Shown here: one piece after another, positions 1-64,000 of the stretch
How positions within the stretch are numbered: position 1 is the stretch's first letter
How the letters are laid out: every line of letters starts with the position of its first letter
Virus record (IMG/VR): IMGVR_UViG_3300045283_000318
Coordinates: 1,399 to 65,398 of that record
DNA length: 64,000 bases
Direction: 5' to 3' (one strand)
DNA from: a virus
Lineage: Duplodnaviria; Caudoviricetes
Notes under the pieces: generated by a model
The model's input: only the letters and a program-made list of their open reading frames with translations
Told to the model about the DNA's origin: nothing
Database searches by the model: none
Made by a program: the position numbers and the translations under genes

Positions 1-222
1 CAGAATCTTCTGCTTGAAGTATACGGCAATGCCGCCAAGCTCGAGCGACCGCCCCTGCGCCGCGGTGTCGAGCAGGCCGTTCTGGCCGGTCAGCGCCTTC
101 TCCTCTTGGGGCGACAGAATGACGACCTTGCAGGGCTCACCCGGCGTCGGGCAATCGACCGCTCGGGCCGGCGAGATCCAGTTCAACAAGATCGGCACGG
201 TCACCAGCAGAATTTTCTTCAC
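1..222 (-). CDS. Secreted/membrane hypothetical protein, truncated by the window edge
   Basis: Read by eye: GTG start after AGGAGA, MKKILLVTVPILLNWISPARAVDC signal-peptide-like N-terminus, open to position 1. Confidence 0.55.
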   Translation of the reverse strand, partial: MKKILLVTVPILLNWISPARAVDCPTPGEPCKVVILSPQEEKALTGQNGLLDTAAQGRSLELGGIAVYFKQKIL

Positions 223-523
223 GTCGTTTCTCCTTCTTGGGTTTTCCGGCGTAGGGCACCGGCCTGCGAGCCTTGAGAACTTTCTTGCGGCGCTTCCTCG
301 GCACCAAGCCGAGCTTGCGCGCCTCCCGCTCGGTCTCCTCCTGCCGGCGCTTGTTCTCGATCATGCCGCGAACAGCGATCTCGTAGGGGCCAGGGATTTC
401 CTTACGGGCGCCGAGCCGGTGGATAGTGGAGACGTCGACGGCGAGGGCGTCGGCGAGCTTCGACTTCCAGTGCTTGCGTCCGAACAGGCGGATGCCGGCG
501 ATCTTGAACTGTTCTGGACTCAT
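137..523 (-). CDS. HTH-like DNA-binding protein with basic tail
   Basis: WKSKLADALAVDVSTIHRL HTH pattern; ATGA overlap with upstream gene sets the start at 523. Confidence 0.6.
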   Translation of the reverse strand: MSPEQFKIAGIRLFGRKHWKSKLADALAVDVSTIHRLGARKEIPGPYEIAVRGMIENKRRQEETEREARKLGLVPRKRRKKVLKARRPVPYAGKPKKEKRREENSAGDRADLVELDLAGPSGRLPDAG

Positions 524-771
524 TCGACGGTCCATGGCGGCACGTTGGACCAGTGGACGATTTGATCTTCTCCGCTGTTCCAATAACGAAGGGAGCCCGA
601 TTGCGCATAGAGTCTCGGCACGAACGCTCTCCGCGTTATGTCGATAATATCTTCCATCACGGTCGGAGAAAGCATCTGCTTCACCGGCATCAGGCTGCCG
701 GCCCGGACGATCGCAGGCGCGGCGACGAGCGAGATCAAACCGGTGATGAGGGAGCGGCGGGAGAGGGTCAT
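520..771 (-). CDS. Small protein with twin-arginine-like signal and a capsid-like TRRAFVPRL segment
   Basis: MTLSRRSLITGLISLVAAPAIVRA N-terminus; translationally coupled on both sides. Confidence 0.7.
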   Translation of the reverse strand: MTLSRRSLITGLISLVAAPAIVRAGSLMPVKQMLSPTVMEDIIDITRRAFVPRLYAQSGSLRYWNSGEDQIVHWSNVPPWTVE

Positions 772-1097
772 CCGTACCTCGACGACTCGGCCGCCAGCAC
801 GATCAGGTTCCAGATGCGGTCGGTCTCGGACTGCTTGGGAAAAGCGACCTCGGCAATCGGGCAGGGCGGGGCCGCTGGAGAAACTTGCACGTCGGCAGCG
901 CGCGTCAGGAAGCGCCAGTCAAACTCGTGAACTGCCGTGACTTCAGAACCATGCTTGGCCGGGTCGATGCCGTACACCGTGACCCTCGCCTGCTCAAGCA
1001 GCCGTTGTTTGTGCTCGTTCTCAAAACTCTCCCGCCACTTGGCGCGCATCATGTTGTACGAACCTTGGATAATCTTCCGCTTGGTCTCGTTATCCAA
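768..1097 (-). CDS. Hypothetical protein with terminase-nuclease-like GIDPA motif
   Basis: ORF in coupled leftward string; AGGAGG upstream; VYGIDPAKHGSEVTAV. Confidence 0.6.
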   Translation of the reverse strand: MDNETKRKIIQGSYNMMRAKWRESFENEHKQRLLEQARVTVYGIDPAKHGSEVTAVHEFDWRFLTRAADVQVSPAAPPCPIAEVAFPKQSETDRIWNLIVLAAESSRYG

Positions 1098-1107
1098 ACA
1101 GCTTATG

Positions 1108-1188
1108 TCAGTACCTCCTCAAAACCAGCCACCAGAACAGGTAGCCGAGCACGATGATCCAAAATGTGATCTTGGTGGCTAGTGACAT
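1108..1188 (-). CDS. 26-aa single-TM peptide
   Basis: MSLATKITFWIIVLGYLFWWLVLRRY read by eye; fills the gap between neighbouring genes. Confidence 0.45.
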   Translation of the reverse strand: MSLATKITFWIIVLGYLFWWLVLRRY

Positions 1189-1409
1189 GACAGCTGCGCC
1201 TGTCTCGCTGCCGCCGAGCGGTTGGCATGATACCACGCGTTGACCTTGGCGCGGGACCGCTGCCGGTACAGCGTGTCGGTCCAATACTTCTGTCTGTATC
1301 GGATCGACTCACACATGCGGCATATCGGATAGAGCCGCCCGTTCCTGGTGAACCAGCGCGTGTTCTTGGCGGTGCGGAGGTGGCCGCGATGGCAGTGGGT
1401 GCTGGTCAC
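1179..1409 (-). CDS. Stand-alone Zn-finger protein
   Basis: THCHRGH...NT...CRMC, same pattern as the C-termini of two HNH proteins in this window. Confidence 0.65.
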   Translation of the reverse strand: MTSTHCHRGHLRTAKNTRWFTRNGRLYPICRMCESIRYRQKYWTDTLYRQRSRAKVNAWYHANRSAAARQAQLSCH

Positions 1410-1612
1410 GGGTGGTTGCCTCCCGGCGGGATATTGTAGTCGCCGAAATCCGGGTCGTTCCTTGCCTTCGCCAACTCTGCCTCTCGTTCTTTCACTGCTT
1501 CAGCGATCGCTTTGGCATCGGGCCTGGGTCTCTTGGCATCCAGCTTGTCGGCTTCTTCGACGAGCTGATTAGCATCCGCTTGCGAATAGTCCGGACAGTC
1601 TTGCGGCATCAT
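1406..1612 (-). CDS. Hypothetical protein
   Basis: Coupled ORF (4-nt overlaps). Confidence 0.55.
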   Translation of the reverse strand: MMPQDCPDYSQADANQLVEEADKLDAKRPRPDAKAIAEAVKEREAELAKARNDPDFGDYNIPPGGNHP

Positions 1613-1797
1613 ATCAACTCACATTTTTTGGCAAGCCACTCGGGCATCGTGCAGATGCTCGACTTGTCACCGACCTGCTCGACCTCACATTGCGACTTGG
1701 GAATCCAGACCTCCCGGTGCCCGTCGTTGATCAGGAAGGCGCGCGGCGTCTCCATGCGGACGAAGCAGGCGATGTCGACGAGGCCGGATTTGGACAT
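1609..1797 (-). CDS. Conserved phage hypothetical protein
   Basis: ETPRAFLI...WIPKSQ...PEWLA motif common in small phage proteins. Confidence 0.7.
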   Translation of the reverse strand: MSKSGLVDIACFVRMETPRAFLINDGHREVWIPKSQCEVEQVGDKSSICTMPEWLAKKCELI

Positions 1798-1970
1798 CAG
1801 TGATCCTCACGCGATCGGACCACGAGCGCCTGCGATGCGCGAATCGCCTTGTCCTCCAGATCCGAACGCTTGAACCAGTTGATCAGATAGAGAATCACGC
1901 CGGCAACGCAGACAGCGATGAACATGATGGCCAGGGGCCAGGATTCCGAGATGATGCGGAGAACTTCCAT
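1797..1970 (-). CDS. Small membrane protein (57 aa)
   Basis: MEVLRIISESWPLAIMFIAVCVAGVILYLINWFKR read by eye; GGAG upstream; stop/start overlap. Confidence 0.6.
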   Translation of the reverse strand: MEVLRIISESWPLAIMFIAVCVAGVILYLINWFKRSDLEDKAIRASQALVVRSREDH

Positions 1971-1982
1971 CGGGGGTAGCTC

Positions 1983-2366
1983 CTATTTCTTATTCCAGGG
2001 CTTGAACGCCAGCAGGGTCTCGATGGCGGGCCACTCTCCGGTGAAGGTGATCGCCCGATCGTCAATGGTCAGGAACGCCGGCGGCTTCTCCAGCGGCCAC
2101 TCGACGTTCTCCAATCCCGGACCTGCCGGGCTGTCGTACCAGCAGGTGCCGGCCTCGACACGAAGGTAAGTGCGCATGGCGGGAATGCCGCCCGGCTGGT
2201 TCGATCGCGAGCTGAAAACCGCGACGCGGAAATTCGCCATGGCGCCGAGCATGAAGGAGATCGCTCCAGGGACGATCGGATCGGGGATGACGTCGGCGCC
2301 CTTCCATCCGGAGGTGTAGGAGTGGATGACGCCGTCGAAGTCCAGGCAGAGGATCGGTTTTGTCAT
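1983..2366 (-). CDS. HAD-superfamily phosphatase
   Basis: LCLDFDGVIH motif I, FSSR motif II, KPPA..IDD motifs III/IV. Confidence 0.8.
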   Translation of the reverse strand: MTKPILCLDFDGVIHSYTSGWKGADVIPDPIVPGAISFMLGAMANFRVAVFSSRSNQPGGIPAMRTYLRVEAGTCWYDSPAGPGLENVEWPLEKPPAFLTIDDRAITFTGEWPAIETLLAFKPWNKK

Positions 2367-2764
2367 TTCTCGCTCGTTCCCTCGACGCCCCGCTCCATCC
2401 GCTTCAGTGTCCGCTCATAAAGCCAGATAAGAGCCTTCTTGGCGTGAAGGAGCGCCATCTGGTTCTCGTTGCAAGGATAAGGGCCTTCCTGGAAACATTC
2501 GAGGCGGTCGATGACGATCGCCAGCAGGACTTCCTGGGTGATGCCGTTGACGCCCTGTTCGGCGATCGGGCCACACTGGAAAATGATCGTGGCGGCGTTG
2601 TCGTCCTCCGGATCGGGGCAAGCAAGCGCGGCCACATTGCGATGCATCTGCATGCCGGAAATCGCATAGACGTGGCTCGCTCCACCGGCGCCGGGCTCAT
2701 CGAGCGCTTGGATATTCAGCTTGTCGTTGAGCGGGTTGGCCTTGTGGGTGTCGATGGTTCTCAT
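2363..2764 (-). CDS. tad1: Tad1-like (Thoeris anti-defence) nucleotide-signal sponge protein
   Basis: FQCGPIAEQGVNGITQEVLLAIVIDRLECFQEGPYPCNENQMAL...WLYERTLKRMERGVEGT follows the Tad1 family pattern; ATG at 2764 overlaps upstream stop. Confidence 0.8.
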   Translation of the reverse strand: MRTIDTHKANPLNDKLNIQALDEPGAGGASHVYAISGMQMHRNVAALACPDPEDDNAATIIFQCGPIAEQGVNGITQEVLLAIVIDRLECFQEGPYPCNENQMALLHAKKALIWLYERTLKRMERGVEGTSEK

Positions 2765-2970
2765 TTGAACAGCCTCGCCCGGACCGCCGCGTCCTTGGAT
2801 TCCAGGAGCTTGCGCAGCGCGACGGTGCGCTCGGGGTTGCGGGGTGTCGTGGTGACGACCCGATGTGCCAGTTCGCAGTAAGGCTTGCTGGCTACCTGCA
2901 AATGCTCTGGCAAATGTGCGTATTCGAAGAACTGGAGGATGGACTCGATCTCCGTGGGGCCTTCGGGCAT
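2761..2970 (-). CDS. Conserved small phage helical-hairpin protein
   Basis: ILQFFEYAHLP...RNPERTVALRKLLESKDAAVRA; GGAG RBS. Confidence 0.75.
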   Translation of the reverse strand: MPEGPTEIESILQFFEYAHLPEHLQVASKPYCELAHRVVTTTPRNPERTVALRKLLESKDAAVRARLFK

Positions 2971-3038
2971 TCATTGTCTCCTCGGTTGTGCGGGCGCAGG
3001 TTACGCCTGCTTTGGCAGAATGCAATAGCTATTTTTGA

Positions 3039-3833
3039 CTACGGCAGCTCGGGCATTTCCTTGAGGTTTCTCAAAAACTGAGCTTCGGAAGGAGTGTAGT
3101 CAGGGCCCGGCGGTTTAGGTTTACGTTTCTTGTAGGGCTTTTTCGCCGGTCCGCGAGGACGTCCGCGATTTATCGCCGATCCGAGGGGAAGCCCGATCGC
3201 CTGCGCCAGCGTCCAGCCTAGCTTCAGGCGCTGGTACACTATGTTGCGTGACAGGCCAAGCTCTTCGACCAAATCGATCAGGAGCATCTTCTTGCCGTTG
3301 TAGGTCACGAGCACCGAGTTGCGCTTGTTTCGCCCTTGATCCTTACGGCTTATCCACCGACAATTCGTCGGCTCGTAGTTACCATTTACATTGTCTCGCT
3401 CGATCGTGAACTTCGAGTCCGGCTTGCGGCCCATGTCGAGCATGAAGTTCTTGAAGTCGTTCCAGCGCTCGCAGATCGTAATACCGCGGCCACCATAAAT
3501 TGGATACTTCTTGCTACTCGGGTCGAGACACCTGGCGCGCATGTTTATCCAGGATTGGTATTCTGATTTGTACTCGGTGGTGAGCGGAACGGGGCGACCT
3601 TGTTTGTGGATGGGGGCTGAGCATCTTGTTTTACGGCCTTCGCGCAGTTTATCGCGGCCGACGACGATCTCCGCGCCGCACGAGCAGCGGCATAGCCACG
3701 TAATGCAACGCCCTTTCCGGCCAGCACGTGAGAGCACAGTCAGCTCGCCGAACTTCCGACCCTCGAGCCGAATGATGCGACCTGCATGATATCGTTCAAC
3801 TTTTTTTGTGAAAGCCCTCGATCTTACGGTCAT
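3039..3833 (-). CDS. HNH-like homing endonuclease
   Basis: WLCRCSCG; SWINMRARC...YGGRGITICERW...TIERDNVNGNYEPTNCRW...QGRN. Confidence 0.85.
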   Translation of the reverse strand: MTVRSRAFTKKVERYHAGRIIRLEGRKFGELTVLSRAGRKGRCITWLCRCSCGAEIVVGRDKLREGRKTRCSAPIHKQGRPVPLTTEYKSEYQSWINMRARCLDPSSKKYPIYGGRGITICERWNDFKNFMLDMGRKPDSKFTIERDNVNGNYEPTNCRWISRKDQGRNKRNSVLVTYNGKKMLLIDLVEELGLSRNIVYQRLKLGWTLAQAIGLPLGSAINRGRPRGPAKKPYKKRKPKPPGPDYTPSEAQFLRNLKEMPELP

Positions 3834-4153
3834 GTTTTTAATTTTTAAAAATTTTTTAGGGTCGCGTCAAGCCAAATTTCCGGCGGAAGTACGAGTAGGC
3901 CTCCTCCTGATTGTAAACCTCAGCGGGCCATCGCCTGGCGGGATTTCTCACGCATCTGTGATCCGTTACCGTTCACAGTGTCGTGACCGTCCCTACCTCA
4001 CATCGGCACCCTGCACGTAGTCACTAGAAGAACCCTCTCTAAGTAATTGATACTGCTAACAAACAAATTATTTCGTGGGGTTTGTAGTATCTCACTGTTG
4101 AGTGGGATACGGCTCGCGGTGTAAGTCAAGCGGTCGGAGGGATTTATTTCGAG

Positions 4154-4537
4154 GTGAGTGGGTTGGGGGTTGAGGCCTCGAGCGCGGTTGCAGCGGCGCG
4201 GAACCATAACAATAAGAATGCCCCTTCCGGCCATACGCGAGATTTCGATTTGCAAGCCGTTACGCCATTTCGACGCGCAGTCGACCAGCTCCGGCCAGGT
4301 GCCACGGGTAGCGAGGCTGCAGCGCTATTAGACAATCGAATCAGCCGCAACGTGGCATGCAATTGGTTGGCTGGCCGTCGACAGGCGCCGCGATGGGCCT
4401 TCCTCATGCTGGCGAGCAAGATCCGCGAACGTGCATTGCCTGCACTGGCGATCGCTGCAGAGCTCGAACAAACAAAAGAACGCCCCGGCCTGAAAGCCGG
4501 AGCGCTCAACCTCGCGAAATGGAAAGCCCGCCGCTAA
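4154..4537 (+). CDS. Putative HTH DNA-binding protein (start uncertain)
   Basis: SEAAALLD..ISRNVACNWLAGRRQAP resembles an XRE/Cro HTH. Confidence 0.5.
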   Translation: MSGLGVEASSAVAAARNHNNKNAPSGHTRDFDLQAVTPFRRAVDQLRPGATGSEAAALLDNRISRNVACNWLAGRRQAPRWAFLMLASKIRERALPALAIAAELEQTKERPGLKAGALNLAKWKARR

Positions 4538-4635
4538 TCGGTCATCGGCAAGACGCGCGCTCGAAAGTTATCTCCGACCTTCTCGGGCTTTGAGACTTTC
4601 CACGTCTGAGTAGGCGGCATCCCTCATCCTCCAAT

Positions 4636-4661
4636 AAGCCCGCGCAAAGCGGGCGGGTTTC
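4636..4661. terminator. GC-rich hairpin between convergent genes
   Basis: AAGCCCGC-GCAAA-GCGGGC followed by GGGTTT. Confidence 0.4.
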
Positions 4662-4665
4662 AATT

Positions 4666-4902
4666 CTAACCGGTCACCGCAACGTACCGCTCGCCGTCCC
4701 ACTTCTCCAGGAGATGTACGTCGACGCGAACCGTAATGGAACGCTTGGCCTCGGACAACGCCTCGTTATCATCGCGAGCGCCGATCATAATCCAGCCGTA
4801 TTGGCCTTTATAGCGGTAACTAAGCAAGCCTTTACCGGCACAAGGCCGATCCCAAAACTTGATAGACGTTGTATTCCCGCCCTCTGATACCTTTTTATAC
4901 AA
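4666..4902 (-). CDS. Hypothetical protein
   Basis: ORF with GGAG upstream; LSYRYKGQYGWIMIGARD. Confidence 0.6.
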   Translation of the reverse strand: MYKKVSEGGNTTSIKFWDRPCAGKGLLSYRYKGQYGWIMIGARDDNEALSEAKRSITVRVDVHLLEKWDGERYVAVTG

Positions 4903-5004
4903 TGTTTTTCTCCATTTTAGCTAAAAACGACGCTCCGAATCACTCATTTCTCATACAATGTATCGAATTTACGCATCGAAAACAATAAAAATATACATTG
5001 TATC
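4897..5004. promoter_or_regulatory. Cluster of operator-like ATACA(A/T)TGT(AT) palindromes
   Basis: Copies at 4897, 4953 and 4993, the last identical on the minus strand to GATACAATGTAT at 5641. Confidence 0.65.
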
Positions 5005-5305
5005 ACTAAAACGTGATAAAAGCACCCACTCGCTGCGATCTTGTTCCGACCACGAAAAAATAACCCGTTGAAATAATTGAAATGTTCCGCGTTCCGACCG
5101 CGACCCCCCCTTTCGTACTACGCGCTGGTTTTGGCTAAATACCGGACTAAGTAACGTAGGCGTTCTATTACCTAGTCCGTTACTTAGCCAATTCTAGTGC
5201 CATATATAAAATAAGTAAGAACAGTAAGAACAGCAGGCACAAGGTTGTAACTGCTTACGTTTTTCGTTCCCGCCTCCATGTTCCGGCTTACGCAAGTGGA
5301 ACATG

Positions 5306-5542
5306 CTACGGGACGCGGAGCACGATCCACCATTTGCCGTCTGTCGAAAGCTGGATCTGCACGTGAACCCCGCGATTGTATTTGGCGTTCTTGGCCGCTT
5401 TGTTGAGTCGGCGCTCCTCGGCGAATGGTACAAGCATCCACTGCCCGATTTCCATGTCATCGAAAGGGTAAGCCGGCCTTGGCCCTCGCGGTTTGCTGTG
5501 GTCTTTCACACCCGGTATTGGCCCGTTCTTGATGTCGTGCAT
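5306..5542 (-). CDS. Small putative DNA-binding protein
   Basis: RGPRPAYPFDDMEIGQWMLVP motif typical of small phage DNA-binding proteins; AGGAG RBS. Confidence 0.65.
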   Translation of the reverse strand: MHDIKNGPIPGVKDHSKPRGPRPAYPFDDMEIGQWMLVPFAEERRLNKAAKNAKYNRGVHVQIQLSTDGKWWIVLRVP

Positions 5543-5626
5543 GAGACTTGCTCCTAGTTGCCTAAGCTTCTATATAGAATGCTAAGTGGCAAACTATGTA
5601 GTAACTTTATTGTGACCACAAACCGC

Positions 5627-5655
5627 TTGCAACCCCACCCGATACAATGTATAAC
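5627..5655 (+). promoter_or_regulatory. Sigma70-type early promoter with overlapping operator
   Basis: TTGCAA-17-TATAAC; GATACAATGTAT overlaps the -10. Confidence 0.75.
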
Positions 5656-5684
5656 AACCGGACACTAACGAAAGGGGAATCGAA

Positions 5685-6020
5685 ATGGCCAAATACTTCA
5701 ATGTTTCTCATGGTTTGCGCGGCTGCTACATGCCCGACGGCGATCCGTACATCGTCATGGTGCGCACGCGTCGCGAGCTCAAGGAAGTGATCGCCGGCGA
5801 AGCAAACAACATGGGGGACATGGTCGGATTGACCAAAGCGGCAATCGCGCGTCTCGCCGCCAATGCCTGGCACGAAGCGCAGAAGCCGAATCCGGCCTAT
5901 CTGCCTCACTGCCTGCCGTGCCATGATCGCAGCGTTAAGATCGCCAAGTATTCCTATGGCATCTTCGTGTCCGTTGCGAGCCGCTCCGAGTACCTGGAAC
6001 GCCAAGAGGCGGGGGAATAG
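5685..6020 (+). CDS. Early hypothetical protein
   Basis: AAGGGG RBS; first gene after promoter. Confidence 0.75.
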   Translation: MAKYFNVSHGLRGCYMPDGDPYIVMVRTRRELKEVIAGEANNMGDMVGLTKAAIARLAANAWHEAQKPNPAYLPHCLPCHDRSVKIAKYSYGIFVSVASRSEYLERQEAGE

Positions 6021-6093
6021 CCTTCCCCCACCCAAAAACGAACGCTACCCCCTTTAAAACCAATCCTAGCCCCTACCCGGAAGGAACCGACCG

Positions 6094-6360
6094 ATGCGTT
6101 TCCGCTGCGATACCTCAGAAGCTCAGCCCGACGGCGCCGTTATCTGGTCCACGAAATGGATCGGAGGACCGACACTGGCCAAAATCGAGAATTGCCGCTT
6201 GGCCAATCTCGCTGGCGACATGCGCCGCACCGTCACTGTGACCGGGCATCCCGACACTTACTTTTCGATCCCGGCCGAATGTTCCATCGCTGGCGCCAAG
6301 GTGCGCGGCTATGTGACCTCGGAGGATAACAATCTGGTATTCCGCCAAACTTATTACTGA
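6094..6360 (+). CDS. Early hypothetical protein
   Basis: AAGGA RBS; DTYFSIPA motif. Confidence 0.7.
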   Translation: MRFRCDTSEAQPDGAVIWSTKWIGGPTLAKIENCRLANLAGDMRRTVTVTGHPDTYFSIPAECSIAGAKVRGYVTSEDNNLVFRQTYY

Positions 6361-6541
6361 CCTGCCCAAACCGCCCCTTGCGCCCGGCACCGAAAGGTTA
6401 CCGGGCTCGACGAGGTGCTCGACAGCTACCCGGACATTGACCAGGCTGAATTTGAACAGCTCTGCGAACGCGGCACCATCTCCGGCCGCTTGGTCCGTGG
6501 TGACAATGGCCGCTGGTACTTTTACCTTGGAATGTAGCGTC

Positions 6542-6643
6542 ATGACCGCTCGCGACCTCGCCCAATGCACGATAGCCGGCGCCTTCTTTGGAATCTGCGC
6601 CCTCGCCGGCTACCTCACCGCTGGAATCCTCTATTTCGGTTGA
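6542..6643 (+). CDS. Small TM peptide
   Basis: MTARDLAQCTIAGAFFGICALAGYLTAGILYFG. Confidence 0.35.
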   Translation: MTARDLAQCTIAGAFFGICALAGYLTAGILYFG

Positions 6644-6667
6644 CTCCAACCCGATACAATGTACTAT
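6640..6667 (+). promoter_or_regulatory. Second early promoter with operator
   Basis: TTGACT-16-TACTAT; shares ACCCGATACAATGTA with the 5627 promoter. Confidence 0.7.
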
Positions 6668-6696
6668 CACCCGACCAACTCACAAGGGGAACTGCC

Positions 6697-7152
6697 ATGC
6701 TTAAGATCCGCAAATTCAATTGCCTTGATGCGCTCCAATCCGCTGGCATCTCATACGAGGATGCCACGGCGCTCCGCCGCATCTCCATGACCTTGCACCG
6801 CTGGCACGAAATGGAATGCGGCGACTCCAACCAATTCGCTTCTTGGACCGTGGTGCGAGGCAGCAAGCAGCCGGAGGGATTCATCTATGACGATGACGGC
6901 AAGCCGTTCAAGGAAATTCACTGGAACACGCGCCCGACGCAATACGTCCCGATGCCCGACCTCGAGCGCGGCGCCCTGAAGCGTCTGGCCAAGATCATGG
7001 CGCGCTATTCCGGCTTTGTGTCTTACGTGCAGGGCGACCCGCGCGGCTGCGCGCTGTACATCCTCCGGCCGGGCGACCTGAACACGTTGGCGGGCGGGAA
7101 CGGCGACGCTATCGAATCCTGCTACACTCGCGGCATTGCCGTCTATAAGTGA
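6697..7152 (+). CDS. Early hypothetical protein
   Basis: AAGGGG RBS; TLHRWHEMECG and YVQGDPRGCALY motifs. Confidence 0.75.
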   Translation: MLKIRKFNCLDALQSAGISYEDATALRRISMTLHRWHEMECGDSNQFASWTVVRGSKQPEGFIYDDDGKPFKEIHWNTRPTQYVPMPDLERGALKRLAKIMARYSGFVSYVQGDPRGCALYILRPGDLNTLAGGNGDAIESCYTRGIAVYK

Positions 7153-7162
7153 GGATCTGACC

Positions 7163-7375
7163 ATGCAACGCGACCGCAACGCCTCTGCCCGCCAGATCAC
7201 CAACCAGGACGATTTCCGCCGTCTGTTCTGGGATCGCCACCCGACCGCCGTTCGCAAGAAATACCGCAACGGCGACTACCCGGCCGACACCCGCACGGCT
7301 TTCGTTGACTTTGTCGACGCCTGCGCGCGGGATGGCATCATCAGCGAGCGCCTCGCCGCTCGCGTCACTCTCTAA
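7163..7375 (+). CDS. Early hypothetical protein
   Basis: GAGGA RBS; DTRTAFVDFVD...LAARVTL. Confidence 0.7.
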   Translation: MQRDRNASARQITNQDDFRRLFWDRHPTAVRKKYRNGDYPADTRTAFVDFVDACARDGIISERLAARVTL

Positions 7376-7402
7376 TCACTCAAACCTCAAGGGGAACCAC
7401 CA

Positions 7403-7921
7403 ATGATTGAGATTAAGCATCGTCTTACCGGCACCGTTCTGTACGCATCCGAGGCTGCAGTCACTGTACGCGAAGCGGTCATAGCCGCTGTAAAAGGTGG
7501 CGCGGACCTTGGTGGCGCGTACCTTGGTGGCGCGTACCTTGGTGGCGCGGACCTTGGTGGCGCGTACCTTCGTGGCGCGTACCTTGGTGGCGCGGACCTT
7601 GGTGGCGCGGACCTTGGTGGCGCGGACCTTGGTGGCGCGGACCTTGGTGGCGCGGACCTTGGTGGCGCGGACCTTGGTGGCGCGGACCTTGGTGGCCAAT
7701 GGATTATACAGGGACAAACCCGTTCCGACGGATATGCATTCTTCCTGCAGCGCCTCACCGCTGACTCCGAACCCATGATCAAGGCCGGTTGCCGCTATTT
7801 CACGATTGCTCAGGCCGAAGTACATTGGACCAACACACGCGGTGGGACTCCACTCGGTTTCGAAACCCGTGCTATCGTCCGCGCCATGGTCGACACCATG
7901 CACATCAGGGGGTTGAAATGA
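7403..7921 (+). CDS. Pentapeptide-repeat protein
   Basis: 13 x (G/R)GA(D/Y)L; IKHRLTGTVL N-terminus and IKAGCRYFT C-terminal domain. Confidence 0.9.
   Translation: MIEIKHRLTGTVLYASEAAVTVREAVIAAVKGGADLGGAYLGGAYLGGADLGGAYLRGAYLGGADLGGADLGGADLGGADLGGADLGGADLGGADLGGQWIIQGQTRSDGYAFFLQRLTADSEPMIKAGCRYFTIAQAEVHWTNTRGGTPLGFETRAIVRAMVDTMHIRGLK
7496..7696 (+). repeat. 15-bp tandem repeat, 13 units
   Basis: GGTGGCGCG(G/T)ACCTT units, near perfect. Confidence 0.95.
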
Positions 7922-8166
7922 AAACCATCGAACACGCCGGCCTCGTCTGGGAGGTGCACTCGCCTTCCCTGTTCGTCCATGCCCATGACGGCTCCGTCGA
8001 TATCCTGGTCGGCTGCAACGGCCGCACCTGGCAGATCGGAATCAACGACACTTATCGCGATCGCCAGTTTTTCACCCGCAATCAGGCCATGGAGGCTTAC
8101 GCCAAGGGGCTGGCCGATGCCCGCCGCGCGGCTGCAGGCTACCACGTCTCCGAGCTCGGGAACTAA
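7918..8166 (+). CDS. Hypothetical protein
   Basis: ATGA overlap with upstream stop. Confidence 0.65.
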   Translation: MKTIEHAGLVWEVHSPSLFVHAHDGSVDILVGCNGRTWQIGINDTYRDRQFFTRNQAMEAYAKGLADARRAAAGYHVSELGN

Positions 8167-8171
8167 CCGGT

Positions 8172-8336
8172 ATGACCGAATCCGAAGCGCCTCCCCCGTC
8201 ACCGCGCGATGCCAAGAAGGCGTGGCTCGAGTTGCGCCGGCGCAATCCGCACTTGGCCGTGGATCATATCGACGGCAACCCGCGCAACAACGATTTGGCC
8301 AATCTGCGGCTGGTCACCATCAAGGAAAACCGGTGA
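8172..8336 (+). CDS. 54-aa minimal HNH-motif protein
   Basis: Read by eye: VDHIDGNPRNNDLANLRLVTIKEN. Confidence 0.65.
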   Translation: MTESEAPPPSPRDAKKAWLELRRRNPHLAVDHIDGNPRNNDLANLRLVTIKENR

Positions 8337-8495
8337 AACCCCTCCTCGCCCACCTGCTGGCCGGCCCTGTCTTGGGATGGCTGGTCTGGCGCCTGATGCC
8401 GCGACGGGTGACGGGGCGCCGCTGATCACTTTTGACCTGACAGGAACCAAGTTCCGTGGTAAGGCGTTGCCCAATCTCTCACGAAAGCAGCATTC

Positions 8496-8723
8496 ATGGG
8501 CCGCCGATTTGACCCTGCCGAGCGTCACAGCGAGGATCTGATCGCTGCAATCGAGGATGCATCGCAGCACGTTGCCCATGTGATTCGCGAGGGTTTCCTG
8601 CTCCTCGCCCTCCAGATTGCGAGCGCGCAAGGTGCCCAGCCCGACAACAGCAAGGCGATCGAGGCACAGGTCGACAGGCTCAAGGGCCTGACCGGCCAGC
8701 TCAAGAAGTCCACAACCCCTTAA
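8496..8723 (+). CDS. Hypothetical protein (coiled coil)
   Basis: ORF directly upstream of the IPT gene; phage-like codon usage. Confidence 0.6.
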   Translation: MGRRFDPAERHSEDLIAAIEDASQHVAHVIREGFLLLALQIASAQGAQPDNSKAIEAQVDRLKGLTGQLKKSTTP

Positions 8724-8743
8724 CCCCGCAGAAGGATCCCCAA

Positions 8744-9208
8744 ATGGCCGCCCCCGTTAACCAGGAAGCCCAAGCTCTCGCCGACCTCCAGCAGGCCGTC
8801 ACCGATATCGGCACCGCGATCGCCGCCGAGATTCTCGCGCTGCAGAACGCCATGAACGCGCAGGGCGTCAACAACACGCCGGCGATCGAGGCCAGCGTCC
8901 AGAAGATCCGCGACCTGGTCGGCGCCCTCAATCAGTCCCTGACCCCGCCGGTCGTCACCCCGGCCGCGCCCACCATCACCTCGCTGTCGCCTTCGACCGG
9001 CTCAGTCAACGGCGGCGATACCGTGACCGTGGCGGGAACCGGCCTGACCGGCGCGACTGTGACCGTGGGCGGCCTGCCGGCGACCTCGGTGCGGGTGGCC
9101 TCCGACACCTCGCTCACCTTCGTTACCCCGGCCAGCGTGGCGGGCCCGGCCAATGCCGTCATCACCACGCCCAACGGGACGGTGAGTTCGACCTTCACCT
9201 ACGCCTGA
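8744..9208 (+). CDS. Coiled-coil plus IPT/TIG (Ig-like) domain protein
   Basis: APTITSLSPSTGSVNGGDTVTVAGTGL...FTY. Confidence 0.85.
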   Translation: MAAPVNQEAQALADLQQAVTDIGTAIAAEILALQNAMNAQGVNNTPAIEASVQKIRDLVGALNQSLTPPVVTPAAPTITSLSPSTGSVNGGDTVTVAGTGLTGATVTVGGLPATSVRVASDTSLTFVTPASVAGPANAVITTPNGTVSSTFTYA

Positions 9209-9389
9209 TATTCGGCAACGCGTGATCGGCTGTATCAGTTGAATCGATGAGTTCGGCGACCCACCAATCGTGCTCGCCGGGCGCATTGTGATCCTTGCAA
9301 GCAAGGTCGAACGTGTCGTAGGGGCCGTAATATAGCAGCCCTTCCACGGGGTTGCCTGCTATGACGATGAATTTAGGCATAAATCTCAC
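9195..9389 (-). CDS. Hypothetical protein
   Basis: Follows the primase; GNPVEGLLYYGPY. Confidence 0.55.
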   Translation of the reverse strand: MRFMPKFIVIAGNPVEGLLYYGPYDTFDLACKDHNAPGEHDWWVAELIDSTDTADHALPNIRRR

Positions 9390-11634
9390 CTGTTTTCTTT
9401 CGCCACATGTTTGCGGTGGCGTTTCCGATTCGCTTCTTGTGCTTCTCGTATCCCAGGTTTTTCAGGATCGCGGCCGCGCGCATGGCGTCACCGATCGTCA
9501 CCGAGTCGACGCGCCGCTGGATGAACTGGTTGTCGCATAGGACTTCGTTGACCGTCACCTCGGTTTTTTGTTTCAGTGCCAGATAGTTGGCGATCGGCTC
9601 GACCCACCCATCGCTTTGCATCCTGTCTTCCTGTTCCGCGCCCGCCGCCTTCCACAGCCGTCCTGGTAGCGCGATGGTCTCTCCGGCTGCCTCGCGGTGC
9701 GCGGCTTCGGCCCAGATCTGGTCCCGGTCCTGCTGCAAGCCTGCGAGATCGATGCGTGACGTGGTGACCGGCCAGAAGCGGCGGTTACCGGTCTGGGATT
9801 TCAGGTATTCGTCATCGTTGGTTGTGGCGAAGAACACGGTGCGGCGCGGCCGGTCGACCCGGAATCGGCCGTAGGCCGGTCTGGCGCGATCGACCTTGCG
9901 GGAGGCGAACGCCTTGACGTGCTCGATATCGGCCTTTTTCATGCCGGTCAGGTCGGCAATTTCGTACAGCCATATCCCGCACATCGCTTCCTGCTGCTCC
10001 TTGTCCTGCTTGGCGAGGATGGACTGGTCCGAGAAGTTTTCAGGCCCGGCCAGAATTTCGATGGCGGTCGACTTGCCCTTGCCTTCTCCGCTTTCGAAAA
10101 CCACGATCTGATCAAACTTGGTGCCAGGCCAGCGCACGCGACGCACCGCGGCGATCAGGGTCAGGCGCCCGATGGCGCGGTTGAGCTCGGTATCAGGGGC
10201 GCCCATGTAGCGCTGCAACCACGTGTCGAGACGGGGCTGGCCGTCCCAGGCGAGGCCGTCGAGATAGTCGAGCACGGGATCATACTGGTGCTCAAGGCAG
10301 AGCTGGGTGCAGGCATCCCGGGTGTTTTCGGTCTTGGGGTCGAAGCCGAAGCGGTGGCGGATCATCTTGCGAATCATCTGGATGGCGTCGTCGGAGAGGT
10401 CGCCGGCCCACTGGTTGATGACGTGGCCGCCGACGGTCATTTTCTCGTGAAACAGGTCTTTCCGGCATTCGATGCCGAGTGCTGCGACTGCGATGCCTGC
10501 ATTGGTGCAGGTCGACTTCGGCTTGTTCTTATCGTCCAGATCCGCAAAGAAGATCGGTTGTTGCCCCCCGAACGCCGCTGGCAGGGCTTGATGCCCGTTG
10601 GCGCGGCCATTAAGGTGGGGCTGTTGCTGGACTAATTGCGGCCCATTCTTGCCCGGGGGCGCTTCTATCGCAGGGGCGCCCCCATTCCACCCGTGCTGCT
10701 GCGCCAGATGGTACAGCGTGCCGACCGACACGCCCGACCGTCGGAAGCTGTCCCACTTGGCTTCGCAGGCCGCCTGCGCGTACTTCTCGCGGCACGTCTG
10801 GCTCCACTCGTCCCAGATCACAAAGCCGAGATCGGTGCCGTCGGGCCGCTCCCACCCCAGATCTTTGAGCGCCATGCCGACCTGGAACCAGGTTTCGTAC
10901 TGATTCGCAGGGATCGCCGACAGCGCCGAGATCAGTCGCGCCTGCTCGGCCGGTGACCATATCGGTTTAAGGCTGTCGGCTAATGCATTAACGTTGCGGG
11001 TTATTGTTTCCGGTCGGGAAAGATGCGCTGGCAATTGACCCAGATGGTCAAGACCCGTCTCCCGGGGAGTTTTATTTGCAATCTCATAGCCTTGGGACCA
11101 TTGTCTTAGCCAATCGGGTAAGGTTGCTACGGGTAACTTCTTGATCCAAGTATAGATCCGGCCGGAAGCATGGCGACTGGGCGCGGCGACGACATACCCC
11201 CCTTCACCCCGGACGTGGACCTTACCCACGGCTGAAGACCGCACTTGAGGCGAATCAGGACGTGTGAGGTAAAAAGCGTGAAAACCGTTTCCTGTCTGCG
11301 CAAGGAGTGTCGCAGGGGGTGCGCCGTGCGCCGCAACCAGCGCCTTGAACTCTTCCATGCCCTCGCGGCCATCGATGTCGATGACGACGAGGCCTGAGCC
11401 GGTTGCGATTCCGATATTGGCATCGGGCCAACGGGCCCACCATTTGCGAATTTGTTCGAGATCATCCGTTGCGTCCTTGAAACCTCTTGCGGTACGGGGA
11501 TGCTTACCCACTCCTTTACCATCGGCATGAGCCTTGCCGCAAGTGCACACGCCGTTGACGACCGTGTGCAACGGGAACACCCCCCATTTCATGCGTGCGT
11601 AGGCACACGCAGCAGCGAGCATGTCATTCGACAT
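9373..11634 (-). CDS. Primase-polymerase / PriCT-2 / VapE-type helicase
   Basis: VFPL..GKHP, NIGIATG..VIDID, RGEGGYVV; WFQVGMALK..WDEWS; Walker A SGEGKGKST, TTN, TGNRRFWP. Confidence 0.92.
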   Translation of the reverse strand: MSNDMLAAACAYARMKWGVFPLHTVVNGVCTCGKAHADGKGVGKHPRTARGFKDATDDLEQIRKWWARWPDANIGIATGSGLVVIDIDGREGMEEFKALVAAHGAPPATLLAQTGNGFHAFYLTRPDSPQVRSSAVGKVHVRGEGGYVVAAPSRHASGRIYTWIKKLPVATLPDWLRQWSQGYEIANKTPRETGLDHLGQLPAHLSRPETITRNVNALADSLKPIWSPAEQARLISALSAIPANQYETWFQVGMALKDLGWERPDGTDLGFVIWDEWSQTCREKYAQAACEAKWDSFRRSGVSVGTLYHLAQQHGWNGGAPAIEAPPGKNGPQLVQQQPHLNGRANGHQALPAAFGGQQPIFFADLDDKNKPKSTCTNAGIAVAALGIECRKDLFHEKMTVGGHVINQWAGDLSDDAIQMIRKMIRHRFGFDPKTENTRDACTQLCLEHQYDPVLDYLDGLAWDGQPRLDTWLQRYMGAPDTELNRAIGRLTLIAAVRRVRWPGTKFDQIVVFESGEGKGKSTAIEILAGPENFSDQSILAKQDKEQQEAMCGIWLYEIADLTGMKKADIEHVKAFASRKVDRARPAYGRFRVDRPRRTVFFATTNDDEYLKSQTGNRRFWPVTTSRIDLAGLQQDRDQIWAEAAHREAAGETIALPGRLWKAAGAEQEDRMQSDGWVEPIANYLALKQKTEVTVNEVLCDNQFIQRRVDSVTIGDAMRAAAILKNLGYEKHKKRIGNATANMWRKKTGEIYA

Positions 11635-11761
11635 GAGCCGAATGCCCTAACACGTTGTGGCGCTGCGCCATTGTCGGTCTACCCCTTGCCTCTGAAATCC
11701 GGTGATGGTATCAAGGCGATGCGGCTCCCTTATTCCCCTGTGGGCGCGCACTCGGTGATCG

Positions 11762-11795
11762 CCCCGCCAGTAACCCCCTTGCTGGCGGGGTTTTC
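11762..11795 (+). terminator. Hairpin with T-run in the divergent intergenic region
   Basis: CCCCGCCAG...CTGGCGGGG TTTT. Confidence 0.5.
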
Positions 11796-11876
11796 GTGAA
11801 GCGCGGATGCGGAGACTGCTCCCGCCGTCACGGTTTCGTCAAGAGCGATTTTTTACGCACATCTCAACTTTTCGAG

Positions 11877-11908
11877 TTGATCGTTCGTAAAATCATGCTA
11901 TACATTGT
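11877..11908 (+). promoter_or_regulatory. Putative replication-module promoter with operator-like site
   Basis: TTGATC ... TATACATTGT. Confidence 0.5.
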
Positions 11909-11929
11909 CCATAGCAAGGGGAAACCACA

Positions 11930-12220
11930 ATGCTGGATATCGATGCGGAGACCGAGTTGGCGGTGCTTTTGCCTGCCTATCGCATTCCTGATCAGGCCCG
12001 AATCACGAAGCGAACCGGCGAGCAGTACTACGTTCTTCGCCACAACATCACGGTTTATCAGGCTGACAAATCGACGCCGCTGAACTTGGAAGGCGACTTT
12101 CTCATTGGTCCCAACGGAAGTGTGAATCAGATCAAGCAGGATACCTTGCTTCTCTGGCGCGTTCCGGCTGATGAGCTGGTCGAGCAGTTGCAAGCGGCAT
12201 GGGAGCCGATCCCGCAATGA
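11930..12220 (+). CDS. Hypothetical protein
   Basis: AAGGGG RBS. Confidence 0.65.
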   Translation: MLDIDAETELAVLLPAYRIPDQARITKRTGEQYYVLRHNITVYQADKSTPLNLEGDFLIGPNGSVNQIKQDTLLLWRVPADELVEQLQAAWEPIPQ

Positions 12221-12402
12221 TCCCCCACCCCTCCGATCCCGAGCGCCCGACTCATCTCGACATGCAGAAATTGCGTATGGACCAGCACTGGCGCCGTGGT
12301 GATATCCTGGACAACACGTATCTTCGATCGCTTTTCATCCTTGGCTACCTGCCGGACGAGGCGAACACGGAGCTGAGGCTTTTGAAGATGGAGGGGAAGT
12401 GA
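12217..12402 (+). CDS. Hypothetical protein
   Basis: ATGA-coupled ORF. Confidence 0.55.
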   Translation: MIPHPSDPERPTHLDMQKLRMDQHWRRGDILDNTYLRSLFILGYLPDEANTELRLLKMEGK

Positions 12403-12908
12403 AACCATTCAGAATTTCGCACAAAAAACTGCTTGCCCTGCTCCATTACGATCCCGAAACAGGGATTTGGACTTGGCTGCAAGGCAGATGTGCAGGCAAG
12501 CGGGCGGATTTGAACAAACCGCCGCGAGGATATCGCAAAGTCACTTTTTGGCGAAACGCTGAAGGTAAACAAAGACACGTTGCTGCTCACCGGCTTGCTT
12601 GGTTTTACATGACAAAGCGGTGGCCAAAAAAGGGGATAGACCACAAAGATGGTGTTACCTCAAACAACACATGGATTAATTTGCGAGAAGCCGATCAGTC
12701 GCAAAACAACGCAAATTCCCGCCCAAGAATAGGGACTTCCGAACTTAAAGGCGTTTCCTGGCATTCCCGGAAAAAGAAATGGACTGCGCAAATTCGATTT
12801 CGCGGCATTACAAAACATCTGGGGCAATTTGATTCGGCAGAAGATGCGCACGCCGTTTATTGCGCTGAGGCAAACAGACTACATGGAGATTTTGCTCGTG
12901 TCGCTTAA
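12399..12908 (+). CDS. HNH-AP2 homing endonuclease
   Basis: YDPETG; AHRLAWFY; IDHKDG..NNTWINLREA..NN; KGVSW..WTAQI..HLGQF AP2 domain. Confidence 0.9.
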   Translation: MKPFRISHKKLLALLHYDPETGIWTWLQGRCAGKRADLNKPPRGYRKVTFWRNAEGKQRHVAAHRLAWFYMTKRWPKKGIDHKDGVTSNNTWINLREADQSQNNANSRPRIGTSELKGVSWHSRKKKWTAQIRFRGITKHLGQFDSAEDAHAVYCAEANRLHGDFARVA

Positions 12909-13131
12909 AGCTCATGAGGCTGCAAAAGTCTGGCGCATCAAGCGCAAGCTGACTCTCGACCAGCTGGCGGAACTGACTGGGTACTCGGTCCCTGCCATCC
13001 GCAAGTTCGAGCAGGGTGCGCGCAACAGCAAGGCTGGCGAGGCCCACAGCGAGTGGACGGTCCAGCGCTACCGGATGGCCTGTGCCGGAGCCGAGGCCCA
13101 GTTGCGAACGGGGAGGACGTTTTCGTGGTGA
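12883..13131 (+). CDS. XRE-family HTH regulator
   Basis: WRIKRKLTLDQLAELTGYSVPAIRKFEQG. Confidence 0.75.
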   Translation: MEILLVSLKAHEAAKVWRIKRKLTLDQLAELTGYSVPAIRKFEQGARNSKAGEAHSEWTVQRYRMACAGAEAQLRTGRTFSW

Positions 13132-13451
13132 TTCGGTACAACGGGATCGAGATCGACAGCGGAGCGCAGGAGATACGACATCGCGGTCGCAAATGGGCCG
13201 CCTGTCGGAAGGAAACCACGACTTTCCTTGGTCTGCAATCCTTGATTTGTGGCGGCGGGCTGAGCACCGCGCAGATGTTCTGGATCATGTATGGCGACGA
13301 TCCCGATGGCGGTCCCGATCTCGGCTATCGTGTCGTTGGCATCCGGCTTAATCAGTGGCGGCCTTTTTTCGGTGCCCTTGCTTTGGAATTGCGCAAGGTC
13401 AAGACCGCCGGTGTGGTTTTCTACAGCCTCGAACCCAAGCACGAGTTTTGA
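13128..13451 (+). CDS. Winged-helix (OmpR effector-like) DNA-binding protein
   Basis: LSTAQMFWIMYGDDPDGGP...VVGIRLNQWR. Confidence 0.55.
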   Translation: MIRYNGIEIDSGAQEIRHRGRKWAACRKETTTFLGLQSLICGGGLSTAQMFWIMYGDDPDGGPDLGYRVVGIRLNQWRPFFGALALELRKVKTAGVVFYSLEPKHEF

Positions 13452-13774
13452 CCGTGGATCCTGACGCCCAGTTCTTCACTGATCACCCGGATAGACGCGC
13501 CCGCATCCGCTTGCCCGGAGGACCGGCTCCCATGCGCGATCGCCAGCGTGCCGTGCACTTCCTGAGCGAGTCCGAGATGGAGTTCCGCTCGCTTGGGCCC
13601 CACGATAAGGGCCGCCGACGGATTTTGGTCTGGCGGCCGCCACCTGATCACCCGACGCATCCGAATCACTTGCTCAAGATTCCGTTCCTGCTGTTCGCCG
13701 ACGAGACGGTGGAGGACAGGGACGACGTGCTGTTGCCAATCGTTCACGACATCATGAAACAGGCGGCGAATTGA
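13448..13774 (+). CDS. Hypothetical protein
   Basis: Coupled ORF preceding the polymerase. Confidence 0.6.
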   Translation: MTVDPDAQFFTDHPDRRARIRLPGGPAPMRDRQRAVHFLSESEMEFRSLGPHDKGRRRILVWRPPPDHPTHPNHLLKIPFLLFADETVEDRDDVLLPIVHDIMKQAAN

Positions 13775-15648
13775 TGCGTCCAGTTGTCATTGATTTCGAA
13801 ACGTTCTATGACCCAAAAAACCTCCGCGGGGATCCGGAACCGTACACATTGTCGGTCATGAATACTGAAAGCTATGTGCGGGACCAGCGATTCGAAGCGC
13901 ACGGTGCCGCCGTCAAATGGTCGGCCGCCACCTCTGCGGTTTGGTACGACGAGAAGGATTTGCGCTACCAACTGCAGCAAGAAGATTGGTCTGACGTTTT
14001 CCTGATTTCCCACCATGCTCAATTCGATCACCTGATCCTGTCGCACCATTACGATGTGCATCCGAAGATGTCCGGCTGCACAATGTCGCAAGCGAGGTTG
14101 ATGCTCGGAAACCACATTAGCGTCAGTCTCGACTCGGTGCGCAAGGAGTTCGGCTTCCCGCCCAAGATCACGCCTTATAATTTGTTCGCGGGCAAGCATT
14201 GGGCTGAGATGGATCAGTACACACGGGATCAGGTCGCGTCCGGCGCTGTCGACGAAGTCGAATCGATCTGGAAGCTGTTCGGCATACTTATGAAAATGGG
14301 CTTTCCGGCCGAAGAATTGGAAATTGTCGATTCCACGGTCAAGATGTTCACCGAGCCCGAATTGATTGGCGACAGCCAAGTGTTCGCAAAGGTCTGGGAG
14401 CACGAGGCGGTCCGCAAACAGCAGATGCTTGAGAAGCTTCAGGTCACCGCCAAGGATCTCGGTTCCGACGAGGTGTTCGCCTCGCTGCTGCGCGCCCGCG
14501 GCGTTGAGCCTGAAACCAAGGTAACCGACAAGGGTAACACCAAGTTCGCCTTTGCCAAGACCGACCCGTTCATGGAGGAGTTGCAACAGGATGAAGACGA
14601 GGAGGTTAGGGCTCTTGCGGAAGCTCGCTTGGGAACGAAATCTACGCTCCTGCAGACCCGCGCGGCGACGCTGGGCTGGATGGCAAGTCGGGGACCTCTG
14701 TGTGTCTACCTGCGCTACGCTGGCGCTCATACAAGCCGTTGGTCGGGGGGAGACGACACAAATTTTCAGAACTGGACCAATGGATCGGAAATCAATTCAG
14801 CAGTTGTCGCACCTGATGGATGGCTGATTGCCGAGCCCGATGCGTCGCAGATCGAATGCCGCCTCCTGAACTTTTGTGCTGGCCAATGGGACAAGGTCGA
14901 GGAATTTCACAGCGGCAAGGACCCCTATATCGGCGTCGCCAGCGCCTTCTACAAGAAACAGATCAATAAGAAGGACCACCCGCTCGAGCGCCAGCTCGGA
15001 AAGATTGTGGAATTGCAGGCCGGTTACCAGTCCGGTGGCAACAAGATTCGGTCCACCGTACGTGTCAAGTCGGGCGGCAAGATACTTTTGACACCGGCTG
15101 AGGGTGTCGAGGCGCGCGATGCCTACCGCGACACGCACTTGGCCATCTCCAACAAAACCGACGGCTATTGGCAACAGGGCGAGCAATGCATCCGCCGCAT
15201 GGCCAACTTCGAGTCTTACGACTGGAGTCCGTTTCGGGTCAGGTGTGACAAGGCAGCCGGCAAGCGTCGCATCGTGCTACCGAACGGTATCGAACTTAAG
15301 TACGACACCCTTGAATTTTTTTCCGATCCGGATGACGGCGACCGCTATTGGCGCTTGAAGACTCGCAAAGGTTGGGTCAAACTGTACGGCGGCAAGCTTG
15401 TGGAAAACATTATCCAAGCCCTTGCGCGCGTCGTCGTGTCTCAAGCCATGATTCGACTGAAAAAACTGGGTTACCGTTGCAAGAATACCAAACACGACTC
15501 GCTGTGGCTCTTGATTCCGAAAGACGGTCAGATCGAACGTCACAAGCAGATCATTCTGGCCGAGATGAGCAGGGAATTGCCGTGGTTGCCGGAGTGCCCG
15601 CTGGCGGCCGAGTTCAAGGGTGAGCCGTCGGAAAGGATTACGTGGTGA
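13774..15648 (+). CDS. polA: Family A DNA polymerase with 3'-5' exonuclease
   Basis: ExoI IDFET; motif A DASQIECR; motif B RQLGKIVELQAGY; ENIIQA; motif C HDS. Confidence 0.9.
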   Translation: MRPVVIDFETFYDPKNLRGDPEPYTLSVMNTESYVRDQRFEAHGAAVKWSAATSAVWYDEKDLRYQLQQEDWSDVFLISHHAQFDHLILSHHYDVHPKMSGCTMSQARLMLGNHISVSLDSVRKEFGFPPKITPYNLFAGKHWAEMDQYTRDQVASGAVDEVESIWKLFGILMKMGFPAEELEIVDSTVKMFTEPELIGDSQVFAKVWEHEAVRKQQMLEKLQVTAKDLGSDEVFASLLRARGVEPETKVTDKGNTKFAFAKTDPFMEELQQDEDEEVRALAEARLGTKSTLLQTRAATLGWMASRGPLCVYLRYAGAHTSRWSGGDDTNFQNWTNGSEINSAVVAPDGWLIAEPDASQIECRLLNFCAGQWDKVEEFHSGKDPYIGVASAFYKKQINKKDHPLERQLGKIVELQAGYQSGGNKIRSTVRVKSGGKILLTPAEGVEARDAYRDTHLAISNKTDGYWQQGEQCIRRMANFESYDWSPFRVRCDKAAGKRRIVLPNGIELKYDTLEFFSDPDDGDRYWRLKTRKGWVKLYGGKLVENIIQALARVVVSQAMIRLKKLGYRCKNTKHDSLWLLIPKDGQIERHKQIILAEMSRELPWLPECPLAAEFKGEPSERITW

Positions 15649-15682
15649 GACTCCCTATCATCTACTGGTCCCCCGCCAATCC

Positions 15683-15913
15683 ATGGTGGTGGAGCTGGCA
15701 TCGTTTCCTGTACTGGGAGCGAACAAGAAGAGGATTGCATTACTGATGCCCTGGACCCTCGTCGACGACACCAACGACCAGATCAATGTGCGCGCCGTGA
15801 TCAACATCAAGACGGAACGGCACGAATTGCGCGCCTTGATCGATGCTCTCACCAACCGTGCAGTCCAACTCGACAAACCCAAGGAGATCACCGATGAACG
15901 ACGCGATGCCTGA
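15683..15913 (+). CDS. Hypothetical protein (start uncertain)
   Basis: Fills the gap after the polymerase. Confidence 0.45.
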   Translation: MVVELASFPVLGANKKRIALLMPWTLVDDTNDQINVRAVINIKTERHELRALIDALTNRAVQLDKPKEITDERRDA

Positions 15914-16241
15914 CTTCGAGCAGACGACTGTTCCTCCCGCCAATGAGTATCCGAAGCCGAAAAAGCCGCGGCGGAAGCCGACCAGGAAGAAGGCCCGGAA
16001 AGCGGCTGTTCTCGTCGATCGCAGCGCCGCGATTCGCTTCGGGAAGGCCAAAGCGAAGAAGCGCAAGGCTGTTGCCAAGCGCCGCGGCCGGCCGCCGGGC
16101 GCCCTTGGCAAGCCCAAAATTGCGGCAACGGTCACTGCCGAAATGCGAACCGACGTCGTCGCGTTCATCCAGAACGTTCTCGGCATCGCGGTGGAGCCGT
16201 GGCGGGCCAAGATCCTGCGAAACATGTTGAGGGAAGCATGA
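15894..16241 (+). CDS. Basic protein with AT-hook-like RGRP and terminase-N-terminus-like tail
   Basis: AAGGAG RBS; K/R-rich; KRRGRPPG; DVVAFIQNVLGIAVEPWRAKIL. Confidence 0.65.
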   Translation: MNDAMPDFEQTTVPPANEYPKPKKPRRKPTRKKARKAAVLVDRSAAIRFGKAKAKKRKAVAKRRGRPPGALGKPKIAATVTAEMRTDVVAFIQNVLGIAVEPWRAKILRNMLREA

Positions 16242-16369
16242 ACACCTTCGCCGCCGAGCTCCAGGAGCTGATCACCCGCCACCGTGACATTCCCGGCACG
16301 GTGCTGGCGGATCTCGTCGACGACCTCGAGGCAGAGGCCGAGAAGCTGGTCGAAGAAATCAATGCCTGA
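16238..16369 (+). CDS. 43-aa acidic helical protein
   Basis: Read by eye, coupled on both sides. Confidence 0.55.
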   Translation: MNTFAAELQELITRHRDIPGTVLADLVDDLEAEAEKLVEEINA

Positions 16370-17084
16370 CTTCCCCGACATCCCGCCGTTTCTCGATCGC
16401 CGTGCAGGAGCGCCCGTGCAGAATTTCGCCAAGCCTCTCGTATATTCCTACACCCTGCTTAAAACGTCGGACACCTGCCTGTACAAGTGCTTCAGGCAGT
16501 ACGTGAAGCGTGATCTGCCGTTCGATAAAACTCCGGAGATCGATTACGGCAACAAGGTCCATGAGGCGATGGAGTTGCGGATCGGCGGCAAGCCGCTGCC
16601 TCACGATATGATCCACTGGGAGCCGATCGTATCGGCCTACGTCGATCGGAAGGCGAAACCGGAGAAGAAAACCGGCATCACCAAGGATTGCAAACCGACC
16701 GGCTTCTTCGACAGGGACGTCTGGCTGCGGTGCAAGATTGACGTCACCATGCTCAACGGCACCAACGTGTTCATATCCGATTTCAAAACGGGCAATCCCA
16801 AGTACGAAGACCCATTCGAATTGGAAATCCAGGCGCTGACGCTGAAGGCTGCGATCCCGGCAATTACCAGGATCGCGGGGCATTATGCATGGTTGCGCGA
16901 GAACCGGATCGGCGAGCCGCATGATCTGTCCGACTTCGCCGCGACGTGGGCCAAGATCAATAACAAAGTGGAGGTTATTGAAGATTGTATGGCGAGTGGT
17001 GAGTGGCCCAAGACCAAGAATCCGCTTTGTGGCTGGTGTGGCGTTTTGGACTGCGAGTTCAATCTGAAGAGGCAGCAGTCGTGA
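16362..17084 (+). CDS. PD-(D/E)XK (Cas4/RecB-like) exonuclease
   Basis: YSYT..C; YGNKVHEAME; KIDV..DFKTG; LCGWC...C. Confidence 0.85.
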   Translation: MPDFPDIPPFLDRRAGAPVQNFAKPLVYSYTLLKTSDTCLYKCFRQYVKRDLPFDKTPEIDYGNKVHEAMELRIGGKPLPHDMIHWEPIVSAYVDRKAKPEKKTGITKDCKPTGFFDRDVWLRCKIDVTMLNGTNVFISDFKTGNPKYEDPFELEIQALTLKAAIPAITRIAGHYAWLRENRIGEPHDLSDFAATWAKINNKVEVIEDCMASGEWPKTKNPLCGWCGVLDCEFNLKRQQS

Positions 17085-17389
17085 CGCCAGAGGGGTGGGA
17101 AAAGAAGGACGTGGACGCGTGGCTGAAAAAACTAGACCCCGACCTTGTCTGGCATCACAAGACGATTACCATGGGCTTCGGCGCGTCCGGGGCACCTGAC
17201 TACGTGCTGTGCCTCAAGGGAGCGATGTGGGGGCTGGAGATCAAAAGGCCAGGGAAGTCGGCAACAGTGATCCAGCAAAAACGAATGGACGCGATCCGTA
17301 AGGCCGGCGGGCACGCCGTTGCCGGTACCGCGGAGGTCGTGATCATGGAATTGACGCGATGGTTGGCGGCGAGAGGGATTGCGGCGTGA
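17081..17389 (+). CDS. VRR-NUC nuclease
   Basis: TPEG..K; GFGASGAPDY; LEIKRPG..T..Q. Confidence 0.85.
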   Translation: MTPEGWEKKDVDAWLKKLDPDLVWHHKTITMGFGASGAPDYVLCLKGAMWGLEIKRPGKSATVIQQKRMDAIRKAGGHAVAGTAEVVIMELTRWLAARGIAA

Positions 17390-17955
17390 CCGCGGTAACG
17401 CCTGAACAAAAAGTCAGAGCAGCTAAACGCGCTATGGCGCATTACTATGCGCACAAAGGAACACGCTACAGCATCACGCAAGAGCGTCTGAAGGAATTTT
17501 TGCATTATAATCCGAGCACCGGAGTGTTGAAATGGATCAAGCAAAAAGGGTCTAGAAAGCCAGGAGATATAGTAGCTACTGCTAACAACAGCGGTTACAT
17601 CCAATTGCGTTTTGATGGGTGCATCTATTTAGCGCAAAAAATAATTTATTTTTATATGACTGGCGAGTGGCCGCCACTAGATATAGATCACAAAAATAGA
17701 AACGGCTCAAGCAATCGTTGGAAAAATTTACGACTAGCAACTAAACCGCAAAACTTAGGAAACACGGGTAAGTGGAAAAACAATACTTCGGGATTTAAAG
17801 GTGTTTGTCGCGTGCACAACAGCAAACGCTTTCTTTGGCGCGCCGAAATATGCGTCGATGGAGTGCGATACCGTTTAGGGCACTTCGAAACGGCTAAAGC
17901 AGCGAGTAAAGCTTACAATAAAAAGGCGAAAGAGCTTCGCGGTGAATTCGCATGA
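17386..17955 (+). CDS. HNH-AP2 homing endonuclease
   Basis: YNPSTG; IDHKNRNGSSNRWKNLRLAT; NTSGFKGV..WRAEI..LGHF; AT-rich. Confidence 0.9.
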   Translation: MTAVTPEQKVRAAKRAMAHYYAHKGTRYSITQERLKEFLHYNPSTGVLKWIKQKGSRKPGDIVATANNSGYIQLRFDGCIYLAQKIIYFYMTGEWPPLDIDHKNRNGSSNRWKNLRLATKPQNLGNTGKWKNNTSGFKGVCRVHNSKRFLWRAEICVDGVRYRLGHFETAKAASKAYNKKAKELRGEFA

Positions 17956-19544
17956 GTTTCTGGATCGACGAGTCTAGAAATCTGATTGTGTACCCGGGCC
18001 AGCCCGGCGCGCTCGCGCAATACATCCCCGACCTCAAGCCGATCAATGGGTCGTACTTCGCATTTCCGAAGACGTTGGCGAATTTGCAGACGTCGGCTTA
18101 TTACAACTATCCAACGCCGCCGGTGGTGACTGATTCGACATACGACTTTCCGATCGCTCCGCCATTCAAGCCACTGCCTCACCAGAAGGTGATGACGAAC
18201 TTCAGTGTGCTGCACCGGCGCATGTTCAATCTGTCGGACATGGGGACGATGAAGACGATATCGACCCTGTGGGCCGCCGACTTCCTGATGAGGCAGCATG
18301 CTCCTGGAACATTTCGCGCTGTTGTGGTCGCCCCATTATCGACACTCGAACGGGTGTGGGCCAGTGCCATCTTCAAAAATTTCCTCGGCCGTCGCACGTT
18401 TGAAATCCTCCACGGCACTCCCGCTAAACGTTCGGAACTACTCGCTGCTGATGTTGACTTCTACATCATCAACTTCGACGGTGTCGGCACAGGCGCCCAC
18501 ACTCGACGAAAGTTCGAGATCGCCGGATTTTGTCGAGAGCTTCGAGATCGGGCAGACATACGTCTTGCCGTTATTGACGAGGCCAGCGCCTACAAGGACC
18601 CTGGAACTCTTCGGCACAAAATCGCCCGGGAAGTCCTCGGACATCGCGAATACCTCTGGCTTCTGACCGGCACGCCCACACCCAACGCCCCCACCGACGC
18701 CTACGGACTGGCGAAGCTGGTGAACAACGCCTTGGGCAAGTCCAAGACCGGGTTCAAGCTCGACACCATGTTCCAGGTACAGCCGAACTCGTTCAAGTGG
18801 GTACCGAAGAAGGACGGCTACGAGAAGGCCGCGGCGCTGCTATCGCCGTCGATCCGCTACGACCTCAAGGACGTGTGGAACGGGCCCGAATGCGTGACGC
18901 AGCAGCGGTCGGTCGAACTGACGCCAGACCAGTCGCGCATGATGAAGACGCTCAAGCGCGATTTGCAGGTGACGATGGGATCGGGCACCGCGGTGAGTGC
19001 CGTCAACGAGGCGGCCGCACGCCAGAAGTTCATCCAGATCTCGCTTGGCGCCGTTTACGACAGCGAGCACAAGGTGCACCATGCGGATGCCCGCCCACGT
19101 ATCCATGCCCTGCACGAGATCCTGGACGAGGCGCCTGGCAAGACCCTGATATTCGCCCCGCTGACGTCGGTGGTCGAGATGCTGAAGCGAGAGCTTCAAA
19201 GCAAGCGCAAGGTCGAGATCGTCAACGGCAACACCAGCCAGAAAGATCGATCCCGCATCTTCGCTGAGTTCCAGGAAGGCGACCTCGACGACATCATCGC
19301 TGATCCCGGCACCATGGCACACGGGCTTGACTTGTGGATGGCGCGGACCGTGATCTGGTACGGAACATCCGACAAAGCCGAGCTCTACGCGCAGGCCAAC
19401 CGCCGCGCGCACCGGCCCGGTCAGAAGTTTCCGGTCAACATTGTCCAGATCGTGTCGAACTCGTTGGAGATCGAGATTTTCCGGCGCCTCGAAAATAATC
19501 TGAGCCTGCAAGGATCGCTCTTGACAATCATCCAGAGTTCGTAG
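17952..19544 (+). CDS. SNF2/DEAD-like superfamily 2 helicase
   Basis: DMGTMKT, IDEA, LTGTP, HGLDL, QANRRAHRPGQ. Confidence 0.9.
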   Translation: MSFWIDESRNLIVYPGQPGALAQYIPDLKPINGSYFAFPKTLANLQTSAYYNYPTPPVVTDSTYDFPIAPPFKPLPHQKVMTNFSVLHRRMFNLSDMGTMKTISTLWAADFLMRQHAPGTFRAVVVAPLSTLERVWASAIFKNFLGRRTFEILHGTPAKRSELLAADVDFYIINFDGVGTGAHTRRKFEIAGFCRELRDRADIRLAVIDEASAYKDPGTLRHKIAREVLGHREYLWLLTGTPTPNAPTDAYGLAKLVNNALGKSKTGFKLDTMFQVQPNSFKWVPKKDGYEKAAALLSPSIRYDLKDVWNGPECVTQQRSVELTPDQSRMMKTLKRDLQVTMGSGTAVSAVNEAAARQKFIQISLGAVYDSEHKVHHADARPRIHALHEILDEAPGKTLIFAPLTSVVEMLKRELQSKRKVEIVNGNTSQKDRSRIFAEFQEGDLDDIIADPGTMAHGLDLWMARTVIWYGTSDKAELYAQANRRAHRPGQKFPVNIVQIVSNSLEIEIFRRLENNLSLQGSLLTIIQSS

Positions 19545-19563
19545 AAATTACGAACTGCGAAAC

Positions 19564-19771
19564 GTGCCGTGGTGGGAAGTTGAAAGCACCGAGGCGGTCA
19601 TGAACGTCGAAGCGAATCAGCCCACGCCCCGCTCACCCCGAGGGCAAGCCAGTATAAATATCGGGGAAGTGAACAATCGGTAGACGGGGTTGCGCCCGTC
19701 CGGCACTAACTAGGTAACACAGGAGCCCGCCATGAACCCGCCGGGGTGACAAAAGCCCCGGCATCATGGCG
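19564..19771 (+). ncRNA. Candidate structured RNA
   Basis: ORF-free gap with several nested GC stems (see findings). Confidence 0.45.
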
Positions 19772-19784
19772 CTAAGGACAAAGT

Positions 19785-20060
19785 ATGAAGCTTCGTACCG
19801 GACGATCCGAATACAAGATTGTTCCCGTCGGCCGGGTCGATCATGCGTTTATCGAAGGTAATCAATTGCACAATCAAATGTATGATTTGATGCTTCGTCA
19901 AATCGAATTACGAGACAGCGCGAACCTGGATTTTAGTTTTCAAGGTGTTCCAACGGTGTTTGCCATCAACCCGATCAAAAATACGATCAAATTCTGGCCG
20001 GCTCCTAACAAGCCGTATAAGGTCCGTGTCCGCTACCAGCCTCCCATGCAGGAATTTTGA
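19785..20060 (+). CDS. Small protein resembling a head-tail adaptor beta-domain
   Basis: GVPTVFAI...IKFWPAPNKPYKVRVRY. Confidence 0.55.
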   Translation: MKLRTGRSEYKIVPVGRVDHAFIEGNQLHNQMYDLMLRQIELRDSANLDFSFQGVPTVFAINPIKNTIKFWPAPNKPYKVRVRYQPPMQEF

Positions 20061-20566
20061 TGCCCCGCAAGAAACAAACCGTCGAGCAGATGGAAGAAGA
20101 GTACGGCACGACCGGCAAGCTGCCGCCCGCCGGCCACAACAACCCTCCCCCCGACCGCCCGACCGAATCGGACGAGCATCTGATCGCCGAGAACTTCAAG
20201 CTTGAGGACCTGATCAAGGCGGCGACCGCCAAGCTCGCGGAGTGGGCCGCCCCGCACAAGACCCGCATCAAGGCGATCGAAGACGAGCTGTTCCGGCGGC
20301 TGGCCGAGCGACAGGCCAACTCGACGCCCACGGATGCCGGCACCGCCTACATCTCCAACATCGTCAACTTCCCGATTGCCGATCGCATGGCAGTGCTGGA
20401 CTTCATGCTCGACAATTGGGATCAGCCCGACTGGGGCGGCGGGCAGATGATGACTTTTAACGTCACCAAGGACGCCGTGAAGCAGTACATGGACGCCCAC
20501 AATGGCCAACTGCCGCCCGGGCTCTCAATCACTCACTTCAGTCGCTTAAATATTAAGAGGAGCTAG
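20057..20566 (+). CDS. Conserved replication-module coiled-coil protein
   Basis: TDAGTAY and LPPGL motifs; position upstream of the SSB-like gene. Confidence 0.7.
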   Translation: MMPRKKQTVEQMEEEYGTTGKLPPAGHNNPPPDRPTESDEHLIAENFKLEDLIKAATAKLAEWAAPHKTRIKAIEDELFRRLAERQANSTPTDAGTAYISNIVNFPIADRMAVLDFMLDNWDQPDWGGGQMMTFNVTKDAVKQYMDAHNGQLPPGLSITHFSRLNIKRS

Positions 20567-20568
20567 GC

Positions 20569-20781
20569 ATGACCGATTCGGAAATGCTTGACTGGTTGGA
20601 AAAGAACGCGCGGAACAGTCTCACTGGCATATCTTTTGACTGGATTCCGAGCGTTGGAGGTGAACCGTTCGGATTTCGGTTCATGCGTCGGCATTTCATC
20701 GGCGGCACGCAGAAATCCCTGCGATCCGCAATAGAAGCGGCCCACATCGAGTACGACAACCCCCTCGTCAAACGGAGCTAA
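20569..20781 (+). CDS. Hypothetical protein
   Basis: DSEMLDWLE...LRSAIEAA; GAGGAG RBS. Confidence 0.65.
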   Translation: MTDSEMLDWLEKNARNSLTGISFDWIPSVGGEPFGFRFMRRHFIGGTQKSLRSAIEAAHIEYDNPLVKRS

Positions 20782-20785
20782 GCCT

Positions 20786-22162
20786 TTGTCTCAGAACCAA
20801 CTTCCGACGTATTTGCAAGCTTACCAGGCCCCCGACATCGGCACCGCCCTGTCGGCCAATCTCGGCTCGGCGATGCCCCCGCACGTCTCGATCGGCGGCG
20901 GTCGCTTCACCCTGGTCGACGCCTCGAACAATGAGATCCCGGTCCCGACCTTCGACCCGCAGATCGGTGTGTACCTGGACTGCGCGATCATCGACGTCAA
21001 CCACGTGATGTCGCGCATCTATTTCGGCGGTGCTTACGACCCGCAGGCCGATGGCGTGCGTCCCGACTGCTTCTCGGACAACGGCGTCGGCCCGTCTGTC
21101 TCGGCGTCTTCGCCACAAGCGTCGACCTGCGCGGTCTGCCCGCGCGCCGAGTGGACCAAGATCAACAACAACGGCAAGAAGGTCCCCTGGTGCTCACAGA
21201 AGCAGAAGGTGGCGGTGATCGTGCCGGGCTTCCCGACCCTGTTCCTGCTGGCGGTGCCGCCGAACTCGCACAGCTTCCTCCGCGAGTACGTGGAGATGTG
21301 CAAGGGCAACGGCGCCAACATCGTCAATCTGATCACCCGCATCTCGTTCGTGCCGGGCGTCCAGGGGACTTTGCAGTTCAAGGCGGTTTCCTACATCGAC
21401 GAGCCGACCGCCCAGCTGCGGCAGGCGGCCTACGCCGAGAAGAAGACCGACGCCCTGGTGGGGCGGAACGACGTGGCGCGGCCGGCCGGCATGGTCGCGG
21501 CACCGGTTCAGCAGGCCCAGATCGCGCCGCCGGCGCAATATCCTCCTGACGGATACGTACATCAGGGGCAGCCTGTGCCGTCACAGCAAGCGTTCCAACA
21601 GATTCAGTATCCCGTGCAACAGAACACCCAATGGCCCCAAGGACAGGTCCAGCAGCCCGGCCCTTTCGTCTCGGCGACCCCTGCCCCGGCTGCGGCACAA
21701 CAGCATACGATGCAGACTACCCCCCAAGGTTCGCCCCAGTGGCCAAATCCTTCGGGCATGTCGACGACTCAGAATACTGCCGTCCCCGGTGGTATTGCTT
21801 CCACTGCATCCCCTTCTGACCAACCCGCCCATGGCCGCCGGCGGCGCAGGACGGCCGCGGAGATGCAGGCGGCTCAACAGCCCGCGCAGGGACCGAACGG
21901 CACTCAGGCGCCTGCCGGCGCGCCACAGGCCCCCTTCCCGCATCCGGGGCAGCAGGTGCAGCAGCCCGGCCCTTTCATGCAAGCCGGTACGGCACCTGCT
22001 GGCGGTGCGGCTATGAGTCAGCCCTCCTCGACCGGGGTTGCCCTCTCTGCGGGGAACCAGGGCCAGCAGGCTGATATGGGCTTCGGGATCGCCGAGGGCC
22101 AGCTGGCGGCCGCCAATCCGGAGCTTGCCGGCATGCTCGACGACTTCTTCAAGCAGGGGTGA
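20786..22162 (+). CDS. Putative ssDNA-binding/annealing protein with long Q/P-rich tail
   Basis: ISIGGGRF-like start, PDCFSDNG..P, CAVCP..C, acidic/aromatic end LDDFF; replication context; TTG start. Confidence 0.65.
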   Translation: MSQNQLPTYLQAYQAPDIGTALSANLGSAMPPHVSIGGGRFTLVDASNNEIPVPTFDPQIGVYLDCAIIDVNHVMSRIYFGGAYDPQADGVRPDCFSDNGVGPSVSASSPQASTCAVCPRAEWTKINNNGKKVPWCSQKQKVAVIVPGFPTLFLLAVPPNSHSFLREYVEMCKGNGANIVNLITRISFVPGVQGTLQFKAVSYIDEPTAQLRQAAYAEKKTDALVGRNDVARPAGMVAAPVQQAQIAPPAQYPPDGYVHQGQPVPSQQAFQQIQYPVQQNTQWPQGQVQQPGPFVSATPAPAAAQQHTMQTTPQGSPQWPNPSGMSTTQNTAVPGGIASTASPSDQPAHGRRRRRTAAEMQAAQQPAQGPNGTQAPAGAPQAPFPHPGQQVQQPGPFMQAGTAPAGGAAMSQPSSTGVALSAGNQGQQADMGFGIAEGQLAAANPELAGMLDDFFKQG

Positions 22163-22165
22163 TCC

Positions 22166-22351
22166 ATGACCCTGCAGAAGCGCTTGCAGCGCATCATGAA
22201 ACGACGAGGCTGGCGGGTGGCCGACCTCGCCCGCGAGCTCGATGAGCCTTACACGACCGTTCGCGAGTGGGTTTTGAAAGGACGGATTCCCGGCGGTCCG
22301 GTGGGGGTCAAGATCAAGCAAGCCCTTAGCCACTTGGACTTTCGCTCATGA
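22166..22351 (+). CDS. Cro-like HTH protein
   Basis: VADLARELDEPYTTVREWV. Confidence 0.7.
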   Translation: MTLQKRLQRIMKRRGWRVADLARELDEPYTTVREWVLKGRIPGGPVGVKIKQALSHLDFRS

Positions 22352-22542
22352 CAAACACCCTCGATAAGATCGCTCAGGCCATGATCGATTTCGATACGGA
22401 GCAGGGGCATATCGGCGTGGACGCGCCGGTGTGGGGGCGTTACCAGGGACTGGCTGGGGTCGCGCTGGAGGAAATCAGGAAGCGACTTGCCGGTACGGCT
22501 TGTGAGCTTGCTATCGAGTCCGTGCTCAAGGGGGAGTCGTAG
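22348..22542 (+). CDS. Hypothetical protein
   Basis: Coupled ORF. Confidence 0.55.
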   Translation: MTNTLDKIAQAMIDFDTEQGHIGVDAPVWGRYQGLAGVALEEIRKRLAGTACELAIESVLKGES

Positions 22543-22570
22543 GTACTTGTTTTACGGCAAGTTAAAGCAC

Positions 22571-22810
22571 ATGGCGAAGCAGGCAGCAGTTTTGTTCCGT
22601 AGAAAGGTCTACGTGGTCGGGCCGAACCACAAAGACGCGATCGACGCAGCGTTCGCCAAGTTCACCGAGCACCAGGCGCATCGCGTGACACTTCGAATCA
22701 TGGACGGCAAGGAAGACATCGTTTTTGGGTTCGCTTACATTGATGGGACGGACTTCAAGCCGTCCGACATGCAATCGGCGCGAAAGCGCATGTACGGATT
22801 TAATCCTTAA
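22571..22810 (+). CDS. Hypothetical protein
   Basis: ORF in rightward string. Confidence 0.55.
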   Translation: MAKQAAVLFRRKVYVVGPNHKDAIDAAFAKFTEHQAHRVTLRIMDGKEDIVFGFAYIDGTDFKPSDMQSARKRMYGFNP

Positions 22811-22831
22811 CGCGTCGAAAAGGGAATCACA

Positions 22832-23005
22832 ATGCTTGTACATATTTACGATCGCACGCCAGGCCAGCATACGAAGATAGGCGAGGCAAAGATGGATGCC
22901 ATTCCTCGCGAAGGCGATACCTGCTTAGTCAATGACGAAACCAAGATCGTTCACTCGGTGATGTGGGATCTGACGAAAATGTCCGTCAGTCTCCTTCTTA
23001 GGTAG
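22832..23005 (+). CDS. Hypothetical protein (57 aa)
   Basis: Read by eye; AAGGGA RBS; IPREGDT motif. Confidence 0.55.
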   Translation: MLVHIYDRTPGQHTKIGEAKMDAIPREGDTCLVNDETKIVHSVMWDLTKMSVSLLLR

Positions 23006-23014
23006 CAACAGAAC

Positions 23015-23272
23015 ATGGCCAAACAAACCGAAGTCCAGAAGCTGAAAGCTGAGATTGCGGTGCTCCGTGATCTGCTAGAGACAGCCTATCGGGAAGCGGA
23101 CAAGGCTCGCGCCGAAAGCGAAAAGGCTGACGACGAAGCTATCGAGCTGAAGCACGAAATGCTGAAGCTTCGTGCACTTGGAACACAAGACGGTGTGGAT
23201 TTGGTCTGGCACTGGAAGCGGAAATACGACGCTCTCGCAGCTCGCAGTCATCAACAGTTAAAGGAACCATAG
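23015..23272 (+). CDS. Coiled-coil hypothetical protein
   Basis: ORF in string. Confidence 0.55.
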   Translation: MAKQTEVQKLKAEIAVLRDLLETAYREADKARAESEKADDEAIELKHEMLKLRALGTQDGVDLVWHWKRKYDALAARSHQQLKEP

Positions 23273-23274
23273 AA

Positions 23275-23478
23275 ATGATTGATACTGTGACCGTTGCGAT
23301 CACGCTGCCAATCAACGGAAGCGCGTTAGATCGCGCTCAAGCTATGGTCGCGGCAATATACCAAAACGGCGGCGTGGGGGCCGTAGCGCTTGGGCAGTTA
23401 CTAGGCGACATGCGATCATACGTTGACCCGGTCGCCGCTACTTGGCCCCGTCAAGAAATCAGGTTCTTTGGCGAGTAG
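23275..23478 (+). CDS. Hypothetical protein
   Basis: AAGGA RBS. Confidence 0.5.
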   Translation: MIDTVTVAITLPINGSALDRAQAMVAAIYQNGGVGAVALGQLLGDMRSYVDPVAATWPRQEIRFFGE

Positions 23479-23507
23479 TTTTCCTTTGCATCACAGGAAC
23501 GCTGAAA

Positions 23508-23708
23508 ATGATCGACCACGACGAACCATATATCGCGCCATCATCTCGTGGCGTAGTAATAAAAAAGCGCGGCTTTTTCTATCGCCCAGAATGGCGGGGC
23601 TATACTTCATATGTTGAAGAAGCTGGCCGCTACGATCGCGAAGTTGCTAAACGACATGCGGCCAAAACTGAGGGCGTAACGGTCCACGAAATATATGAAT
23701 TTCTTTAA
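23508..23708 (+). CDS. Conserved phage hypothetical protein
   Basis: FYRPEWRGYT...AGRY..E.A motif. Confidence 0.65.
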   Translation: MIDHDEPYIAPSSRGVVIKKRGFFYRPEWRGYTSYVEEAGRYDREVAKRHAAKTEGVTVHEIYEFL

Positions 23709-23715
23709 TGAGCTA

Positions 23716-24159
23716 TTAATTCCGCGGATTCACGATCGCGTACCCCGATATCGATCGCGCGTGCAGGCGAGTCAGATGTCCGCCGCTGTTTGCATCGAAC
23801 GCCATCCACGTATCCCCGCCCAGCCACTGCTCGAGCACGAACACATGGTGGCGTCTCACGGCGGCCATCCCTGGTGCCGGCGTCGCGCGCGGGAAGCGGA
23901 ACCAGTTCGCCGCCAGCCACAGCGCCCGCACCGGCCGGCCGAACACCCTGACAGCGGCACCGCAACCACAAAACGCACGACGCGGGCAGCCGGCCGGGTG
24001 CTCCACGACGGTCGAAGGTGCCTGCGCCGCGCGCTGGACATGCCGATGGTGCCTCGCATGGTGGACGTGGTGGCGATGATGCCTGTGGTGATGGCGGGCT
24101 TCGGCGGGGCCTGAGATCAGGGCGCACAGGAACGCTGCGAGGGTCAGCAGGCACTTCAC
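23716..24159 (-). CDS. Secreted CHAP/NlpC-like protein, candidate endolysin
   Basis: Signal peptide, His-rich linker, FCGCG..., HVFV..., DANSG; end of lysis cluster. Confidence 0.55.
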   Translation of the reverse strand: MKCLLTLAAFLCALISGPAEARHHHRHHRHHVHHARHHRHVQRAAQAPSTVVEHPAGCPRRAFCGCGAAVRVFGRPVRALWLAANWFRFPRATPAPGMAAVRRHHVFVLEQWLGGDTWMAFDANSGGHLTRLHARSISGYAIVNPRN

Positions 24160-24338
24160 TTTTTCGAATCCTCGCCCTTCTTGAGGCCCGCCGCGAAGTT
24201 CTCTTTTGCGGTCGAATCCACAAGTGCGTCCTTCATGGAATTGGTGTTTTTCTCGGTTTTCCGTGCAATATAAGCGGTGTAAAGATTGAGCAAAGCCACG
24301 AAGACGAGAGCTGCAGTATTCCAGTCACTATGATCCAT
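24156..24338 (-). CDS. Small membrane protein
   Basis: One TM, then TNSMKDALV. Confidence 0.6.
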   Translation of the reverse strand: MDHSDWNTAALVFVALLNLYTAYIARKTEKNTNSMKDALVDSTAKENFAAGLKKGEDSKK

Positions 24339-24348
24339 GCCGCGATCC

Positions 24349-24639
24349 TCACGTCCCCGGAACTTTGCCGTGGCGATCGTACTCGCCATTCGGCTTGATG
24401 AACCCGCGCCAGTGACGCAATTCCTCGATGCGCCGATCGAGATCGGTCATCCGCTGGTCCTGCACCGCCAGCTGCGTGATGACGACTTCCAGCTTGTCGA
24501 TTTTAGCGCCCTGCGCCTTGACGTCATGTGCCAGCAATTTGAGCTCTCCTCGCATGGTCCACAGGAAGGCGAGGCCGCCCACGGTGAACACGACCAGGGT
24601 CAGAATATCCGTCCATCTGATCGTGGGGTCAATACTCAT
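24349..24639 (-). CDS. Membrane-anchored coiled-coil protein (lysis cluster)
   Basis: N-terminal TM then heptads. Confidence 0.65.
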   Translation of the reverse strand: MSIDPTIRWTDILTLVVFTVGGLAFLWTMRGELKLLAHDVKAQGAKIDKLEVVITQLAVQDQRMTDLDRRIEELRHWRGFIKPNGEYDRHGKVPGT

Positions 24640-24652
24640 TTACCACCGCGTT

Positions 24653-24862
24653 TCAAAGCGGCAGGTTGAAGTCGGTGATCATCTTGTCGAGGATGGTCTC
24701 GGTGTCGGCCAGCTGCTGGTCGGTTACGACTCCTGCCGAGGCGCCGGTCACTAGATCGGCAACGACCTTGACGGCGGGCGCGACGCTTTGCCCAACTGAT
24801 TCGAGCGTGGAAATGACGTTCAACCCCTTCGTCACAAGATCGAGAATTTTGACGATGTCCAT
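24653..24862 (-). CDS. Hypothetical protein (lysis cluster)
   Basis: GGAGG RBS; amphipathic helices. Confidence 0.65.
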   Translation of the reverse strand: MDIVKILDLVTKGLNVISTLESVGQSVAPAVKVVADLVTGASAGVVTDQQLADTETILDKMITDFNLPL

Positions 24863-24863
24863 G

Positions 24864-25265
24864 TCAGCCTCCGATAGGTGCGCCGCCGGCGGCAGCATGG
24901 GTCTTGATGGTGTCAACGAGATTGGCGAGGTTGTTGAAGACGGCGACCGCGTTGACCTGGTCGTTGGTCTTCACGAACGTGCGCAACTGCGTGAGATAAG
25001 GCGGGATCTGGCGTGTGTAGACCTGAACCGCGGTGATTTGCTGTTTGCATGACGCCGGGATCACACCTTGTACGCAGCTGGTGCGCCATGCGTTGAGTCC
25101 GGCGAATACCAGAGTAACGGCCGATTCCATCTGGTTGAGGCGAGTCGGCGTGACGGGGTTGGCGATAGACGTGGTGCCAATCGAGATGGCTGTCCCGAGA
25201 TTTTGGAGTGACGCACAGCCGCCGATCGACAGCATCAGGATGGCAGCGAGAACGAGCTTTTTCAT
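24864..25265 (-). CDS. Lipoprotein, possible spanin component
   Basis: MKKLVLAAILMLSIGGC lipobox-like signal. Confidence 0.7.
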   Translation of the reverse strand: MKKLVLAAILMLSIGGCASLQNLGTAISIGTTSIANPVTPTRLNQMESAVTLVFAGLNAWRTSCVQGVIPASCKQQITAVQVYTRQIPPYLTQLRTFVKTNDQVNAVAVFNNLANLVDTIKTHAAAGGAPIGG

Positions 25266-25630
25266 GACTTGACGACCTCGGTTGCCGCGGAAACAATCGC
25301 GGTCTTGGTTTCGGGGGAAATCGGGGTGTTGGGATCCTTGACAGCGGCAAGCACGGCGGGGGCCTGATTGGCCACCTTGGCACTGTTGCTGGCGAACTTG
25401 GCCATGATAACCCCGATGATCGGGAAAGCCACTACGGCGATCTGCCACAGCGAGGTGGCGCCGTGGACGACCTGACTCAGTCCGTTGAAGATCTCCCCGA
25501 TCGCGTCGGAAAACCCCTTTTGCTGGGAGGCCGACATCAGCCCGATGCCACCGATAAAACCGACAAGCGTACTGGCGTAGTTTCGTCCGGAAGCGAGAAG
25601 CCGCCCCACGGTCTCGGTGGATATGTTCAT
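25262..25630 (-). CDS. Putative holin
   Basis: Two hydrophobic segments; first gene after the tail fibre. Confidence 0.55.
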   Translation of the reverse strand: MNISTETVGRLLASGRNYASTLVGFIGGIGLMSASQQKGFSDAIGEIFNGLSQVVHGATSLWQIAVVAFPIIGVIMAKFASNSAKVANQAPAVLAAVKDPNTPISPETKTAIVSAATEVVKS

Positions 25631-25800
25631 CGCGTGATGCTCCCAGGGAACCCGCGACAATGTGGCACATTAGAACCGTGACGTCCACTCGGCGCAACAC
25701 CGTTCCAGGATACCGCTCAGAAGCACTGCGCCCGCACAGACACGTCCGCTGTCGCCATCTGTGCGCCTTCTCCGGTTGCGGGCATAAATAAAAGTCCCTT

Positions 25801-27981
25801 TTAGGGTTTTAATATTTCAATGGTATACGAAGAAAGCTCACAGGTATCACCTGTATTTCCAAGTTGGCAAGTAAATGTAACATTTTGGCTTGTGGTAGTG
25901 TCTAATGCTGTCGTTACTGATGTCGTAGTTGCTTGCATAGCAAAGTTAGCTTGTCCTATAGCTGTTCCAATTTGAGAATTAGTAACATTGCGATTATGAA
26001 TTTCAGTTTGATAACGTCCAGAAAGTACAGTAGCGCCAGCGGCACCTATATCCATATAAGTTGTTCCGCCAAATTTAATTCTAGGATCAACTGTGCCAGC
26101 GGTGCCGGTTTTAGTCCATTGAGCCGTAATGCGAAGCGCACCATTAGCGCCTAATGTATTTCCAGGAATAGCTACTGTGGCTAGAGTAGTTTCGCCAGTT
26201 GTACCAGTTACGGTCATGCCTGTAGCAGCAGACATAGCAATAATATAGACACCCTTTGTCAAATCATTCCCGGTTAACTGACCTACTGTGATAGGAGCAC
26301 CGGTACTAACTTGTTTCAACACCTGCGACGTGCCGCCTGTGGCACTGAGGTTCGCCGCCGTGCCACCTGAAGCCAGGTTTAGCGGACTGCCGAGAGAAAT
26401 GCCCCCGCCAGTTCCTGCGCCCGAAAATACGACATTGCCTGCGCCATCACAGAGCTGCACGAGATTGGCTGTAGCTCCGACGTATCCGCTATTGCAGGCG
26501 CCGATCGCAGTGTTGTTCGATCCTGTCGACAGAGCAGGAACGATATTCGGACCCACGACTGTGTTGTTCGATCCCGATGTGATCCCCGAACCCGCGTTAT
26601 AACCCAGAGCCACATTGGCATTGCCGGACAACGTGGCGGCCGACAACGAAAAGGCGCCCAGTGATGTATTCTGTGTCGTGCCTCCGGTGTTGCCGATTGC
26701 CCACCCGGAGCTGTAGCCCACGGCCGTATTGTAATCCCCAAAGCCGAATGTTTGGGTGCCCAGCATGGCTTTCCAACCAACTGCCGTATTGCCTCCTCCG
26801 TCGATATTGTAGATCAGCGTGGCTTCGCCAATCGCCGTGTTGGCGAAGCAGGTAGTACAAAATTCCATCACTTCGAAGCCGACACCAGTGTTGTAAGACG
26901 CTGTCGTTGCATTCAGGAAATTAGTGAGCCCGACAGCGGTGTTGTAATAGCCTTCCAATGATATCGCCGTCATGGCCGTCGGAGACCCCACGGTCTGCGA
27001 GGGCGAGATCGTGTAGTGGCCAATGCCGTTCGGCGTGCCGGAGACCTGTGCGCGAATCTGCGTGCCGACGGTCACGCCTGATCCCGACAATGTCGCCGTG
27101 CCGAGCCGCTCCCAAGGGACGGTCCCCGTCGTCATCGCGGTCACGTTCATATCGGTGCCGGTGATCGTGGCCGTGAACGTGCCGGCATTGTGCACCAGGT
27201 TGGTGCCGCCGTTGCCGACCATGAGCGACGAATTGGTGAAGTTCGGCGGCACGTAGAGGACGGACGTTGCGCCAAACCCGCTGTTCATCGTCAAGGCGCC
27301 GGCCGAAGAAATGCCGATGATCGGGTTATCCCGAAGGACGATGCCTCCAGTGCCGTTCCACGTCGGAATGCCTCGATCAGTCGACGTGCCGGGCCCCGTA
27401 ACAACACTCGTCGACCACGCAGGAACGCCGGACGAATTTTCGGACAGGAATCCGGTGCCGGAATTATTCCCCGCCAATGTGACCCAGGTTGTTCCGTTCC
27501 AGTACGGAATATCCCCTGCACGAGTGGGCGTGGGAGGAAGTGGTTTTCCGCAATCCGTCAGGCCGCCGGTTGTATTTGAGAAGCAGGCGATGTCGCCGAC
27601 AGTAACCGGCAAAGGGGTGACCGTGGGAAATCCCTGGGCAGTTCCGTTGATGACGAACTGCAGGGATTGTGCCGCTGCCGTACCGTAGTTCTGTAGCGAG
27701 ATGGTCGCAGCGCCCGTTGTGGACGCACCAAAGCAAAGCGAGTTCCAGCCTGCCGCTGTGGAACGTGCCGAATTGACGCAGATTCCGGCGCCGCCGTTGT
27801 TGGTTACGCCGAGCGAACTGATCGGGCTGTCGGAGGCGGATCCGCCGTCGCCGATCACGCCCGACGTGACCCACACCGGGACATGCCCCGCGGTGACGTT
27901 GCCGCTCTGGTTGACGGTTACGCCCCAGGCGGGCGTGGCCAGGGACAGCAAGCAGGCAAGCAGCAGCCAGTGGCGTTTCAT
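25801..27981 (-). CDS. Tail fibre / receptor-binding protein
   Basis: G/T/S-rich, NTAVG repeats of trimeric adhesin-head type; AT-rich C-terminal module. Confidence 0.8.
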   Translation of the reverse strand: MKRHWLLLACLLSLATPAWGVTVNQSGNVTAGHVPVWVTSGVIGDGGSASDSPISSLGVTNNGGAGICVNSARSTAAGWNSLCFGASTTGAATISLQNYGTAAAQSLQFVINGTAQGFPTVTPLPVTVGDIACFSNTTGGLTDCGKPLPPTPTRAGDIPYWNGTTWVTLAGNNSGTGFLSENSSGVPAWSTSVVTGPGTSTDRGIPTWNGTGGIVLRDNPIIGISSAGALTMNSGFGATSVLYVPPNFTNSSLMVGNGGTNLVHNAGTFTATITGTDMNVTAMTTGTVPWERLGTATLSGSGVTVGTQIRAQVSGTPNGIGHYTISPSQTVGSPTAMTAISLEGYYNTAVGLTNFLNATTASYNTGVGFEVMEFCTTCFANTAIGEATLIYNIDGGGNTAVGWKAMLGTQTFGFGDYNTAVGYSSGWAIGNTGGTTQNTSLGAFSLSAATLSGNANVALGYNAGSGITSGSNNTVVGPNIVPALSTGSNNTAIGACNSGYVGATANLVQLCDGAGNVVFSGAGTGGGISLGSPLNLASGGTAANLSATGGTSQVLKQVSTGAPITVGQLTGNDLTKGVYIIAMSAATGMTVTGTTGETTLATVAIPGNTLGANGALRITAQWTKTGTAGTVDPRIKFGGTTYMDIGAAGATVLSGRYQTEIHNRNVTNSQIGTAIGQANFAMQATTTSVTTALDTTTSQNVTFTCQLGNTGDTCELSSYTIEILKP

Positions 27982-27983
27982 GT

Positions 27984-28466
27984 TCAGCTTCCTGTCGTGA
28001 GGTCGATACCGACCGCGTAGATATCGGCGTTGGCAGGCACCCCTTGCGGGGTCGTCAGCGAGAAGAAAATCTGGCTGGATGTCAACAAGGCCGATGAGAA
28101 GCGCGCTGACAGTGCGAAAGCCGTCAAGGTCGGCTGCATCAGCAGATTTGCGCCGGTCAGAGCGGTATAGTTTTGCGCGGCCGAGACGATCGCACTGCCG
28201 CCCTTCGAAGCCGCGGAGTAGAATCCTCCGGCTGCGGTGGTCAGTGACCGCGTCGCATTGGTAATAATCAATCCGGTCAACTGGAATACCTGCACGGCCG
28301 ACTGCACGACGATCGGCTGGTCGTTGGTAGAATTGAAGTCAGCGTTCAACAAAGCGCCGAGCACGCGCTGGCCCGCCACCTGCGGACCGGCATCGCCGAT
28401 CACTCCACTGGTGATCCATTTTGCAAGATGGTTGCGGGTGACATTGCCTGACTGTTCAACGCTCAT
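27984..28466 (-). CDS. Virion structural protein sharing its N-terminus with the tail fibre
   Basis: VEQSGNVTRNH..WITSGVIGD vs fibre VNQSGNVTAGH..WVTSGVIGD. Confidence 0.7.
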   Translation of the reverse strand: MSVEQSGNVTRNHLAKWITSGVIGDAGPQVAGQRVLGALLNADFNSTNDQPIVVQSAVQVFQLTGLIITNATRSLTTAAGGFYSAASKGGSAIVSAAQNYTALTGANLLMQPTLTAFALSARFSSALLTSSQIFFSLTTPQGVPANADIYAVGIDLTTGS

Positions 28467-28736
28467 CTACTGCCCTACCAACCAATTTGTTCCGTTGCAT
28501 CGGACCATAACGGACACCGCGCCTCCACCGACCACGGCGACACCTAGCGCAGGCGTGAGCGAGTTCGTCACGGTATAGATGACATTGGTCAACGCCGCGG
28601 TACATGGCGGAAGCCCTGCCGCCGTGGTCGACGGTGATCCGAATGTCGTCGGCGACGTGACTGGTGCGGTCATGCTCTGTGCGAACGCAACAGCCGACGT
28701 GACCAACAAAATAAATGCTGCGATAATGTTTCTCAT
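28467..28736 (-). CDS. Small structural/secreted-type protein
   Basis: LPPCTAA...GGG...VRCNGTNW. Confidence 0.65.
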   Translation of the reverse strand: MRNIIAAFILLVTSAVAFAQSMTAPVTSPTTFGSPSTTAAGLPPCTAALTNVIYTVTNSLTPALGVAVVGGGAVSVMVRCNGTNWLVGQ

Positions 28737-29171
28737 TGGAAGTCTGCTTCAATCGCACCTGTCAACACGCCCGTGGTGTAGGTGTAAGGTGTCGCAGCCG
28801 ACGTGATCAAAATCTGGATACCTGCCGAGTAGTTAATGTACATCGGAATGCGGGTCAACGAGCAACCGCGCGCCGTCGTGTCCATGAAGCAGAAGTCCAG
28901 CACGTTGGCGGCCGTTAGCGCACCAGTTCCGGGCGTGGCGGCTCCGTTGTAGGCAACACAGAAACCAGCTGCGGCGCCCGAAATCGCGGTACAATTGAAA
29001 TTGTAGAGGTTGCCGGCCGATGCTTTGACGCTCGACAGTGGCGGTGCAAGGAGCCCAGTGCAACGGCGGGCCAGTATCAACGAGGCAGTACAAATCCACC
29101 TCGGCTTGCGCGGAACCGATCCAGGGCAGGAGCAGCGTTAGACCAAGCAGGAATTTCGCGAGTTTTGTCAT
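28733..29171 (-). pseudogene. Frameshifted structural gene (two frames joined near 29040)
   Basis: Signal-peptide N-terminus in one frame, VKASAGNLY... domain in the +1 frame; outer ends coupled to neighbours. Confidence 0.6.
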
Positions 29172-29455
29172 TTCCGCCTCACGATGTAGTTAGCCGCCAG
29201 CGTGAAGACGGCATAGATCGACAGCGAGATGATCTGCTTCTCGTTCGGGTCAGGAATCGAATACCATAGATACCAGGCGCCGATGCAGGTGATGAGCGTG
29301 AAGAGATCAGTGGCAGCGACTAGGGCGCGCTGGCTCAGCGCCTTGAGTGCCACGGTGAGCATGGCGATCGCGACGCCGTTATCCGGCGCGACAACCGGCC
29401 GTTCCTCAGTTTCCGTTCCGCCTACGACCTCGAAGCCCGGGTTCGTCATCGCCAT
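29168..29455 (-). CDS. Two-TM membrane protein
   Basis: ALSQRAL followed by two hydrophobic helices. Confidence 0.7.
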   Translation of the reverse strand: MAMTNPGFEVVGGTETEERPVVAPDNGVAIAMLTVALKALSQRALVAATDLFTLITCIGAWYLWYSIPDPNEKQIISLSIYAVFTLAANYIVRRK

Positions 29456-29681
29456 CGGTGGTCTCCGTCGCGTGGATACTGGACTGGAAAGAATCGAAAT
29501 TGGGGAAGTCGTTCAGATCGTCGACCGGCTTCATGTTCTTCATTTTCTGGACATAAAACGGCGTCAGTGCCTTGAGCGCGTCGATGCGATCACCGAACGC
29601 CTTCTCGGTCAGCCGCGCTTCCTTGGCAATCTCGGCAGCCAAGGCCTCGTACTCGGTCAGAAAGTCAGGCTCGTTGCTCAC
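29406..29681 (-). CDS. Hypothetical protein
   Basis: Coupled ORF. Confidence 0.6.
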   Translation of the reverse strand: MSNEPDFLTEYEALAAEIAKEARLTEKAFGDRIDALKALTPFYVQKMKNMKPVDDLNDFPNFDSFQSSIHATETTDGDDEPGLRGRRRNGN

Positions 29682-32600
29682 TCCAGCACTCCCTGATCCG
29701 GCTGCTGCGAATACTGGTGCAAGCTGCTGCCGGTTGCCGACCCCATGGCCCCGCCCTTCTGGAGGGCCGCCTGCAACTCGGCGCGCGCGCTTTCCCGGGC
29801 GGCAGGATCACGGGACTGTAACCCCTTCCGCAGCCAGCGCAATGTCGAGGGCGAGGTCAGGAGCCCCCTGACGGTGTTGTAGTAAGCGGTCAACGCCGCG
29901 CGAGCTCCAAAATTGGCCCCGGGCAGCATTTTCATGGGCCCGGCCAGCTTGCCCAGCCCCGACGCCCGCCCGAACGGGTTCTCGACCGCCGACTGTGCCA
30001 TCATCGAGCCGCCGAGGTCACCGCTGGCCCCGCGCGTGGTGTGCCCAGACATCAGGAGCTTCATCTCCTTGGCCAGCATGTGCATGTCCTCAAGCGTGAC
30101 GCCCGGGAACATCAGCGCCTGGATCTCGGGCGAGGTGGCGGCCAGCTTCTCGCCGGGTTCCAGGGTCTCGCGCATGAACCGCTCAGTCCAGATCTGGCGC
30201 ATCAGCTGGAACTCGGGCGACATCTCCCTGCCCGGGAAGGCGCGCGCGGCCGCCACGATCAGGTCGGGATCGCCCAGAATCTTGTCAACCGCTGCATTGG
30301 CGCCGACGGTGGAATTGGTCAGAAACCCAAGCGGGTCAGGCTTCTGCTTCGCCGCGAACTCCTTACGGGTTGCCGCCTCGACCTTCTTCATCTCGTTGGC
30401 AAGCGCCTTGAGCGGATCGGTTTTAGCCAGATTCTCGGCGTCGGCCGCCGCGGAGCGGGCGCGCAGGATGATGTCGGCCGCGGTATCGCCCGGCTTCGGC
30501 TTGATGTCGAGCTTGCCGCGCAGCGCTTCCACGTAGGCTGCCTGTTTTTCCAACCGACCGGCACCCTCCTTGCCGTGCAGGACCTCGAGCACGCCGTTGC
30601 GCTTGCGATCAAGCACCTGGCGCGCAAATGCCACGCCATCGACCTCGTCGGTGCCGAGCTTGACGGACTGCGTCAGCATGTCCTTGACGTCGGCGGCGCG
30701 CAGCGCGTCCCAGGTTTGGGGCCCGACCGTCTTCTTGATGGTCTCGGCGACCTCAGTCTGTCCGTCCCGGATTGCCAGCTTGAGGAGCGCCTTGGGATCG
30801 GCCTGGATGCCGCCGACATCGAGCGCGCGGACCATCGCCTTCAACTGCTGCTGGTTCAGCGGGCCCATGTTCTCACGATAGAAACCATCGGCCATCTTGA
30901 GGAGCTGCGAGGCTTCCTTGATCTGCGGTGCGGCCGACTCTTCGACCGGATGCAGCACCTCGTTAACCTTTTTGTCGAGAAATTTCAGCGTGCCGTTGCG
31001 GACGTCCGAGGTCAGGTCATTCCACTTGATGTCCTGCCTGATCTGGGAGCGCAAATTGTGCAGCTGCACCCACGTCGCCTCGGCCGGCTCCTTGATCCAC
31101 TCGCCGGTCTTTTCGTCCTTGACGCCTGCAATGTCGCGTAGCTTGCGCACGATCGACGGATGCAGCGACTCGAACCCTTCCGGCAACTCGGCCAGCAGCT
31201 GCTGTGCCGGCTGCGCAAGCCCATTGGAACCTGGCGGCACGAGGCCGCCGGCTGCCGTCTCGGCATCACCGTACATCTTGCTCGCCCGTGACTGGATACT
31301 GGCACGCAGGTCGACGAAGCTCTTGGCCACGGTGCGCCAGAGATCGCCCGAGTTGTAGCCGGCTTTGGCCACTTTCAACGCGTCGTCGGCCTGCTTCTCG
31401 ATCGCCTGAAAGCCTTCCCGCACCAGCGTATCCGCCGCGGTCTTGGCCTTCTCGGCGGTCTTGACCACGCTCTCGTTGCGTACTCGGGCTGCCTCGATAT
31501 CCGGTGCGTGCTTGGCTTCCACGCCCGCGCGGCGGCGCGCCAGCTCCTCATTCAGCAACCGGTCAGCCTCGGCGGACTGCTCCACCGCACGCAGCCGCGC
31601 CGACTCCTTGAGCAGGATACCAGCCTTCTCGGTCGGCACCGCGGCCGTCGGATGGGTCAGCGAGCCCTCGACCAGTGAGCCGATGTCCTTCGAAGACAGG
31701 ATCTCCTTGGCCTTCTTGTCCATGTACTTCTCGGCATTTGCCAAGTAAGTATCTGATTTGTCGAACTTCTGCTGCAGCACCTCGGCGACGTTGGTCAGAT
31801 GCGGCGAGGACTCGAAGATCGCCGACGGCGACACTGCGGTACCCGGCTTGGACAGCCCGAACGGGCCCTTGCCGGCCTGCTCGCCGGCCTCGGCGATCGG
31901 TATCGCGGTTTCCAGCGCCTCCTTGTTGGTGCCAAGGAACTTGTTTGCCACTTTCGACGCCCCGCGGACGGCTCCCTTGACGCCCTCCTTGGCAGCCGGC
32001 AACGCGGCAAACAGGACGCGTCCGCCGACGTCGCCCGCAGCACTCGCCACGCCGGCCATCCGGGCGTTCTCCTCACCGCCTTCCGGGTCGTACACCCCGG
32101 CCAGCTGGCTGAAGATGTCGTTGATACGCTGGCCCATGTAGCCGCCGCCGTAGGCCCCCGCAGCGCCGCCCACAGCTGTTCCCCCACCGGGTTCGGCGAT
32201 CGTGCCGACGCCGCCGCCGATGACACTGCCGACCGCTCCCAACGCGCCGGGGATCGCTTCGGACGCGACAAAGCCGGTCGCAGCACTCAGCCCCCGCCCC
32301 GGCTTGCGCAGCTTGCCGCCCTCGTCCTCGATGTAAAAGCCGCCCGACGGATCCTCGCGGACCTTGCCCGGGTAGAACTTCTCGAGCGCCATCTTCCGGC
32401 CTTTATCGGAATGGGCGATGTCATAGAGGGTCTGGGCGGTAAAATCGACGCCCTCGTAGAACGGTTTGGTACGGAAATTGCCTTCCGGATCGACAAACTC
32501 CACACCCTCCTCGAGGGCGAGATAGTCCTGGTTCCCCTCGTTCCCCTTTCGGATCGGTTTGTACCGAGTTTGTCCATCCGGACCGATGAAGCGGGCACCA

Positions 32601-32749
32601 TGCGGGAGCGCCGTGAAGTCTTCGTCGCCTTTGACGTGCGGCAAATCCTTGGATTTCGTGGTCTGTGTGCCAAGGTCAAGCGCACCCGCCGCGCCGGGAT
32701 CGCCGGACGCCATGTTTTCCTGTTCGAGCGGCAAGCCGTCAGCCATCAA
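29678..32749 (-). CDS. Large internal virion (DNA ejection) protein
   Basis: 1023 aa, helical, Gly-rich hydrophobic patch; third of three large genes after the tail tube gene. Confidence 0.7.
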   Translation of the reverse strand: MMADGLPLEQENMASGDPGAAGALDLGTQTTKSKDLPHVKGDEDFTALPHGARFIGPDGQTRYKPIRKGNEGNQDYLALEEGVEFVDPEGNFRTKPFYEGVDFTAQTLYDIAHSDKGRKMALEKFYPGKVREDPSGGFYIEDEGGKLRKPGRGLSAATGFVASEAIPGALGAVGSVIGGGVGTIAEPGGGTAVGGAAGAYGGGYMGQRINDIFSQLAGVYDPEGGEENARMAGVASAAGDVGGRVLFAALPAAKEGVKGAVRGASKVANKFLGTNKEALETAIPIAEAGEQAGKGPFGLSKPGTAVSPSAIFESSPHLTNVAEVLQQKFDKSDTYLANAEKYMDKKAKEILSSKDIGSLVEGSLTHPTAAVPTEKAGILLKESARLRAVEQSAEADRLLNEELARRRAGVEAKHAPDIEAARVRNESVVKTAEKAKTAADTLVREGFQAIEKQADDALKVAKAGYNSGDLWRTVAKSFVDLRASIQSRASKMYGDAETAAGGLVPPGSNGLAQPAQQLLAELPEGFESLHPSIVRKLRDIAGVKDEKTGEWIKEPAEATWVQLHNLRSQIRQDIKWNDLTSDVRNGTLKFLDKKVNEVLHPVEESAAPQIKEASQLLKMADGFYRENMGPLNQQQLKAMVRALDVGGIQADPKALLKLAIRDGQTEVAETIKKTVGPQTWDALRAADVKDMLTQSVKLGTDEVDGVAFARQVLDRKRNGVLEVLHGKEGAGRLEKQAAYVEALRGKLDIKPKPGDTAADIILRARSAAADAENLAKTDPLKALANEMKKVEAATRKEFAAKQKPDPLGFLTNSTVGANAAVDKILGDPDLIVAAARAFPGREMSPEFQLMRQIWTERFMRETLEPGEKLAATSPEIQALMFPGVTLEDMHMLAKEMKLLMSGHTTRGASGDLGGSMMAQSAVENPFGRASGLGKLAGPMKMLPGANFGARAALTAYYNTVRGLLTSPSTLRWLRKGLQSRDPAARESARAELQAALQKGGAMGSATGSSLHQYSQQPDQGVLE

Positions 32750-32754
32750 AAATG

Positions 32755-34755
32755 CTATCCTACCTGGGGACTGCGCAGCAGTTTGCGCATTGCTCTGCCT
32801 ATTTCTATGTCAGTCATTCCCTCGTATGGTGATGGCGGAGGCGGCTCTTCTTGCGCGGCGCGCAGGGCTTTTTCAAAAGCAGCGGCGATGCTCGAATCAT
32901 CCTCTTCCTCGTCTCCCGCTGCCATTCTGATGTTCGGACCTGCTTCTGACCGTTTTTCGCCGCCCTTTACCGGAGCCATCATCCAGAGAGGCTGTTTACC
33001 GCCTTTTTCTTCTGCTGGGGCGGCCGGTGCTTCGCTCCCGCCGGACACCGGACCACGACCTTCACCGCGATCCTTGAGCTGCTGCTTGATCCGCTTGATG
33101 ACCGGCCGCAATTCCACGATCGCCCGGACCGTGTTCGGCCCCGTGTCACCCGGGTTGAGCCCGGCGAAGATGACGCTGGCGTCCTTGGCTTCCGAGGACA
33201 ACGGGCGCCCGGTTCGATCGTTGACGACGGATTGACCCCACTCCTTCAACTCGGTGGCGATACGCTGGAACTGCTTGCGATCGGTCTCGTTCGAGCCGAG
33301 TACGTTCGAGATCGCCTCCACCGGGCGCGATAGCGTGCCGCCGACGCCGGTGATGAACTTGTGCTTGGAAAGCAGGCCCTCCATCTCATCCATCGCCGAT
33401 TCCATGCGTTCAGCTTTCTGGTACTGGGCGTCCAGCTGCATCTTGGCGTTACCCGACGGCACCTTGCCGGCCGACGCCACCTCCTTCGAGGCGCGATCGA
33501 ACGCCTCGGTATGCGCCTTTTCGGGCGACATGCCCTTGGCGACGTTCTCCTCGGTGTACTGCTTGGTCCGGCGGTCGATTTCGAACTTCTCGGGGTGCAG
33601 TGCCGGATTGCCGCCGGATGCCCCGCCTCCCCCGCGCGTCGCGCTGAGCCCGAAGGTCTGCAGCAACGCAGCATCGCGTTCCGGCGTGATCTTGCCGCCA
33701 TTGGCGTCCATCTCGGCCTGGCGCGCCTCCTGGTAACCCTGGATATTCGGCGCCTTGACGCTGAACGACTGGTGGATCTCGGCCAGCCCGTCGGCGATTT
33801 CCTGCGCGCTCTTGTTCATGTTCTTCTGCATGAACGCGCCAACCGCTTCCTGCTCAGCGGTGCCGTATTTGCCTTGCCCGTCATAAATGCGCTGGATCTG
33901 AGCGGCCAGCTGCAACTTGTCGGATATGGGATCGCCGGTCTGCGGCGGATTCTTCTTGATGGCGTCCACCGCCGCCTTCTGAACAGTATGCAGGTCGATC
34001 GCATCGGCCGATTTCATCATTGCTTCGTGCGCTGCCGCGCGCGACGCCTGCAATTCGTAGATTTCCTTGACCATGCCGTGCTCGGCCAGCATCAACATCT
34101 GCTGATCACCGAACTTGACGGCGGCATGCCTGAATTTCGCATCGCTCGCGACCGCGTCCGCCTGTCCCAGGGACAGGGCGTCGGTGTAGAGCTCGTGCTG
34201 GGTCCTGAAGCGCTGGTCGGCCAGCTGCACATTGGTCTTGAACGCGTCGAAATCACGCTGATAGCCGGCCTCGTTGCCTTCCTTGATCGAGTTGATCGCG
34301 CCGGCCATGCCGTTGATCGCGTTCTCCATCGGGGCGTGGGTGAAGGCCGACGCCACCATGGCGAACAGGCCGCCCATCGAACCGAAGCCCTCGATCGGGT
34401 TGGTTTCCCACTTCCTGTGCTGCTTCTCGGCGTCCCAGTTCTTCGGCATCTCAGCCGCCGCGACGCCCTCCTGCTGGAAAGCATGGTTGCGCACCGCGCG
34501 GTCGCGCGCCTGCTGCTCGTCGAACTCCGCGGACATGCGGGTGTCCTCGCCGACCTTCTTGCGCTGCAGGCTGGTCAGGCTGGAGACGAGACCGCCCACC
34601 GAGGAATCGTCGGCCGGCGGGGCGAGATCGGCGATCGAGGACGAAGGCGTTGCGGTCTGCCCCGCGCCGCGGTCCGCGTCGACGCCCCGGCGCCAGTCAT
34701 CGACCGCCGCCTGATCGGGCAGTCGAAGTGGTTCGTCGGTAGCGACATCAGCCAT
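32755..34755 (-). CDS. Internal virion (ejection) protein
   Basis: 666 aa helical; position. Confidence 0.65.
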   Translation of the reverse strand: MADVATDEPLRLPDQAAVDDWRRGVDADRGAGQTATPSSSIADLAPPADDSSVGGLVSSLTSLQRKKVGEDTRMSAEFDEQQARDRAVRNHAFQQEGVAAAEMPKNWDAEKQHRKWETNPIEGFGSMGGLFAMVASAFTHAPMENAINGMAGAINSIKEGNEAGYQRDFDAFKTNVQLADQRFRTQHELYTDALSLGQADAVASDAKFRHAAVKFGDQQMLMLAEHGMVKEIYELQASRAAAHEAMMKSADAIDLHTVQKAAVDAIKKNPPQTGDPISDKLQLAAQIQRIYDGQGKYGTAEQEAVGAFMQKNMNKSAQEIADGLAEIHQSFSVKAPNIQGYQEARQAEMDANGGKITPERDAALLQTFGLSATRGGGGASGGNPALHPEKFEIDRRTKQYTEENVAKGMSPEKAHTEAFDRASKEVASAGKVPSGNAKMQLDAQYQKAERMESAMDEMEGLLSKHKFITGVGGTLSRPVEAISNVLGSNETDRKQFQRIATELKEWGQSVVNDRTGRPLSSEAKDASVIFAGLNPGDTGPNTVRAIVELRPVIKRIKQQLKDRGEGRGPVSGGSEAPAAPAEEKGGKQPLWMMAPVKGGEKRSEAGPNIRMAAGDEEEDDSSIAAAFEKALRAAQEEPPPPSPYEGMTDIEIGRAMRKLLRSPQVG

Positions 34756-34758
34756 CGG

Positions 34759-35955
34759 CTACCCCTGACTGATGGTAATGCCGTTGAGATTGGCTTGCGA
34801 CTTGCCGTTCATCGCAGCGGCCAGCGTGGCGATCGCCTTACCGGTGTTCGCCGCCTGCGCGGTGTCGTTCTGCACCAGTGTCCCGTAGAGGTTGCCCGAC
34901 AAGTTCGCCGCCGACTGTCCCGAGTTGATGAGGCTCGACCCGGACGAGAACAGCTGGCTGGCGACTTGCGCCTGCATACCCGCGCGCGAGGCGTCGATCT
35001 TGGCCAGCGTGGCGGCCAGCGACGTGTTCTTGGTTGGATCGGTCGGCTGCCCCTGTGCTGCCGCATTCGAAATCGCCGTGGTCTTGGCGTCGTTGATGGC
35101 GTTGTCGACCTGCTGCTGATAGGCCGGCGGCAGGGTGCCGTCGGTCATGTATTTCTGCAATGCCTCGCCGCTCGCGACCATCTGGTCGGAGTTTGCGGTT
35201 GCTTTCTTGGCGTCAGCCGTCAGCGCCGCCTGATTGGCGGACTGCTTCTGGCCGGCCATAATGTTGTAGCCGAGGCCGGCCGCGCCAAGCGCCGTGCCGA
35301 CCGGGTTCTTGGTCACCGAGTCCACGACACTGCCACCGGCCTTACCCAGCAAATCGCCGATCGAAGTCGATTTGGCTGCTTGCCCAGCAGTTGCTGCGGT
35401 TCCTCCGGCGACCGCGGTCGGATCAGGCACCCCGGAAACTCCCGCCGGTGCCGCCACGGACGACGCGCTGGTGCCCGCGGAAGGCGCACCGGTGCCGCTC
35501 ACACCGGTCAGCGGTGACGCACCCGTATCGAACACCGACGCACCCGCATTGGCATTCGCCACATTCGGACTGAGCGAAGCGCTGGCCGGACCGAAGGAAG
35601 ACGTGCCTCCGAACGCCTGGGGGGTCATAGCGCTGGGATTGAAGCCGGACGCGCCGGGGGCGCCCATGAAAGCTTCTGCGGTGCCAAGTGCCGTGGCGCC
35701 ACCGCCGCCGATCAAACCGGCAATGTCGCCTGCGCCACCGGCCAGCGCCGTCCCTTCGAGCCCCGTGGTGCCGCCGAACAGTCCGGCACCGCTACCTACG
35801 ATGTCGGCGATCCCCCCGCCGGTGCCCGCGGCTGCCTCGCCGAGGCCTCCACCGATCGTCCCGACCCCGGTTTCAAACACTGGAGCGGCCGCTTCCGCGC
35901 CGGCGCCCGCAAAACCGGAAATCGCCTCTCCGGCAGCCATCGCCAGGTCACCCAT
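34759..35955 (-). CDS. Gly/Ala-rich pilot/ejection protein
   Basis: Composition and position typical of podovirus pilot proteins. Confidence 0.65.
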   Translation of the reverse strand: MGDLAMAAGEAISGFAGAGAEAAAPVFETGVGTIGGGLGEAAAGTGGGIADIVGSGAGLFGGTTGLEGTALAGGAGDIAGLIGGGGATALGTAEAFMGAPGASGFNPSAMTPQAFGGTSSFGPASASLSPNVANANAGASVFDTGASPLTGVSGTGAPSAGTSASSVAAPAGVSGVPDPTAVAGGTAATAGQAAKSTSIGDLLGKAGGSVVDSVTKNPVGTALGAAGLGYNIMAGQKQSANQAALTADAKKATANSDQMVASGEALQKYMTDGTLPPAYQQQVDNAINDAKTTAISNAAAQGQPTDPTKNTSLAATLAKIDASRAGMQAQVASQLFSSGSSLINSGQSAANLSGNLYGTLVQNDTAQAANTGKAIATLAAAMNGKSQANLNGITISQG

Positions 35956-35964
35956 GAACGCCTC

Positions 35965-36486
35965 CTAGTCGAGTACGATGGTATACACCAGATCGTGCAA
36001 AACACCACCAAGGCGCTCGAACAGCAACCCGTGGTCAGAATTGGCCTTGGTTCGCACGTTGATCATATGTGCGCCCTTTTCCTTCATCGCCCGCTTCATC
36101 ATCGCCAGCATGCGGTAACCGGTCATGCCCTTGCGGTACTGCGGTAGCAGGAAATGGATGTCCTCGGTCGCCTTCAGGAGATTCCTGTAATGCATGTCCC
36201 GGGTCAGCAGCATGACGATGTAGCCGACCAGGTTGCCGTCGGAGCGCGCGGTCAGCACCCACAGCTTGCCCTGATCCTCGAGGCGGCCGTAAGCCTCCCA
36301 GTCCGGATCGAGCTTCTGCACCTCCTTGAACTGGGCGATTTCCTGGTAGTGCTGTTCGATCAGCGGGATCACCTCGTGACGAACGGCCTTGACACTCTCG
36401 ACCTGGAAAACCACGGGGTAGGTGTGGCGGGGCTCGCCAAGGCGGTATAAACCGGTGAGCATTTCGTCCGGAAAATCAAGCATCAA
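35965..36486 (-). CDS. GNAT-family acetyltransferase-like protein
   Basis: LVGY...FLLPQYRKG..G..ML; typical location before ejection genes. Confidence 0.8.
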   Translation of the reverse strand: MMLDFPDEMLTGLYRLGEPRHTYPVVFQVESVKAVRHEVIPLIEQHYQEIAQFKEVQKLDPDWEAYGRLEDQGKLWVLTARSDGNLVGYIVMLLTRDMHYRNLLKATEDIHFLLPQYRKGMTGYRMLAMMKRAMKEKGAHMINVRTKANSDHGLLFERLGGVLHDLVYTIVLD

Positions 36487-36947
36487 ACCCTCGCGTGGCT
36501 GATCGTGGTGTCGAACAAGCGACCGAGACGGGTCTCGATCAAGGTCTTCGGCACGTCGGAGTCCTCGCGCACCACGATGCGCTCGGCTCCCAGCCGCTTC
36601 GCCCAGACCTTGAAGTGGTCGTAGAAATCGGCTGCCGCCTCCTGTTGGGCCTTGTCCTCACGGTTGCGGATCCAGACGAAGCGCTCTTGCACCACCTTCG
36701 CCATCTTCAGGCCCGGGTTGTGCACGATCTGGGCCAGGGCGACCGCGTTGTCCTGGTAGAGAAACAGGTGCTCGTTATTGGTGACGAGCCCGGCCAGATA
36801 GCCGCCGATGTACTGCTCGCGAACATCGGGCAGCTTGAGCATGAACCGCTTCATCAGCCACGGGCCGTGCGTGGTGAGGTCCGCGGCTTCGAACCGACGA
36901 ACGAAGGCCAGTTCACGCGGTTCGATCTTGACTGCTGCTTCTGCCAT
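36483..36947 (-). CDS. Hypothetical protein, possibly degenerate GNAT fold
   Basis: WAKRLGAERI; adjacent to the GNAT gene. Confidence 0.6.
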   Translation of the reverse strand: MAEAAVKIEPRELAFVRRFEAADLTTHGPWLMKRFMLKLPDVREQYIGGYLAGLVTNNEHLFLYQDNAVALAQIVHNPGLKMAKVVQERFVWIRNREDKAQQEAAADFYDHFKVWAKRLGAERIVVREDSDVPKTLIETRLGRLFDTTISHARV

Positions 36948-36948
36948 G

Positions 36949-37290
36949 TTACCCGATTCCTAAAATCGCTGATGCCTGATAGTGCTCGACTTGATTCAGA
37001 AATATCCAGGCTGCAAGCAGTCGCTGGTCCTTCCAGTCAACCCCTGTAAGATCCTGCCCGGCAATTCCAAGAAGTTGGTTCTGGGCGTCATGCATGATCT
37101 GGTGCTGGTCTTCCCATTGCCCCGTGTCGTTGGGGTCGATCGGATCCAAGATATACTCCGGAAGTGCGATCTTGACGAGCAAATAGATGCGCGCGTTGAT
37201 ATCGCGATGATGCGCTGCGTGCGCAAACGCCCATTGCGCCCGCTCCTCATCGGTCGAAGGCACGTTGTAGAGATCAGCCAACCCGCTCAT
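36949..37290 (-). CDS. His-rich virion-associated protein
   Basis: Repeated W..(H)...H pattern. Confidence 0.65.
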   Translation of the reverse strand: MSGLADLYNVPSTDEERAQWAFAHAAHHRDINARIYLLVKIALPEYILDPIDPNDTGQWEDQHQIMHDAQNQLLGIAGQDLTGVDWKDQRLLAAWIFLNQVEHYQASAILGIG

Positions 37291-38057
37291 GGTACCGTCC
37301 TGATCGCGGCGTAGCGATAAACGCCGCTGTTCGATGCCAGCGATGCCGACGCCGAGTTGATCTGCCGGATGTTGAGTGTCGCCACCGAGGCAACCGAGCT
37401 CAGCGAGGCGACCGTGCTGACATACCCGGCGTAACTGATTCCGGGCCCTGCGACCGACGGCGGATTGACCAGCATGAAATCACCGATGGCGGGAAGCGCG
37501 CTGGCCAAAGCCGCCGTGATCGAAAACGCCTGATCCTGCGACGTCCATCCGGGAGCAACCGTGAATGTGACAGCCACCGTGCCCGACAGCAGGTTGGTCA
37601 GTGTCGAATTGCCGTTCACCTGCACCGCGGACGGCGCGATCGCCGAAGCCGTGCTTTGCGTGGCGCTGGTCAGATGGAAACCGCCCGCGCCGCTGTTCAG
37701 CGCAGCATCGTAACGCAAACTGATTGCATTATTCGCGACGATTTCGCCGCCGGACAGCAGCACCGGCCCGCCAACCGTATCCTTGTAGATGTTAAGGGCG
37801 CCGACCGAACCCACTGTCGCTGTCGCCGTGCCTGTATTGGTGCTGGCGGCAATTCCCGTGAAAAGCATGTTAGTCGTGTAGGCCGAGATCGTTGGTGTGG
37901 GAACGATGCCGGCCGCATTCTGGGTCAGCGTCAAGGCGTTGGTACCTGCGATAGCACAAGGTATCGGAACCAGCGCACCGAACGTCGTGAAATTGTTGTC
38001 GAGCGCAACAAGGGAATTTTGCGTGTTGTTCTCGAACTGGGTGATGCTGTAAGCCAT
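37287..38057 (-). CDS. Tail-associated structural protein (fibre-attachment-like)
   Basis: LDNNF; A..TNTG.AT..V motif. Confidence 0.7.
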   Translation of the reverse strand: MAYSITQFENNTQNSLVALDNNFTTFGALVPIPCAIAGTNALTLTQNAAGIVPTPTISAYTTNMLFTGIAASTNTGTATATVGSVGALNIYKDTVGGPVLLSGGEIVANNAISLRYDAALNSGAGGFHLTSATQSTASAIAPSAVQVNGNSTLTNLLSGTVAVTFTVAPGWTSQDQAFSITAALASALPAIGDFMLVNPPSVAGPGISYAGYVSTVASLSSVASVATLNIRQINSASASLASNSGVYRYAAIRTVP

Positions 38058-38060
38058 TCG

Positions 38061-39677
38061 CTACCCTCGATTTCCCGCGATCGTATCCTGAATCATTACC
38101 GACACAATGGCCATATCGGCAGCATTCGTCGTAATCGTGAAACCGGTCAGAACTCCCTGCTGCGCCACCGCCGTCGGGGGGATCACCGAGTAGGCCGTAC
38201 CTCCTCCCGCCACCCATGTCGAAACCGCGCTGGTTGCCGTCAACCACGTCGAAACCGCGTTGGAAGCCGTCAACCATATCGCAAGATTCGGTACCGACGC
38301 GACTGCGTTCCCGTTGGAATTAAGCTCGTTATCGATCGAGATGTTGATCGTCGGCGACAACGGACTGTAATATTTGACGATACCCCACAGCCGTGTCACC
38401 CACTTCAGCAACTGATAACCGCCGGGCTTGTCCCACAACTTTGTTTGCGCGGTCTTGGTAAAAGCAACGGACGGCTGCGCAAACAACTGGTATATTTTCG
38501 TTCCGTCAGTCCCCCATGCCGTCAGCACCGAATTGATTTCCTGGTACTGAATATAGCTCAGCTGAACGTCCTGTTCAGTCGCCCACCAGATCTTGCCGAC
38601 GGGGTCACGAGTCAGGAGCAATTTATTGACCTGCTGCCCCTTGACCGGATCAATGATCGGTAAAAGCAGGACCCAGACTTTTTTCCCGAAGACAATGGCT
38701 TTTGCCGCTGACGGCGTGATGTTTCCAAAGTTGGGGACCGTGTTGTAAACGCCATCCAGGGGCTCACTGATCTTGGTCACCGTGCCGCCGTAAGACACAT
38801 GCGCTCCGAATGCATTCGCAAACAGAATATTGCGCCCGAACACGTCGACAGTCGCAGGCCACGGAGTGCCGACTTCAGGATCAGCATTCTGGTTGGTGAA
38901 CGTGGTGACAGGCGGCGAGCCCGACGTCTGCACGCCCGAGATGTAATTGATCGATGAGTCGGCGATCAAATAAAGAAACCCGTTGGTCTGCTTCAACTGC
39001 GTGAAACCGACGCGCAGAAAACTATCGGATGACGTGAAATTGCCGCCGCCACCTGCGGAGGAAAAATCGATCACGGACCCCGGCGCGCTGAACGTGATCA
39101 CCGGACCGTTGGCGATCCAGACGCGCCCAGTATAAATTTCGATCGCAGTGCCGCCGATGCCGGCCGGCATCGTTCCCACGCCCGGCACCGACGCACCCGC
39201 ACCAAAAAACGTCGTGCCATCCCACAGAAAATAGCCGTTGGTCTGTTTGGCAACGATCAGGACGTACTTGCTTCCGTACTGGGCAACTCCGACATTTTCT
39301 CGGGATGGATTTTGAATCGTCCCGGCCGCTGCCATCTGGGTTACTGACCCCGTCGGGACGAAAATCTGGACGATGCTTCCGTCGGACAACACCACGACCA
39401 TGATCGGAATGGTGCCGAAATTGGCAAAGTCGAAAAACGCCACGCGAAGTGGACTATTCGGCCGGTAGATGAAAGGTGCCAGGCCGTACATCGTGCGCAG
39501 GTTGCGTCGGGCCAGCGGCATGAAGCCGTCCAGCCATGCAGCTTTCTTGTCGTCGACGCCCGGGCGCAGCGTCGCCGTGTCGATGCCCTCGAACTCCTCG
39601 AAGATCAGCGGCTCGGGCGGCCCGGCAGGCAAATATTGTGACGGTTGATCGGCTTGTGGTTCGGGGGCTTCGATCAC
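38061..39677 (-). CDS. Tail tubular/nozzle (beta-propeller) protein
   Basis: Size, beta-rich sequence, YTGRVWIA motif, position after adaptors. Confidence 0.7.
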   Translation of the reverse strand: MIEAPEPQADQPSQYLPAGPPEPLIFEEFEGIDTATLRPGVDDKKAAWLDGFMPLARRNLRTMYGLAPFIYRPNSPLRVAFFDFANFGTIPIMVVVLSDGSIVQIFVPTGSVTQMAAAGTIQNPSRENVGVAQYGSKYVLIVAKQTNGYFLWDGTTFFGAGASVPGVGTMPAGIGGTAIEIYTGRVWIANGPVITFSAPGSVIDFSSAGGGGNFTSSDSFLRVGFTQLKQTNGFLYLIADSSINYISGVQTSGSPPVTTFTNQNADPEVGTPWPATVDVFGRNILFANAFGAHVSYGGTVTKISEPLDGVYNTVPNFGNITPSAAKAIVFGKKVWVLLLPIIDPVKGQQVNKLLLTRDPVGKIWWATEQDVQLSYIQYQEINSVLTAWGTDGTKIYQLFAQPSVAFTKTAQTKLWDKPGGYQLLKWVTRLWGIVKYYSPLSPTINISIDNELNSNGNAVASVPNLAIWLTASNAVSTWLTATSAVSTWVAGGGTAYSVIPPTAVAQQGVLTGFTITTNAADMAIVSVMIQDTIAGNRG

Positions 39678-39706
39678 TTGACAACCCCGCAGTACACATG
39701 TATATT
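39678..39706 (+). promoter_or_regulatory. Sigma70 promoter of an antisense cassette
   Basis: TTGACA-17-TATATT. Confidence 0.75.
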
Positions 39707-39737
39707 AGCCCTATTAGCAACTAGGAAAGGGCTAACC

Positions 39738-39872
39738 GTGACCAGAGGCGTCCAGCGACAGATCGTACTGACCGCGTCCCAACATGCGTGGGTCGTGAAG
39801 CAAGCAACCAAGCTCGGGCTCACCGAAGCTGAAGTGATTCGTCGCGCGATCGATGAGGTTAGGAGCAAATGA
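39738..39872 (+). CDS. Ribbon-helix-helix protein
   Basis: RQIVLT...LGLTEAEVIRRAID. Confidence 0.7.
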   Translation: MTRGVQRQIVLTASQHAWVVKQATKLGLTEAEVIRRAIDEVRSK

Positions 39873-40150
39873 CAATGGCTTCCATGTGCTCCGATTGCAA
39901 CGCCGACACCACTCCGTGCACCGGCAAGCGCGGTTGCCGACATAAAGGCAAATGGGAATGGTACATGGTTAAACCGTGTATTTGGGAAAAAGTAGGAATG
40001 TCTATAAACAGCGGGTTTCTTTGCATAGGTTGTTTGGAACGGCGTTTGGGACGCCAATTGAAAGCGGCCGATTTCACTTCTGCCCCGGTAAATGATCTCA
40101 CACATCCATGGAATACCGAAAGACTTGCTTCGAGGTTGCGATGCTATTGA
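39869..40150 (+). CDS. Zn-binding phage protein
   Basis: CSDC...YMV...W...LCIGCLERRLGRQL..DF. Confidence 0.75.
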   Translation: MTMASMCSDCNADTTPCTGKRGCRHKGKWEWYMVKPCIWEKVGMSINSGFLCIGCLERRLGRQLKAADFTSAPVNDLTHPWNTERLASRLRCY

Positions 40151-40878
40151 CTTGTAAGCGTTGCCCCAATGTTTTTGAAGCGAGCCGCTCTTATCAAAAA
40201 TTCTGCTCCGCAAAATGCAGACAAAACGACGAAAACGAACGTTATCGTCCTGCTCGAGCAAAACGAAGTCGTGAGTACAGTCAGAAAAAATTCGGCTGGA
40301 AGCCAAAACCAACTGAACCCATTTCGTGCACTGTTCCGGAATGCAAAAATATATTTGTTCCGAGCACAAGTTGGCAACGCACTTGTTGTAAAAAATGCCG
40401 AACCCGTCTGCACTATATAGAACATACCGAATACCATTTAGAAAAATCAAAACGGATTCGGTTAAAAACACACGCAGCGTGGAAAGCGCGCGGACGTATG
40501 ACTTGGGCAGAAATGAAAGCCCAGCGCGGCACGCTTTCTCGGTTCGCGAAAGCACGTCAGCCATGGACCACCATATTCACCGGCGTACGACATCGGGCTT
40601 TAGCTAAAAACATTCCATTCGATCTTACGCGAGAATGGTGCATAGCGCGGTGGACTGGGCGATGCGAATTGACAGGAATAGAATTTGCGCTGAACACAAA
40701 GAAACGAGATAGCTTCGCGCCCAGTATCGACAAGATAGACCCCGACAAGGGGTATGTGCAATCCAATTGTCGATTCATACTATGGGCGGTCAACGCTTTC
40801 AAATTCACCGGCACGGATGAAACCATGTACTCGATAGCGCGTACTCTGATCACCAACAGAATTGCCGCTACAAAGTAG
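40141..40878 (+). CDS. Zn-finger plus HNH-like endonuclease
   Basis: Two C..C/CS..C fingers; CELTG...SIDKIDPDKGYVQSNCR....N..K. Confidence 0.8.
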   Translation: MLLTCKRCPNVFEASRSYQKFCSAKCRQNDENERYRPARAKRSREYSQKKFGWKPKPTEPISCTVPECKNIFVPSTSWQRTCCKKCRTRLHYIEHTEYHLEKSKRIRLKTHAAWKARGRMTWAEMKAQRGTLSRFAKARQPWTTIFTGVRHRALAKNIPFDLTREWCIARWTGRCELTGIEFALNTKKRDSFAPSIDKIDPDKGYVQSNCRFILWAVNAFKFTGTDETMYSIARTLITNRIAATK

Positions 40879-40884
40879 TACATT

Positions 40885-41826
40885 TTAGTACCGTCCGTAT
40901 GGATTTATAGCGCGCCCAGGACGCGCATTTGACGAATAGCCAAGAGTTCGTTTATCAAACTGCTGTTCATAGAACCGTGCTGCATTCCAATTCTGAAGTT
41001 CCTGATAAGCCAACTGCACGGCCATATATTGAACCGCATCGGTCCACGGTTCGGGAATAGCTTCCGGGATCGAATTATCGATAAGCAAATCCTGGGGCAG
41101 ACAAAAGCAGTCGTATTCTACTTGGTACGTCTGGCTCGGCAGCGGGTACATCATCAAATCGCCACCTGCGCCTTGCCCGCGTTGACAGCAGAAAGTCGGC
41201 ACATATTGGTACATAAACGGGTAGGAACGAATTTGACTTTGGTACGTAGAAAAACTGTACTGCGGCAAAGAATATCTGTAATTCGCGTAGATGACGGAAA
41301 CCGATTTTATTGCATGAACACTGGCAACACCCGGCCAATTACCGATGAAAATATCGCTGAAGTTGTACACCTCCTGCCCGATGTTGAGCGTGTTGATCGG
41401 CGATATCGTCAGCGTCGCCGTCGCGCCATGCCCGGGCCCTGCCGAATCCGTGATCGTCACCAGCGGCTGAAAATAACCGTCGCCACCATCGTTGATGCTG
41501 ACGTCGGTCACGACGCCCCCGCTCATCGTGACGCCTGCCGTCGCCTGCCGACCGTTCGGTGACGGCAAAATGCCGCTCGGAAAATCCGGCGCCGTGATCG
41601 TCGCGACCGGATTGACGTAGCCGCTGCCGCCCGCGGTCACCGTCCCGTCGATCACCTGCCCGGAGATCGGCGTCAGGCGGCGAATGGACTGGGTGCGGCC
41701 GGCGACCTCGCGCCGCGCCAAGTTGATGTAGGACAGCAGATCGTCCGGATTGGAAAACTCCTGCTTCTGCTCGCGCAGCAGTCGCTGACACTGCTGGAGA
41801 TAAAAATGTGCATCGGGAGTGCTCAT
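40885..41826 (-). CDS. Head-tail adaptor protein (paralog 2)
   Basis: YINLARREVAG...EAIPEPWTDAV. Confidence 0.7.
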   Translation of the reverse strand: MSTPDAHFYLQQCQRLLREQKQEFSNPDDLLSYINLARREVAGRTQSIRRLTPISGQVIDGTVTAGGSGYVNPVATITAPDFPSGILPSPNGRQATAGVTMSGGVVTDVSINDGGDGYFQPLVTITDSAGPGHGATATLTISPINTLNIGQEVYNFSDIFIGNWPGVASVHAIKSVSVIYANYRYSLPQYSFSTYQSQIRSYPFMYQYVPTFCCQRGQGAGGDLMMYPLPSQTYQVEYDCFCLPQDLLIDNSIPEAIPEPWTDAVQYMAVQLAYQELQNWNAARFYEQQFDKRTLGYSSNARPGRAINPYGRY

Positions 41827-42587
41827 TGCGCGCCTCCCTTCCCGATCCCCATCTTCGACCCCTGCGCAGGATCCCCAGCTTGGCGGTACTGCCACCGGCC
41901 GACGTCGGGGTTCGATTGCGTCCGCGCGCGATCCATGAACTCCTTGTAGTGCCCCTTGTACATGTTGGCCGCGTCCGCCATGCGCGCATTGGTCTGTGCC
42001 GACATCAGCGCAAAGTAGGCGGCGAAGAACGCCACCGCGTCGGTCCAGAAATACGGCAGCGCCTCGACCGTCGTGTCATCGACCAGGGGGATCGGATAGC
42101 ACACCGTGTTCGGCAGCAGCGTGTAGACGTCGTCAGGCGGTGGCGAGATATAGAACGATCCACCATTGACCTGGGTGTTGGTCGCCCCGCTCGGCGCCGC
42201 CCCCTGACCATACTGGGCCCAGGTTCGCGGAGGTCCCGAGACGGGTGCCGCGTTGTTCCGCTCGTACAACGAGAACCAGGGCCAGGGGCGCGGCGGCAGC
42301 CACAGTTGCCCCCCGCCGACGCTATAGCTCAGGCTGCTGATGGTGATGACGCCCTGCACACCCGTGGTCCCCGGCACGCCGACGTTGATGTCCTGGAACC
42401 GGTAAGGGGTCTGTCCGACCACGGTCGGAATGGTGCCGTGCACCCAGATGCACTGCCCCTCGCCAGCGACCTGCCCGCGCGCGACATTGATGAACCGCGT
42501 CAGATCCACATCACTGTACAGGCTGGTCGAGTTCGAACCCGGCAGCTGCAGGAGATATCTAGTGGCGAGGAGGTACGTATTGAGCAC
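41823..42587 (-). CDS. Head-tail adaptor protein (paralog 1)
   Basis: FINVARGQVAG...EALPYFWTDAV. Confidence 0.7.
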   Translation of the reverse strand: MLNTYLLATRYLLQLPGSNSTSLYSDVDLTRFINVARGQVAGEGQCIWVHGTIPTVVGQTPYRFQDINVGVPGTTGVQGVITISSLSYSVGGGQLWLPPRPWPWFSLYERNNAAPVSGPPRTWAQYGQGAAPSGATNTQVNGGSFYISPPPDDVYTLLPNTVCYPIPLVDDTTVEALPYFWTDAVAFFAAYFALMSAQTNARMADAANMYKGHYKEFMDRARTQSNPDVGRWQYRQAGDPAQGSKMGIGKGGAQ

Positions 42588-42613
42588 GGCAAATCACTCC
42601 TTTGCCGGCTACC

Positions 42614-42877
42614 CTACACTTTTCGCAGAACAATGTAGCCCGGAAGGATGGAACGTTCAGCGTCGATCACGTGGTACGACAAAAGGCCATCCGGACCCTT
42701 GGTCAGGACGTAATCGTTGCGCATCATCGCGCCCTGCTGGGCGCCGACCGCGCTGGCGTTGCCCTGCGCGACCGCGTTGCCGGCGATGTCGAGATCGTTG
42801 ACCGTGATCTCCTTGGGCGTGTTGTAGCGGTAGTTGGCGCTAACCCCCGTCAGGCTCTGGCTGAAGGTGTTCGCCAT
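42614..42877 (-). CDS. Hypothetical virion protein
   Basis: In structural operon. Confidence 0.65.
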   Translation of the reverse strand: MANTFSQSLTGVSANYRYNTPKEITVNDLDIAGNAVAQGNASAVGAQQGAMMRNDYVLTKGPDGLLSYHVIDAERSILPGYIVLRKV

Positions 42878-43225
42878 TTACGTCAACTCGTTGTCGAACA
42901 CTGCCCATGTTACGTTCAAAACCGGACCGCCTAGCCCAGTCATGTGAATCAAATTCATCCGCATCTGCATGCAGCCCGGCATATCCACTTTCACGATATT
43001 ACCGTTCGGAGCGCTGAACTCCATCGGCCCTCCGACCTGGAAGAAATTGACCCCGTCGATGGAAGCCTCGAAAGCAAAAATCGTATCCGCAGCCGGAACG
43101 GCCCATGAAAACTGCGCGTAAACCGTACATGCTCGCGGAATATCGAACGTCAAAACCGGCCCTGGACCGGGCGGAACGGTGTCTGTGGACACTGCTCCGA
43201 CAAGCGCTTTGAAGAGGTACCTCAT
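42878..43225 (-). CDS. Hypothetical beta-sandwich virion protein
   Basis: FEASIDGVNFF motif. Confidence 0.6.
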   Translation of the reverse strand: MRYLFKALVGAVSTDTVPPGPGPVLTFDIPRACTVYAQFSWAVPAADTIFAFEASIDGVNFFQVGGPMEFSAPNGNIVKVDMPGCMQMRMNLIHMTGLGGPVLNVTWAVFDNELT

Positions 43226-43226
43226 A

Positions 43227-44396
43227 CTACGGCCCCGGCTGGACGATCACAATGTCAGGGCGACTGCCCATAACAGGTAAGATCGTAGCCAGCGTAGCCA
43301 CGCCGCCGGGAACCAAATTCACAAGCGTGGGCGCGCTTTCAAACAACCCGCCGTCATAAATAACCGCTGCCGTGGCCACTGACGCGGTGGGAAAAGTAAA
43401 ACCGGCCTGGCGAGGCTCGAACTCAAGTAAAGTGAACATCGCGGACTGAGTGATTGAACCCTGCAGCGGGGCGCCGCCAAATGTCGTACCTCCTGAAGTA
43501 GTGAAGCCTGCACCCGCGCCCGAAATGCTGGCCGATACCACTGTCTGCATCACATTCGCCGTCAGCGATCCCGAAGATCCGGCGCCGCCAATCGACAGCG
43601 TAACGCTGCCAAGCGAGCCATTGGGAAGCGGGCCGCCATTATTGGTCACCAACACCCCCGTAATCGCACCAGCAGAAGCCAGCGAGAACGCTACAGAAGC
43701 GGCAGTGATGCCGACGGAGAGGTTTGGATCGAACGGCGATGGTACAACCACTGCAACCGGAACAGAAGGATACCCGGCCCCCGCATTGACCATGCTGACC
43801 GATGAAATCGATCCTCCAGTACCGAGTATCGCAATAGCTACCGCTTGGATGCCACCAACACCATTGGCATTCACCTGCGCCGGAGGCGGCGGCGGGATCA
43901 TAATAATCGGCGCGATGCCATAACCGGCGCCCTTGGTTGGAACGTCAAGCGTAAACGTCCCGGTAACGTTGAGCGCGCCACCGACGATCGGCAGCAAAGT
44001 CGGAACCGCATACGGCGCGAACGCGCCGATCGCCGTGATCGTGGTCGTGGCCTGCACGTAGCTGGTGCCGCCGTTGATGACCGACGCCGACACCACGCAG
44101 CCGGTGAGATTGGCGACGCGGACCGAGAAACCGTCAGCCGAAACCAGCTGCATGCCCCGCGTCCAGGCCGCGCCCGACGGGGTGGTCCAGATGTTGGTGA
44201 CCGGGTCCAGGTACTGCAGCACGCAGTACATGCCCATGGTGACGATCCAGTCGCCGGCCGGGAGGACGAACGAGTCGCCGGGTGCGAGCCCGAGCCGGTT
44301 CGAGGAGGCATCCTGCGGAGCGTTCTGCAGCTGACTCGGGTAATAGTTCTGGGGAAAAGGAAGATTAATCCCTGGCCCACTAAGGTTCCCTGCCAT
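43227..44396 (-). CDS. Capsid decoration/structural protein
   Basis: Directly after the capsid gene; repeated NGG/GxGY units. Confidence 0.65.
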   Translation of the reverse strand: MAGNLSGPGINLPFPQNYYPSQLQNAPQDASSNRLGLAPGDSFVLPAGDWIVTMGMYCVLQYLDPVTNIWTTPSGAAWTRGMQLVSADGFSVRVANLTGCVVSASVINGGTSYVQATTTITAIGAFAPYAVPTLLPIVGGALNVTGTFTLDVPTKGAGYGIAPIIMIPPPPPAQVNANGVGGIQAVAIAILGTGGSISSVSMVNAGAGYPSVPVAVVVPSPFDPNLSVGITAASVAFSLASAGAITGVLVTNNGGPLPNGSLGSVTLSIGGAGSSGSLTANVMQTVVSASISGAGAGFTTSGGTTFGGAPLQGSITQSAMFTLLEFEPRQAGFTFPTASVATAAVIYDGGLFESAPTLVNLVPGGVATLATILPVMGSRPDIVIVQPGP

Positions 44397-44408
44397 ATGC
44401 GTAACTCC

Positions 44409-45449
44409 TTAAAACGCCGCGCCGGCGAGGTTGTATCCATGAAAGCCGGAAACCGACTTGGCGGAAAGGATGTCGTAGCCACAGACCACGACGCCCTGCT
44501 GGCCCATCTGCCCCAGCGGCACCAGCGAGTAGAACCCGCTAAAATCGAACGCGGCGTCTTCCGACATGTACATCGACGTGTACTTGACGTTGATGCCGAA
44601 CACCTCGCCCTTCGGACAGAAGTGATCGCAGAAAATCGGCACGCCCGAAATCACAAGGTTCGGGAAGGATGACCGCACCGCGGTGTCCATCGTGTACTGC
44701 GAGCCCGGCGCCGGGTTGATCTGCTCGATCGAGATGAACGTGTTGTTGAGCGTCGCGTAGTCGCCCGGGTTCATCACGACGAAAGTGACAGCCTCGCCGC
44801 CCGCCGCGTCCGTGGTGCCGGCCAAGAGCGTCGCCATGCCGGCGCGCGTGAAGCCCGCGGCACCCTGGCTGTACGTGCCGGAGTTGAGATTGATGTACTG
44901 GCCCTTGAACGCCGAGTTGCCCGCGGCCAGCCGGTTGATGCCGCCATAGGTCGGCACGTTGGTGCCGTCGTCGAAGGCATTGTAGAACGAGTCGGGGAAG
45001 GTCGGCTGAGCCGTGTTGTTGGTGAAACTGAGGCGCGCGAAGTTCTGGCGGGTGACCGCATAGACGTCATTCATGCGGGTCTTGAGCAGCGACACCTCGC
45101 GCTCGGTCGCCTGGATGACGGACTCACCGAACGGCAGCGGCACCGGGACGACCCAGTAAGCCAGATTCCACTGACCGTTCTGGATGCCGGGGGTGATGAC
45201 CGGGCTGTTGAATCCACCGCCATAGTTGGTGAATTGCCCTTGGACCATCGAGTTGCCCTGCAACGGGATGGTAACCTGGTTCAGGCCGCCGGCGGCGCGC
45301 TGGGCGTTGCCGGTCATGTAGAACAAAGTTGGACTTCCAAAATAAATTTGGACGAACAAACGGGGAACAAAAGCCCGGCGAGTCACTGCCGACAACTCTG
45401 TGTAAAGTGATCCTGCCGCAGGCGCGACACCGAGACCCGGGAGAGGCAT
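44409..45449 (-). CDS. Major capsid protein
   Basis: 346 aa after scaffold; TYGGINR, GVPIFCDHFCP; AGGAGA RBS. Confidence 0.85.
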   Translation of the reverse strand: MPLPGLGVAPAAGSLYTELSAVTRRAFVPRLFVQIYFGSPTLFYMTGNAQRAAGGLNQVTIPLQGNSMVQGQFTNYGGGFNSPVITPGIQNGQWNLAYWVVPVPLPFGESVIQATEREVSLLKTRMNDVYAVTRQNFARLSFTNNTAQPTFPDSFYNAFDDGTNVPTYGGINRLAAGNSAFKGQYINLNSGTYSQGAAGFTRAGMATLLAGTTDAAGGEAVTFVVMNPGDYATLNNTFISIEQINPAPGSQYTMDTAVRSSFPNLVISGVPIFCDHFCPKGEVFGINVKYTSMYMSEDAAFDFSGFYSLVPLGQMGQQGVVVCGYDILSAKSVSGFHGYNLAGAAF

Positions 45450-45463
45450 TTCAATCTCCTACC

Positions 45464-46060
45464 TTAGCGGCGCGCCGCCTGCCGAAATTCAGTCAGTGCC
45501 GTCATCGCCATCCGGTCAGTGACCGAATCCACGGCACCTTTCGTGGCGATCAGCTCCTGCACGGACTTGTCGGAATCGGCGTTGACGTCGGCGAAACCCC
45601 ATGCGGACCCGGTCATGCCTGACGGCGAGGCCGGTGTCGGCGGGGGATTGCTGCGCTCGAAGATCGCAACGGCATCATCCACGTCGACGAGACCCTTGGT
45701 CTCCATCAGCTTGCGGATCGCCTCGACGCCCTCATCGGTGTAGCGGTACTCGGTCCGCAGGCGGCGGAAGCCGCGCTCCTGCTCGCCAGCAATGCGGGAG
45801 ATGCGCGCCTCGTTGCGCTCGTCGTCGCGCTCCTTCTTGATCGCGGCGAGTTCGTCGGCGAATTTCTTCTCCATGGCCTGCAGCGGCTCGGCCTGCTGCC
45901 GCTCCTGGTCCAGGGCGGGCGTGGTCGCGTTGGGATCGACCATCTTGTGGGCTTCCTCGAGGCGCTTGCGCGCCGCCGGGTTGGCCACGATCTTGCTGGC
46001 GATTCCCTGGAGGGCCGCCAGGCGGTTGTATTCGGCCTCGTCGATCTCAACCTTCGCCAT
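45464..46060 (-). CDS. Scaffolding protein
   Basis: Charged coiled coil directly upstream of the capsid gene. Confidence 0.7.
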   Translation of the reverse strand: MAKVEIDEAEYNRLAALQGIASKIVANPAARKRLEEAHKMVDPNATTPALDQERQQAEPLQAMEKKFADELAAIKKERDDERNEARISRIAGEQERGFRRLRTEYRYTDEGVEAIRKLMETKGLVDVDDAVAIFERSNPPPTPASPSGMTGSAWGFADVNADSDKSVQELIATKGAVDSVTDRMAMTALTEFRQAARR

Positions 46061-46063
46061 GAC

Positions 46064-46252
46064 TTACTTGGTCCCCGGCGTGGCCGACATGTTCGGCACG
46101 TGACTGATCGTCAGTTCGGGCGACTTCGACTGGCCCGGCAGATGCGACTTGCGACCGCCGATCTCGATCTCCTCCATGTTGACCCGCACGATCTGCGCGT
46201 CCGAGGTCGGGATCGACTTGGCGTTGTTTTGGAAGATGTTAAAATTGGACAT
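46064..46252 (-). CDS. Small head-module protein
   Basis: AAGGAG RBS; MSNFNIFQ... Confidence 0.65.
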   Translation of the reverse strand: MSNFNIFQNNAKSIPTSDAQIVRVNMEEIEIGGRKSHLPGQSKSPELTISHVPNMSATPGTK

Positions 46253-46262
46253 TGTCGCTCCT

Positions 46263-46442
46263 TCAGTAGTCGTGACCGCGTCGCGGCCGTTCGACGTTCT
46301 GGACACTCCGGTCCTGCGGCAGCGCCGCGGGCAAATAATTCTTGCGCATGTCCTGCATGGTCTGCGCCGTGCGCACAATCAGCGGATCGTTGCTGTTGTC
46401 CTGCGGCGGCATCGGTTCCTTGCACTCGAAAATATTGCTCAC
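46263..46442 (-). CDS. Small head-module protein (59 aa), weak paralog of 46064-46252
   Basis: Read by eye; GTGA overlap; NIF...IVR...RKNYLP. Confidence 0.6.
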   Translation of the reverse strand: MSNIFECKEPMPPQDNSNDPLIVRTAQTMQDMRKNYLPAALPQDRSVQNVERPRRGHDY

Positions 46443-46834
46443 GCTGCCGCTCCCATGCCCGGCTGGCCGCCACCAGGTTGCCCGCCGCCCTGCGCCATCT
46501 TCTGTCGCATCGCCTGCACGGCCTGCATCTGCTGATTGTTCTGCGCCATCTGCCGCTGCTGCGCCTCGATCGAGTTCTTCTGGGCGGCCGGCGTCACCGA
46601 GCCGTTGGGGACGAACTTGACCAGCTTGTTCAAGGCGTCGAGGACGGCCTTGCCGACATCCGAGCCAGCGCCGACTTCCGGCAGCAACGACTCAAGCTGC
46701 TTGACGACGACCCCCAGCTTCTGCAGGCCGGCAGCTTCGTAACCCTTGTTCGGCGTCGAGCCCGTGGCCGGAGTTGAACCGAAGGGGGGTTGCTGAGGCT
46801 GTCCTCCCGGCGCTGCAGAAGCTGGGGTTGGCAT
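46439..46834 (-). CDS. Q/G/P-rich head-module protein
   Basis: ORF in structural operon. Confidence 0.65.
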   Translation of the reverse strand: MPTPASAAPGGQPQQPPFGSTPATGSTPNKGYEAAGLQKLGVVVKQLESLLPEVGAGSDVGKAVLDALNKLVKFVPNGSVTPAAQKNSIEAQQRQMAQNNQQMQAVQAMRQKMAQGGGQPGGGQPGMGAAA

Positions 46835-46835
46835 C

Positions 46836-46880
46836 TTACTTGCGGTGCTTGCGCTTGCCGCGCCGATTGCGCTCGATCAT
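46836..46880 (-). CDS. 14-aa basic peptide MIERNRRGKRKHRK
   Basis: AAGGAG RBS 7 nt upstream; stop 1 nt before next ATG. Confidence 0.6.
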   Translation of the reverse strand: MIERNRRGKRKHRK

Positions 46881-46997
46881 GGCTCGACTCCTTGTGAGTG
46901 GTGTGAACAGGGCGCACGCCTTCGTGCGGGGACAACCTCGTTTGGTTCCAAGGGGATAGCCATTGGGGTCATTCCGGTACCATCAAGCGTCTTCAAG

Positions 46998-47026
46998 TTG
47001 ACGATGGAACATTCCTGCTCTAGTCT
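46998..47026 (+). promoter_or_regulatory. Sigma70 promoter of a second antisense cassette
   Basis: TTGACG-17-TAGTCT. Confidence 0.6.
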
Positions 47027-47034
47027 GCGCCTTC

Positions 47035-47241
47035 ATGGAAAAAGGCCAACAAAACGGACGCTCGTGGTTCACCGCCAAGGAAGCCGCCAGCTTCATCGGC
47101 GTCCATCTTGAGACGTTGTACAGCTACACCAAGCTTCGCAAGAACAAGCCTCCCTTCATCAAGCTCGGCAACGATCGCCGTTACCGATTCCCCAAAGATA
47201 AATTCATCGAGTGGGCCACAGGCTCGCAGAAACAAGGATGA
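47035..47241 (+). CDS. Excisionase/MerR-like HTH DNA-binding protein
   Basis: FTAKEAASFIGVHLETLY...PPFIKLG..YRF...EW. Confidence 0.8.
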   Translation: MEKGQQNGRSWFTAKEAASFIGVHLETLYSYTKLRKNKPPFIKLGNDRRYRFPKDKFIEWATGSQKQG

Positions 47242-47245
47242 CCTG

Positions 47246-47590
47246 ATGTACAGCCTGACGATTAATTTTGGGCCGAACGGTTCGGCGTGGGCGTTCTTGT
47301 TCAAGGACAAAGAAAAAGCCACGGCTGCTTTCGAACTCGCCATGATGAACCAGCAACAAAGTTCGGATGTGGCTATGACCGACGACTTCGGGCAAACAGC
47401 TATTATCGTCGGCGACGACATTCATGGGGCCTGCCTTGAAGACCTCGACCAAGTCGAATCCGCGCGCATCTATCGCTCACTCGCCGAGGAACGGATCAAA
47501 GCGAAGTTCATCGAAGCGGCAAAAAACGATCCTGTACTTCGTCACGCCATGCAGCAACGGCCGAGCGTGCTGACGCCGGGGATCCGGTGA
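47246..47590 (+). CDS. Hypothetical protein
   Basis: AAGGA RBS; DDFGQ motif. Confidence 0.65.
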   Translation: MYSLTINFGPNGSAWAFLFKDKEKATAAFELAMMNQQQSSDVAMTDDFGQTAIIVGDDIHGACLEDLDQVESARIYRSLAEERIKAKFIEAAKNDPVLRHAMQQRPSVLTPGIR

Positions 47591-47593
47591 GCA

Positions 47594-49321
47594 TCAATGC
47601 CGGCCGTGCCCCTTGAGCATGGCCTCGATCGCCTTGTCCTTGCCTTCAGGCGACAACTGGCCGAGCAGTTTCTCCTGCATCTGCTCGCCGGCCTTCTTGC
47701 GCTGCTTCAGCGAGGCCTTTGCAGTCTCCTTGTCGGGCACCGCGGTGTGATCGATGATGAACTCGCCGTCGACATCGCCCGCCTTGCGCAAAGCAAACAG
47801 CAATTGCGTTGCTTCGTCAGCGAAAATCGGGCTTGACGAGTGGCTGTCGACGCTGATGCGCCAGTCCTCGGGGATATCGGTCAGTGCAAACGACGTCCCC
47901 TCCATGTCCTCCGGATTGGTCCAGTATTTCCGATCCTCCTTGGCCTCCATCATCGTCATCGTGAGGTCAGCACACGACGACAGCTGCTGTTCGGTCAGCA
48001 GCGCGCGATCGCGCAAGGTCGGCGAGGCCGTTTTCATCAGCGTCTCGGCATGAGCACCGGCGCGCACACCCGCTTCGCCCTTGCCCTGCATGATTTCGGG
48101 GAATGAGCCGAGCGTGTTGATCTGCTCCTGCACATATTTAATGATCGGCAGCAATTCGGACGGGAATTTCGGGGTCAGATCCTCGGCCTTGCCGCCCTGT
48201 CCGAGGTTCACAAACCCCGCAAGCCGAAATTGCGCGTAAGACTCGTCGGTGATCGTGTTCTCGCCGCTGAACGACAGGATCTTGTCGATCTGGAGCCCGA
48301 TCAGCCGCTTCAGGTCATCACACAGCATCGCCAGGAACGCCTGCGGCTCGATCAGGTCGATCAATTCGCTCCGTCCCCAGAACCAGCCGGGCAACGGGTT
48401 CGGCTGGATCAGCCGGTACGGTTGGGTATGCTCGATTCCAAGCAAATTCGACAGCTTGAACCGGGTGATCAGAACGTCCGGCTCGACCATCTGGATGGTG
48501 ACGTAGTCATCCTCATCCTTCACCCACAATTCATGAAATTTCACGGTCGGCGCGCCGTCGACAGGGCTAATCACCGGGTAATTCGGATCGTTGCCGAGTT
48601 GGATGATGCCACCGGGCAGCGGCCGGGTTGCCTGCTGCACGCCAGTGTTGATCTGGGAGGTCGACAGCACTTGATGAAAGAAGCTGTCCGGACCACTGCC
48701 AGCGCTCTGCCCCATCGAGGCGTGCACCATGATCTGGTCGTAGAGCTTCTTGGCGTCGGGGAAGCGGTAAATGCGCTGCCAGACCTCGGGACCGGTCAGG
48801 TAGGAGGTCTCGCACAGCGCCTCCTGGTCGTCGATGTCGCTCTCGCTCTCCTTGTAGACGCCGAAATTCCACGGCATCACCAGCTTCTTCTCGTAGGAGA
48901 TGCGCTCCTTGCCCTCGGACCCCTCGACCTTGGGCCACTGCTTCAGCAGCGAGGCGCCGTACTTGAGCGATTCCTTGACTCCCTGGCCGAACAAGGTGCC
49001 GCAGCCAGACCGCTCCCAGTGCCGGGTGAGATGCTTGGCGACAACCTGTCCGCGCTTCACCTCGTTCGGCGAGTAGTCGTTGTCGAAATCACAGGCGAAC
49101 TTCAATTCGATCGGCGAGAACAGATGCGACTGCGTTCGCTCTAAGTGATAATTCATCGTGTTGATGAGCGCCTTGCCGCCGTCGGCGCGGCCGGTCTCGG
49201 CGATCTGGTTGAGCAGGCGGTAGTAGGCGCCACGCGTGGCCTGACTGACCCGACAGGTCTCGATCATCTCGTTCGCGAACGAAATCAGCTTGATCTTGTC
49301 GGTTGGGATATCGCGGATCAC
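47594..49321 (-). CDS. Portal protein
   Basis: 575 aa between terminase and head genes; FWGRSE...L...Q and G.GEAGVR pattern. Confidence 0.8.
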   Translation of the reverse strand: MIRDIPTDKIKLISFANEMIETCRVSQATRGAYYRLLNQIAETGRADGGKALINTMNYHLERTQSHLFSPIELKFACDFDNDYSPNEVKRGQVVAKHLTRHWERSGCGTLFGQGVKESLKYGASLLKQWPKVEGSEGKERISYEKKLVMPWNFGVYKESESDIDDQEALCETSYLTGPEVWQRIYRFPDAKKLYDQIMVHASMGQSAGSGPDSFFHQVLSTSQINTGVQQATRPLPGGIIQLGNDPNYPVISPVDGAPTVKFHELWVKDEDDYVTIQMVEPDVLITRFKLSNLLGIEHTQPYRLIQPNPLPGWFWGRSELIDLIEPQAFLAMLCDDLKRLIGLQIDKILSFSGENTITDESYAQFRLAGFVNLGQGGKAEDLTPKFPSELLPIIKYVQEQINTLGSFPEIMQGKGEAGVRAGAHAETLMKTASPTLRDRALLTEQQLSSCADLTMTMMEAKEDRKYWTNPEDMEGTSFALTDIPEDWRISVDSHSSSPIFADEATQLLFALRKAGDVDGEFIIDHTAVPDKETAKASLKQRKKAGEQMQEKLLGQLSPEGKDKAIEAMLKGHGRH

Positions 49322-49881
49322 ACCGGTGACCTGTAATTCGGGTTATCGGTGATCTGTCGCGGCAGCGGCGCTTGGCCAACGGGCGGCAACAGGCGCTGGA
49401 GCCGGTTACGCTCGCGCAGGCCTGCGTAAGCCACATCGCCCTGCGGGACATTGTGCGCGGCCGCAGCGCGGGCCATGGCATCAGATGGCGCCGTGTTGAA
49501 CCCGGTCGGCAGGCCGGCCGCCTGCATCGCATCCATGCGCTGGGTGACCTCGTTGCGAACCTCGATCGCTGAGAACTGGGCATCGTTGCGGTCGTTGAGG
49601 TTGGTGATCTTGAGGTTCGACATGTCCTCGACGCTGGTGCCGGCCATTACCGCAGCCATTTCCGCGCGCTGCACCGAGCCGTCCATAATGTCGCGCGCGA
49701 CCTTATCGTTGGCCTTGGTCTTGAACGACAGGATGTTCGGCATCACCACGTCGTCATCGTCGCGACGGTTGTTGATGTCGGCACCGCATTCCGGAATCTG
49801 ACAAAAATCTGGCCACCCCACGGAAACATCGTATTTGAACTTCCCCCGACAAACAGGGCATTTAAGAATTACGGGCATCAC
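49318..49881 (-). CDS. Zn-ribbon hypothetical protein
   Basis: CPVC...CQIPEC. Confidence 0.65.
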   Translation of the reverse strand: MMPVILKCPVCRGKFKYDVSVGWPDFCQIPECGADINNRRDDDDVVMPNILSFKTKANDKVARDIMDGSVQRAEMAAVMAGTSVEDMSNLKITNLNDRNDAQFSAIEVRNEVTQRMDAMQAAGLPTGFNTAPSDAMARAAAAHNVPQGDVAYAGLRERNRLQRLLPPVGQAPLPRQITDNPNYRSPV

Positions 49882-50365
49882 GCACGGCCTTTCTCCTAGC
49901 CGATTTTATCCTACACATGGTCGCTGAACGGCAAGCTCGACACTTTCTGTGCATGGTATCACGATACGAAAACCAATACGTGTTCTTTTCGTTGAACTCG
50001 TGACCGTTTTTACAATGCGTTTTCACCTTGTTTTTCGGAATGTGACTTTCGCCGCGAAAATTGTTTTCGGTTTGAGTAACCGGTTCGAGGTGATCTGGAT
50101 TCACGCAGCATCTAACTCGGCAAAGATGATCTAAATGCAACCCATTTGGAATCGAACCCTTAAATAGCTCGTACGAAATCCGATGCGCCCATCCGTGTCT
50201 TCCGTCAGGAGTATGAAAACGTCCGTAACCTTCTTTGCTAACGTGCGCTTCCCACAGCCAACATCCCGAGTTGGGCTCAGGACTTACATGCCGCATAAAG
50301 CGATCCTCGTACGGAATCACTTTGTACTGCCTGCCGCGAAAAAACTTCCCCTCTAAAACTTCCAT
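49862..50365 (-). CDS. HNH homing endonuclease
   Basis: NSGCWLW..GYG..AHRISY..LDHLCRVRCCVNPDHLEPVT..EN; THCKNGH finger. Confidence 0.9.
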   Translation of the reverse strand: MEVLEGKFFRGRQYKVIPYEDRFMRHVSPEPNSGCWLWEAHVSKEGYGRFHTPDGRHGWAHRISYELFKGSIPNGLHLDHLCRVRCCVNPDHLEPVTQTENNFRGESHIPKNKVKTHCKNGHEFNEKNTYWFSYRDTMHRKCRACRSATMCRIKSARRKAVRDARNS

Positions 50366-50472
50366 CAGCGATCCCATGCTTTTGCGGCGAGCACAAACAG
50401 GCTGCCGACAGCCAGAATAGCGACAATGGTGCCGACGATCTCGACGACGTTTCGAACAGTTTCGTGCGTCAC
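50365..50472 (-). CDS. 35-aa TM peptide
   Basis: Read by eye; overlaps terminase stop and HNH start. Confidence 0.5.
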   Translation of the reverse strand: MTHETVRNVVEIVGTIVAILAVGSLFVLAAKAWDR

Positions 50473-52379
50473 CGTCCGTACCTCCACGCGTTCTTCATCG
50501 CCAGCTGCTGAGCCTGAAGCCGATTCTGCTTCTTCCCGCTCATGAACGAGGCTACCATGTTCTGGTTGAAGAGAGCCGTGGTGTCAATAATGGAAGCCTG
50601 CTTCTTGGCGGCCTCGGCCGTCCGCGTCCGCTTCTGGACGATCAGGTTGCGCCGGATCTTGGTGCTCCAGTAGTGAATGGCCATGGCCATCGCGATCACC
50701 CGGTCATCCTTGAGGTTGCCCTCGGCGGCGATCGAGGAACCGTCCCGCGTCACCGTCTTCATCTCCTCGATCAGATCGTGCGAACGAACGTGAAGCTGGA
50801 CATTGGCAAAGTAACCGCGCAACCCCTCCAGGATCGACTCCTTATTCTGCGGCGAGGTCTTCCAGTGCCAAGCGCTGCCGCTACCGGTCATCGAGTCAGG
50901 CCGCGCGTAGATGAACGATTTGACATTCCGGAAAATGTTCTTCAGTCCCTGATCCTCGAGCGGCGCGTAGCCGTTCTCGATCTGGAACTTCAACGTCTTG
51001 AGTTCGGCCAGCACATCACTGCCAGGCCCGTTGATCTCCAGGATGTAGTGCACTTCGCTCAGCGGCTCGTTACCGTACCAGGCCATGATGCCGGCTACGA
51101 CGTGAGCGAAGTGGCGGGTGGTGATCATGGGGTAGGCGTATTCGGCGACCTGGTCGACGCCATCGGCGTAGCAGCGCAGCACCTGAATCGAGGAGCGGTC
51201 GTTGAGCTCGTTCTCGCCATAAGCCGGATCGACGCCTAGCACATAGACGGCCTCCGAGGTCGGCGCCTCCCACACCTTGAGCTCGATGTTGCGAGTGGTC
51301 TCGGCCTTGTAAACCTTCATGTCGGAAAATTCGGTACCGCCCAAAAACATGTACGGCGAAAATTTTCGCGAGACATACTTGTCAGTTTGAACCTTCAGCG
51401 TCTCGCCGGCGAAGAACGTACTGCCGGTCTGCTGGAACGCTTCCTCCTCGTCCCAGGGCTGCTCCTGCTTCTGAAACTGATCGGCCTCGAAGCCAGCATC
51501 GACCTCTTCCTCGTCGACCGCCGATGGGTCCATGGCGCGCCGGTACCACGCCAGCTGCTCCTGAGTAACGCTGAAGTCGTACTTCTCCTTGACGAGGTCG
51601 ATCTTGGCCTGCTCCTCGCGGGTCGGGGGCTGGGCGCCGTAGAATTCCCAGTCGCGATCGCCGCGCTCTATCTTGTGGCTGTCCTTGGCCCACCAGCCGA
51701 TAAAGACGCAAATACAATGGCGCACATCCTTGCGCGCGATCTTCCACATCTCGTTCCACATGTTGTAGCCGCGAGCGGTGGACTCGTAGATGTAAAGTCG
51801 GTTCGGATTAATATCCGACAGCGACTCCCGGAATGAGATCAGGCCTTCCTGGTTGTCGTAGGAACAAAGCTCGGACAGGTGCGCCAGCGAGACGCCAGCC
51901 GACCGGCCGAGAGTGCCCGAGGTCTTGGTCTTCTTGATGCCGGCCGACTTGAACAGGATCTTGGACGAGTTCGACAGCGTCAGGCCGTCGCGGTTATCCT
52001 TGGCGATCCCGGGGAATTTAAGGCGGTCGGGCAGCGCCTTGATGATGGTGACGAGCTCGTCCCGAGCAAGATTCTTGTTCTCGTTGGTATCGAAAACAAG
52101 GGCTCCGGTAAGGCCGCGGTGGACGCCCAGGAAGAAGGCACACAAGGCCCGAATGATTGTGGTGATGCCGAGCTGGCGAGATTTTAGACAGTAATAGTCG
52201 TGAACATCGATTTCCAATCCATCAAAAATCGCAGTGATAAATACCCGTTGTCCGTACATCAAATATTTGCCAAGTATAATCGGCTCACCATGGTCTTTGG
52301 AATTTATTTCGCAGGAATTCAAATACGTATAGAACGCCGCCTCAAAAGCCAATCTTTTCTCTCGTGACCAACCCGTCAT
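50469..52379 (-). CDS. terL: Terminase large subunit
   Basis: LKSRQLGITT, HLSE, ESTARG, LGVDPAYG, DDRVIA. Confidence 0.93.
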   Translation of the reverse strand: MTGWSREKRLAFEAAFYTYLNSCEINSKDHGEPIILGKYLMYGQRVFITAIFDGLEIDVHDYYCLKSRQLGITTIIRALCAFFLGVHRGLTGALVFDTNENKNLARDELVTIIKALPDRLKFPGIAKDNRDGLTLSNSSKILFKSAGIKKTKTSGTLGRSAGVSLAHLSELCSYDNQEGLISFRESLSDINPNRLYIYESTARGYNMWNEMWKIARKDVRHCICVFIGWWAKDSHKIERGDRDWEFYGAQPPTREEQAKIDLVKEKYDFSVTQEQLAWYRRAMDPSAVDEEEVDAGFEADQFQKQEQPWDEEEAFQQTGSTFFAGETLKVQTDKYVSRKFSPYMFLGGTEFSDMKVYKAETTRNIELKVWEAPTSEAVYVLGVDPAYGENELNDRSSIQVLRCYADGVDQVAEYAYPMITTRHFAHVVAGIMAWYGNEPLSEVHYILEINGPGSDVLAELKTLKFQIENGYAPLEDQGLKNIFRNVKSFIYARPDSMTGSGSAWHWKTSPQNKESILEGLRGYFANVQLHVRSHDLIEEMKTVTRDGSSIAAEGNLKDDRVIAMAMAIHYWSTKIRRNLIVQKRTRTAEAAKKQASIIDTTALFNQNMVASFMSGKKQNRLQAQQLAMKNAWRYGR

Positions 52380-52391
52380 GCACGCACCAAA

Positions 52392-52416
52392 CAAAAAAAG
52401 CCCGCCGAAGCGAGCC
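52392..52416 (-). terminator. Intrinsic terminator closing the repeat locus
   Basis: GCTCGC-TTCG-GCGGGC-T7 on the minus strand. Confidence 0.85.
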
Positions 52417-52420
52417 TTCT

Positions 52421-52506
52421 ACCACACCTTGCCCAGCCGAGCCAATGCCCAACCGAAGCTTACCTAGCCTGACCTTGCCACACCCCGCCTAGGCATGCCT
52501 TACCCT
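52421..52506 (-). repeat. NN-GGY pentamer array C (17 units, one extra nt), candidate guide RNA
   Basis: 15 of 17 units end in GGY. Confidence 0.85.
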
Positions 52507-52518
52507 AGCGGATTCAAG

Positions 52519-53121
52519 CTACTCGAACTTCACGATACCAAACCTGCCAAACGTCGGCCGAAAATCGCCCATGCCGATCAATCGGCCAGCAGATTCGATT
52601 GTTTCCCGAAGCGTATTCGTATCCACGTACTCGGGCAAGACGCACATCAAATCAAACGTTGCTTCCCAGCCCGCGCGCATCGCCGGCCGTGTCCGGTTGA
52701 TTCCGTTGCGTTGAATTGTAACCCGACGCTTGTCGAGATAATCCCAAGTACCGACGCCGAGCGTCGCCAAGGGAGTCGTCACAACGATCGCCGCCTTGAA
52801 CAAATCCATCGCTGACTTTCGCGGCGACCTGGGATCTTGTCGAAACTTCGCCGCGTTAACTACACTGCCTCGAAGATACTCGCCAGGAATCGCAAGTTGA
52901 CCGGCGTCAGTTCGATAAACGTAAGTCTCAACGTCATCAGTTTTCTTCGCCTTGGAGTTCTTCGCCGCAGCGGCCTTCTCATCCACCGCTTCGGCGTTCC
53001 AGCGATGAAATAGAAAATCTGCCGATCCGCGTACAGTCACCGCAACGTGATACGGTTGACTGTGCGAAATGGTTTCGTTGCCGCCGTCGGTCGGCTCTTT
53101 CAATTGAACAATTTTGCTCAT
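52519..53121 (-). CDS. Cas7/RAMP-like RNA-binding protein
   Basis: VTVRGSADFLFH strand, LAIPGEYLRGSV helix, C-terminal Gly loop AGRLIGMGDFRPTFGRF. Confidence 0.75.
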   Translation of the reverse strand: MSKIVQLKEPTDGGNETISHSQPYHVAVTVRGSADFLFHRWNAEAVDEKAAAAKNSKAKKTDDVETYVYRTDAGQLAIPGEYLRGSVVNAAKFRQDPRSPRKSAMDLFKAAIVVTTPLATLGVGTWDYLDKRRVTIQRNGINRTRPAMRAGWEATFDLMCVLPEYVDTNTLRETIESAGRLIGMGDFRPTFGRFGIVKFE

Positions 53122-53124
53122 AAA

Positions 53125-53179
53125 ACCTCACCTAACCAGTGCGTGCCATACACCACCACGGCGTATCTTGCCTCGCCTG
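53125..53179 (-). repeat. NN-GGY pentamer array B (11 units)
   Basis: 7 of 11 units GGY in strict 5-nt register; last unit GAGGT serves as RBS. Confidence 0.75.
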
Positions 53180-53183
53180 TGTC

Positions 53184-53390
53184 TTACTTTAAATACACTC
53201 TGGGGTCGATGTCAAGAAAATAAGACGTTAAAATCAAAAAAGTTTCGGCGCTGACCGGCAACCCTCGATCAGCGCGAGACACAGTAGCGTGACTGATGTC
53301 GTATTTTTTTCCTAAGTCACGCACAGACAGCGAGCAAGCTTGTCGATGCTCGTAAACATCAGCCCCGAACTCTTTCCACTTTATGGTCAT
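53184..53390 (-). CDS. XRE/Cro-like HTH protein
   Basis: LSVRDLGKKYDISHATVSRADRG. Confidence 0.75.
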   Translation of the reverse strand: MTIKWKEFGADVYEHRQACSLSVRDLGKKYDISHATVSRADRGLPVSAETFLILTSYFLDIDPRVYLK

Positions 53391-53395
53391 TATAA

Positions 53396-53490
53396 ACCTT
53401 ACCCGACCTGGCCTTACCTTGTCTTAGAATGCCACACCATGCCTAACTAAACCGCAACCTGCCGGACCTAGCACTGCCGCACCCGACCAT
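53396..53490 (-). repeat. NN-GGY pentamer array A (19 units)
   Basis: 14 of 19 units GGY; all 19 end in a pyrimidine; strict register. Confidence 0.85.
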
Positions 53491-53496
53491 GGGAAC

Positions 53497-53525
53497 TTTA
53501 TAAGGCCGAGCCGGTTACCCGTCCA
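53497..53525 (-). promoter_or_regulatory. Promoter driving the repeat locus
   Basis: TGGACG-17-TATAAA; expected +1 near 53490, the first base of array A. Confidence 0.65.
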
Positions 53526-53541
53526 GCCCCCGGAGGCTTCC

Positions 53542-53754
53542 ATGCCCGACCTCATCATTCAAATCATTATCATCATGCTGATCGCCGGCTTCGTCTACTG
53601 GTGCTGGCTGAAGCTGTCGCCCCTGATGCCCATCGCCGAGCCGTTCGCTTCCGTCATCAACGTGCTGGTCGTGATCCTGATCGCGGCAATCGTGCTATTC
53701 TACGCCATCATCCCGCTGCTGCACCAGTTGGGCCATATGAGCCTAGTGCGCTAA
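53542..53754 (+). CDS. Two-TM membrane protein
   Basis: GGAGG RBS; hydrophobic hairpin. Confidence 0.75.
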   Translation: MPDLIIQIIIIMLIAGFVYWCWLKLSPLMPIAEPFASVINVLVVILIAAIVLFYAIIPLLHQLGHMSLVR

Positions 53755-54302
53755 CAACTCGTTAAGGCAGATCGGAGGATGAAGCAGGCGATGTGCCGAC
53801 CAGTCCCCTTGCCGGCCGTACTGTCTTCTGTTGCAATCCACTTCACGTCACCGAGATTGCGAATGTCGGCTGTCTCGCCGAAGATAGCCTTGACCAACAT
53901 CAGCAGCCATTTGTCGACAGGGTAGACGAGGACCACCGTCTTTCCCTTCTGCCATTCCTCAATCGCTTTTCGAACCCACGCGGTCGGACCTTTCTTCTTG
54001 CCCTGATGCATGATGGATCCGAAGGGCGGGTTTACGTAGCTGACTGTTCCCCACTCACAGGTGAGACCGTCGAAGCCTTCCGGCAGCGGGAAAGGGCATG
54101 GGTCGAAGTTGAACCCGAACTCGGCATGAAGCCGCGCGTAAAGGTCTGGCGGGGTGAGCCAATAATGCTTCCCGTCGTCGCCGTTGCCCTTGTGAAACTT
54201 GTTCTCGGACGGGGCGAGAAGCGATTGGTGTAGATCGGTCAACTTCTGTTTCCTTAAGTGATGTGCAACGCTGTCAGCCGACGAGCTTCTCGCCCTTGGC
54301 AT
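53751..54302 (-). CDS. Phage DNA N6-adenine methyltransferase (start uncertain)
   Basis: WLTP, FNFDPCP, DGL..EW, YVNPPF. Confidence 0.85.
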   Translation of the reverse strand: MPRARSSSADSVAHHLRKQKLTDLHQSLLAPSENKFHKGNGDDGKHYWLTPPDLYARLHAEFGFNFDPCPFPLPEGFDGLTCEWGTVSYVNPPFGSIMHQGKKKGPTAWVRKAIEEWQKGKTVVLVYPVDKWLLMLVKAIFGETADIRNLGDVKWIATEDSTAGKGTGRHIACFILRSALTSC

Positions 54303-54546
54303 CAGGAACTTTGCAACGATCCGGGTTGTCCTGGCGCCAGTCGGTTGCGCGGCCGATCATGCGGTCGACGGCGTCGATCTGCTCTTGGTCCGCTCCGAGT
54401 TCGATGCATTTTCGGCGATAGGTCGGGAGCGTCTCATAGAACGCGGTGTCTTTCGCCAGAAACACCACGTATTCGTCGTCGGTGACGATCGAGCCGTCCT
54501 TGATCTTGAAGATCACGCCAGAGAATTTCGCATCAAGTTTGACCAT
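54274..54546 (-). CDS. Hypothetical protein
   Basis: AGGAG RBS; VVFLAKD...KVPD. Confidence 0.7.
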   Translation of the reverse strand: MVKLDAKFSGVIFKIKDGSIVTDDEYVVFLAKDTAFYETLPTYRRKCIELGADQEQIDAVDRMIGRATDWRQDNPDRCKVPDAKGEKLVG

Positions 54547-54811
54547 CGGTCGTCTCCTGTTTGCGGTCTGCGGTCTTTAATGCTGAATTCGTCTTGTCCT
54601 TCCTTCGAAGGAACTCATCGTCAATTTGCATCCGAAGCCACTTCGCGGCATCGTAGATCATGCACCAGACGCTAGTATCGACAGCGTCGACAGCCTCACT
54701 GAGCGTCTGAAGGTCTTCGTCCGACATGTCGAAGATCTTCTCGTTCATGCGTCTGAAGACTTCGCCATAGGGCTCTAGCAAGGCACGATGAGCGCGGGAT
54801 AATTTAGCCAT
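54533..54811 (-). CDS. Hypothetical protein
   Basis: AAGGA RBS. Confidence 0.55.
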   Translation of the reverse strand: MAKLSRAHRALLEPYGEVFRRMNEKIFDMSDEDLQTLSEAVDAVDTSVWCMIYDAAKWLRMQIDDEFLRRKDKTNSALKTADRKQETTDGQT

Positions 54812-55283
54812 CTGACTTTCCTTGAGCAGAAGATAGCGGAAACGGATTGATTGCGAGATCGGCGCCGCTGACCAAATCTTTCCAGTGCTCGGCTTCCTCC
54901 ATCGCACTCGCAAGCTGGTCTTTCGTTGCGCGGTTATCCTCAGCAAGCGCGTGATGCCATTCAACGATGCGCATGACGCGATCTAGGACTGTCTCGCCTG
55001 GAACATCCTCAAGGAGGACCATAGCGCTCGCAAACTCGCCGACTGCAGCCTCGTACTTCGTGAAAAGCTCCTGCGAGGTCGCAAGCTGGTCCGTCATTTC
55101 TGCGATATGTTCACCGGCAATCGCAAGCTGGGCGCGCAGGCTGGCAATCTCTTCGGCAGCTTGCCAGTCAAAGAAGCTTCCGATAGGTGCAACATTGGCT
55201 TCGCCAATCATATTGATATCACGAAGCCTTCGCTCAACAGCTCGTGCTCGCAGCCGAGCGACGATGTAGCCTTGTTCACTCAT
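54804..55283 (-). CDS. Coiled-coil hypothetical protein
   Basis: IVARLR...AAEEIASLR motif. Confidence 0.65.
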   Translation of the reverse strand: MSEQGYIVARLRARAVERRLRDINMIGEANVAPIGSFFDWQAAEEIASLRAQLAIAGEHIAEMTDQLATSQELFTKYEAAVGEFASAMVLLEDVPGETVLDRVMRIVEWHHALAEDNRATKDQLASAMEEAEHWKDLVSGADLAINPFPLSSAQGKSDG

Positions 55284-55543
55284 TAACGCCTACCAAATCC
55301 CTGCTGCCGCTGCGCCTGCTCGAGCGTAGCCAGCGCCATGGTCGACAATGTCTGCACTGCGGCCCAGAAAATCGAAGCCTGGTCCTGGTTCAGCATCAGC
55401 GACGAGAACGGGTCGCCGTCGGGAGGCACCATCAGGAAGGCGCCGCCGAACAGGGCATCCTTGTTCAGCCGGATCTGGGCGGCCATCTGGTCGAACAGGG
55501 CGGCGCGGGCCTCGACGGGATCTGGTTGCTGGTCTTCGGTCAT
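55283..55543 (-). CDS. Hypothetical protein
   Basis: Coupled ORF; FGGAFLMVPP. Confidence 0.7.
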   Translation of the reverse strand: MTEDQQPDPVEARAALFDQMAAQIRLNKDALFGGAFLMVPPDGDPFSSLMLNQDQASIFWAAVQTLSTMALATLEQAQRQQGFGRR

Positions 55544-55761
55544 TCGAACGCATCCCGAAAATCCTCACCGACAGTGCTGGTGCCGGTCTCGTAAACTATC
55601 TTGTGAAATTCCACCTCTAATTCCTTGTATGCGGCATCGTATCGGCGCTTCAACAACCTGGCCATAGCTGGCGAATCCTTGCGCACGGCGCGGTAGACAT
55701 CCGCCATGTCCTTGCGCGCAGCGGCAACCCACGGATCGCGCTTGCTCACACATACCTCCAC
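55540..55761 (-). CDS. Hypothetical protein
   Basis: Coupled ORF. Confidence 0.5.
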   Translation of the reverse strand: MEVCVSKRDPWVAAARKDMADVYRAVRKDSPAMARLLKRRYDAAYKELEVEFHKIVYETGTSTVGEDFRDAFE

Positions 55762-55964
55762 GCCGACGCGAACGGCTTGATCTCCGACAGGAACATTGAG
55801 CCGACCGACGGCGCCCGCCGCAACTGGTCCGCGGTGCCCTCGTCAAAGCCCTTGTAGGCCGCCGTCTTGCCGGACTTGGCGAACGTGACGGTCAGTTCCT
55901 CCGTCGTTTCGTCCCAGCCGACTTCGGAGATGAGGGACGAGAGGACGGGTTTATTCCAAGGCAT
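55746..55964 (-). CDS. KTSC-domain protein
   Basis: V.SS.I.EVGWD..L.VTF..Y...APSVG..F...IK. Confidence 0.85.
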   Translation of the reverse strand: MPWNKPVLSSLISEVGWDETTEELTVTFAKSGKTAAYKGFDEGTADQLRRAPSVGSMFLSEIKPFASAWRYV

Positions 55965-55974
55965 CACCTGCCTC

Positions 55975-56160
55975 CTATTTATATTGCGGGAAATACGGAG
56001 CCAGCACGTCTTCCATTGCATCGTGGATACGCTTGCGTAGCTGCTCCATCTCCCACGAGTTGAGCCGTGCCTTGACGGTAGGCGGCAGAAATACCTTGCA
56101 CGAAACCACGCCGCGCCCGATGTCGATCTCGTAAACCGCGCCGTCGGTTCTGCAATTCAT
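55975..56160 (-). CDS. Hypothetical protein
   Basis: Coupled ORF. Confidence 0.5.
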   Translation of the reverse strand: MNCRTDGAVYEIDIGRGVVSCKVFLPPTVKARLNSWEMEQLRKRIHDAMEDVLAPYFPQYK

Positions 56161-57554
56161 CCAACCTTCTCCATCAAAGCTTCGACGATCCGCTCGAACA
56201 CCGGCTCCCAGCGCATATCGTCGGATTGCTGGAAGAACTTCGCTTTCGGAGTCCAGATACGTTGCGCGTCAGTGCCGTTACAACCTCCGCGGTAGTCCCT
56301 CCCGCACCACGAGTATGGGACCCAGTGCTCGTGACCGCCCATCGCGCAGATGTGCCCAAGCGCCGACTCGACCGTAATCACGAGGTCAAGATGCGGCAAC
56401 ACCGAATAGGTGTCGGCGATGCAACGAAGGTAACCACTGAGATCTTTGACCAGCGGGGCGAAGCCCCACAAGTTCAAGTCGGACTTTTTGGCATCACACT
56501 GCAGGGCGTAGAGTTGAACACCGGGCACCCGGTACAATTCCATGAAGTGATGAATCGGAATATTTCGGTGCTTATCGATGTCGTTCAACGGGCTACCAGC
56601 CCAGGCAATGCCAATGTGGAATTTGCGATCAGGAACCTTCCACGAGGTCGGCATCGGGTCTCGCGGCACATCGATGTTCGGCGCGTTCTTGATCTCGTCG
56701 TCGGTCAGTCCCAGTGCATAGGGCAAAGAGACAAAGGTCGACCACGCGTCCGCATCTCCCGGAAAGTTCGAAGGCGAGGGGAGGAAGTTGATATTGGGGA
56801 GGTGCCGGAAAGCATGTTCAAAGGTGCGACGCAATTCGGCTTGAGTACACATATGAATATAACGACAGCGTTTAGCAGCAGCCTCAACAAAACGTGCGTA
56901 TGACAGCGTGTCACCGAGGCCCTGATCCGCGACAAGAAACAGTGTCTTGCCTTTTTCACCTTCCCATTTTTTATAGGGGTAAAGCAAAAAATTCGGCAGC
57001 CGTGCCGCAAACCTTGATTCAAAGCGCTTCAGTCCCGCAGCGAACTGACCGTCAAACAACAAGGCGAACGCCAGTTGAAACTCAGCAATCGGGTAGCCCT
57101 GGCCGTCATTTGGATCGGCGAGTTCAAAGCACTTCAGCGCGTAACCAACAGCTTTTTTGGTATCACCGAGTATCTGCCAAATCATGCTACAATGCATATT
57201 TGGTAGTGACGACTTCGGCTCCAAAGTCATTGCCTCATGCAACAAAGGCAACGCCTCTTTGTGATTCCCGATTTTCATCAATTCCCATGCTAAATTCGTA
57301 AGCGTTCTATGACGCTCGCCAGAAGTCTGCTCACACTCAAGCGCACGACGAAACAGTGCGACAGACGCATGCGGACGAATCAAATCCGAAGCAGTGCACC
57401 CGTTAACGTAAAAAGCCTGCCCATAAGTCGGGTCGGCGTAGCATGCACTTGCGAATTGCTGATAAGCGTGGTCCTGATTCGTCGCATGCGATTTATCGCG
57501 AGCGGCCTGCTCGCCTTGCGCCATGAGTTTGATTGCGCCTTCGCGATTACCCAC
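56157..57554 (-). CDS. TPR-repeat plus GT-B (GT9-like) glycosyltransferase
   Basis: TPR helices; DQGLGD...ARF; IGIAWAGS; LDLVITVESALGH. Confidence 0.85.
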   Translation of the reverse strand: MGNREGAIKLMAQGEQAARDKSHATNQDHAYQQFASACYADPTYGQAFYVNGCTASDLIRPHASVALFRRALECEQTSGERHRTLTNLAWELMKIGNHKEALPLLHEAMTLEPKSSLPNMHCSMIWQILGDTKKAVGYALKCFELADPNDGQGYPIAEFQLAFALLFDGQFAAGLKRFESRFAARLPNFLLYPYKKWEGEKGKTLFLVADQGLGDTLSYARFVEAAAKRCRYIHMCTQAELRRTFEHAFRHLPNINFLPSPSNFPGDADAWSTFVSLPYALGLTDDEIKNAPNIDVPRDPMPTSWKVPDRKFHIGIAWAGSPLNDIDKHRNIPIHHFMELYRVPGVQLYALQCDAKKSDLNLWGFAPLVKDLSGYLRCIADTYSVLPHLDLVITVESALGHICAMGGHEHWVPYSWCGRDYRGGCNGTDAQRIWTPKAKFFQQSDDMRWEPVFERIVEALMEKVG

Positions 57555-58041
57555 GTAACTTCCTCTTGTAGTTTCTGCGGGAGTTCGCTTGCGAACACGC
57601 CCTACACAGTCGAATCTTCCCGCGGAAAACTATGTTGCCTTCTTGCATAAAATGCAAGCCCGCCCTGCAGTGTGTTCGCGTAGCAGCCAGCAACCGGTTA
57701 TTTTCTGCGGCATTGCCGCGCCTGCAATTCTCGCGTTGAGTAACTGGCTCGAGGTGATGCGGATTCACGCAACATCGCATTCGACACTTGTGGTCCAAGA
57801 CCATTCCCTCTGGAATCGGCCCTATGAAGTGCTTGTAAGCTTCACGATGCACCGACACCATATTCAGTTTTTTCTTACCATCCACCATTCTCGTCATGCC
57901 CATTTTGGCATACCCGAGCTTAGTTATATTTCCCATCCATATGTAACAGCCGGTGTTCGGTTCTGGAAAAGCAAAATGGTTATATCGGTCTTCGAAAGAA
58001 GAACTAATTCCTCCTTCTTTAAATTTTCTACGCAACAACAT
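57547..58041 (-). CDS. HNH homing endonuclease
   Basis: NTGCYIW..VHREAY..LDHKCRMRCCVNPHHLEPVT..EN. Confidence 0.9.
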   Translation of the reverse strand: MLLRRKFKEGGISSSFEDRYNHFAFPEPNTGCYIWMGNITKLGYAKMGMTRMVDGKKKLNMVSVHREAYKHFIGPIPEGMVLDHKCRMRCCVNPHHLEPVTQRENCRRGNAAENNRLLAATRTHCRAGLHFMQEGNIVFRGKIRLCRACSQANSRRNYKRKLRG

Positions 58042-58234
58042 TTGCCTTCCTGAACTCCTGCGCCAAACAAATGCCGTGGCCTCGCCCGACAAGCCTGCCC
58101 GTCTTGGGATCGGTGCCACCGAATGCCCAGTCGTGAACCCATTCCGAAGTGTCTTTACGAAATCGAATCGGATCGCCGGTCGCACACCGCGGGCACAACT
58201 CCTTGCACTTGGCTTCGAACTCTTCCGGAGACAT
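58028..58234 (-). CDS. Small Zn-binding protein
   Basis: CPRC...EWVH...C. Confidence 0.6.
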   Translation of the reverse strand: MSPEEFEAKCKELCPRCATGDPIRFRKDTSEWVHDWAFGGTDPKTGRLVGRGHGICLAQEFRKANVVA

Positions 58235-58244
58235 GCGCGTCACT

Positions 58245-58661
58245 TCAGGTTGCGGGTTCAGTGGACGCGAGTCCTGAACCGGCTGGAAGAGGGGTCGAGG
58301 AGCCGTCGGAGGCTGACAAAGGGGCGTTCGACATGATTCGAAGCTCCTTCTCCAAATGGATAAGTCCGTTCTCTGCTTCGTCGAGAACCAACTCATGGGG
58401 CAGAAAAGCCTGATCAGTCTGCTTCTCGATATCCGCCTCGCGCTGAATAAGCGTGTCCGCCCGCGCCTCGATCTTGGCCGCTTGACGCGGAGCAACCGCG
58501 GCCGCCGCAGCCAGCTTGTCCGTCAATCTCGACATCTCATCCCTTCCGATCACGATGAACTCCGGAGGAGCGTAGCCCGTGAAGTGCTGGTGCGCCAGTG
58601 AGCAGGCGTGAAGCAGGAGCATGCCCGTGATCAATCCCCAGATGACGTCGGGCCAGCTCAT
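58245..58661 (-). CDS. Hypothetical coiled-coil protein (alternative start 58535)
   Basis: ORF in string. Confidence 0.55.
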   Translation of the reverse strand: MSWPDVIWGLITGMLLLHACSLAHQHFTGYAPPEFIVIGRDEMSRLTDKLAAAAAVAPRQAAKIEARADTLIQREADIEKQTDQAFLPHELVLDEAENGLIHLEKELRIMSNAPLSASDGSSTPLPAGSGLASTEPAT

Positions 58662-58928
58662 TCACTTCTTTTTCTCGATCTGCTTGGGCTTCGCAACGCG
58701 TTGTATTTCACGCTTTTCCGTAATCAATTCTCTGGCGCGCCGTCGAATCACGTCACACCATCGGTCAATAGCAAAATAAGCCGAATCGCCCTTAACCATC
58801 TCCGAGGCAACGCCTGCCGCCGCCAGCTTCTGGGCCATCTCCTCCATGTGAGGGATGATCTCCCGCTGCATCTTGGCTTGAGTCAGGAAATTGCGCGCCA
58901 TGTCGTCGGTGAAAGGGCCGTCGGTCAT
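58662..58928 (-). CDS. Hypothetical protein
   Basis: AGGAGG RBS; overlap with recombinase stop. Confidence 0.6.
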   Translation of the reverse strand: MTDGPFTDDMARNFLTQAKMQREIIPHMEEMAQKLAAAGVASEMVKGDSAYFAIDRWCDVIRRRARELITEKREIQRVAKPKQIEKKK

Positions 58929-59623
58929 TGTGTCGCCTCCTGCGAGATCACCCGCCTGATCGCCATCGGCGTGTACGGCGTCCCCGCGCGCGACAGCATG
59001 CCCTGCGCGGCCAGCTCCTGTGAGATCGCCGGCAATGACATCCGCCCCTGATACCACTGCCGCATCAGGGTGCCGGCGACCTGCTCCTCGGGATGCAGCT
59101 CCAGCATCGACTCGTGACCGGTGCCGACCTTCCGATAGCCGAACGGGACATTGCCAACCGGTCCCCCCTTGGCCTTCTTCGCCCTCCGGCCGTCGGCGGT
59201 CCGCTCCTTGATCCGGACCCGTTCCATCTCGGCCACCGCCGCCAGGATGGTGACGATCAGCTTGGCGATCGCCGACTCCAGGACCGACTCAGTGCCCATG
59301 TCGAACAGCACCAGGTGCACGCCCTTCTCGCGGAAAACCTCGAACATGTTCAGCGCATCGGAGGCGCTGCGGAACATGCGGTCAAGCTTCGAGGCTATCA
59401 CCGTGTCGCCCGGGGCCATGGCGGCGAGGAGGTCGGCGCCGGCGGGCCGGCAGGCAAGCTTGACCGCGCCGGACACGCCGGCATCGGTGAAAATCTGGAC
59501 GCCGTACTTGTCGATGCCGCGGGTGCGGGCGAAGCCCTCAATGATGTCGGTCTGGACCTGCAAAGACGAGCGATCGTCCTTGGCCTGATCGGCGCTCGAA
59601 ACGCGGCAATACCCCAGTATCAT
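58925..59623 (-). CDS. Serine recombinase (resolvase domain plus partial recombinase domain)
   Basis: GYCRVSS..Q, D.GVSG, RP, KLDRMFRS, AEMER..I.ER, VPFGY. Confidence 0.9.
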   Translation of the reverse strand: MILGYCRVSSADQAKDDRSSLQVQTDIIEGFARTRGIDKYGVQIFTDAGVSGAVKLACRPAGADLLAAMAPGDTVIASKLDRMFRSASDALNMFEVFREKGVHLVLFDMGTESVLESAIAKLIVTILAAVAEMERVRIKERTADGRRAKKAKGGPVGNVPFGYRKVGTGHESMLELHPEEQVAGTLMRQWYQGRMSLPAISQELAAQGMLSRAGTPYTPMAIRRVISQEATQ

Positions 59624-59659
59624 AATGGTCTCCCCTTTTTGTACTACAATTGGGGTATA

Positions 59660-60661
59660 CTATGTAGCAGCCTTTGTCAACGCCTGATCCCTCACCCATG
59701 GATACGTCTTTTCCAGTCCGTCCCACAAAGAAGTCAACGGCTCCCAGTCCAGGACCTTCCGGCACAGGGTGTTGTCGCTGCCGCGGTGCCGAACACCCTC
59801 CGGACCGGCCGTCGGCTTCCACGCCAAGACCTTGCCGGCGACCGAACAGACCGTCTCGAACAGCTCGGCGATGGTCATCGTGTCGGGATGGGCGATATTG
59901 ACGGGGCCGGAATAGCCCGATCGCATCAGCCGAATGATGCCTTCGACGGCGTCATCGACATAGGTAAAAGAGCGACTGGCGTTCCCATCTCCCCATATCT
60001 CAACAACCCCGGCATAAGGTGCCTGCGCAACTCGTCGGCAGATTGCGGCTGGAGCTTTAGCCCGATCACCGTCCCATGCGCAGTACGGACCGTAAGTGTT
60101 GCCGAGCCGTCCGATCCGAACGTCAATTCCGTGATTTCGGGAAAAGGCGAGGTAGAGAGCTTCAGCATACAGCTTCTCCTTGGCAAAAGCGAAATTGTTC
60201 TCAAACACCGCGTCGGTCTCCTTCCATGGAGCCGGCGGCGGGGCGATCCGTTCGGACGCATACGGATCAATCTCGATCCGGTTGTCAGGATAGACACACT
60301 GGGAGGAGGCAAAGAAAATGCGGTTGCATGCACCGGTCTTGCGGATCGCCTCGAGGGTGTGGAGGTTAATCTTGAGCGAGTTGGTCAGAATATCAACATC
60401 GTTATCGCCAGAACCAATGTATCCCAAGCCTCCGACATTTCCAGCGCACTGATACACTTCGTCAAAATGATGTCGAAAGAAATGATGATGAAAGTCCGGC
60501 GTATTAGTAAGATCAAGTACATTGTATTCATCTGCGGCTGACTTCCGGAAGGTAGGAGGTTTGCGGGCAACGCTGACGACGTAGTGGCCCTCCTCGCGAA
60601 GGCGATGTTCGAGATGCCCGCCAATGTGGCCGGCGGCGCCGAGGACGAGACACTTCTTCAT
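59660..60661 (-). CDS. NAD-dependent sugar epimerase (GDP-mannose 3,5-epimerase-like)
   Basis: GAAGHIG, VGGLGYI, ASSQCVYP, KAPAAICRRVA, WGDG..RSFTYVDD. Confidence 0.88.
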   Translation of the reverse strand: MKKCLVLGAAGHIGGHLEHRLREEGHYVVSVARKPPTFRKSAADEYNVLDLTNTPDFHHHFFRHHFDEVYQCAGNVGGLGYIGSGDNDVDILTNSLKINLHTLEAIRKTGACNRIFFASSQCVYPDNRIEIDPYASERIAPPPAPWKETDAVFENNFAFAKEKLYAEALYLAFSRNHGIDVRIGRLGNTYGPYCAWDGDRAKAPAAICRRVAQAPYAGVVEIWGDGNASRSFTYVDDAVEGIIRLMRSGYSGPVNIAHPDTMTIAELFETVCSVAGKVLAWKPTAGPEGVRHRGSDNTLCRKVLDWEPLTSLWDGLEKTYPWVRDQALTKAAT

Positions 60662-60782
60662 CGATCGTACTCCACCCATTGGCGATTGCACTTTTCGCAC
60701 CGCATTAAACGAGAATGATAAAACGATTCTGTTGTCCAGTGTGGACGGTGTGCGAGCCAGCACCACACTGCTTTAAATAGAC

Positions 60783-62039
60783 TCATTTCGCCTCTGGAAG
60801 TTGGCGCCAATTAAACCGGAACGTCGTATCCAGCATCTGCGGGTCGGCGGTCTGCAGCCCATAAAACACGGCGCCCTCACCGAGCTCAAGCGTGATCTTG
60901 CGCGGCACCGGTCCGCCCGGCACGTTCAGCGAGATGATGTCGGTGGCCGGCGGCAGCTCGGGCGCGAAGTTGAAACCGGAACGGGTGTCACGGACAGCGA
61001 CGCGGGCGCCGGCAACACCGCCAGTGACGAGGAGCTGCGAGGAACCAGAGATGTGCAGGCCAAGAGATGCACCGCCCGGACCAGCGCGGTAGGCGAACGG
61101 GCCGAAACCCTGGCTCCATTGCAATTCCAATGTGCCTTGCCATGACGGACCCCCTGCGAGATAGCCGAGCTGATGCGGGAAGAAAAGCATGCCGGCGCCG
61201 TCGCGGTGAATGGTACCAGGTAGGTCGGTCTTGAAGCCGCCTCGACGAACCGCAGCAAGTTTGCAGCGATACATCTCGAACGCGACATCATCTCGCGCAA
61301 CATGCATCAGATCAGATCCGCTACCGGTCATCTCCAGGCCCTGCTGCTCCAAGGGCGGCACCTGACCGATCATCTGGCACTTCGCCGGGGTCAAAGCGAG
61401 AGAGGCGAAGCCGTGACTGGCAAGTTGGGCCTCCCACCCCCAATCGGTGGTGACCCACTGGTCGCGGCCGCCGAAGCAGGCGTAGGTGGCGAGGTCAATG
61501 CCGCTGAGCTGGGCGAACAAGAGTCGGTTGGTTGGCCACCAGTGGGTACGAAAGGAACGAAGAATGGTCTCGGCAGCCTCACGGGTGAAGACCACCATAC
61601 CGGCGCCGATATTGTGCATGACGGCGTATCCGTTCCGCTGAATGAGCACGCGGTCAACGTAAGATCGTGCAGACACCGCTCCAACCGCAAGGCCATAGGC
61701 TCTCCCCTTCTCGAACAGCGCCATGGTCGGCTCGAACCAGTCCTCGTCGAGAAGGACGTCGTTCTCGAGCAGCATGATGTGGGTGGCGTCTCGAACCTGC
61801 AATGCCTTGGTCAGCTTCCACGCGATCGCCGCGTCGGCGCCGCCGGTGACGCACTCGGCAATGTCGAGCGCCGACGCTTGCTCATCCCAATACTCGACCG
61901 CCTTAGCGGTCTTCGAAGCGTCGGCCCAGAGGACCTGAATGATCGGATCGTACTTCGGTAGCGAGTGAACGAGCCGCTCCCACGACTGCTCGGTGAGAGC
62001 GAGTTGGTCCTTGGTTGAGAAGCCAATGACAAGTTTCAT
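60783..62039 (-). CDS. GT-A fold glycosyltransferase with C-terminal extra domain
   Basis: THIMLLENDVLL, VGAVS, GAGMVVF. Confidence 0.75.
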   Translation of the reverse strand: MKLVIGFSTKDQLALTEQSWERLVHSLPKYDPIIQVLWADASKTAKAVEYWDEQASALDIAECVTGGADAAIAWKLTKALQVRDATHIMLLENDVLLDEDWFEPTMALFEKGRAYGLAVGAVSARSYVDRVLIQRNGYAVMHNIGAGMVVFTREAAETILRSFRTHWWPTNRLLFAQLSGIDLATYACFGGRDQWVTTDWGWEAQLASHGFASLALTPAKCQMIGQVPPLEQQGLEMTGSGSDLMHVARDDVAFEMYRCKLAAVRRGGFKTDLPGTIHRDGAGMLFFPHQLGYLAGGPSWQGTLELQWSQGFGPFAYRAGPGGASLGLHISGSSQLLVTGGVAGARVAVRDTRSGFNFAPELPPATDIISLNVPGGPVPRKITLELGEGAVFYGLQTADPQMLDTTFRFNWRQLPEAK

Positions 62040-63082
62040 AGGCCGAGTCCTTCGCAATCTTCCAGCCACGCCATTGCGGCGGCGAACCCCGCATCGGGAA
62101 TCAGGCACAGACTGGCAAGGTAAATGTAAAGCGCCCGCGTATGCTCGACGACCGAAGCGCCGGGCATCAACCTGAACGCGTCAAGTGCATTGGCAATCTC
62201 GGTCACCCGCTCCATCCCGTCAATCTCGGCGCGGAGGTCGGTAACGAGGTTGTGCGGATTCCTGGCTTGGTAACAAAACGGCGCGCCGAGATGGACGTGG
62301 TAACCGCGTTCGCGCATCACGCGCTGGACAATCAGCGATCCGAACACGTCATCGTGGCGGCCGACACCGGGCATCAAGAAAAACGCGGGCATCAGTTCGC
62401 GCAAAAGTGCCGTGTTTTGGCTATTGAATATAGTCCACGTGTTCGGATCAACAACAACACCAACTTGCCCGAGGACATGCAAGGCCCCAATATCCGGCGA
62501 TTTTTCGATGCGCGTCGAAGCATCACAATCCGGGTCGCCGAAGATCAGGCCGGAAACCACACCGACCTTGGCATCGGTGACAGGCTCGGCCCAATTTGCA
62601 TTCCGATGATTCCACGGTATACCCCGCTGACGGGTAGCAGGAATCAGCAACGAACCGGGATCGAACCAATTACTGTCCGTATTGGTAACCTTGATGCCGT
62701 CGAACGGATGAGCAAGAACTTTCTTCAGATTCGAAAAATGGAGCCAGTTGGTCGGCAAATTGTCATTGTCCCACGAGTAGATAACGTCGGCGCCCCATTT
62801 GAGGGCTTCAAGGAAAGCGATGTTGCGTCGAGCCAGCGTGTTCCAACCGATCGCTTCCGAGCACTTCCATTTTTTCTGGTGTGACGGCGCCAACCATTCC
62901 GTGTTGGTCATGGTCGTGACGCGCACAGGATCTCGCGATTCCCGACCGTCCCAAGATGCGATCGCTGCAAACGGCGACTTCTCGTCAAGCGCCACAAAGA
63001 AGCGGACATCCTCCGAGCACTTGCGCAGCAGCTTGAGGGCATGGGGAACGTGGATGGTAGTCGTGCAGAGGGCGATCTTCAT
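62036..63082 (-). CDS. RGP/STELLO-like (GT75-related) nucleotide-sugar enzyme
   Basis: TTTI, DEKSP, ARRNIAFL.A, WDNDN, GDPDCDA, FNSQNT, GRHDDVF. Confidence 0.75.
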   Translation of the reverse strand: MKIALCTTTIHVPHALKLLRKCSEDVRFFVALDEKSPFAAIASWDGRESRDPVRVTTMTNTEWLAPSHQKKWKCSEAIGWNTLARRNIAFLEALKWGADVIYSWDNDNLPTNWLHFSNLKKVLAHPFDGIKVTNTDSNWFDPGSLLIPATRQRGIPWNHRNANWAEPVTDAKVGVVSGLIFGDPDCDASTRIEKSPDIGALHVLGQVGVVVDPNTWTIFNSQNTALLRELMPAFFLMPGVGRHDDVFGSLIVQRVMRERGYHVHLGAPFCYQARNPHNLVTDLRAEIDGMERVTEIANALDAFRLMPGASVVEHTRALYIYLASLCLIPDAGFAAAMAWLEDCEGLGL

Positions 63083-63555
63083 TTTCGATACCGGCACGCC
63101 TGCAAAAATTCCCAAGCCGCCTTCGTCCACAGCGCATCGGCGAGCGCGTTGTGTTCCGAGCCGTCGTCCTGTTTCTTCAGCGGCGGGTTGCCGAGGCTGT
63201 CGCACAGCTGCTTGACATCCCGGCAATACATCGGCCAACCCTTCGGCAGATCCATCATGGTACCGAACAGCTGGCACAGCGCGACCCAGTCGTAATCGGC
63301 ATAGTAGGCCCAGAACTCCGGCTTCTCGCCGGCGAACGCCAGGACCTTCGGCGCGATCTCCTCGCGCGCGACGCCGTGCCGGACATAATCGAGCTTGTTG
63401 AGGACGTGTTGCTTAACCCAATCCGACGCCAGCGCGACCTCGCAACTGAGATTTTCCAGGTACAGCGTCTTGCCGTCCTCGCGGACCATGCCGATGCTGA
63501 TGAGGTCGATAGTCTTGCCGTCCTCAATGAACTCGGTATCGAACCAGATTCTCAT
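63079..63555 (-). CDS. DEDD 3'-5' exo(ribo)nuclease (Rv2179c-like)
   Basis: FDTEFIE, LISIG, YDWV, HNALADA. Confidence 0.88.
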   Translation of the reverse strand: MRIWFDTEFIEDGKTIDLISIGMVREDGKTLYLENLSCEVALASDWVKQHVLNKLDYVRHGVAREEIAPKVLAFAGEKPEFWAYYADYDWVALCQLFGTMMDLPKGWPMYCRDVKQLCDSLGNPPLKKQDDGSEHNALADALWTKAAWEFLQACRYRK

Positions 63556-63558
63556 GAT

Positions 63559-63933
63559 CTACCCCATGGTTCCGACAATGAAGCAACGAATGTCGATCTG
63601 CAGATTGCCCGGCCAACGCCGGTACACCGGCCACGCCATCGTCACGCCCGACAAATTCGGCTCGCGCAGCACCGCCTCATCCGGCACATCCCACCATCGC
63701 CCCTCGATGCGAACGCGGTAATGCCCGTCCTTGGCATCCCAGTCGAGATCGGACAGCGCGGTGCCGTCGGCATTCGAGCAGCACGGGCCCTTGCCGCTGG
63801 TCAGGCCATCGAACCACTTGTTGAGCTCTGGCCGCTTGACGTCATGCGGCCAGGCGCTGGACCATGCGCAGGCGGCGGTGAACAGCGCGGCTAGTGCCAA
63901 GAAGGCGAGAAAGCCCTTTTCGTCTTTGGTCAT
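63559..63933 (-). CDS. Secreted Cys-containing hypothetical protein
   Basis: Signal peptide; CCSNADG...IRCF. Confidence 0.75.
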   Translation of the reverse strand: MTKDEKGFLAFLALAALFTAACAWSSAWPHDVKRPELNKWFDGLTSGKGPCCSNADGTALSDLDWDAKDGHYRVRIEGRWWDVPDEAVLREPNLSGVTMAWPVYRRWPGNLQIDIRCFIVGTMG

Positions 63934-64000
63934 TCGTATTCCCCCTCAGTTGCTTTCATATCCAATTTCGGCCCGGCGTTCCGGTAAGTGAGCCACCCGA

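Follow-up and report, generated by a model that had tools for sequence, protein, structure and literature searches.

The tails of a large family of small phage proteins are short, non-random copies of segments of the capsid and portal proteins of their own phages. As far as profile searches and alignments indicate, the family is an undescribed one, in which a near-invariant leader of ~27-30 residues precedes a hypervariable tail. One member is encoded in the window, the whole stretch of DNA analysed here (64,000 nucleotides, bases 1399-65398 of a 65,398-bp virus record with a completeness rating of 100%). The leader reads as a twin-arginine (Tat) export signal, by which the tail would be exported, and the copying of capsid and portal suggests that the tails mimic the virus shell at the molecular level.

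A small gene carrying a capsid motif

The features of the small gene, all on the minus strand of the window, are the following:

520..771, minus strand: small gene of 83 aa with an export-type leader and a mosaic tail (ORF list)
679..771, minus strand: leader, residues 1-31, with twin arginine residues at 5-6 and a hydrophobic stretch of 16 residues
within 679..771, minus strand: conserved leader run from P19 to V30, PAIVRAGSLMPV
601..639, minus strand: copy of the capsid N-arm motif, residues 45-57, ITRRAFVPRLYAQ (pairwise BLASTP and codon comparison)
523..600, minus strand: C-terminal 'module B', residues 58-83, a pattern also seen in other family tails
777..780, minus strand: GAGG, ribosome-binding-site-like, 5 nt before the ATG, within the 3' end of the upstream ORF (sequence reading)

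The ORF looks coding, since it overlaps both neighbouring genes by ATGA (start at 768-771, stop at 520-523), is preceded by the GAGG and has a GC3 of 0.74, similar to that of its neighbours (0.73-0.76). The nine residues TRRAFVPRL occur at residues 46-54 of the 83-residue protein (610-636) and at residues 23-31 of the capsid protein (45357-45383). Codon comparison confirmed the initial annotation, which had noted this identity and the use of different codons at all nine positions. With the flanks included, ITRRAFVPRLYAQ and the capsid segment VTRRAFVPRLFVQ are identical at 10 of 13 residues (E 2e-5, pairwise BLASTP). Composition-preserving shuffles of the 83-residue protein, compared with the window ORFs of at least 100 aa (53,693 residues), gave a nine-residue exact match in 0 of 2000 cases; the longest match was of eight residues and occurred once. 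In line with the initial suggestion, the motif is under selection at the protein level, and it recurs in many homologues. The recoding of the codons rules out a recent duplication or gene conversion as the origin of the 9-mer. The motif also lacks the pattern of a diversity-generating retroelement target: such a target has a near-identical template repeat with changes mainly at adenines, and the 9-mer has 15 of 27 bases in common with the capsid gene, with changes at all base types.

Searches of the virus record with the family profile found one copy of the family, and the second match in this record was the capsid N-arm itself (E 0.0017). No source protein for module B was found in the window; an HMM built from 25 tails matches the ORF at 520..771 alone (E 2.7e-8), with the next match at E 0.34. 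By these alignments the window tail is a 13-residue copy of the capsid N-arm motif followed by a second recurring module. The 83-residue protein was rejected as an HK97-fold capsid in its own right (N-arm, E-loop, P and A domains), as only 13 residues are in common with the capsid, and its Atlas model has a pLDDT of 0.48. The protein has no Pfam match at E<=1, no NCBIfam match at E<=0.1 and no match among the PADLOC anti-phage defence profiles. NCBIfam gave nothing relevant for eight neighbouring small ORFs or for the ORF in the scaffold position either. Two further ORFs of the same small-gene block (1108-1284 and 1797-1970, minus strand, 58 and 57 aa) each encode one hydrophobic helix.

The window phage and its head genes

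Proteins encoded in the window include a DNA polymerase, a helicase and a primase-helicase, together with terminase-like and tailspike-like proteins. A search of the virus record for a tyrosine integrase found none, which makes a prophage-only role of the small gene unlikely in this phage. The stretch is present in one soil-metagenome DNA run, which may be the source sample, and the only named record among the family relatives is one Bradyrhizobium sp. protein. The record is circularly permuted with respect to the gene order, as synteny with a relative (L001) showed: the L001 genes downstream of the leader gene match the window from 62.9 to 56.3 kb. Read through the permutation, the small gene is followed by the far-right genes of the window, after which come those for packaging and the head, the whole series being on the minus strand. 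The gene lies in a block of small ORFs on the head-gene strand, with the capsid gene ~20 kb further downstream. One relative (G008/L079) has direct terminal repeats, and its family gene is located 4.2 kb from a genome end and reads inward.

The head genes and the capsid segments referred to below are:

44409..45449, minus strand: major capsid protein, 346 aa, HK97 fold (PHROG 9953, AlphaFold2 model, Foldseek against the PDB)
45309..45416, minus strand: capsid N-arm region, residues 12-47, the commonest copied segment, containing the 9-mer at 45357-45383
45030..45089, minus strand: capsid spine helix, residues 121-140, a helix in the model, copied by the tails of some relatives
44514..44567, minus strand: capsid C-terminal strand region, residues 295-312, copied by the tails of some relatives
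45464..46060, minus strand: ORF of 198 aa in the scaffold position between the probable portal and the capsid gene (position only)
47594..49321, minus strand: ORF of 575 aa, probable portal (gene order, upstream of the scaffold-position ORF)

The identification of the 346-residue product as the major capsid protein in the initial annotation was borne out by a match to the PHROG 9953 major head protein (E 4.8e-6) and by its AlphaFold2 model (pLDDT 77, pTM 0.71), which resembles HK97-fold capsids in the PDB (top match 7f38_A, E 1.6e-11). Among 1.84 billion cluster representatives, 190 homologues of this window-type capsid were found at E<=0.001, many of them fragments, and the capsid family is small. 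The N-arm motif is its best-conserved part and is kept even at 36% overall identity. The scaffold-position ORF has no family match. The 575-residue product has no match in Pfam or PHROG and may represent a divergent portal family.

Further resemblances were seen around the capsid gene. The spine helix AVTRQNFARLSF (45030-45089) is similar to the N-arm of the same capsid, AVTRRAFVPRLF (45357-45392), and BLASTP also aligned the small protein to the spine-helix site (E 0.089); this may be an internal repeat or chance. The extreme N-terminus of the capsid, GVAPAAGSL (45404-45430), is weakly like the end of the leader, VAAPAIVRAGSL (694-726), a likeness within a low-complexity stretch that may be coincidence. 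Two full-length capsid homologues (P0153, P0155) have ~40 additional hydrophobic residues N-terminal to the N-arm motif, and these extensions may be mis-called starts or a membrane-targeted form of the capsid.

A near-invariant leader of the twin-arginine type

Of 476 candidates of 45-146 aa from a search of 5.8 billion proteins, at least 456 are relatives at E<=0.01. Among 86 longer candidates, 9 are relatives, the longest of 207 aa, and fusion to large proteins is therefore unlikely. In an alignment of 129 members, R5, R6, P19, A20, I21 and M28 are invariant and residues 9-30 are mostly conserved at 90% or more; past about residue 31 the sequences are hypervariable. The leader occurs in 52 distinct coding versions, the codons of identical residues differ in 59% of cases, and invariant residues use up to all six of their synonymous codons. 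Saturation of the synonymous sites rules out a conserved element at the DNA level. The leader is conserved at the peptide level and is neither a DNA element nor the product of recent spread.

The initial annotation had described a twin-arginine-like signal on the basis of SRRSLI, which is present at residues 4-9. The features of such a signal hold across the family: all 129 members have the RR pair, followed by F/L and L/I, and 16 residues separate R6 from the invariant R23. In the window protein, SRRSLIT at residues 4-10 conforms to the twin-arginine motif (S/T-R-R-x-F-L-K type). Small residues after R23 (VRA/AGS) form possible signal-peptidase sites as read by eye, with the variants RVT-S and RAA-N being ambiguous. 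However, the curated profiles give the description little backing: the window protein matches neither PF10518 nor TIGR01409, and Pfam TAT_signal (PF10518) matches 7 of the 129 members at E<=0.05. Tat-signal clusters are among the Atlas look-alikes, but at scores below 0.9 these serve as leads only. A membrane anchor is less likely than export, given that the RR is invariant and the hydrophobic core short.

Comparison with the Tat signal peptides represented by PF10518 and TIGR01409 showed the same order of elements, namely RR with F/L and L/I, 16 moderately hydrophobic residues, a basic residue and then small residues at a possible signal-peptidase site. However, the family leader is near-invariant even ~8 residues beyond the likely cleavage site, is common to phages with unrelated head genes, and has as its passenger a 50-aa mosaic peptide rather than a folded enzyme. 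Such extreme conservation is odd for a plain signal peptide, and the leader may have another role. PADLOC searches of the 129 members gave one weak unrelated match and otherwise none. Three of the 129 match a PHROG 'distal tail protein'. These matches probably reflect a small domain that is also found in P22-type coat proteins, given a weak DTP-pb9 match on such coats and a family tail (L029) that matches coat residues 264-313.

The tails copy capsid and portal segments

Scanning viral contigs turned up 114 relatives, and 80 loci were retained with flanks of up to 10 kb, a length that leaves the phage's own head genes out of reach for many tails. From 62 of the loci, 67 tails were picked by the leader pattern. 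Seventeen of the 67 match an ORF of at least 200 aa in their own locus at E<0.01, compared with 15 of 1340 shuffled tails. The 17 tails point to 19 target ORFs, of which 18 were scanned with Pfam; 16 of the 18 are capsid or portal by curated cut-offs (capsid PF13252, PF11651, PF20911 and PF05065; portal PF12236 and PF04860), and two (in L040 and L047) have no Pfam family. The nineteenth (L048) stood outside the Pfam scan and is letter-identical over the aligned stretch to that of L045. Capsid and portal ORFs account for 7.6% of the residues in ORFs of at least 200 aa in these loci. When ORFs of 80-199 aa in the same loci were considered as the source, none of the 67 tails had a match. Examples of single-source tails, with identity and aligned length, are:

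L058: 70% over 54 aa (E 8e-23), N-terminus of a P22-type coat
L044, first paralogue: 75% over 36 aa, N-terminus of a PF13252 capsid
L044, second paralogue: 62% over 26 aa, N-terminus of the same PF13252 capsid
L009: 41% over 53 aa (E 7e-12), C-terminus of a GP7-type capsid
L025: 32% over 37 aa, N-terminus of a portal

Other tails are chimeric. Two (L020, L022) combine capsid and portal pieces, and a third (L052) combines portal pieces with pieces of an HK97-type capsid. One phage (L061/G006) has a P22-type coat whose N-terminal, C-terminal and internal parts are the sources of three paralogous tails. Overall, five capsid families and two portal families are copied, in strongly diverged pieces of 13-65 aa. 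When 189 unique tails were compared with 29 reference sequences of capsids and portals, 66 matched at E<1e-3; among 1890 shuffled tails, 2 did. A capsid or portal class can be assigned to 35% of the tails, and the remaining 65% are without an assignable source.

The window-type capsid is itself copied in several places. Its N-arm (about residues 12-47) is matched by the tails of many relatives (E<0.05, alignments of up to 35 aa, identity of up to 87%). Examples from the tails of some relatives are matches to the spine helix (P0023, 61% over 18 aa, E 0.02) and to the C-terminal strand region (P0048, 67% over 18 aa, E 1e-4), and in a leader-bearing protein of 86 aa (P0271) the match spans capsid residues 275-331 (E 5e-7 in a search of 1.84 billion proteins). 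The regions of this capsid copied by relatives are thus the N-arm, the spine helix at 121-138 and the C-terminal strand region at 295-331. The initial description of a copied capsid N-terminal motif is accurate for the window protein; for the family it is too narrow, since portals and other capsid segments are copied as well.

Tails follow the head-protein class of their own phage

The class of the tail equals that of the resident capsid or portal in all 22 testable contigs (21 should L045 and L048 belong to a single phage). The count comprises 14 loci with own-locus matches (L006, L009, L020, L022, L025, L029, L032, L044, L045, L048, L051, L052, L058 and L075), seven contigs searched over the whole record (G001-G004, G006, G008 and G010) and the window; the incomplete records G007 and G009 were left out. 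At the level of residues, tracking of the phage's own capsid was not seen, and a tail resembles every capsid of its class to about the same degree. The expectation that homologues would track the capsid of their own phage thus held for the class and failed for the individual sequence. This class-wide similarity, together with the conserved N-arm motif, suggests that the tails are old, diverged copies that retain family-consensus residues. The copied segment varies within one genus, and a recognisable capsid piece is absent from the tail of a close relative (G005/L043). In the one comparable pair (L001 and L002, all others being too close), dN/dS is 0.82 for the tail and 0.10 for the leader.

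Gene neighbourhood

No conserved partner gene was found within +/-3 kb in 63 loci, and the neighbours vary by phage, with methyltransferase-, terminase-, portal- or recombinase-like genes. A RiPP precursor, which would likewise have a conserved leader and a hypervariable core, is ruled out by the absence of a neighbouring modifying or processing enzyme in the 63 loci. The family gene is located directly upstream of the capsid gene in three loci (L045, L048, L058) and between the portal and capsid genes in two (L009, L020). In L020, it forms a plus-strand cassette with a helix-turn-helix-like ORF and a membrane ORF (9135-10279), placed between the minus-strand portal and scaffold/capsid genes, which looks like an inserted accessory block.

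Comparison with known systems

The internal proteins of phage T4 have a conserved N-terminal capsid-targeting peptide and a variable body. The family resembles them in its short conserved N-terminus, hypervariable body, small size and stand-alone accessory genes at variable loci. However, the conserved part of the family is export-like and its variable part copies capsid or portal; no link of the family to a prohead protease was found, and it spans phages with and without such proteases. Mimic-type counter-defence and hijack proteins include DNA mimics and satellite proteins that copy the C-terminus of a scaffold. The family would share with them the plan of a small accessory protein that resembles a macromolecule or competes for its binding site, but it copies the structural proteins of its own phage, from five capsid and two portal families, behind one common leader with an export-type signal. 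Superinfection-exclusion proteins are membrane or periplasmic blockers of DNA entry. They too are encoded by small stand-alone accessory genes, and the predicted envelope location of the family and its presumed specificity for related phages would be shared features, whereas no sequence relation between them and the family was found. To our knowledge, recognition via copies of head-protein surfaces has not been described for superinfection-exclusion proteins. None of the Tat peptides, T4 internal proteins, mimics or exclusion proteins joins a shared export leader to copies of the phage's own structural proteins, and this architecture appears to be new.

Searches for the leader sequence, capsid-mimic decoys, Tat in combination with capsid, and hypervariable capsid or portal fragments returned nothing like the family in the literature covered, which lay mostly outside subscription journals. 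DSAD1, a further example of the mimic-type counter-defence proteins, is described as acting against the tail-tube-sensing DSR2. In passages of a 2026 review, capsid proteins are listed as defence triggers and capsid-fragment decoys go unmentioned (PMC13728456).

Possible functions of the family

We tentatively propose that the family protein is an exported mimic that would compete for capsid- or portal-docking proteins and trap those of superinfecting kin phages. The leader would move the tail out of the cytoplasm by the predicted Tat export. Outside the cytoplasm, the tail would act as a molecular mimic of surface patches of the capsid or portal and would compete for proteins that normally dock on these patches. 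Plausible targets in the periplasm, named here by conjecture, would be virion-internal or ejection proteins delivered by superinfecting phages that share the capsid class, and the outcome would be the exclusion of kin phages. Three observations would follow from an exported mimic: one leader, directed at the host, is common to phages whose head genes are unrelated; tail and resident head gene are always of one class; and the tails diversify quickly. The proposal fits less well the siphophage-type members with HK97-type heads (L052). Also against it count the missing Tat-profile match of the window protein, the shortness of its capsid copy (13 residues) beside a module B of no identified source, the G005/L043 tail that has no capsid piece, the absence of residue-level tracking and the share of just 35% of tails with an assigned class. 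In more general terms, the family members may be exported 'self-epitope strings', which would either trap the ejection machinery of kin phages in the periplasm or evict cytoplasmic sensors of capsid and portal by hitchhiking on Tat; this wider formulation is also possible rather than probable.

A role as an immune decoy, as suggested in the initial annotation, or as a sink, in which the tail would imitate capsid or portal epitopes seen by host defence sensors, is doubtful. The leader would then hold the decoy with its bound sensor at the Tat translocon or the membrane, or export the complex, and sensors would be neutralised before the late proteins build up. Such a role would be in line with mimicry confined to capsid and portal, with capsid proteins being reported in the review passages as triggers of several defence systems (PMC13728456), and with tails that are hypervariable, modular and sometimes multi-epitope, with several paralogues in some phages. 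The tail dN/dS in the one pair and the stand-alone gene, which occurs in varied contexts and lies outside the head module in the window phage, also agree with it. However, a Tat-type leader would take the decoy away from cytoplasmic sensors, and a faithful copy of an epitope might activate a sensor instead of blocking it. Defence and anti-defence models match no family member apart from the single weak unrelated match among the 129, and a sensor is known for none of these uncultured phages and hosts.

It is unlikely that the protein is an assembly modulator, the other initial suggestion, or a tether, whose tail would bind the scaffolding protein, neighbouring capsid subunits or the portal, before or without export, and would time, localise or restrain procapsid assembly. 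The tails keep positions that are conserved across the N-arms of same-class capsids, and the segments copied from the window-type capsid are the N-arm, the spine helix and the long C-terminal strand, as a binding role would suggest; the five loci in which the gene directly precedes the capsid gene or lies between portal and capsid point the same way. However, most loci have the gene outside the head module and in varying contexts. The copied segment differs within one genus and one relative lacks any, which would be odd for a core role, the invariant twin arginine points to export, and the tails evolve fast. A role in conflict is favoured over one in core assembly because of the segment choice varying within a genus, the fast tails and the stand-alone gene.

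We regard as improbable the view that the active part is the leader, acting for instance on the membrane or by blocking Tat, with tails that are head-packaging tags or near-neutral filler derived from duplicated head-gene DNA. The leader is much more constrained than the tail, the large share of tails without an assignable source would suit filler, and the build resembles that of the T4 internal proteins. However, filler leaves unexplained why the pieces come exclusively from capsid and portal, a small part of the large-ORF residues, in frame and on the sense strand, and why capsid-family consensus residues are still retained when synonymous sites have become saturated. A tag would be expected to bind the capsid, not to copy it.

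Chance similarity in a non-coding or non-functional ORF, to which the missing Pfam, NCBIfam and PADLOC matches of the window protein might point, is highly improbable given the shuffle control, the peptide-level conservation in 456 relatives, the ATGA couplings, GAGG site and gene-like GC3, and the capsid N-arm as the second profile match in the phage's own record.

Implications

If the pattern holds, hundreds of uncharacterised small phage genes would gain a common logic, in which a fixed, host-directed leader is combined with a programmable tail that copies the head proteins of the same phage. The family would offer a handle on the recognition of kin and competitors, on host sensors of capsid and portal, and on the exploitation of Tat during infection. 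It would also be a natural map of the interaction surfaces of capsids and portals, as selection has kept those segments in isolation. If the reading as exported self-epitopes is true, the family would represent a new principle of conflict between phages, or between phage and host, that works by copying the phage's own structural proteins.

Follow-up and report, generated by a model that had tools for sequence, protein, structure and literature searches.

The window analysed here spans 64 kb of the record of a complete soil phage (65 kb, 100% complete by CheckV) with terminase, capsid, tail, polymerase and primase genes. On its minus strand, at 52395-53525, lies a compact locus in which arrays of NNGGY pentamers are interleaved with a 68-aa helix-turn-helix (HTH) gene and a 200-aa gene, vipr, with a UUCG-loop terminator as the last element (Table 1). 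An initial annotation had described both ORFs, which are present in the sequence as it had them, together with arrays A, B and C of 19, 11 and 17 units; these unit counts hold, array C resolving into C1, of 12 units, and C2, of 5, with one extra base between them. The UUCG terminator was likewise recovered by a terminator scan, and its hairpin possibly also serves as the 3' tail of the last vrRNA.

Table 1 Features of the vipr locus in their minus-strand order.
Feature	Coordinates	Strand	Basis
Putative promoter of array A, TGGACG-17-TATAAA (alternative TGGACG-19-TAAAGT)	53497..53525	-	Direct reading, inferred only
vrRNA array A, 19 pentamers, 14 strict NNGGY	53396..53490	-	In-register split
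68-aa XRE-type helix-turn-helix gene	53184..53390	-	ORF and weak HTH_31/HTH_3 matches
Promoter-like site TTGACA-18-TAAAGT, within the 3' end of the HTH gene, directly upstream of array B	53186..53215	-	Promoter scan, 10/12
vrRNA array B, 11 pentamers, 7 strict NNGGY	53125..53179	-	In-register split
vipr gene, 200-aa minimal RAMP (Cas7-like) protein	52519..53121	-	Homology to SUSP1 Vipr and predicted fold
vrRNA array C1, 12 pentamers, 10 strict NNGGY	52447..52506	-	In-register split
vrRNA array C2, 5 pentamers, 5 strict; one extra base between C1 and C2 shifts the register	52421..52445	-	In-register split
Intrinsic terminator hairpin, 11 pairs, UUCG loop, T run	52395..52420	-	Terminator scan

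The promoter first proposed for the locus, TGGACG-17-TATAAA ahead of array A, is present in the sequence but matches the consensus weakly (9/12) and was missed by our promoter scan, which returned a better site, TTGACA-18-TAAAGT, just upstream of array B. As the scan found 1 site where 1.2 are expected by chance, the case for TTGACA-18-TAAAGT is made by its position and its conservation, the same hexamers being retained in a relative, L050, rather than by the site count. The initial order with a single leading promoter gives way to a layout in which a promoter within the HTH gene probably serves array B and vipr; there are likely two transcription units, the first comprising a promoter, array A and the HTH gene, and the second the HTH-internal promoter, array B, vipr, C1, C2 and the terminator.

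Splitting the four blocks in register on the gene strand yields 36 strict NNGGY units of 47, exactly the number given in the initial annotation, whose statement that nearly all non-coding DNA of the locus lies in 5-nt register is somewhat generous: 235 of the 321 non-coding bases (73%) fall within arrays, the remainder being promoter, leader and terminator. With a threshold of at least 6 GGY among 8 in-register units, a caller run on both strands of the whole window reported A and C1 alone, and no array in any of 20 block-shuffled windows; at 5/8 it added B and C2 and two weak background calls elsewhere in the window (5/7 and 5/8), with a mean of 0.55 calls in the shuffles. Applied to phage SUSP1, the same caller picked up its four vrRNAs, one of them upstream of vipr and three downstream. 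Tandem Repeats Finder (minimum score 30) returned no rows at the locus, since the variable NN positions keep identity low, and its silence is no argument against the arrays. An Rfam match to rsmX within 52000-54000 was rejected as sub-threshold (20.4 bits, gathering score 56; E 0.5), the terminator hairpin being what drives it.

Arrays of this kind belong to VIPR (Viral Interference Programmable Repeat), described in three bioRxiv preprints of 2026 that include a discovery preprint (10.64898/2026.04.26.720920) and a structural one (10.64898/2026.04.26.720927). The former recognizes VIPR arrays as at least four tandem YNNGG/GGYNN units flanking vipr on the same strand (10.64898/2026.04.26.720920), and the window has blocks of 19, 11, 12 and 5 units.

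The 200-aa protein is a homologue of the Vipr of SUSP1, an Escherichia phage whose type II VIPR gene lies at 28474-29061 of NC_028808.2. As a single sequence it matched the PDB entry 36pp, 'SUSP1 Vipr protein', at E 1.4e-5 (phmmer); a profile of 58 family members matched the same entry at E 1.9e-17 (profile positions 33-206, chain residues 5-189) and recovered the annotated gene from the SUSP1 genome at E 1.5e-19, and BLASTP aligned the two proteins over 187 aa (E 3e-11) at an identity of only 25%. The initial annotation had named VIPR as the possible family, in which case the locus would be a new instance rather than a new class, and this homology to a published family bears it out. PHROGs places the protein in phrog_4652, where its function is unknown, and neither Pfam nor PADLOC recognizes it.

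An AlphaFold model (pLDDT 93.4, pTM 0.85) gave 149 Foldseek matches in the PDB at E<=0.001, with E values down to 6e-7 and Csm3, type VII Cas7 and Cas7-11 top among the matches listed; VIA-align placed Csm3 (6ae2_B) at Z 11.3, and its best 40 rows were all CRISPR RAMP entries, in agreement with the RAMP/Cas7-like protein first proposed. Model and alignment together indicate a minimal RAMP fold with a single RRM core, a G-loop of sequence GMGDFRPTFGRF and a thumb, the last judged from secondary structure and alignment, with a beta-hairpin at 128-148 that carries R145. Seven residues contact GGY in SUSP1 Vipr according to the structural preprint (10.64898/2026.04.26.720927), namely H17, R138, D177, W178, R179, E71 and M72, and these align with H39, R145, D186, F187, R188, E81 and Y82 of the window protein. 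Alanine mutants at D177 and R138 are reported to abolish silencing by SUSP1 Vipr (10.64898/2026.04.26.720927); both residues are identical in the window protein, and among the 58 family members R145 is retained in 57, D186 in 52 and R188 in 56. The mapping of W178 to F and of M72 to Y, together with the leader variants described below, may be useful for VIPR classification or engineering.

With the Cas7-family RAMPs Csm3, Cmr4, type VII Cas7 and Cas7-11 the window protein shares the RRM core, thumb hairpin and glycine-rich loop, and would share the principle that each subunit covers a fixed step of the guide RNA. It differs from them in sequence (~10-16% identity) and in step, each 5-nt unit of the window having 2 informative bases as against a 6-nt step of which 5 are paired. 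Moreover, the window system is carried by a phage, unlike the CRISPR-Cas RAMPs, and is accompanied by no repeat-spacer array, Cas1/2, Cas10 or Cas5/6: core Cas models at E<=1e-5 matched none of the 63 ORFs in the window, the one match being to a DEDDh exonuclease model, and the locus showed no array of direct repeats. The initial remark that the locus has no nuclease, Cas1/2 or repeat-spacer array stands accordingly, and the locus is not a class 1 CRISPR-Cas effector module.

The association of gene and arrays is conserved. Same-strand NNGGY arrays adjoin vipr in all 35 IMG/VR viral relatives (L001-L035; Vipr 52-84% identical to that of the window), as the initial annotation had expected of homologues' flanks, and a single opposite-strand call was made across all loci. 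Their loci hold 1 to 8 arrays each, often near the packaging module; downstream arrays begin ~3-120 nt past the stop codon, and upstream arrays are also frequent. In some of these relatives the spacers between arrays are conserved or the arrays end in hairpins, and the tails vary from relative to relative. Across 92 arrays and 1873 units from 30 distinct loci the NN dinucleotide is nearly random (3.94 of 4 bits), and the three fixed positions are G in 95%, G in 84% and Y in 95% of units, figures that are conditioned on the caller. The window and L050 have flanks in common and differ in NN; at the place of array B, L050 has an array with other NN. Hammerhead ribozymes, reported for some VIPR types, gave no Rfam match in 20 relatives at gathering score or in 6 at E<=1.

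The HTH gene, by contrast, is not a general part of VIPR, being found in none of the same 35 relatives; it is an accessory restricted to a small sub-clade. Its 68-aa product matches HTH_31/HTH_3 weakly, 6 of 8 members of its family match these models, and a homologue search returned 6 clusters only. L050 has the gene upstream of an array and vipr, as in the window, and two distant relatives, L049 and L051, have neither vipr nor arrays nearby. We found no sequence similarity to SUSP1 vap1, the only vap compared by sequence. The vaps of VIPR types II, VI and VII are predicted DNA binders in the discovery preprint (10.64898/2026.04.26.720920), a prediction that the HTH protein shares; most likely it is a sub-clade-specific DNA-binding regulator or helper of the XRE type.

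Taken with the SUSP1 system, these features lead us to regard the stretch, with considerable confidence, as the VIPR locus of this phage, which would silence DNA as its SUSP1 counterpart does. Both are phage-encoded, have no cas genes and no self-targets, and combine a ~200-aa single-RRM RAMP with a GDxRPxFGRF G-loop, the GGY-contact residues, and GGY/NN arrays on both sides of vipr on the gene strand. In the proposed mechanism, the NNGGY arrays would be transcribed and Vipr would polymerize on the transcripts, each pentamer taking up one protomer. The filament would grip every GGY, leave the NN dinucleotides on display, bind double-stranded DNA in which the NN series is matched and one base per unit skipped, and shut down transcription at that site; its target is likely to be a rival phage, a prophage or a satellite competing with this phage. 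We infer array transcription, ribonucleoprotein formation, DNA binding and the target by analogy with what is published for SUSP1 and P. fulva. The initial annotation had guessed a RAMP/Cas7-like polymer on GGY with one GGY held per subunit; the polymer agrees with the published system, but by cryo-EM two adjacent protomers jointly hold each GGY (10.64898/2026.04.26.720927). Its suggestion of DNA binding or repression directed at competing elements also fits published VIPR by analogy, with the correction that the target is double-stranded DNA, in the reading of which one base per unit is passed over (10.64898/2026.04.26.720920).

The concept was thus already published in 2026, and the window is a further member that leaves it unchanged while differing in local architecture. 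SUSP1 has vap1 (146 aa) downstream of vipr, whereas the window has the dissimilar HTH gene upstream; each SUSP1 vrRNA has a conserved ~40-nt structured tail, whereas arrays A and B of the window abut start codons and the hairpin of the last array is the terminator. Array architectures are reported to differ between VIPR types (10.64898/2026.04.26.720920). The XRE-type partner upstream, the promoter nested in the HTH gene and the arrays abutting start codons illustrate architectural freedom. The window adds a well-resolved VIPR locus to a family only months old in the literature.

The position of arrays A and B invites another reading, in which they are mainly cis-acting 5' leaders, Vipr bound to the repeats occluding the ribosome-binding site and so feeding back on translation, and only C1 and C2 are true guides. 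Array A ends 5 nt before the HTH start codon and array B 3 nt before the vipr ATG, and their last units, AAGGT and GAGGT, can act as Shine-Dalgarno sequences and are the only such sequences before the two starts. Both arrays run into the start codon with no hairpin tail, only array C ending in a hairpin, and are more degenerate than C (5/19 units in A, 4/11 in B); their folding energies are no better than those of shuffles (z 0.10 and -0.41). These traits of A and B also weigh against the VIPR reading itself, as does the HTH gene, for which most relatives and SUSP1 have no counterpart. The promoter-like site lies directly upstream of B, and 7 relatives' loci of another sub-clade have at the same place a structured leader, absent from the window, that pairs with the Shine-Dalgarno sequence, a hint that leader-based control of vipr translation is common. 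Against this, the SUSP1 vrRNA upstream of vipr is a proven guide (10.64898/2026.04.26.720920), and the NN of the upstream array differ between the window and L050, as those of guides do. In most relatives, moreover, the upstream array stops 18-60 nt before the ATG and the Shine-Dalgarno sequence is separate, meaning that the overlap of the two is not conserved. We consider a mainly cis-acting role unlikely, and leader and guide roles of A and B are not mutually exclusive.

An extension of this idea, which we put forward only as a tentative and rather improbable proposal, is an autoregulatory circuit of the sub-clade: the guide arrays would double as 5' leaders of the mRNAs for the HTH protein and Vipr, their last unit serving as ribosome-binding site, the Vipr filament would throttle translation of the HTH protein and of Vipr itself, and the XRE-type HTH protein would gate the internal promoter. 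Such a circuit, if true, would couple protein dosage to guide loading, an arrangement not described in the available VIPR text.

Returning to the locus as a VIPR system with guides in its arrays, we searched IMG/VR for targets by applying the 1-nt skip rule to exact seeds of 10 units, the preprint criterion being an NN match of at least 80%. Six such seeds gave 2 matches, about what chance could give; A units 1-10 and 5-14 and C1 units 1-10 and 3-12 had none. The match of A units 10-19 looks like chance and was rejected: it is AT-rich, has stops in all frames nearby and agrees at only 6 of 18 other positions. B units 1-10 matched one sequence, a 231-aa ORF with no family in a 42-kb provirus (58% GC); 20 of 22 guide B positions agree there, and the skipped bases fall on third positions of codons. 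Guides A, C1 and C2 found nothing above shuffled guides in that provirus, and we treat the match as a lead only, indistinguishable from chance. No self-target was found in the phage's own genome (best 58%, equal to shuffled guides), and ~266 kb of relatives' loci gave nothing above shuffled guides.

The lack of a convincing target in these searches, the 11 of 47 units that depart from GGY and a run search that found the stretch in no RNA sequencing run, and in one DNA run that may be the source sample, would also fit a VIPR locus that is in decay or inactive and has lost the function of its arrays. We think this very unlikely: the vipr ORF is complete and undisrupted and retains every key residue, the locus has its promoter and terminator signals, the discovery preprint notes that vrRNAs are often degenerate internally (10.64898/2026.04.26.720920), and relatives have similar strict fractions (for example 17/25 and 31/44). 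Still less credible is a stand-alone Cas7-like RNA-binding protein with another function, such as type III-like RNA targeting, and the repeats as its binding platform; the nearest solved folds besides Vipr are indeed those of RNA-targeting Csm3, Cmr4 and Cas7-11, but the protein is homologous to SUSP1 Vipr over its entire length and retains the GGY-contact residues, the GGY/NN pentamer code is identical to that of characterized systems, and neither Cas10 nor other type III partners occur among the 63 ORFs scanned.

The family to which the window belongs is large. Metagenomic searches at E<=0.001 collected 6792 clusters when sequences were grouped at 90% identity and 1262 when grouped at 50%, while the discovery preprint set comprises 2,664 unique NR sequences (10.64898/2026.04.26.720920), making the Vipr family in metagenomes much larger than the set first reported. 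Bacterial genome contigs contributed 5 vipr loci of 55-65% identity, all 5 with arrays, under MAG labels of Steroidobacteraceae, Planctomycetales, Stenomitos (two copies) and one further bacterium. In phage DSL-LC04 (OR003939.1), a Vipr 57% identical to that of the window is annotated as 'helix-turn-helix transcriptional regulator'.

The 200-aa ORF of the locus encodes a protein that, on homology, is a Vipr, the minimal RAMP (Cas7-like) protein found in the systems named VIPR (Viral Interference Programmable Repeat). It matched no Pfam family and only a PHROG of unknown function (phrog_4652, E 2.2e-16); phmmer against all PDB chains returned a single match, in which its C-terminal 70 residues align to 36pp, 'SUSP1 Vipr protein' (E 1.4e-5), from the characterised system of Escherichia phage SUSP1. 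This is a very large family: of 6969 candidates clustered at 90% identity, 6792 have E<=0.001, and clustering at 50% identity leaves 1262 representatives. Built from the window protein and 57 relatives (58 members), a profile matched 36pp over nearly its full length (E 1.9e-17), bearing out the VIPR family suggested in the initial annotation; one further PDB match (a ribosomal protein, E 0.23) was the only other and was rejected as noise. On the SUSP1 genome (NC_028808.2, identity confirmed by its record description), the profile found one gene (E 1.5e-19), annotated as a hypothetical protein at 28474-29061, with a 449-nt intergenic stretch on one side and one more gene, then a 531-nt intergenic stretch, on the other. 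The window and SUSP1 proteins are 25% identical over 187 residues.

An AlphaFold model built from the same alignment (pLDDT 93.4, pTM 0.85) gave 149 Foldseek matches in the PDB at E<=0.001, the top matches listed all being Csm3, type VII Cas7 or Cas7-11; an independent VIA-align search placed Csm3 first (6ae2_B, Z 11.3, rmsd 3.0, 143 residues aligned), and the best 40 matches were all CRISPR RAMP entries. The RAMP/Cas7-like fold proposed earlier was recovered by both methods. Adding SUSP1 Vipr to the alignment, we found that the residues named from cryo-EM as holding the GGY bases (10.64898/2026.04.26.720927) align to window H39, E81, Y82, R145, I182, M184, D186, F187 and R188, with R145 conserved in 57/58 members, D186 in 52/58 and R188 in 56/58. 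Window D186 and R145 correspond to SUSP1 D177 and R138, whose alanine mutants are reported to lose silencing (10.64898/2026.04.26.720927). The locus is not CRISPR-Cas proper, because none of the 63 window ORFs matched a core Cas model; the initial annotation had proposed a system with no nuclease, Cas1/2 or repeat-spacer array.

Read directly on the minus strand from 54000 to 51900, the locus runs from a promoter-like site through array A, a 68-aa ORF, array B, the 200-aa ORF, arrays C1 and C2 and a hairpin to a terminase-like ORF. An in-register recount of the four array blocks gave the same total of 36/47 NNGGY units as before, and the arrays make up 235 of the locus's 321 non-coding bases. 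With a strict caller (at least six GGY per eight in-register units, both strands), only A and C1 were called in the whole 64-kb window, and 20 shuffled windows gave zero arrays; at 5/8, B and C2 were added together with two weak background calls elsewhere in the window, against 0.55 calls per shuffled window. Tandem Repeats Finder reported no repeats in the locus. The UUCG terminator of the initial annotation was found again by a promoter/terminator scan; the promoter that this annotation put ahead of array A is present in the sequence, lacks the final T of the -10 hexamer and went unreported by the scan, and TTGACA-18-TAAAGT was the sole promoter-like site that the scan reported.

Features of the window locus and its surroundings, and structured leaders in relatives
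Feature	Position	Strand	Basis or remark
Dam-like methyltransferase gene	53751-54302		upstream of locus; Pfam Dam E 1.9e-6
Promoter-like TGGACG-17-TATAAA	53525..53497	minus	read from sequence
Array A	53490..53396	minus	14/19 strict NNGGY units in register
68-aa ORF (HTH gene)	53390..53184	minus	
Promoter-like TTGACA-18-TAAAGT	53215..53186	minus	promoter/terminator scan; inside 3' end of 68-aa ORF, just before array B
Array B	53179..53125	minus	7/11 strict NNGGY units
200-aa ORF (vipr)	53121..52519	minus	
Array C1	52506..52447	minus	10/12 strict NNGGY units
Array C2	52445..52421	minus	5/5 strict NNGGY units; one extra base separates C1 from C2
Terminator hairpin	52420..52395	minus	UUCG loop and T run; read from sequence, confirmed by scan
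Terminase-like 641-aa ORF			downstream of terminator; PHROG terminase matches
Leader, relative L003	about 2500-2650		
Leader, relative L004	2740-2885		
Leader, relative L006	2850-2995		
Leader, relative L007	2850-2995		
Leader, relative L014	2741-2886		
Leader, relative L017	2745-2890		
Leader, relative L032	2857-3000		

The same periodicity, sought in the flanks of homologues, was general: NNGGY arrays occur on the gene strand in 35/35 IMG/VR loci (Vipr 52-84% identical), immediately downstream of vipr in all and also upstream in many, with one opposite-strand call across all 35, and in 5/5 loci from bacterial MAGs. As a positive control, the caller found one array upstream of SUSP1 vipr and three more downstream of the gene next to it, the same arrangement of guide RNAs (vrRNAs) as reported from small-RNA sequencing (10.64898/2026.04.26.720920). 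Across 92 arrays (1873 units, 30 distinct loci), the NN positions carry 1.98 and 1.99 bits singly and, taken as one dinucleotide, 3.94 of a possible 4 bits, and the fixed positions are G in 95%, G in 84% and C/T in 95% of units; these last figures, but not the NN entropy, are conditioned on the caller. One metagenome contig shares with the window the HTH gene, the promoter hexamers and a Vipr N-terminus 75% identical, while its intervening array has a different NN series.

The window locus is a further VIPR locus, of a kind already published in three bioRxiv preprints (April to October 2026), an identity that its sequence makes highly probable; it carries every VIPR-defining feature testable in sequence, with a mixed picture for two of them, namely a conserved 3' tail, where only the last array runs into a hairpin and that hairpin is the terminator, and a vap (accessory gene) of a described class. 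Vipr protomers are reported to polymerise on vrRNA, one per repeat, sequestering GGY and presenting the NN bases, in a filament that binds double-stranded DNA, passing over each third base of the target, and represses transcription; satellites, prophages and other VIPR loci are described as the natural targets (10.64898/2026.04.26.720920, 10.64898/2026.04.26.720927). Since everything sequence-testable in the window fits this mechanism, we adopt it for the locus, which would function likewise. The promoter ahead of array A would drive array A and the HTH gene, and transcription from the nested promoter would run through array B, vipr, C1 and C2 as far as the terminator. C2 is offset from C1 by one base, possibly at the point where one vrRNA ends and another begins, as in the 'staggered arrays' of the discovery preprint (Fig. 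S18 legend, 10.64898/2026.04.26.720920). Array A stops 5 nt and array B 3 nt short of a start codon, and the only ribosome-binding sequences there are their final units, AAGGT and GAGGT, so Vipr binding could also control translation, which we think improbable; most relatives have a separate Shine-Dalgarno sequence, with 18-60 nt between the end of the upstream array and the ATG.

The 68-aa protein is a predicted DNA-binding partner confined to a narrow sub-clade. Its own Pfam matches are weak and below Pfam's cut-off (HTH_31, E 0.011; HTH_3, E 0.042). Homologues form six clusters, all of 68 aa and 62-75% identical, two with precomputed HTH_3/HTH_31 matches and two named XRE-family regulators by their source; of eight aligned members, six match HTH_31 and HTH_3 (E<=0.01), and the PDB entries matched by a profile of the eight are small DNA-binding proteins (E 1.2e-4 at best). 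The gene is present in 0/35 IMG/VR Vipr relatives. Two homologues lie on contigs of 2577 and 2682 bases, lengths shared with the contigs of two close relatives of Vipr, which hints that the HTH gene and vipr co-occur there; around two HTH relatives that are more distant, neither vipr nor arrays were seen. We found no similarity to the gene beside SUSP1 vipr, by position vap1. The protein may regulate the locus, or it may be a helper of the vap kind; some published vap genes are described as predicted DNA binders (10.64898/2026.04.26.720920).

Searching the phage's own 65-kb genome with one target base skipped per unit, we found that no guide (the NN series of an array) beats shuffled guides (best matches A 22/38, B 15/22, C1 16/24); in a 3-nt-skip control each array finds itself. 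Natural VIPR systems are described as having no self-targets (10.64898/2026.04.26.720920). Six exact 10-unit seeds gave two matches in IMG/VR. The first, in AT-rich sequence with stops nearby in every frame and not extendable, resembles a chance match. The second, to guide B, covers 20/22 positions, its skipped bases falling on the third positions of codons; it lies within a 231-aa ORF, without annotation, in a provirus whose GC equals that of the phage (58%); the other guides showed no convergence on this provirus, and one such match among six seeds may be within what chance gives. No target was found in the relatives' own loci.

Several relatives show further features. Seven carry a conserved structured RNA leader of ~125 nt directly upstream of vipr or its upstream array, absent from the window and without an Rfam match at E<=1. 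Its predicted fold is a three-way junction of 32 pairs, with compensatory changes in 8 pairs among six sequences only, and the GGAG ribosome-binding sequence would be paired in its outer stem; in VIPR loci the leader may serve for control, as a riboswitch-like or protein-binding element, or for processing. Very long, near-unbroken arrays in L012 (111/116 and 30/30 units upstream, 79/87 downstream; 2214-2952 and 3620-4054) and L008 (51/64 and 52/62 units; 3654-4285) far exceed the 9-16 repeats per vrRNA of the discovery preprint (10.64898/2026.04.26.720920), which implies either processing into many guides or some other use. Phage DSL-LC04 (OR003939.1, 22429-23046; Vipr 57% identical), whose record alone among those of cultured or named phages contains a close Vipr relative, has three NNGGY arrays (17/20, 9/11 and 9/13 units) in a ~320-nt unannotated gap upstream of a vipr gene annotated 'helix-turn-helix transcriptional regulator'; this looks like a misannotated VIPR locus in GenBank. 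Two Vipr copies ~100 kb apart on one Stenomitos (cyanobacterial) MAG contig (JAHHIE010000002.1) have identical array positions relative to vipr by the caller, which suggests a duplicated element. In L014, a 96-kb relative, nine tRNA genes cluster ~2.2 kb downstream of the arrays (5826-6528).

The virus record itself (65,398 bases, rated 100% complete, soil metagenome, 58.7% GC) encodes a DNA polymerase, primase-helicase, several HNH endonucleases, a serine-recombinase-like gene, capsid, tail and terminase. Divergent from array A, and sharing 4 nt with the end of the Dam-like gene, is a 70-aa strongly hydrophobic ORF (53542-53754, plus strand) with a GGAGG ribosome-binding site and two membrane spans predicted by eye; it has no significant Pfam or PHROGs match, and its promoter would need to sit inside array A, or past it, on the opposite strand. 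Genes for HNH (homing-type) endonucleases occur at four scattered places in the window (3039-3833, 17359-17955, 49862-50377 and 57547-58185), one right next to the terminase and portal region.

What the first reader, a model, noticed from the sequence alone, without database searches (positions are those of the whole stretch)
52519..53121. Solitary minimal Cas7-like protein in a phage with no CRISPR locus
Seen: first strand VTVRGSADFLFH, IPGEYLRG helix, a thumb-like hairpin RRVTIQRNGINRTRP and a terminal Gly loop IGMGDFRPTFGRF. Known: group 7 RAMPs (Csm3, Cmr4, Cas7) carry IPGS.LKG and a C-terminal G-rich loop. No cas5, cas6, cas8 or cas10 partner is visible. Inference: either a stand-alone, possibly ancestral-type effector, or an anti-CRISPR Cas7 mimic.
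Basis: partly seen in the sequence, partly recalled or inferred. Interest (0 to 1): 0.75.

Follow-up and report, generated by a model that had tools for sequence, protein, structure and literature searches.

The report
Phage VIPR system: Vipr plus guide repeats

Summary
The 200-aa ORF at 52519-53121 (-) is real. Its best PDB fold matches are Csm3/Cas7 subunits. A 66-homologue profile hits one PDB sequence meaningfully, the SUSP1 Vipr protein (E 6.4e-18), the protein of the VIPR systems described in three 2026 bioRxiv preprints.

Period-5 GGYNN tracts flank the gene on its own strand: 17 units downstream ending in a terminator hairpin, 11 units in its 5' leader, and 19 units upstream of the neighbouring 68-aa gene. 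All 36 related loci show such tracts beside vipr, with near-random NN, and no neighbouring gene is shared.

No cas gene or CRISPR array is present. The anti-CRISPR-mimic reading has no support.

No natural target was found for the window's own guides, and expression could not be tested.

A relative's guide matches this window's vipr gene at 26 of 28 informative positions under the published one-nucleotide-skip rule. Skipped bases fall on codon third positions, and that relative's own vipr matches only 19 of 28.

Verdict: a new member of a known kind; moderate interest.

The parts
52519..53121 (-). vipr gene: a 200-aa single-RRM RAMP protein (Vipr) with a helical insert at about residues 40-70, a thumb hairpin at 128-148 and a G-loop at 183-193.
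   Evidence: ORF and translation. The PDB profile hit to SUSP1 Vipr has E 6.4e-18 over profile positions 33-206 and chain residues 5-189. AF2 model pLDDT 94.3. Foldseek top matches are Csm3/Cas7. Matches PHROG 4652, function unknown, E 2.2e-16.
52419..52509 (-). Downstream vrRNA-like tract D. After one degenerate GCTAG unit, 12 pentamer units run in one register (10 GGY, 2 GCY). One extra T follows, then 5 more GGY units.
   Evidence: Register analysis and the period-5 GGY scan (up to 7 of 8 successive units). It starts 10 nt after the vipr stop codon.
52395..52420 (-). Hairpin followed by a T run. It is read as an intrinsic-terminator-like 3' end of the vipr/vrRNA transcript and a possible vrRNA 3' tail.
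   Evidence: Terminator scan: 11-pair stem, 4-nt loop. The same hairpin appears in the RNA fold.
53123..53177 (-). Upstream tract U1 in the vipr 5' leader: 11 pentamer units in one register, 7 of them GGY. The last units (GGTGA GGTTT) abut the start codon and double as the Shine-Dalgarno region.
   Evidence: scan.
53186..53215 (-). Sigma-70-like promoter (TTGACA, 18-nt spacer, TAAAGT) that would start a transcript covering U1, vipr and D.
   Evidence: 10 of 12 hexamer matches, and the only promoter-like site in 52200-53900. Shuffles of the region give a mean of 0.9 such sites, so this is weak evidence.
53394..53488 (-). Upstream tract U2: 19 pentamer units in one register, 14 of them GGY. It ends 3 nt before the start codon of the 68-aa gene.
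   Evidence: scan (up to 6 of 8).
53184..53390 (-). A 68-aa ORF between U2 and U1. By eye it looks like a small helix-turn-helix protein. It may be an accessory (vap-like) protein or simply the phage's own regulator.
   Evidence: ORF. No Pfam or PHROG hit. No homologue beside vipr in 36 relatives. The HTH reading is by eye only.
52988..53028 (.). Site inside vipr (gene nt 94-134, codons 32-45, GSADFLFHRWNAEA, including His39) that matches a relative's vrRNA under the one-nucleotide-skip rule.
   Evidence: The L014 upstream guide matches 26 of 28 informative positions. The second-best site in the 65-kb genome scores 18, and 500 shuffled guides reach at most 21. Skips of 0, 2 or 3 give 18. Skipped bases fall on codon position 3.

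Best explanation
The ORF encodes a Vipr protein, and with the flanking GGYNN tracts it forms a VIPR (Viral Interference Programmable Repeat) system carried by a 65-kb soil phage.

Proposed mechanism, taken from the characterised SUSP1 system:
1. The tracts are transcribed with the gene, probably from the promoter-like site at 53215-53186 to the hairpin terminator at 52420-52395.
2. One Vipr protomer binds each pentanucleotide unit.
3. His39 and Asp186 read G1. Arg145 of the thumb and Phe187 hold G2. Arg188 holds the pyrimidine.
4. The two variable bases of each unit stay exposed. Together they pair with double-stranded DNA that carries the same dinucleotides separated by one skipped base.
5. 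The bound filament blocks transcription of a competing phage, prophage or satellite.

Shown here by computation: homology, fold, conservation of the contact residues, the tracts and their restriction to the vipr flanks and coding strand, hypervariable NN among relatives, absence of cas genes and CRISPR arrays, no self-target, and the one-nucleotide-skip rule operating between relatives' guides and vipr genes.

Inferred, not shown: transcription and processing of the tracts, RNP formation, DNA binding, silencing, and what this phage's guides aim at.
For: - Homology to a solved Vipr. Alone, the protein hits one PDB sequence, 36pp_D 'SUSP1 Vipr protein' (E 1.4e-05, residues 126-196). A 66-sequence profile raises this to E 6.4e-18 over nearly the full length. 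The only other hit at E <= 1 is a ribosomal protein at E 0.21.
- Fold. The AF2 model has pLDDT 94.3. Its best PDB matches are Csm3/Cas7. BFVD matches include 'Cas system-associated RAMP superfamily protein' of an uncultured siphovirus (E 3.1e-08) and an uncharacterised viral protein (E 1.1e-10, TM 0.68).
- Contact residues. SUSP1 H17, R138, D177, W178 and R179 (structure preprint, section read) align to H39, R145, D186, F187 and R188. R145, D186 and R188 are at least 90% conserved in the 66-sequence alignment.
- Repeats. A scan for 5 or more GGY in 8 successive pentamers finds 32 start positions on the minus strand. They fall into four places, three of them around vipr. The plus strand has 2 such positions. 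Twenty block shuffles give 0-4 positions on both strands together. The registers are resolved.
- Relatives. The window and all 36 fetched loci (31 distinct sequences) have sense-strand runs of at least 4 GGY units within 400 nt of vipr. Only one antisense run was found anywhere. Over 1755 units the NN positions are near-uniform: position 4 is A .29, C .18, G .30, T .23; position 5 is A .30, C .21, G .20, T .29 (sequences).
- Minimal locus. None of nine neighbouring window proteins has a homologue in the relatives' flanks apart from one HNH match (ORFs listed). This fits a self-contained vipr-plus-repeats module.
- No self-target. The window's guides score no better on its own genome than shuffled guides do, as the discovery preprint reports for its systems.
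- The targeting rule works in this clade. Guides in L012, L014, L027 and L028 hit other relatives' vipr genes at 18 or more of 20 positions and never their own. In the shuffled-guide control, 1 scan maximum reached 18, the highest value seen.
Against: - No natural target was found for the window's own guides. Five exact one-skip patterns gave 0 hits. Two gave one hit each, and neither extends beyond the searched units: L037 matches 1 of 4 further positions and L038 matches 1 of 14. That is what chance predicts.
- No match with up to 3 mismatches was found in five relatives' whole records, and none in 31 loci.
- No RNA data exist for this sequence.
- The tracts are irregular. D has degenerate GCY units and a 1-nt register shift. 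Only 7 of 11 U1 units and 14 of 19 U2 units are canonical.
- No shared, invariant 3' tail was seen, only variable short hairpins.
- No conserved accessory gene was found.
- The similarity to SUSP1 Vipr is remote: by my count of the match line, about 25 identical of 71 aligned columns. W178 is Phe here, and His39 is the majority residue but below 90% conservation.
- TM-scores to Cas7 proteins are only about 0.5.
- The VIPR type could not be assigned, because the classification rests on figures and data files I could not see.
Confidence: 0.88

Rival explanations
1. The two upstream tracts (U1, U2) are not guides but cis-acting Vipr-binding leaders. Vipr would polymerise on its own mRNA leader and on that of the 68-aa gene, cover the ribosome-binding site, and so feed back on translation. 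Only tract D would be a guide. This reading concerns parts of the locus and is compatible with the main explanation.
For: Both tracts run in one register right up to the start codon, and their last GGY units form the Shine-Dalgarno sequence: GGTGA GGTTT T ATG for vipr and GGTAA GGTTT ATA ATG for the 68-aa gene. In several relatives the upstream tract likewise ends just before the ribosome-binding site.
Against: In relative L014 the tract in the same position is clearly a guide, matching foreign vipr genes at 26 of 28 positions. SUSP1 also has an expressed upstream vrRNA (discovery preprint). In the closest relatives (L001, L002, L005) a hairpin and T run separate the upstream tract from the ribosome-binding site. 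Purine-rich leaders are common anyway.
Confidence: 0.2
2. The protein is an anti-CRISPR decoy: a Cas7 mimic that poisons host type I or type III effector complexes, or soaks up crRNA.
For: It has a Cas7-like fold and sits in a phage with no cas genes. The top Foldseek hit happens to be an entry that holds an anti-CRISPR, but the matched chain has the fold and size of the Csm3/Cas7 subunits matched in the other entries.
Against: The gene always travels with its own GGYNN arrays on the coding strand. The residues that read GGY in SUSP1 Vipr are conserved. Its one solved homologue is an RNA-guided DNA binder (preprint sections read). Identity to Cas7 proteins is 9-17%, too low for a subunit mimic of any particular host complex.
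Confidence: 0.03
3. The protein is the small terminase subunit or another packaging protein, because it sits directly upstream of the terminase-large-subunit-like gene.
For: Its position is next to 50469..52394 (-), which matches PHROG 38 (terminase large subunit) weakly, at E 1.4e-04.
Against: A terminator-like hairpin separates the two genes. No relative keeps this neighbourhood. In phage DSL-LC04 the annotated small terminase lies about 2.5 kb from the homologue. The fold is RAMP.
Confidence: 0.02

Closest known systems
SUSP1 VIPR system (type II VIPR). Sources: bioRxiv 10.64898/2026.04.26.720920 and 10.64898/2026.04.26.720927; PDB 36pp.
   Same: A single roughly 200-aa RAMP protein with a thumb and a G-loop. 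The G1, G2 and Y3 contact residues are kept. GGYNN tandem repeats lie upstream and downstream of the gene on the same strand. It is phage-borne, has no cas genes and shows no self-target.
   Different: The sequence relation is remote: phmmer E 1.4e-05 over the C-terminal 71 residues only, and tblastn of the phage collection at E <= 0.001 did not return SUSP1. No conserved vap gene was found. The tract ends in a plain hairpin terminator rather than the pseudoknot tail described for the SUSP1 clade. The tracts contain more degenerate (GCY) units and run to 17-19 units, against 9-16.
CRISPR group-7 RAMPs: Csm3 (type III-A), type VII Cas7 and the Cas7 domains of Cas7-11.
   Same: The same RRM core with helix 1, an inserted thumb hairpin and a C-terminal glycine loop. 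These are the best structural matches in the PDB.
   Different: No Pfam or meaningful NCBIfam family match and 9-17% identity. There are no Cas5, Cas6, Cas10 or large-subunit partners and no CRISPR array. The guide is a 5-nt repeat, not a spacer, and target pairing is gapped, two bases paired and one skipped.
[quoted passage not shown]
   Same: Guides of relatives L012, L014, L027 and L028 match vipr genes of other clade members and spare their own. The window's vipr is one such predicted target.
   Different: Here the attackers are VIPR-positive environmental phages of a different Vipr clade. The main site covers the codons of the His motif that reads G1. Sparing of the attacker's own gene goes with amino-acid changes (FLFH to LLMH in L014, by my translation of the output).

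Membership tests
VIPR system (Vipr protein plus vrRNA) | Protein homologous to an experimentally characterised Vipr | tested here: met
   36pp_D SUSP1 Vipr: E 1.4e-05 for the single sequence and E 6.4e-18 for the profile, over nearly the full length.
VIPR system (Vipr protein plus vrRNA) | Minimal RAMP fold: a single RRM core, a thumb hairpin and a glycine-rich loop, with no second RRM domain | tested here: met
   AF2 model, pLDDT 94.3, with secondary-structure elements listed. Foldseek matches to Csm3/Cas7. The protein is 200 aa and has one domain.
VIPR system (Vipr protein plus vrRNA) | Residues that read the GGY motif (SUSP1 H17, R138, D177, W178, R179) | tested here: met
   They align to H39, R145, D186, F187 (aromatic kept, Trp to Phe) and R188. 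R145, D186 and R188 are at least 90% conserved in 66 homologues. The K33 equivalent could not be placed.
VIPR system (Vipr protein plus vrRNA) | At least four tandem YNNGG/GGYNN units beside vipr | tested here: met
   Three tracts of 17, 11 and 19 units on the coding strand. Shuffles give 0-4 qualifying positions against 32 observed.
VIPR system (Vipr protein plus vrRNA) | GGY conserved and NN hypervariable among related loci | tested here: met
   37 of 37 loci (window plus 36) carry tracts. NN composition is near-uniform over 1755 units. The tract sequences differ even between loci whose proteins are 83-84% identical.
VIPR system (Vipr protein plus vrRNA) | Conserved structured 3' tail after the repeat tract | tested here: inconclusive
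   Tract D ends in an 11-pair hairpin plus a T run. Relatives show short GC hairpins of varying sequence. No shared tail was identified, and no covariance model was built.
VIPR system (Vipr protein plus vrRNA) | Accessory vap gene next to vipr, which the discovery preprint calls typical of VIPR loci (vap1-6 across seven types) | tested here: inconclusive
   No neighbour is shared with 36 relatives. The adjacent 68-aa ORF has no family hit. The preprint names six vap genes for seven types, so a vap-less type may exist, but I could not see the figure or data file that says so.
VIPR system (Vipr protein plus vrRNA) | vrRNAs expressed and co-purifying with Vipr | not testable with these tools
   The only run listed for this stretch is one soil-metagenome DNA run, probably the source.
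VIPR system (Vipr protein plus vrRNA) | Natural DNA targets matching NN under the one-nucleotide-skip rule | tested here: inconclusive
   For the window's own guides, nothing rose above chance. The rule itself is borne out in the clade: the L014 guide scores 26 of 28 with skip 1 and 18 with skip 0, 2 or 3.
VIPR system (Vipr protein plus vrRNA) | No self-targeting at 80% or more NN identity | tested here: met
   Best self matches on the 65-kb genome are 16/24, 16/22 and 22/38, all within the shuffled-guide range.
CRISPR-Cas Cas7 / group-7 RAMP (Csm3, Cmr4, Cas7) | Sequence membership in a curated RAMP/Cas7 family | tested here: not met
   Pfam gives 0 families at E <= 10. NCBIfam gives only an unrelated hit far below its cut-off.
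CRISPR-Cas Cas7 / group-7 RAMP (Csm3, Cmr4, Cas7) | Encoded with other cas genes and a CRISPR array | tested here: not met
   No Cas family in 31 window proteins. No spaced direct repeats.
CRISPR-Cas Cas7 / group-7 RAMP (Csm3, Cmr4, Cas7) | RAMP fold with thumb and G-loop | tested here: met
Small terminase subunit | Terminase small-subunit fold or family, with conserved position beside the large subunit | tested here: not met
   No such family hit. The fold is RAMP. The neighbourhood is not conserved.

The most novel reading that the evidence does not exclude
In this abundant environmental clade, VIPR is a self-contained cassette without an accessory protein (vipr plus flanking guide tracts) that hops between unrelated phages, and its members fight one another. 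Rival cassettes carry guides against the codons of the G1-reading His motif of this window's vipr, read in the wobble-skipping register, while their own vipr is recoded at the protein level to escape. In addition, the guide-like tracts that end on the ribosome-binding sites of vipr and of the 68-aa gene would give Vipr direct translational feedback on its own locus, an RNA-level activity not described for VIPR.
Probability: 0.3. Interest if true: 0.6.

Novelty: new member of a known kind. Interest (0 to 1): 0.45.

Why it matters
VIPR was described only in 2026, as a minimal RNA-guided DNA-binding system that its authors propose to be older than CRISPR. This locus shows three things:
- A reader working from raw sequence alone could pick out such a protein.
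- The family is very abundant in metagenomes. 6792 clusters at 90% identity match this one query, whereas the discovery preprint reports 2,664 Vipr sequences retrieved from NCBI NR.
- The published one-nucleotide-skip, wobble-aligned targeting rule holds in a distant soil-phage clade, where vipr genes themselves are targets.

The locus also offers a compact natural cassette of about 1.2 kb for testing guide processing and possible self-regulation.

Tried and rejected
**Target searches for the window's own guides**
- Own genome: nothing above shuffled guides.
- 31 distinct relatives' loci: nothing above shuffled guides.
- Whole records of five relatives, up to 3 mismatches: 0 hits.
- Exact one-skip patterns, viral contigs: tract D units 1-12, 0 hits. 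Tract D units 4-12, 0 hits. Tract U1 units 1-9, 1 hit, L037:11012-11037. That hit is in frame in a 231-aa ORF, but only 1 of 4 further positions match, so I judged it chance.
- Exact one-skip patterns, genome contigs: D units 1-12, 0 hits. U1 units 1-10, 0 hits.
- Exact one-skip patterns, metagenome contigs: D units 2-11, 0 hits. D units 8-17, 1 hit in an AT-rich contig, L038. Only 1 of 14 further positions match, so I judged it chance.
- These scans need exact matches, so targets with a few mismatches would be missed.

**Expression**
- No RNA holder is listed for the stretch.

**Family and RNA libraries**
- Rfam: no family in the window at gathering score, and no tRNA.
- Pfam and NCBIfam gave nothing for the protein.
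- Source names for the protein and four relatives: none.

**Weak period-5 signals elsewhere**
- The signals at 56103-56142 (-) and 10154-10198 (+) lie inside coding sequence and reach only 5 of 8 units, so I treated them as chance.

**VIPR type**
- Not assignable from the text I could read. The type tree, locus diagrams and data files are figures or supplements that I could not see.

- One search was an unfinished script. One search failed on a parameter limit and was corrected.
- No complex prediction was run.
Full report
**1. The observation**

The ORF is real. An ATG-started frame of 200 codons lies at 52519..53121 on the minus strand.

It is a widespread, strongly conserved gene:
- 6792 of 6969 candidate proteins match at E <= 0.001 in the 90%-clustered collection.
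- The best 120 are 77-91% identical and 200-220 aa long.
- Where these proteins carry a name, it is 'hypothetical protein'.
- 1262 representatives of 50%-identity clusters match at E <= 0.001, and 111 of them at E <= 1e-30.

Curated libraries say little. Pfam gives nothing at E <= 10. NCBIfam gives nothing meaningful. PHROGs gives one family of unknown function, phrog_4652, at E 2.2e-16.

**2. Fold**

I aligned 66 homologues (alignment A1) and predicted the structure from that alignment. The model has mean pLDDT 94.3 and pTM 0.86. Its elements are:
- a first strand at 24-32;
- a helical insert at about 43-67;
- a helix at 168-182;
- an unstructured glycine-rich stretch at 183-193;
- a last strand at 194-199.

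Foldseek against the PDB puts Csm3/Cas7 subunits first, from type III-A, type VII and Cas7-11 complexes. The best E is 4.6e-07, probability 1.00, TM 0.42-0.57 and identity 9-17%, with 154 matches at E <= 0.001.

Against predicted viral structures, four matches pass E <= 0.001. They include an uncharacterised viral protein (E 1.1e-10, TM 0.68) and one annotated 'Cas system-associated RAMP superfamily protein' from an uncultured siphovirus (E 3.1e-08).

**3. What it is**

Searched alone against PDB sequences, the protein hits one entry, 36pp chain D, 'SUSP1 Vipr protein' (E 1.4e-05, residues 126-196). The A1 profile raises this to E 6.4e-18 over profile positions 33-206 and chain residues 5-189.

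A literature search led to three 2026 bioRxiv preprints on VIPR, Viral Interference Programmable Repeat systems. What I read of each:
- 10.64898/2026.04.26.720920 (discovery paper): Results, Discussion, four Methods sections and the supplementary figure legends.
- 10.64898/2026.04.26.720927 (structure paper): abstract and two Results sections.
- 10.64898/2026.10.15.759431 (competition paper): abstract, one Results section and one Methods section.
- I could not see any figures or supplementary data.

According to these papers:
- Vipr is a minimal RAMP of about 20 kD, encoded mainly by phages.
- It polymerises one protomer per unit on vrRNAs made of 9-16 YNNGG repeats.
- It hides the GGY bases and presents the NN bases.
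- The NN bases pair with double-stranded DNA in which one base is skipped after each pair.
- Binding silences transcription of competing mobile elements.

The SUSP1 residues that read GGY are H17, R138, D177, W178 and R179. They align to H39, R145, D186, F187 and R188 of the window protein. R145, D186 and R188 are at least 90% conserved in A1. His39 is the majority residue but below 90%.

**4.

On the coding strand the gene is flanked by period-5 GGY tracts. I scanned for at least 5 GGY in 8 successive pentamers:
- The minus strand has 32 qualifying start positions, grouped in four places. Three lie at 52404-52514, 53118-53162 and 53379-53498.
- The plus strand has 2 qualifying positions.
- Twenty block shuffles give 0-4 positions on both strands together.
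- The fourth minus-strand place and the plus-strand place lie inside coding sequence at the bare threshold. I take them as chance.

The registers resolve as follows:
- Tract D (52509-52419) starts 10 nt after the stop codon. It has one degenerate unit, then 12 units in one register (10 GGY, 2 GCY), one extra T, and 5 more GGY units. It runs into an 11-pair hairpin followed by a T run at 52420-52395.
- Tract U1 (53177-53123) has 11 units in one register, 7 of them canonical. It ends on the Shine-Dalgarno sequence of vipr.
- Tract U2 (53488-53394) has 19 units in one register, 14 of them canonical. It ends 3 nt before the start of the 68-aa ORF 53184..53390.

The only promoter-like site in 52200-53900 is TTGACA-18-TAAAGT at 53215-53186 (-), just upstream of U1. 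Shuffles of the region give about one such site, so this is weak evidence. With the terminator it outlines one transcription unit: U1, vipr, D.

**5. Relatives**

I fetched 35 IMG/VR loci and one GenBank phage, DSL-LC04. In DSL-LC04 the 57%-identical homologue is annotated 'helix-turn-helix transcriptional regulator'.

- The window and all 36 loci (31 distinct sequences) carry sense-strand runs of at least 4 GGY units within 400 nt of vipr.
- Only one antisense run was found in all the flanks.
- Over 1755 units the two variable positions are near-uniform in composition.
- The tract sequences differ completely even where the proteins are 83-84% identical.
- Array sizes range widely. L012 has runs of 111, 30 and 78 GGY units.

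None of nine neighbouring window proteins has a homologue in the relatives' 3-kb flanks, apart from one HNH match. The ORFs next to vipr differ from locus to locus. The conserved unit is therefore vipr plus its tracts, and I found no shared accessory gene.

**6. Context**

The window is 64,000 of the 65,398 bases of a single virus record. Pfam identifies these genes:
- a primase-polymerase with a VapE-like domain;
- a family A DNA polymerase;
- a PD-(D/E)XK nuclease;
- an SNF2 helicase;
- an SU10-type adaptor;
- two HNH endonucleases;
- a Dam-like methyltransferase;
- a serine recombinase;
- an NAD-dependent epimerase.

The gene downstream of vipr matches the terminase large subunit only weakly. 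No Cas family appears among 31 proteins scanned, and no CRISPR-like repeat is present.

**7. Targets**

*The window's own guides.* They do not match its own genome above shuffled guides. This agrees with the absence of self-targeting reported in the discovery preprint. I found no convincing external target either:
- Five exact one-skip patterns gave 0 hits.
- Two gave single hits that do not extend beyond the searched units.
- Five relatives' whole records gave nothing at up to 3 mismatches.
- Exact-pattern scans miss imperfect targets, so the question stays open.

*Relatives' guides against this phage.* The reverse search was informative. I called 96 arrays in the relatives and scanned them against this phage's genome.
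- One stands out: the 14-unit tract just upstream of vipr in L014, a 96-kb virus record rated 100% complete.
- It matches window 52988-53028 at 26 of 28 informative positions.
- The second-best site in the genome scores 18, and 500 shuffled guides reach at most 21.
- With 0, 2 or 3 skipped bases the best score is 18.

*The site.* It lies inside the window's vipr gene, at gene nt 94-134 and codons 32-45 (GSADFLFHRWNAEA). This includes His39, the residue aligned to the G1-reading His of SUSP1. Every skipped base falls on a codon third position. Four of the 14 units are degenerate (GCY or CGY), yet their NN bases match at 7 of 8 positions. Such units therefore seem to count as guide units in this clade.

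*The same guide on other loci.*
- 26 of 28 on L001, L002, L005 and L006.
- 25 of 28 on L007, L015 and L017.
- 24 of 28 on L031.
- 19 of 28 on L014's own vipr, where by my translation of the output the peptide reads LLMH instead of FLFH.

*All against all.* With 10-unit windows, guides in L012, L014, L027 and L028 hit other relatives' vipr genes at 18 or more of 20 positions. The sites are near nt 91-134, 172-190, 367 and 450-487. None hits its own vipr. In the shuffled-guide control, 1 scan maximum reached 18, the highest value seen.

This extends to an environmental, VIPR-positive clade what the preprints report for the P. fulva clade and for VIPR-null SUSP1-like phages. It is also an independent in-silico confirmation of the one-skip, wobble-aligned rule. 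Whether L014-type phages and this phage ever meet in one host is unknown.

**8. Mechanism and rivals**

The best-supported reading is a VIPR system working as in SUSP1. A Vipr filament forms on GGYNN RNA, recognises DNA in gapped fashion, and silences a competitor (confidence 0.88).

The rivals are:
- *Cis-acting leaders.* U1 and U2 end on ribosome-binding sites, so they may also, or instead, act as Vipr-binding leaders for translational feedback. This is untested, about 0.2, and compatible with the main reading.
- *Anti-CRISPR mimic.* No support, because the gene always travels with its own guide arrays and keeps the GGY-reading residues.
- *Packaging role.* Position next to the terminase-like gene suggests it, but the fold and the lack of conserved synteny contradict it.

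**9. Novelty**

The kind is known: three preprints from 2026 and one PDB entry. For a specialist, though, this is now a further member.

The features worth noting are:
- no shared accessory gene;
- a hairpin-terminator tail instead of a pseudoknot;
- frequent GCY units;
- tracts that abut ribosome-binding sites;
- the predicted attack on this vipr by a rival's guide.

I rate the novelty as a new member of a known kind and the interest as 0.45.

Noticed in passing
Relatives' loci: L003:2505-2640, L006:2853-2990, L007:2853-2990, L014:2744-2879, L017:2748-2885, L032:2860-2998 and, in diverged form, L015:2860-2998: A conserved element of about 120 nt lies just upstream of vipr, or of the upstream guide tract, and ends in GGAGAC. 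RNAalifold on 7 sequences predicts 32 pairs in a multi-stem junction, 9 of them with compensatory changes. No Rfam family matches at gathering score or at E <= 5. It is absent from the window. It may be an undescribed processing or regulatory RNA tied to vipr loci. The discovery preprint mentions hammerhead-interspersed arrays, but no hammerhead model matched.
   Followed up: partly
L012 (IMG/VR locus), flanks of vipr: Very long guide arrays: runs of 111 and 30 GGY units upstream of vipr and 78 downstream. This is far beyond the 9-16 units described for single vrRNAs. They may be the 'staggered arrays' of the discovery preprint.
   Followed up: no
L036 = Phage DSL-LC04 (OR003939.1), record 22429-23046: The 57%-identical Vipr homologue is annotated 'helix-turn-helix transcriptional regulator'. 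The fold and homology found here indicate a mis-annotation. Guide tracts lie upstream of it.
   Followed up: partly
window 7496-7696: A 15-nt tandem repeat (GGTGGCGCGGACCTT) with 13.4 copies and 96% matches, inside overlapping ORFs on both strands. It would encode a pentapeptide repeat.
   Followed up: no
window 53542-53754 (+): A 70-aa, very hydrophobic ORF on the opposite strand, apparently two membrane helices by eye. It lies in the otherwise non-coding stretch upstream of tract U2.
   Followed up: no
window 58925-59623 (-), 59660-60766 (-), 53751-54302 (-), 49862-50377 (-), 57547-58185 (-): The phage carries a serine recombinase (Resolvase, E 6.9e-32), an NAD-dependent epimerase/dehydratase (E 7.7e-39), a Dam-like methyltransferase and two HNH endonucleases. 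The recombinase hints at a temperate or invertible-segment lifestyle.
   Followed up: no
L037:11012-11037 (IMG/VR contig): The only exact viral match to nine units of tract U1 lies in frame, with skipped bases on codon third positions, in a 231-aa ORF. By eye the C-terminal part of that ORF looks like a winged-helix DNA-binding domain. The next two units match at only 1 of 4 positions, and about one chance hit is expected by my rough estimate of the collection's size, so I treat it as chance.
   Followed up: partly
window 52001-54000: This 2-kb stretch has among the lowest G+C in the window (0.533, against about 0.53-0.66 elsewhere) and the strongest negative GC skew (-0.144). The G-rich guide tracts on the minus strand account for this, and it may also mark a module of foreign origin.
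   Followed up: no
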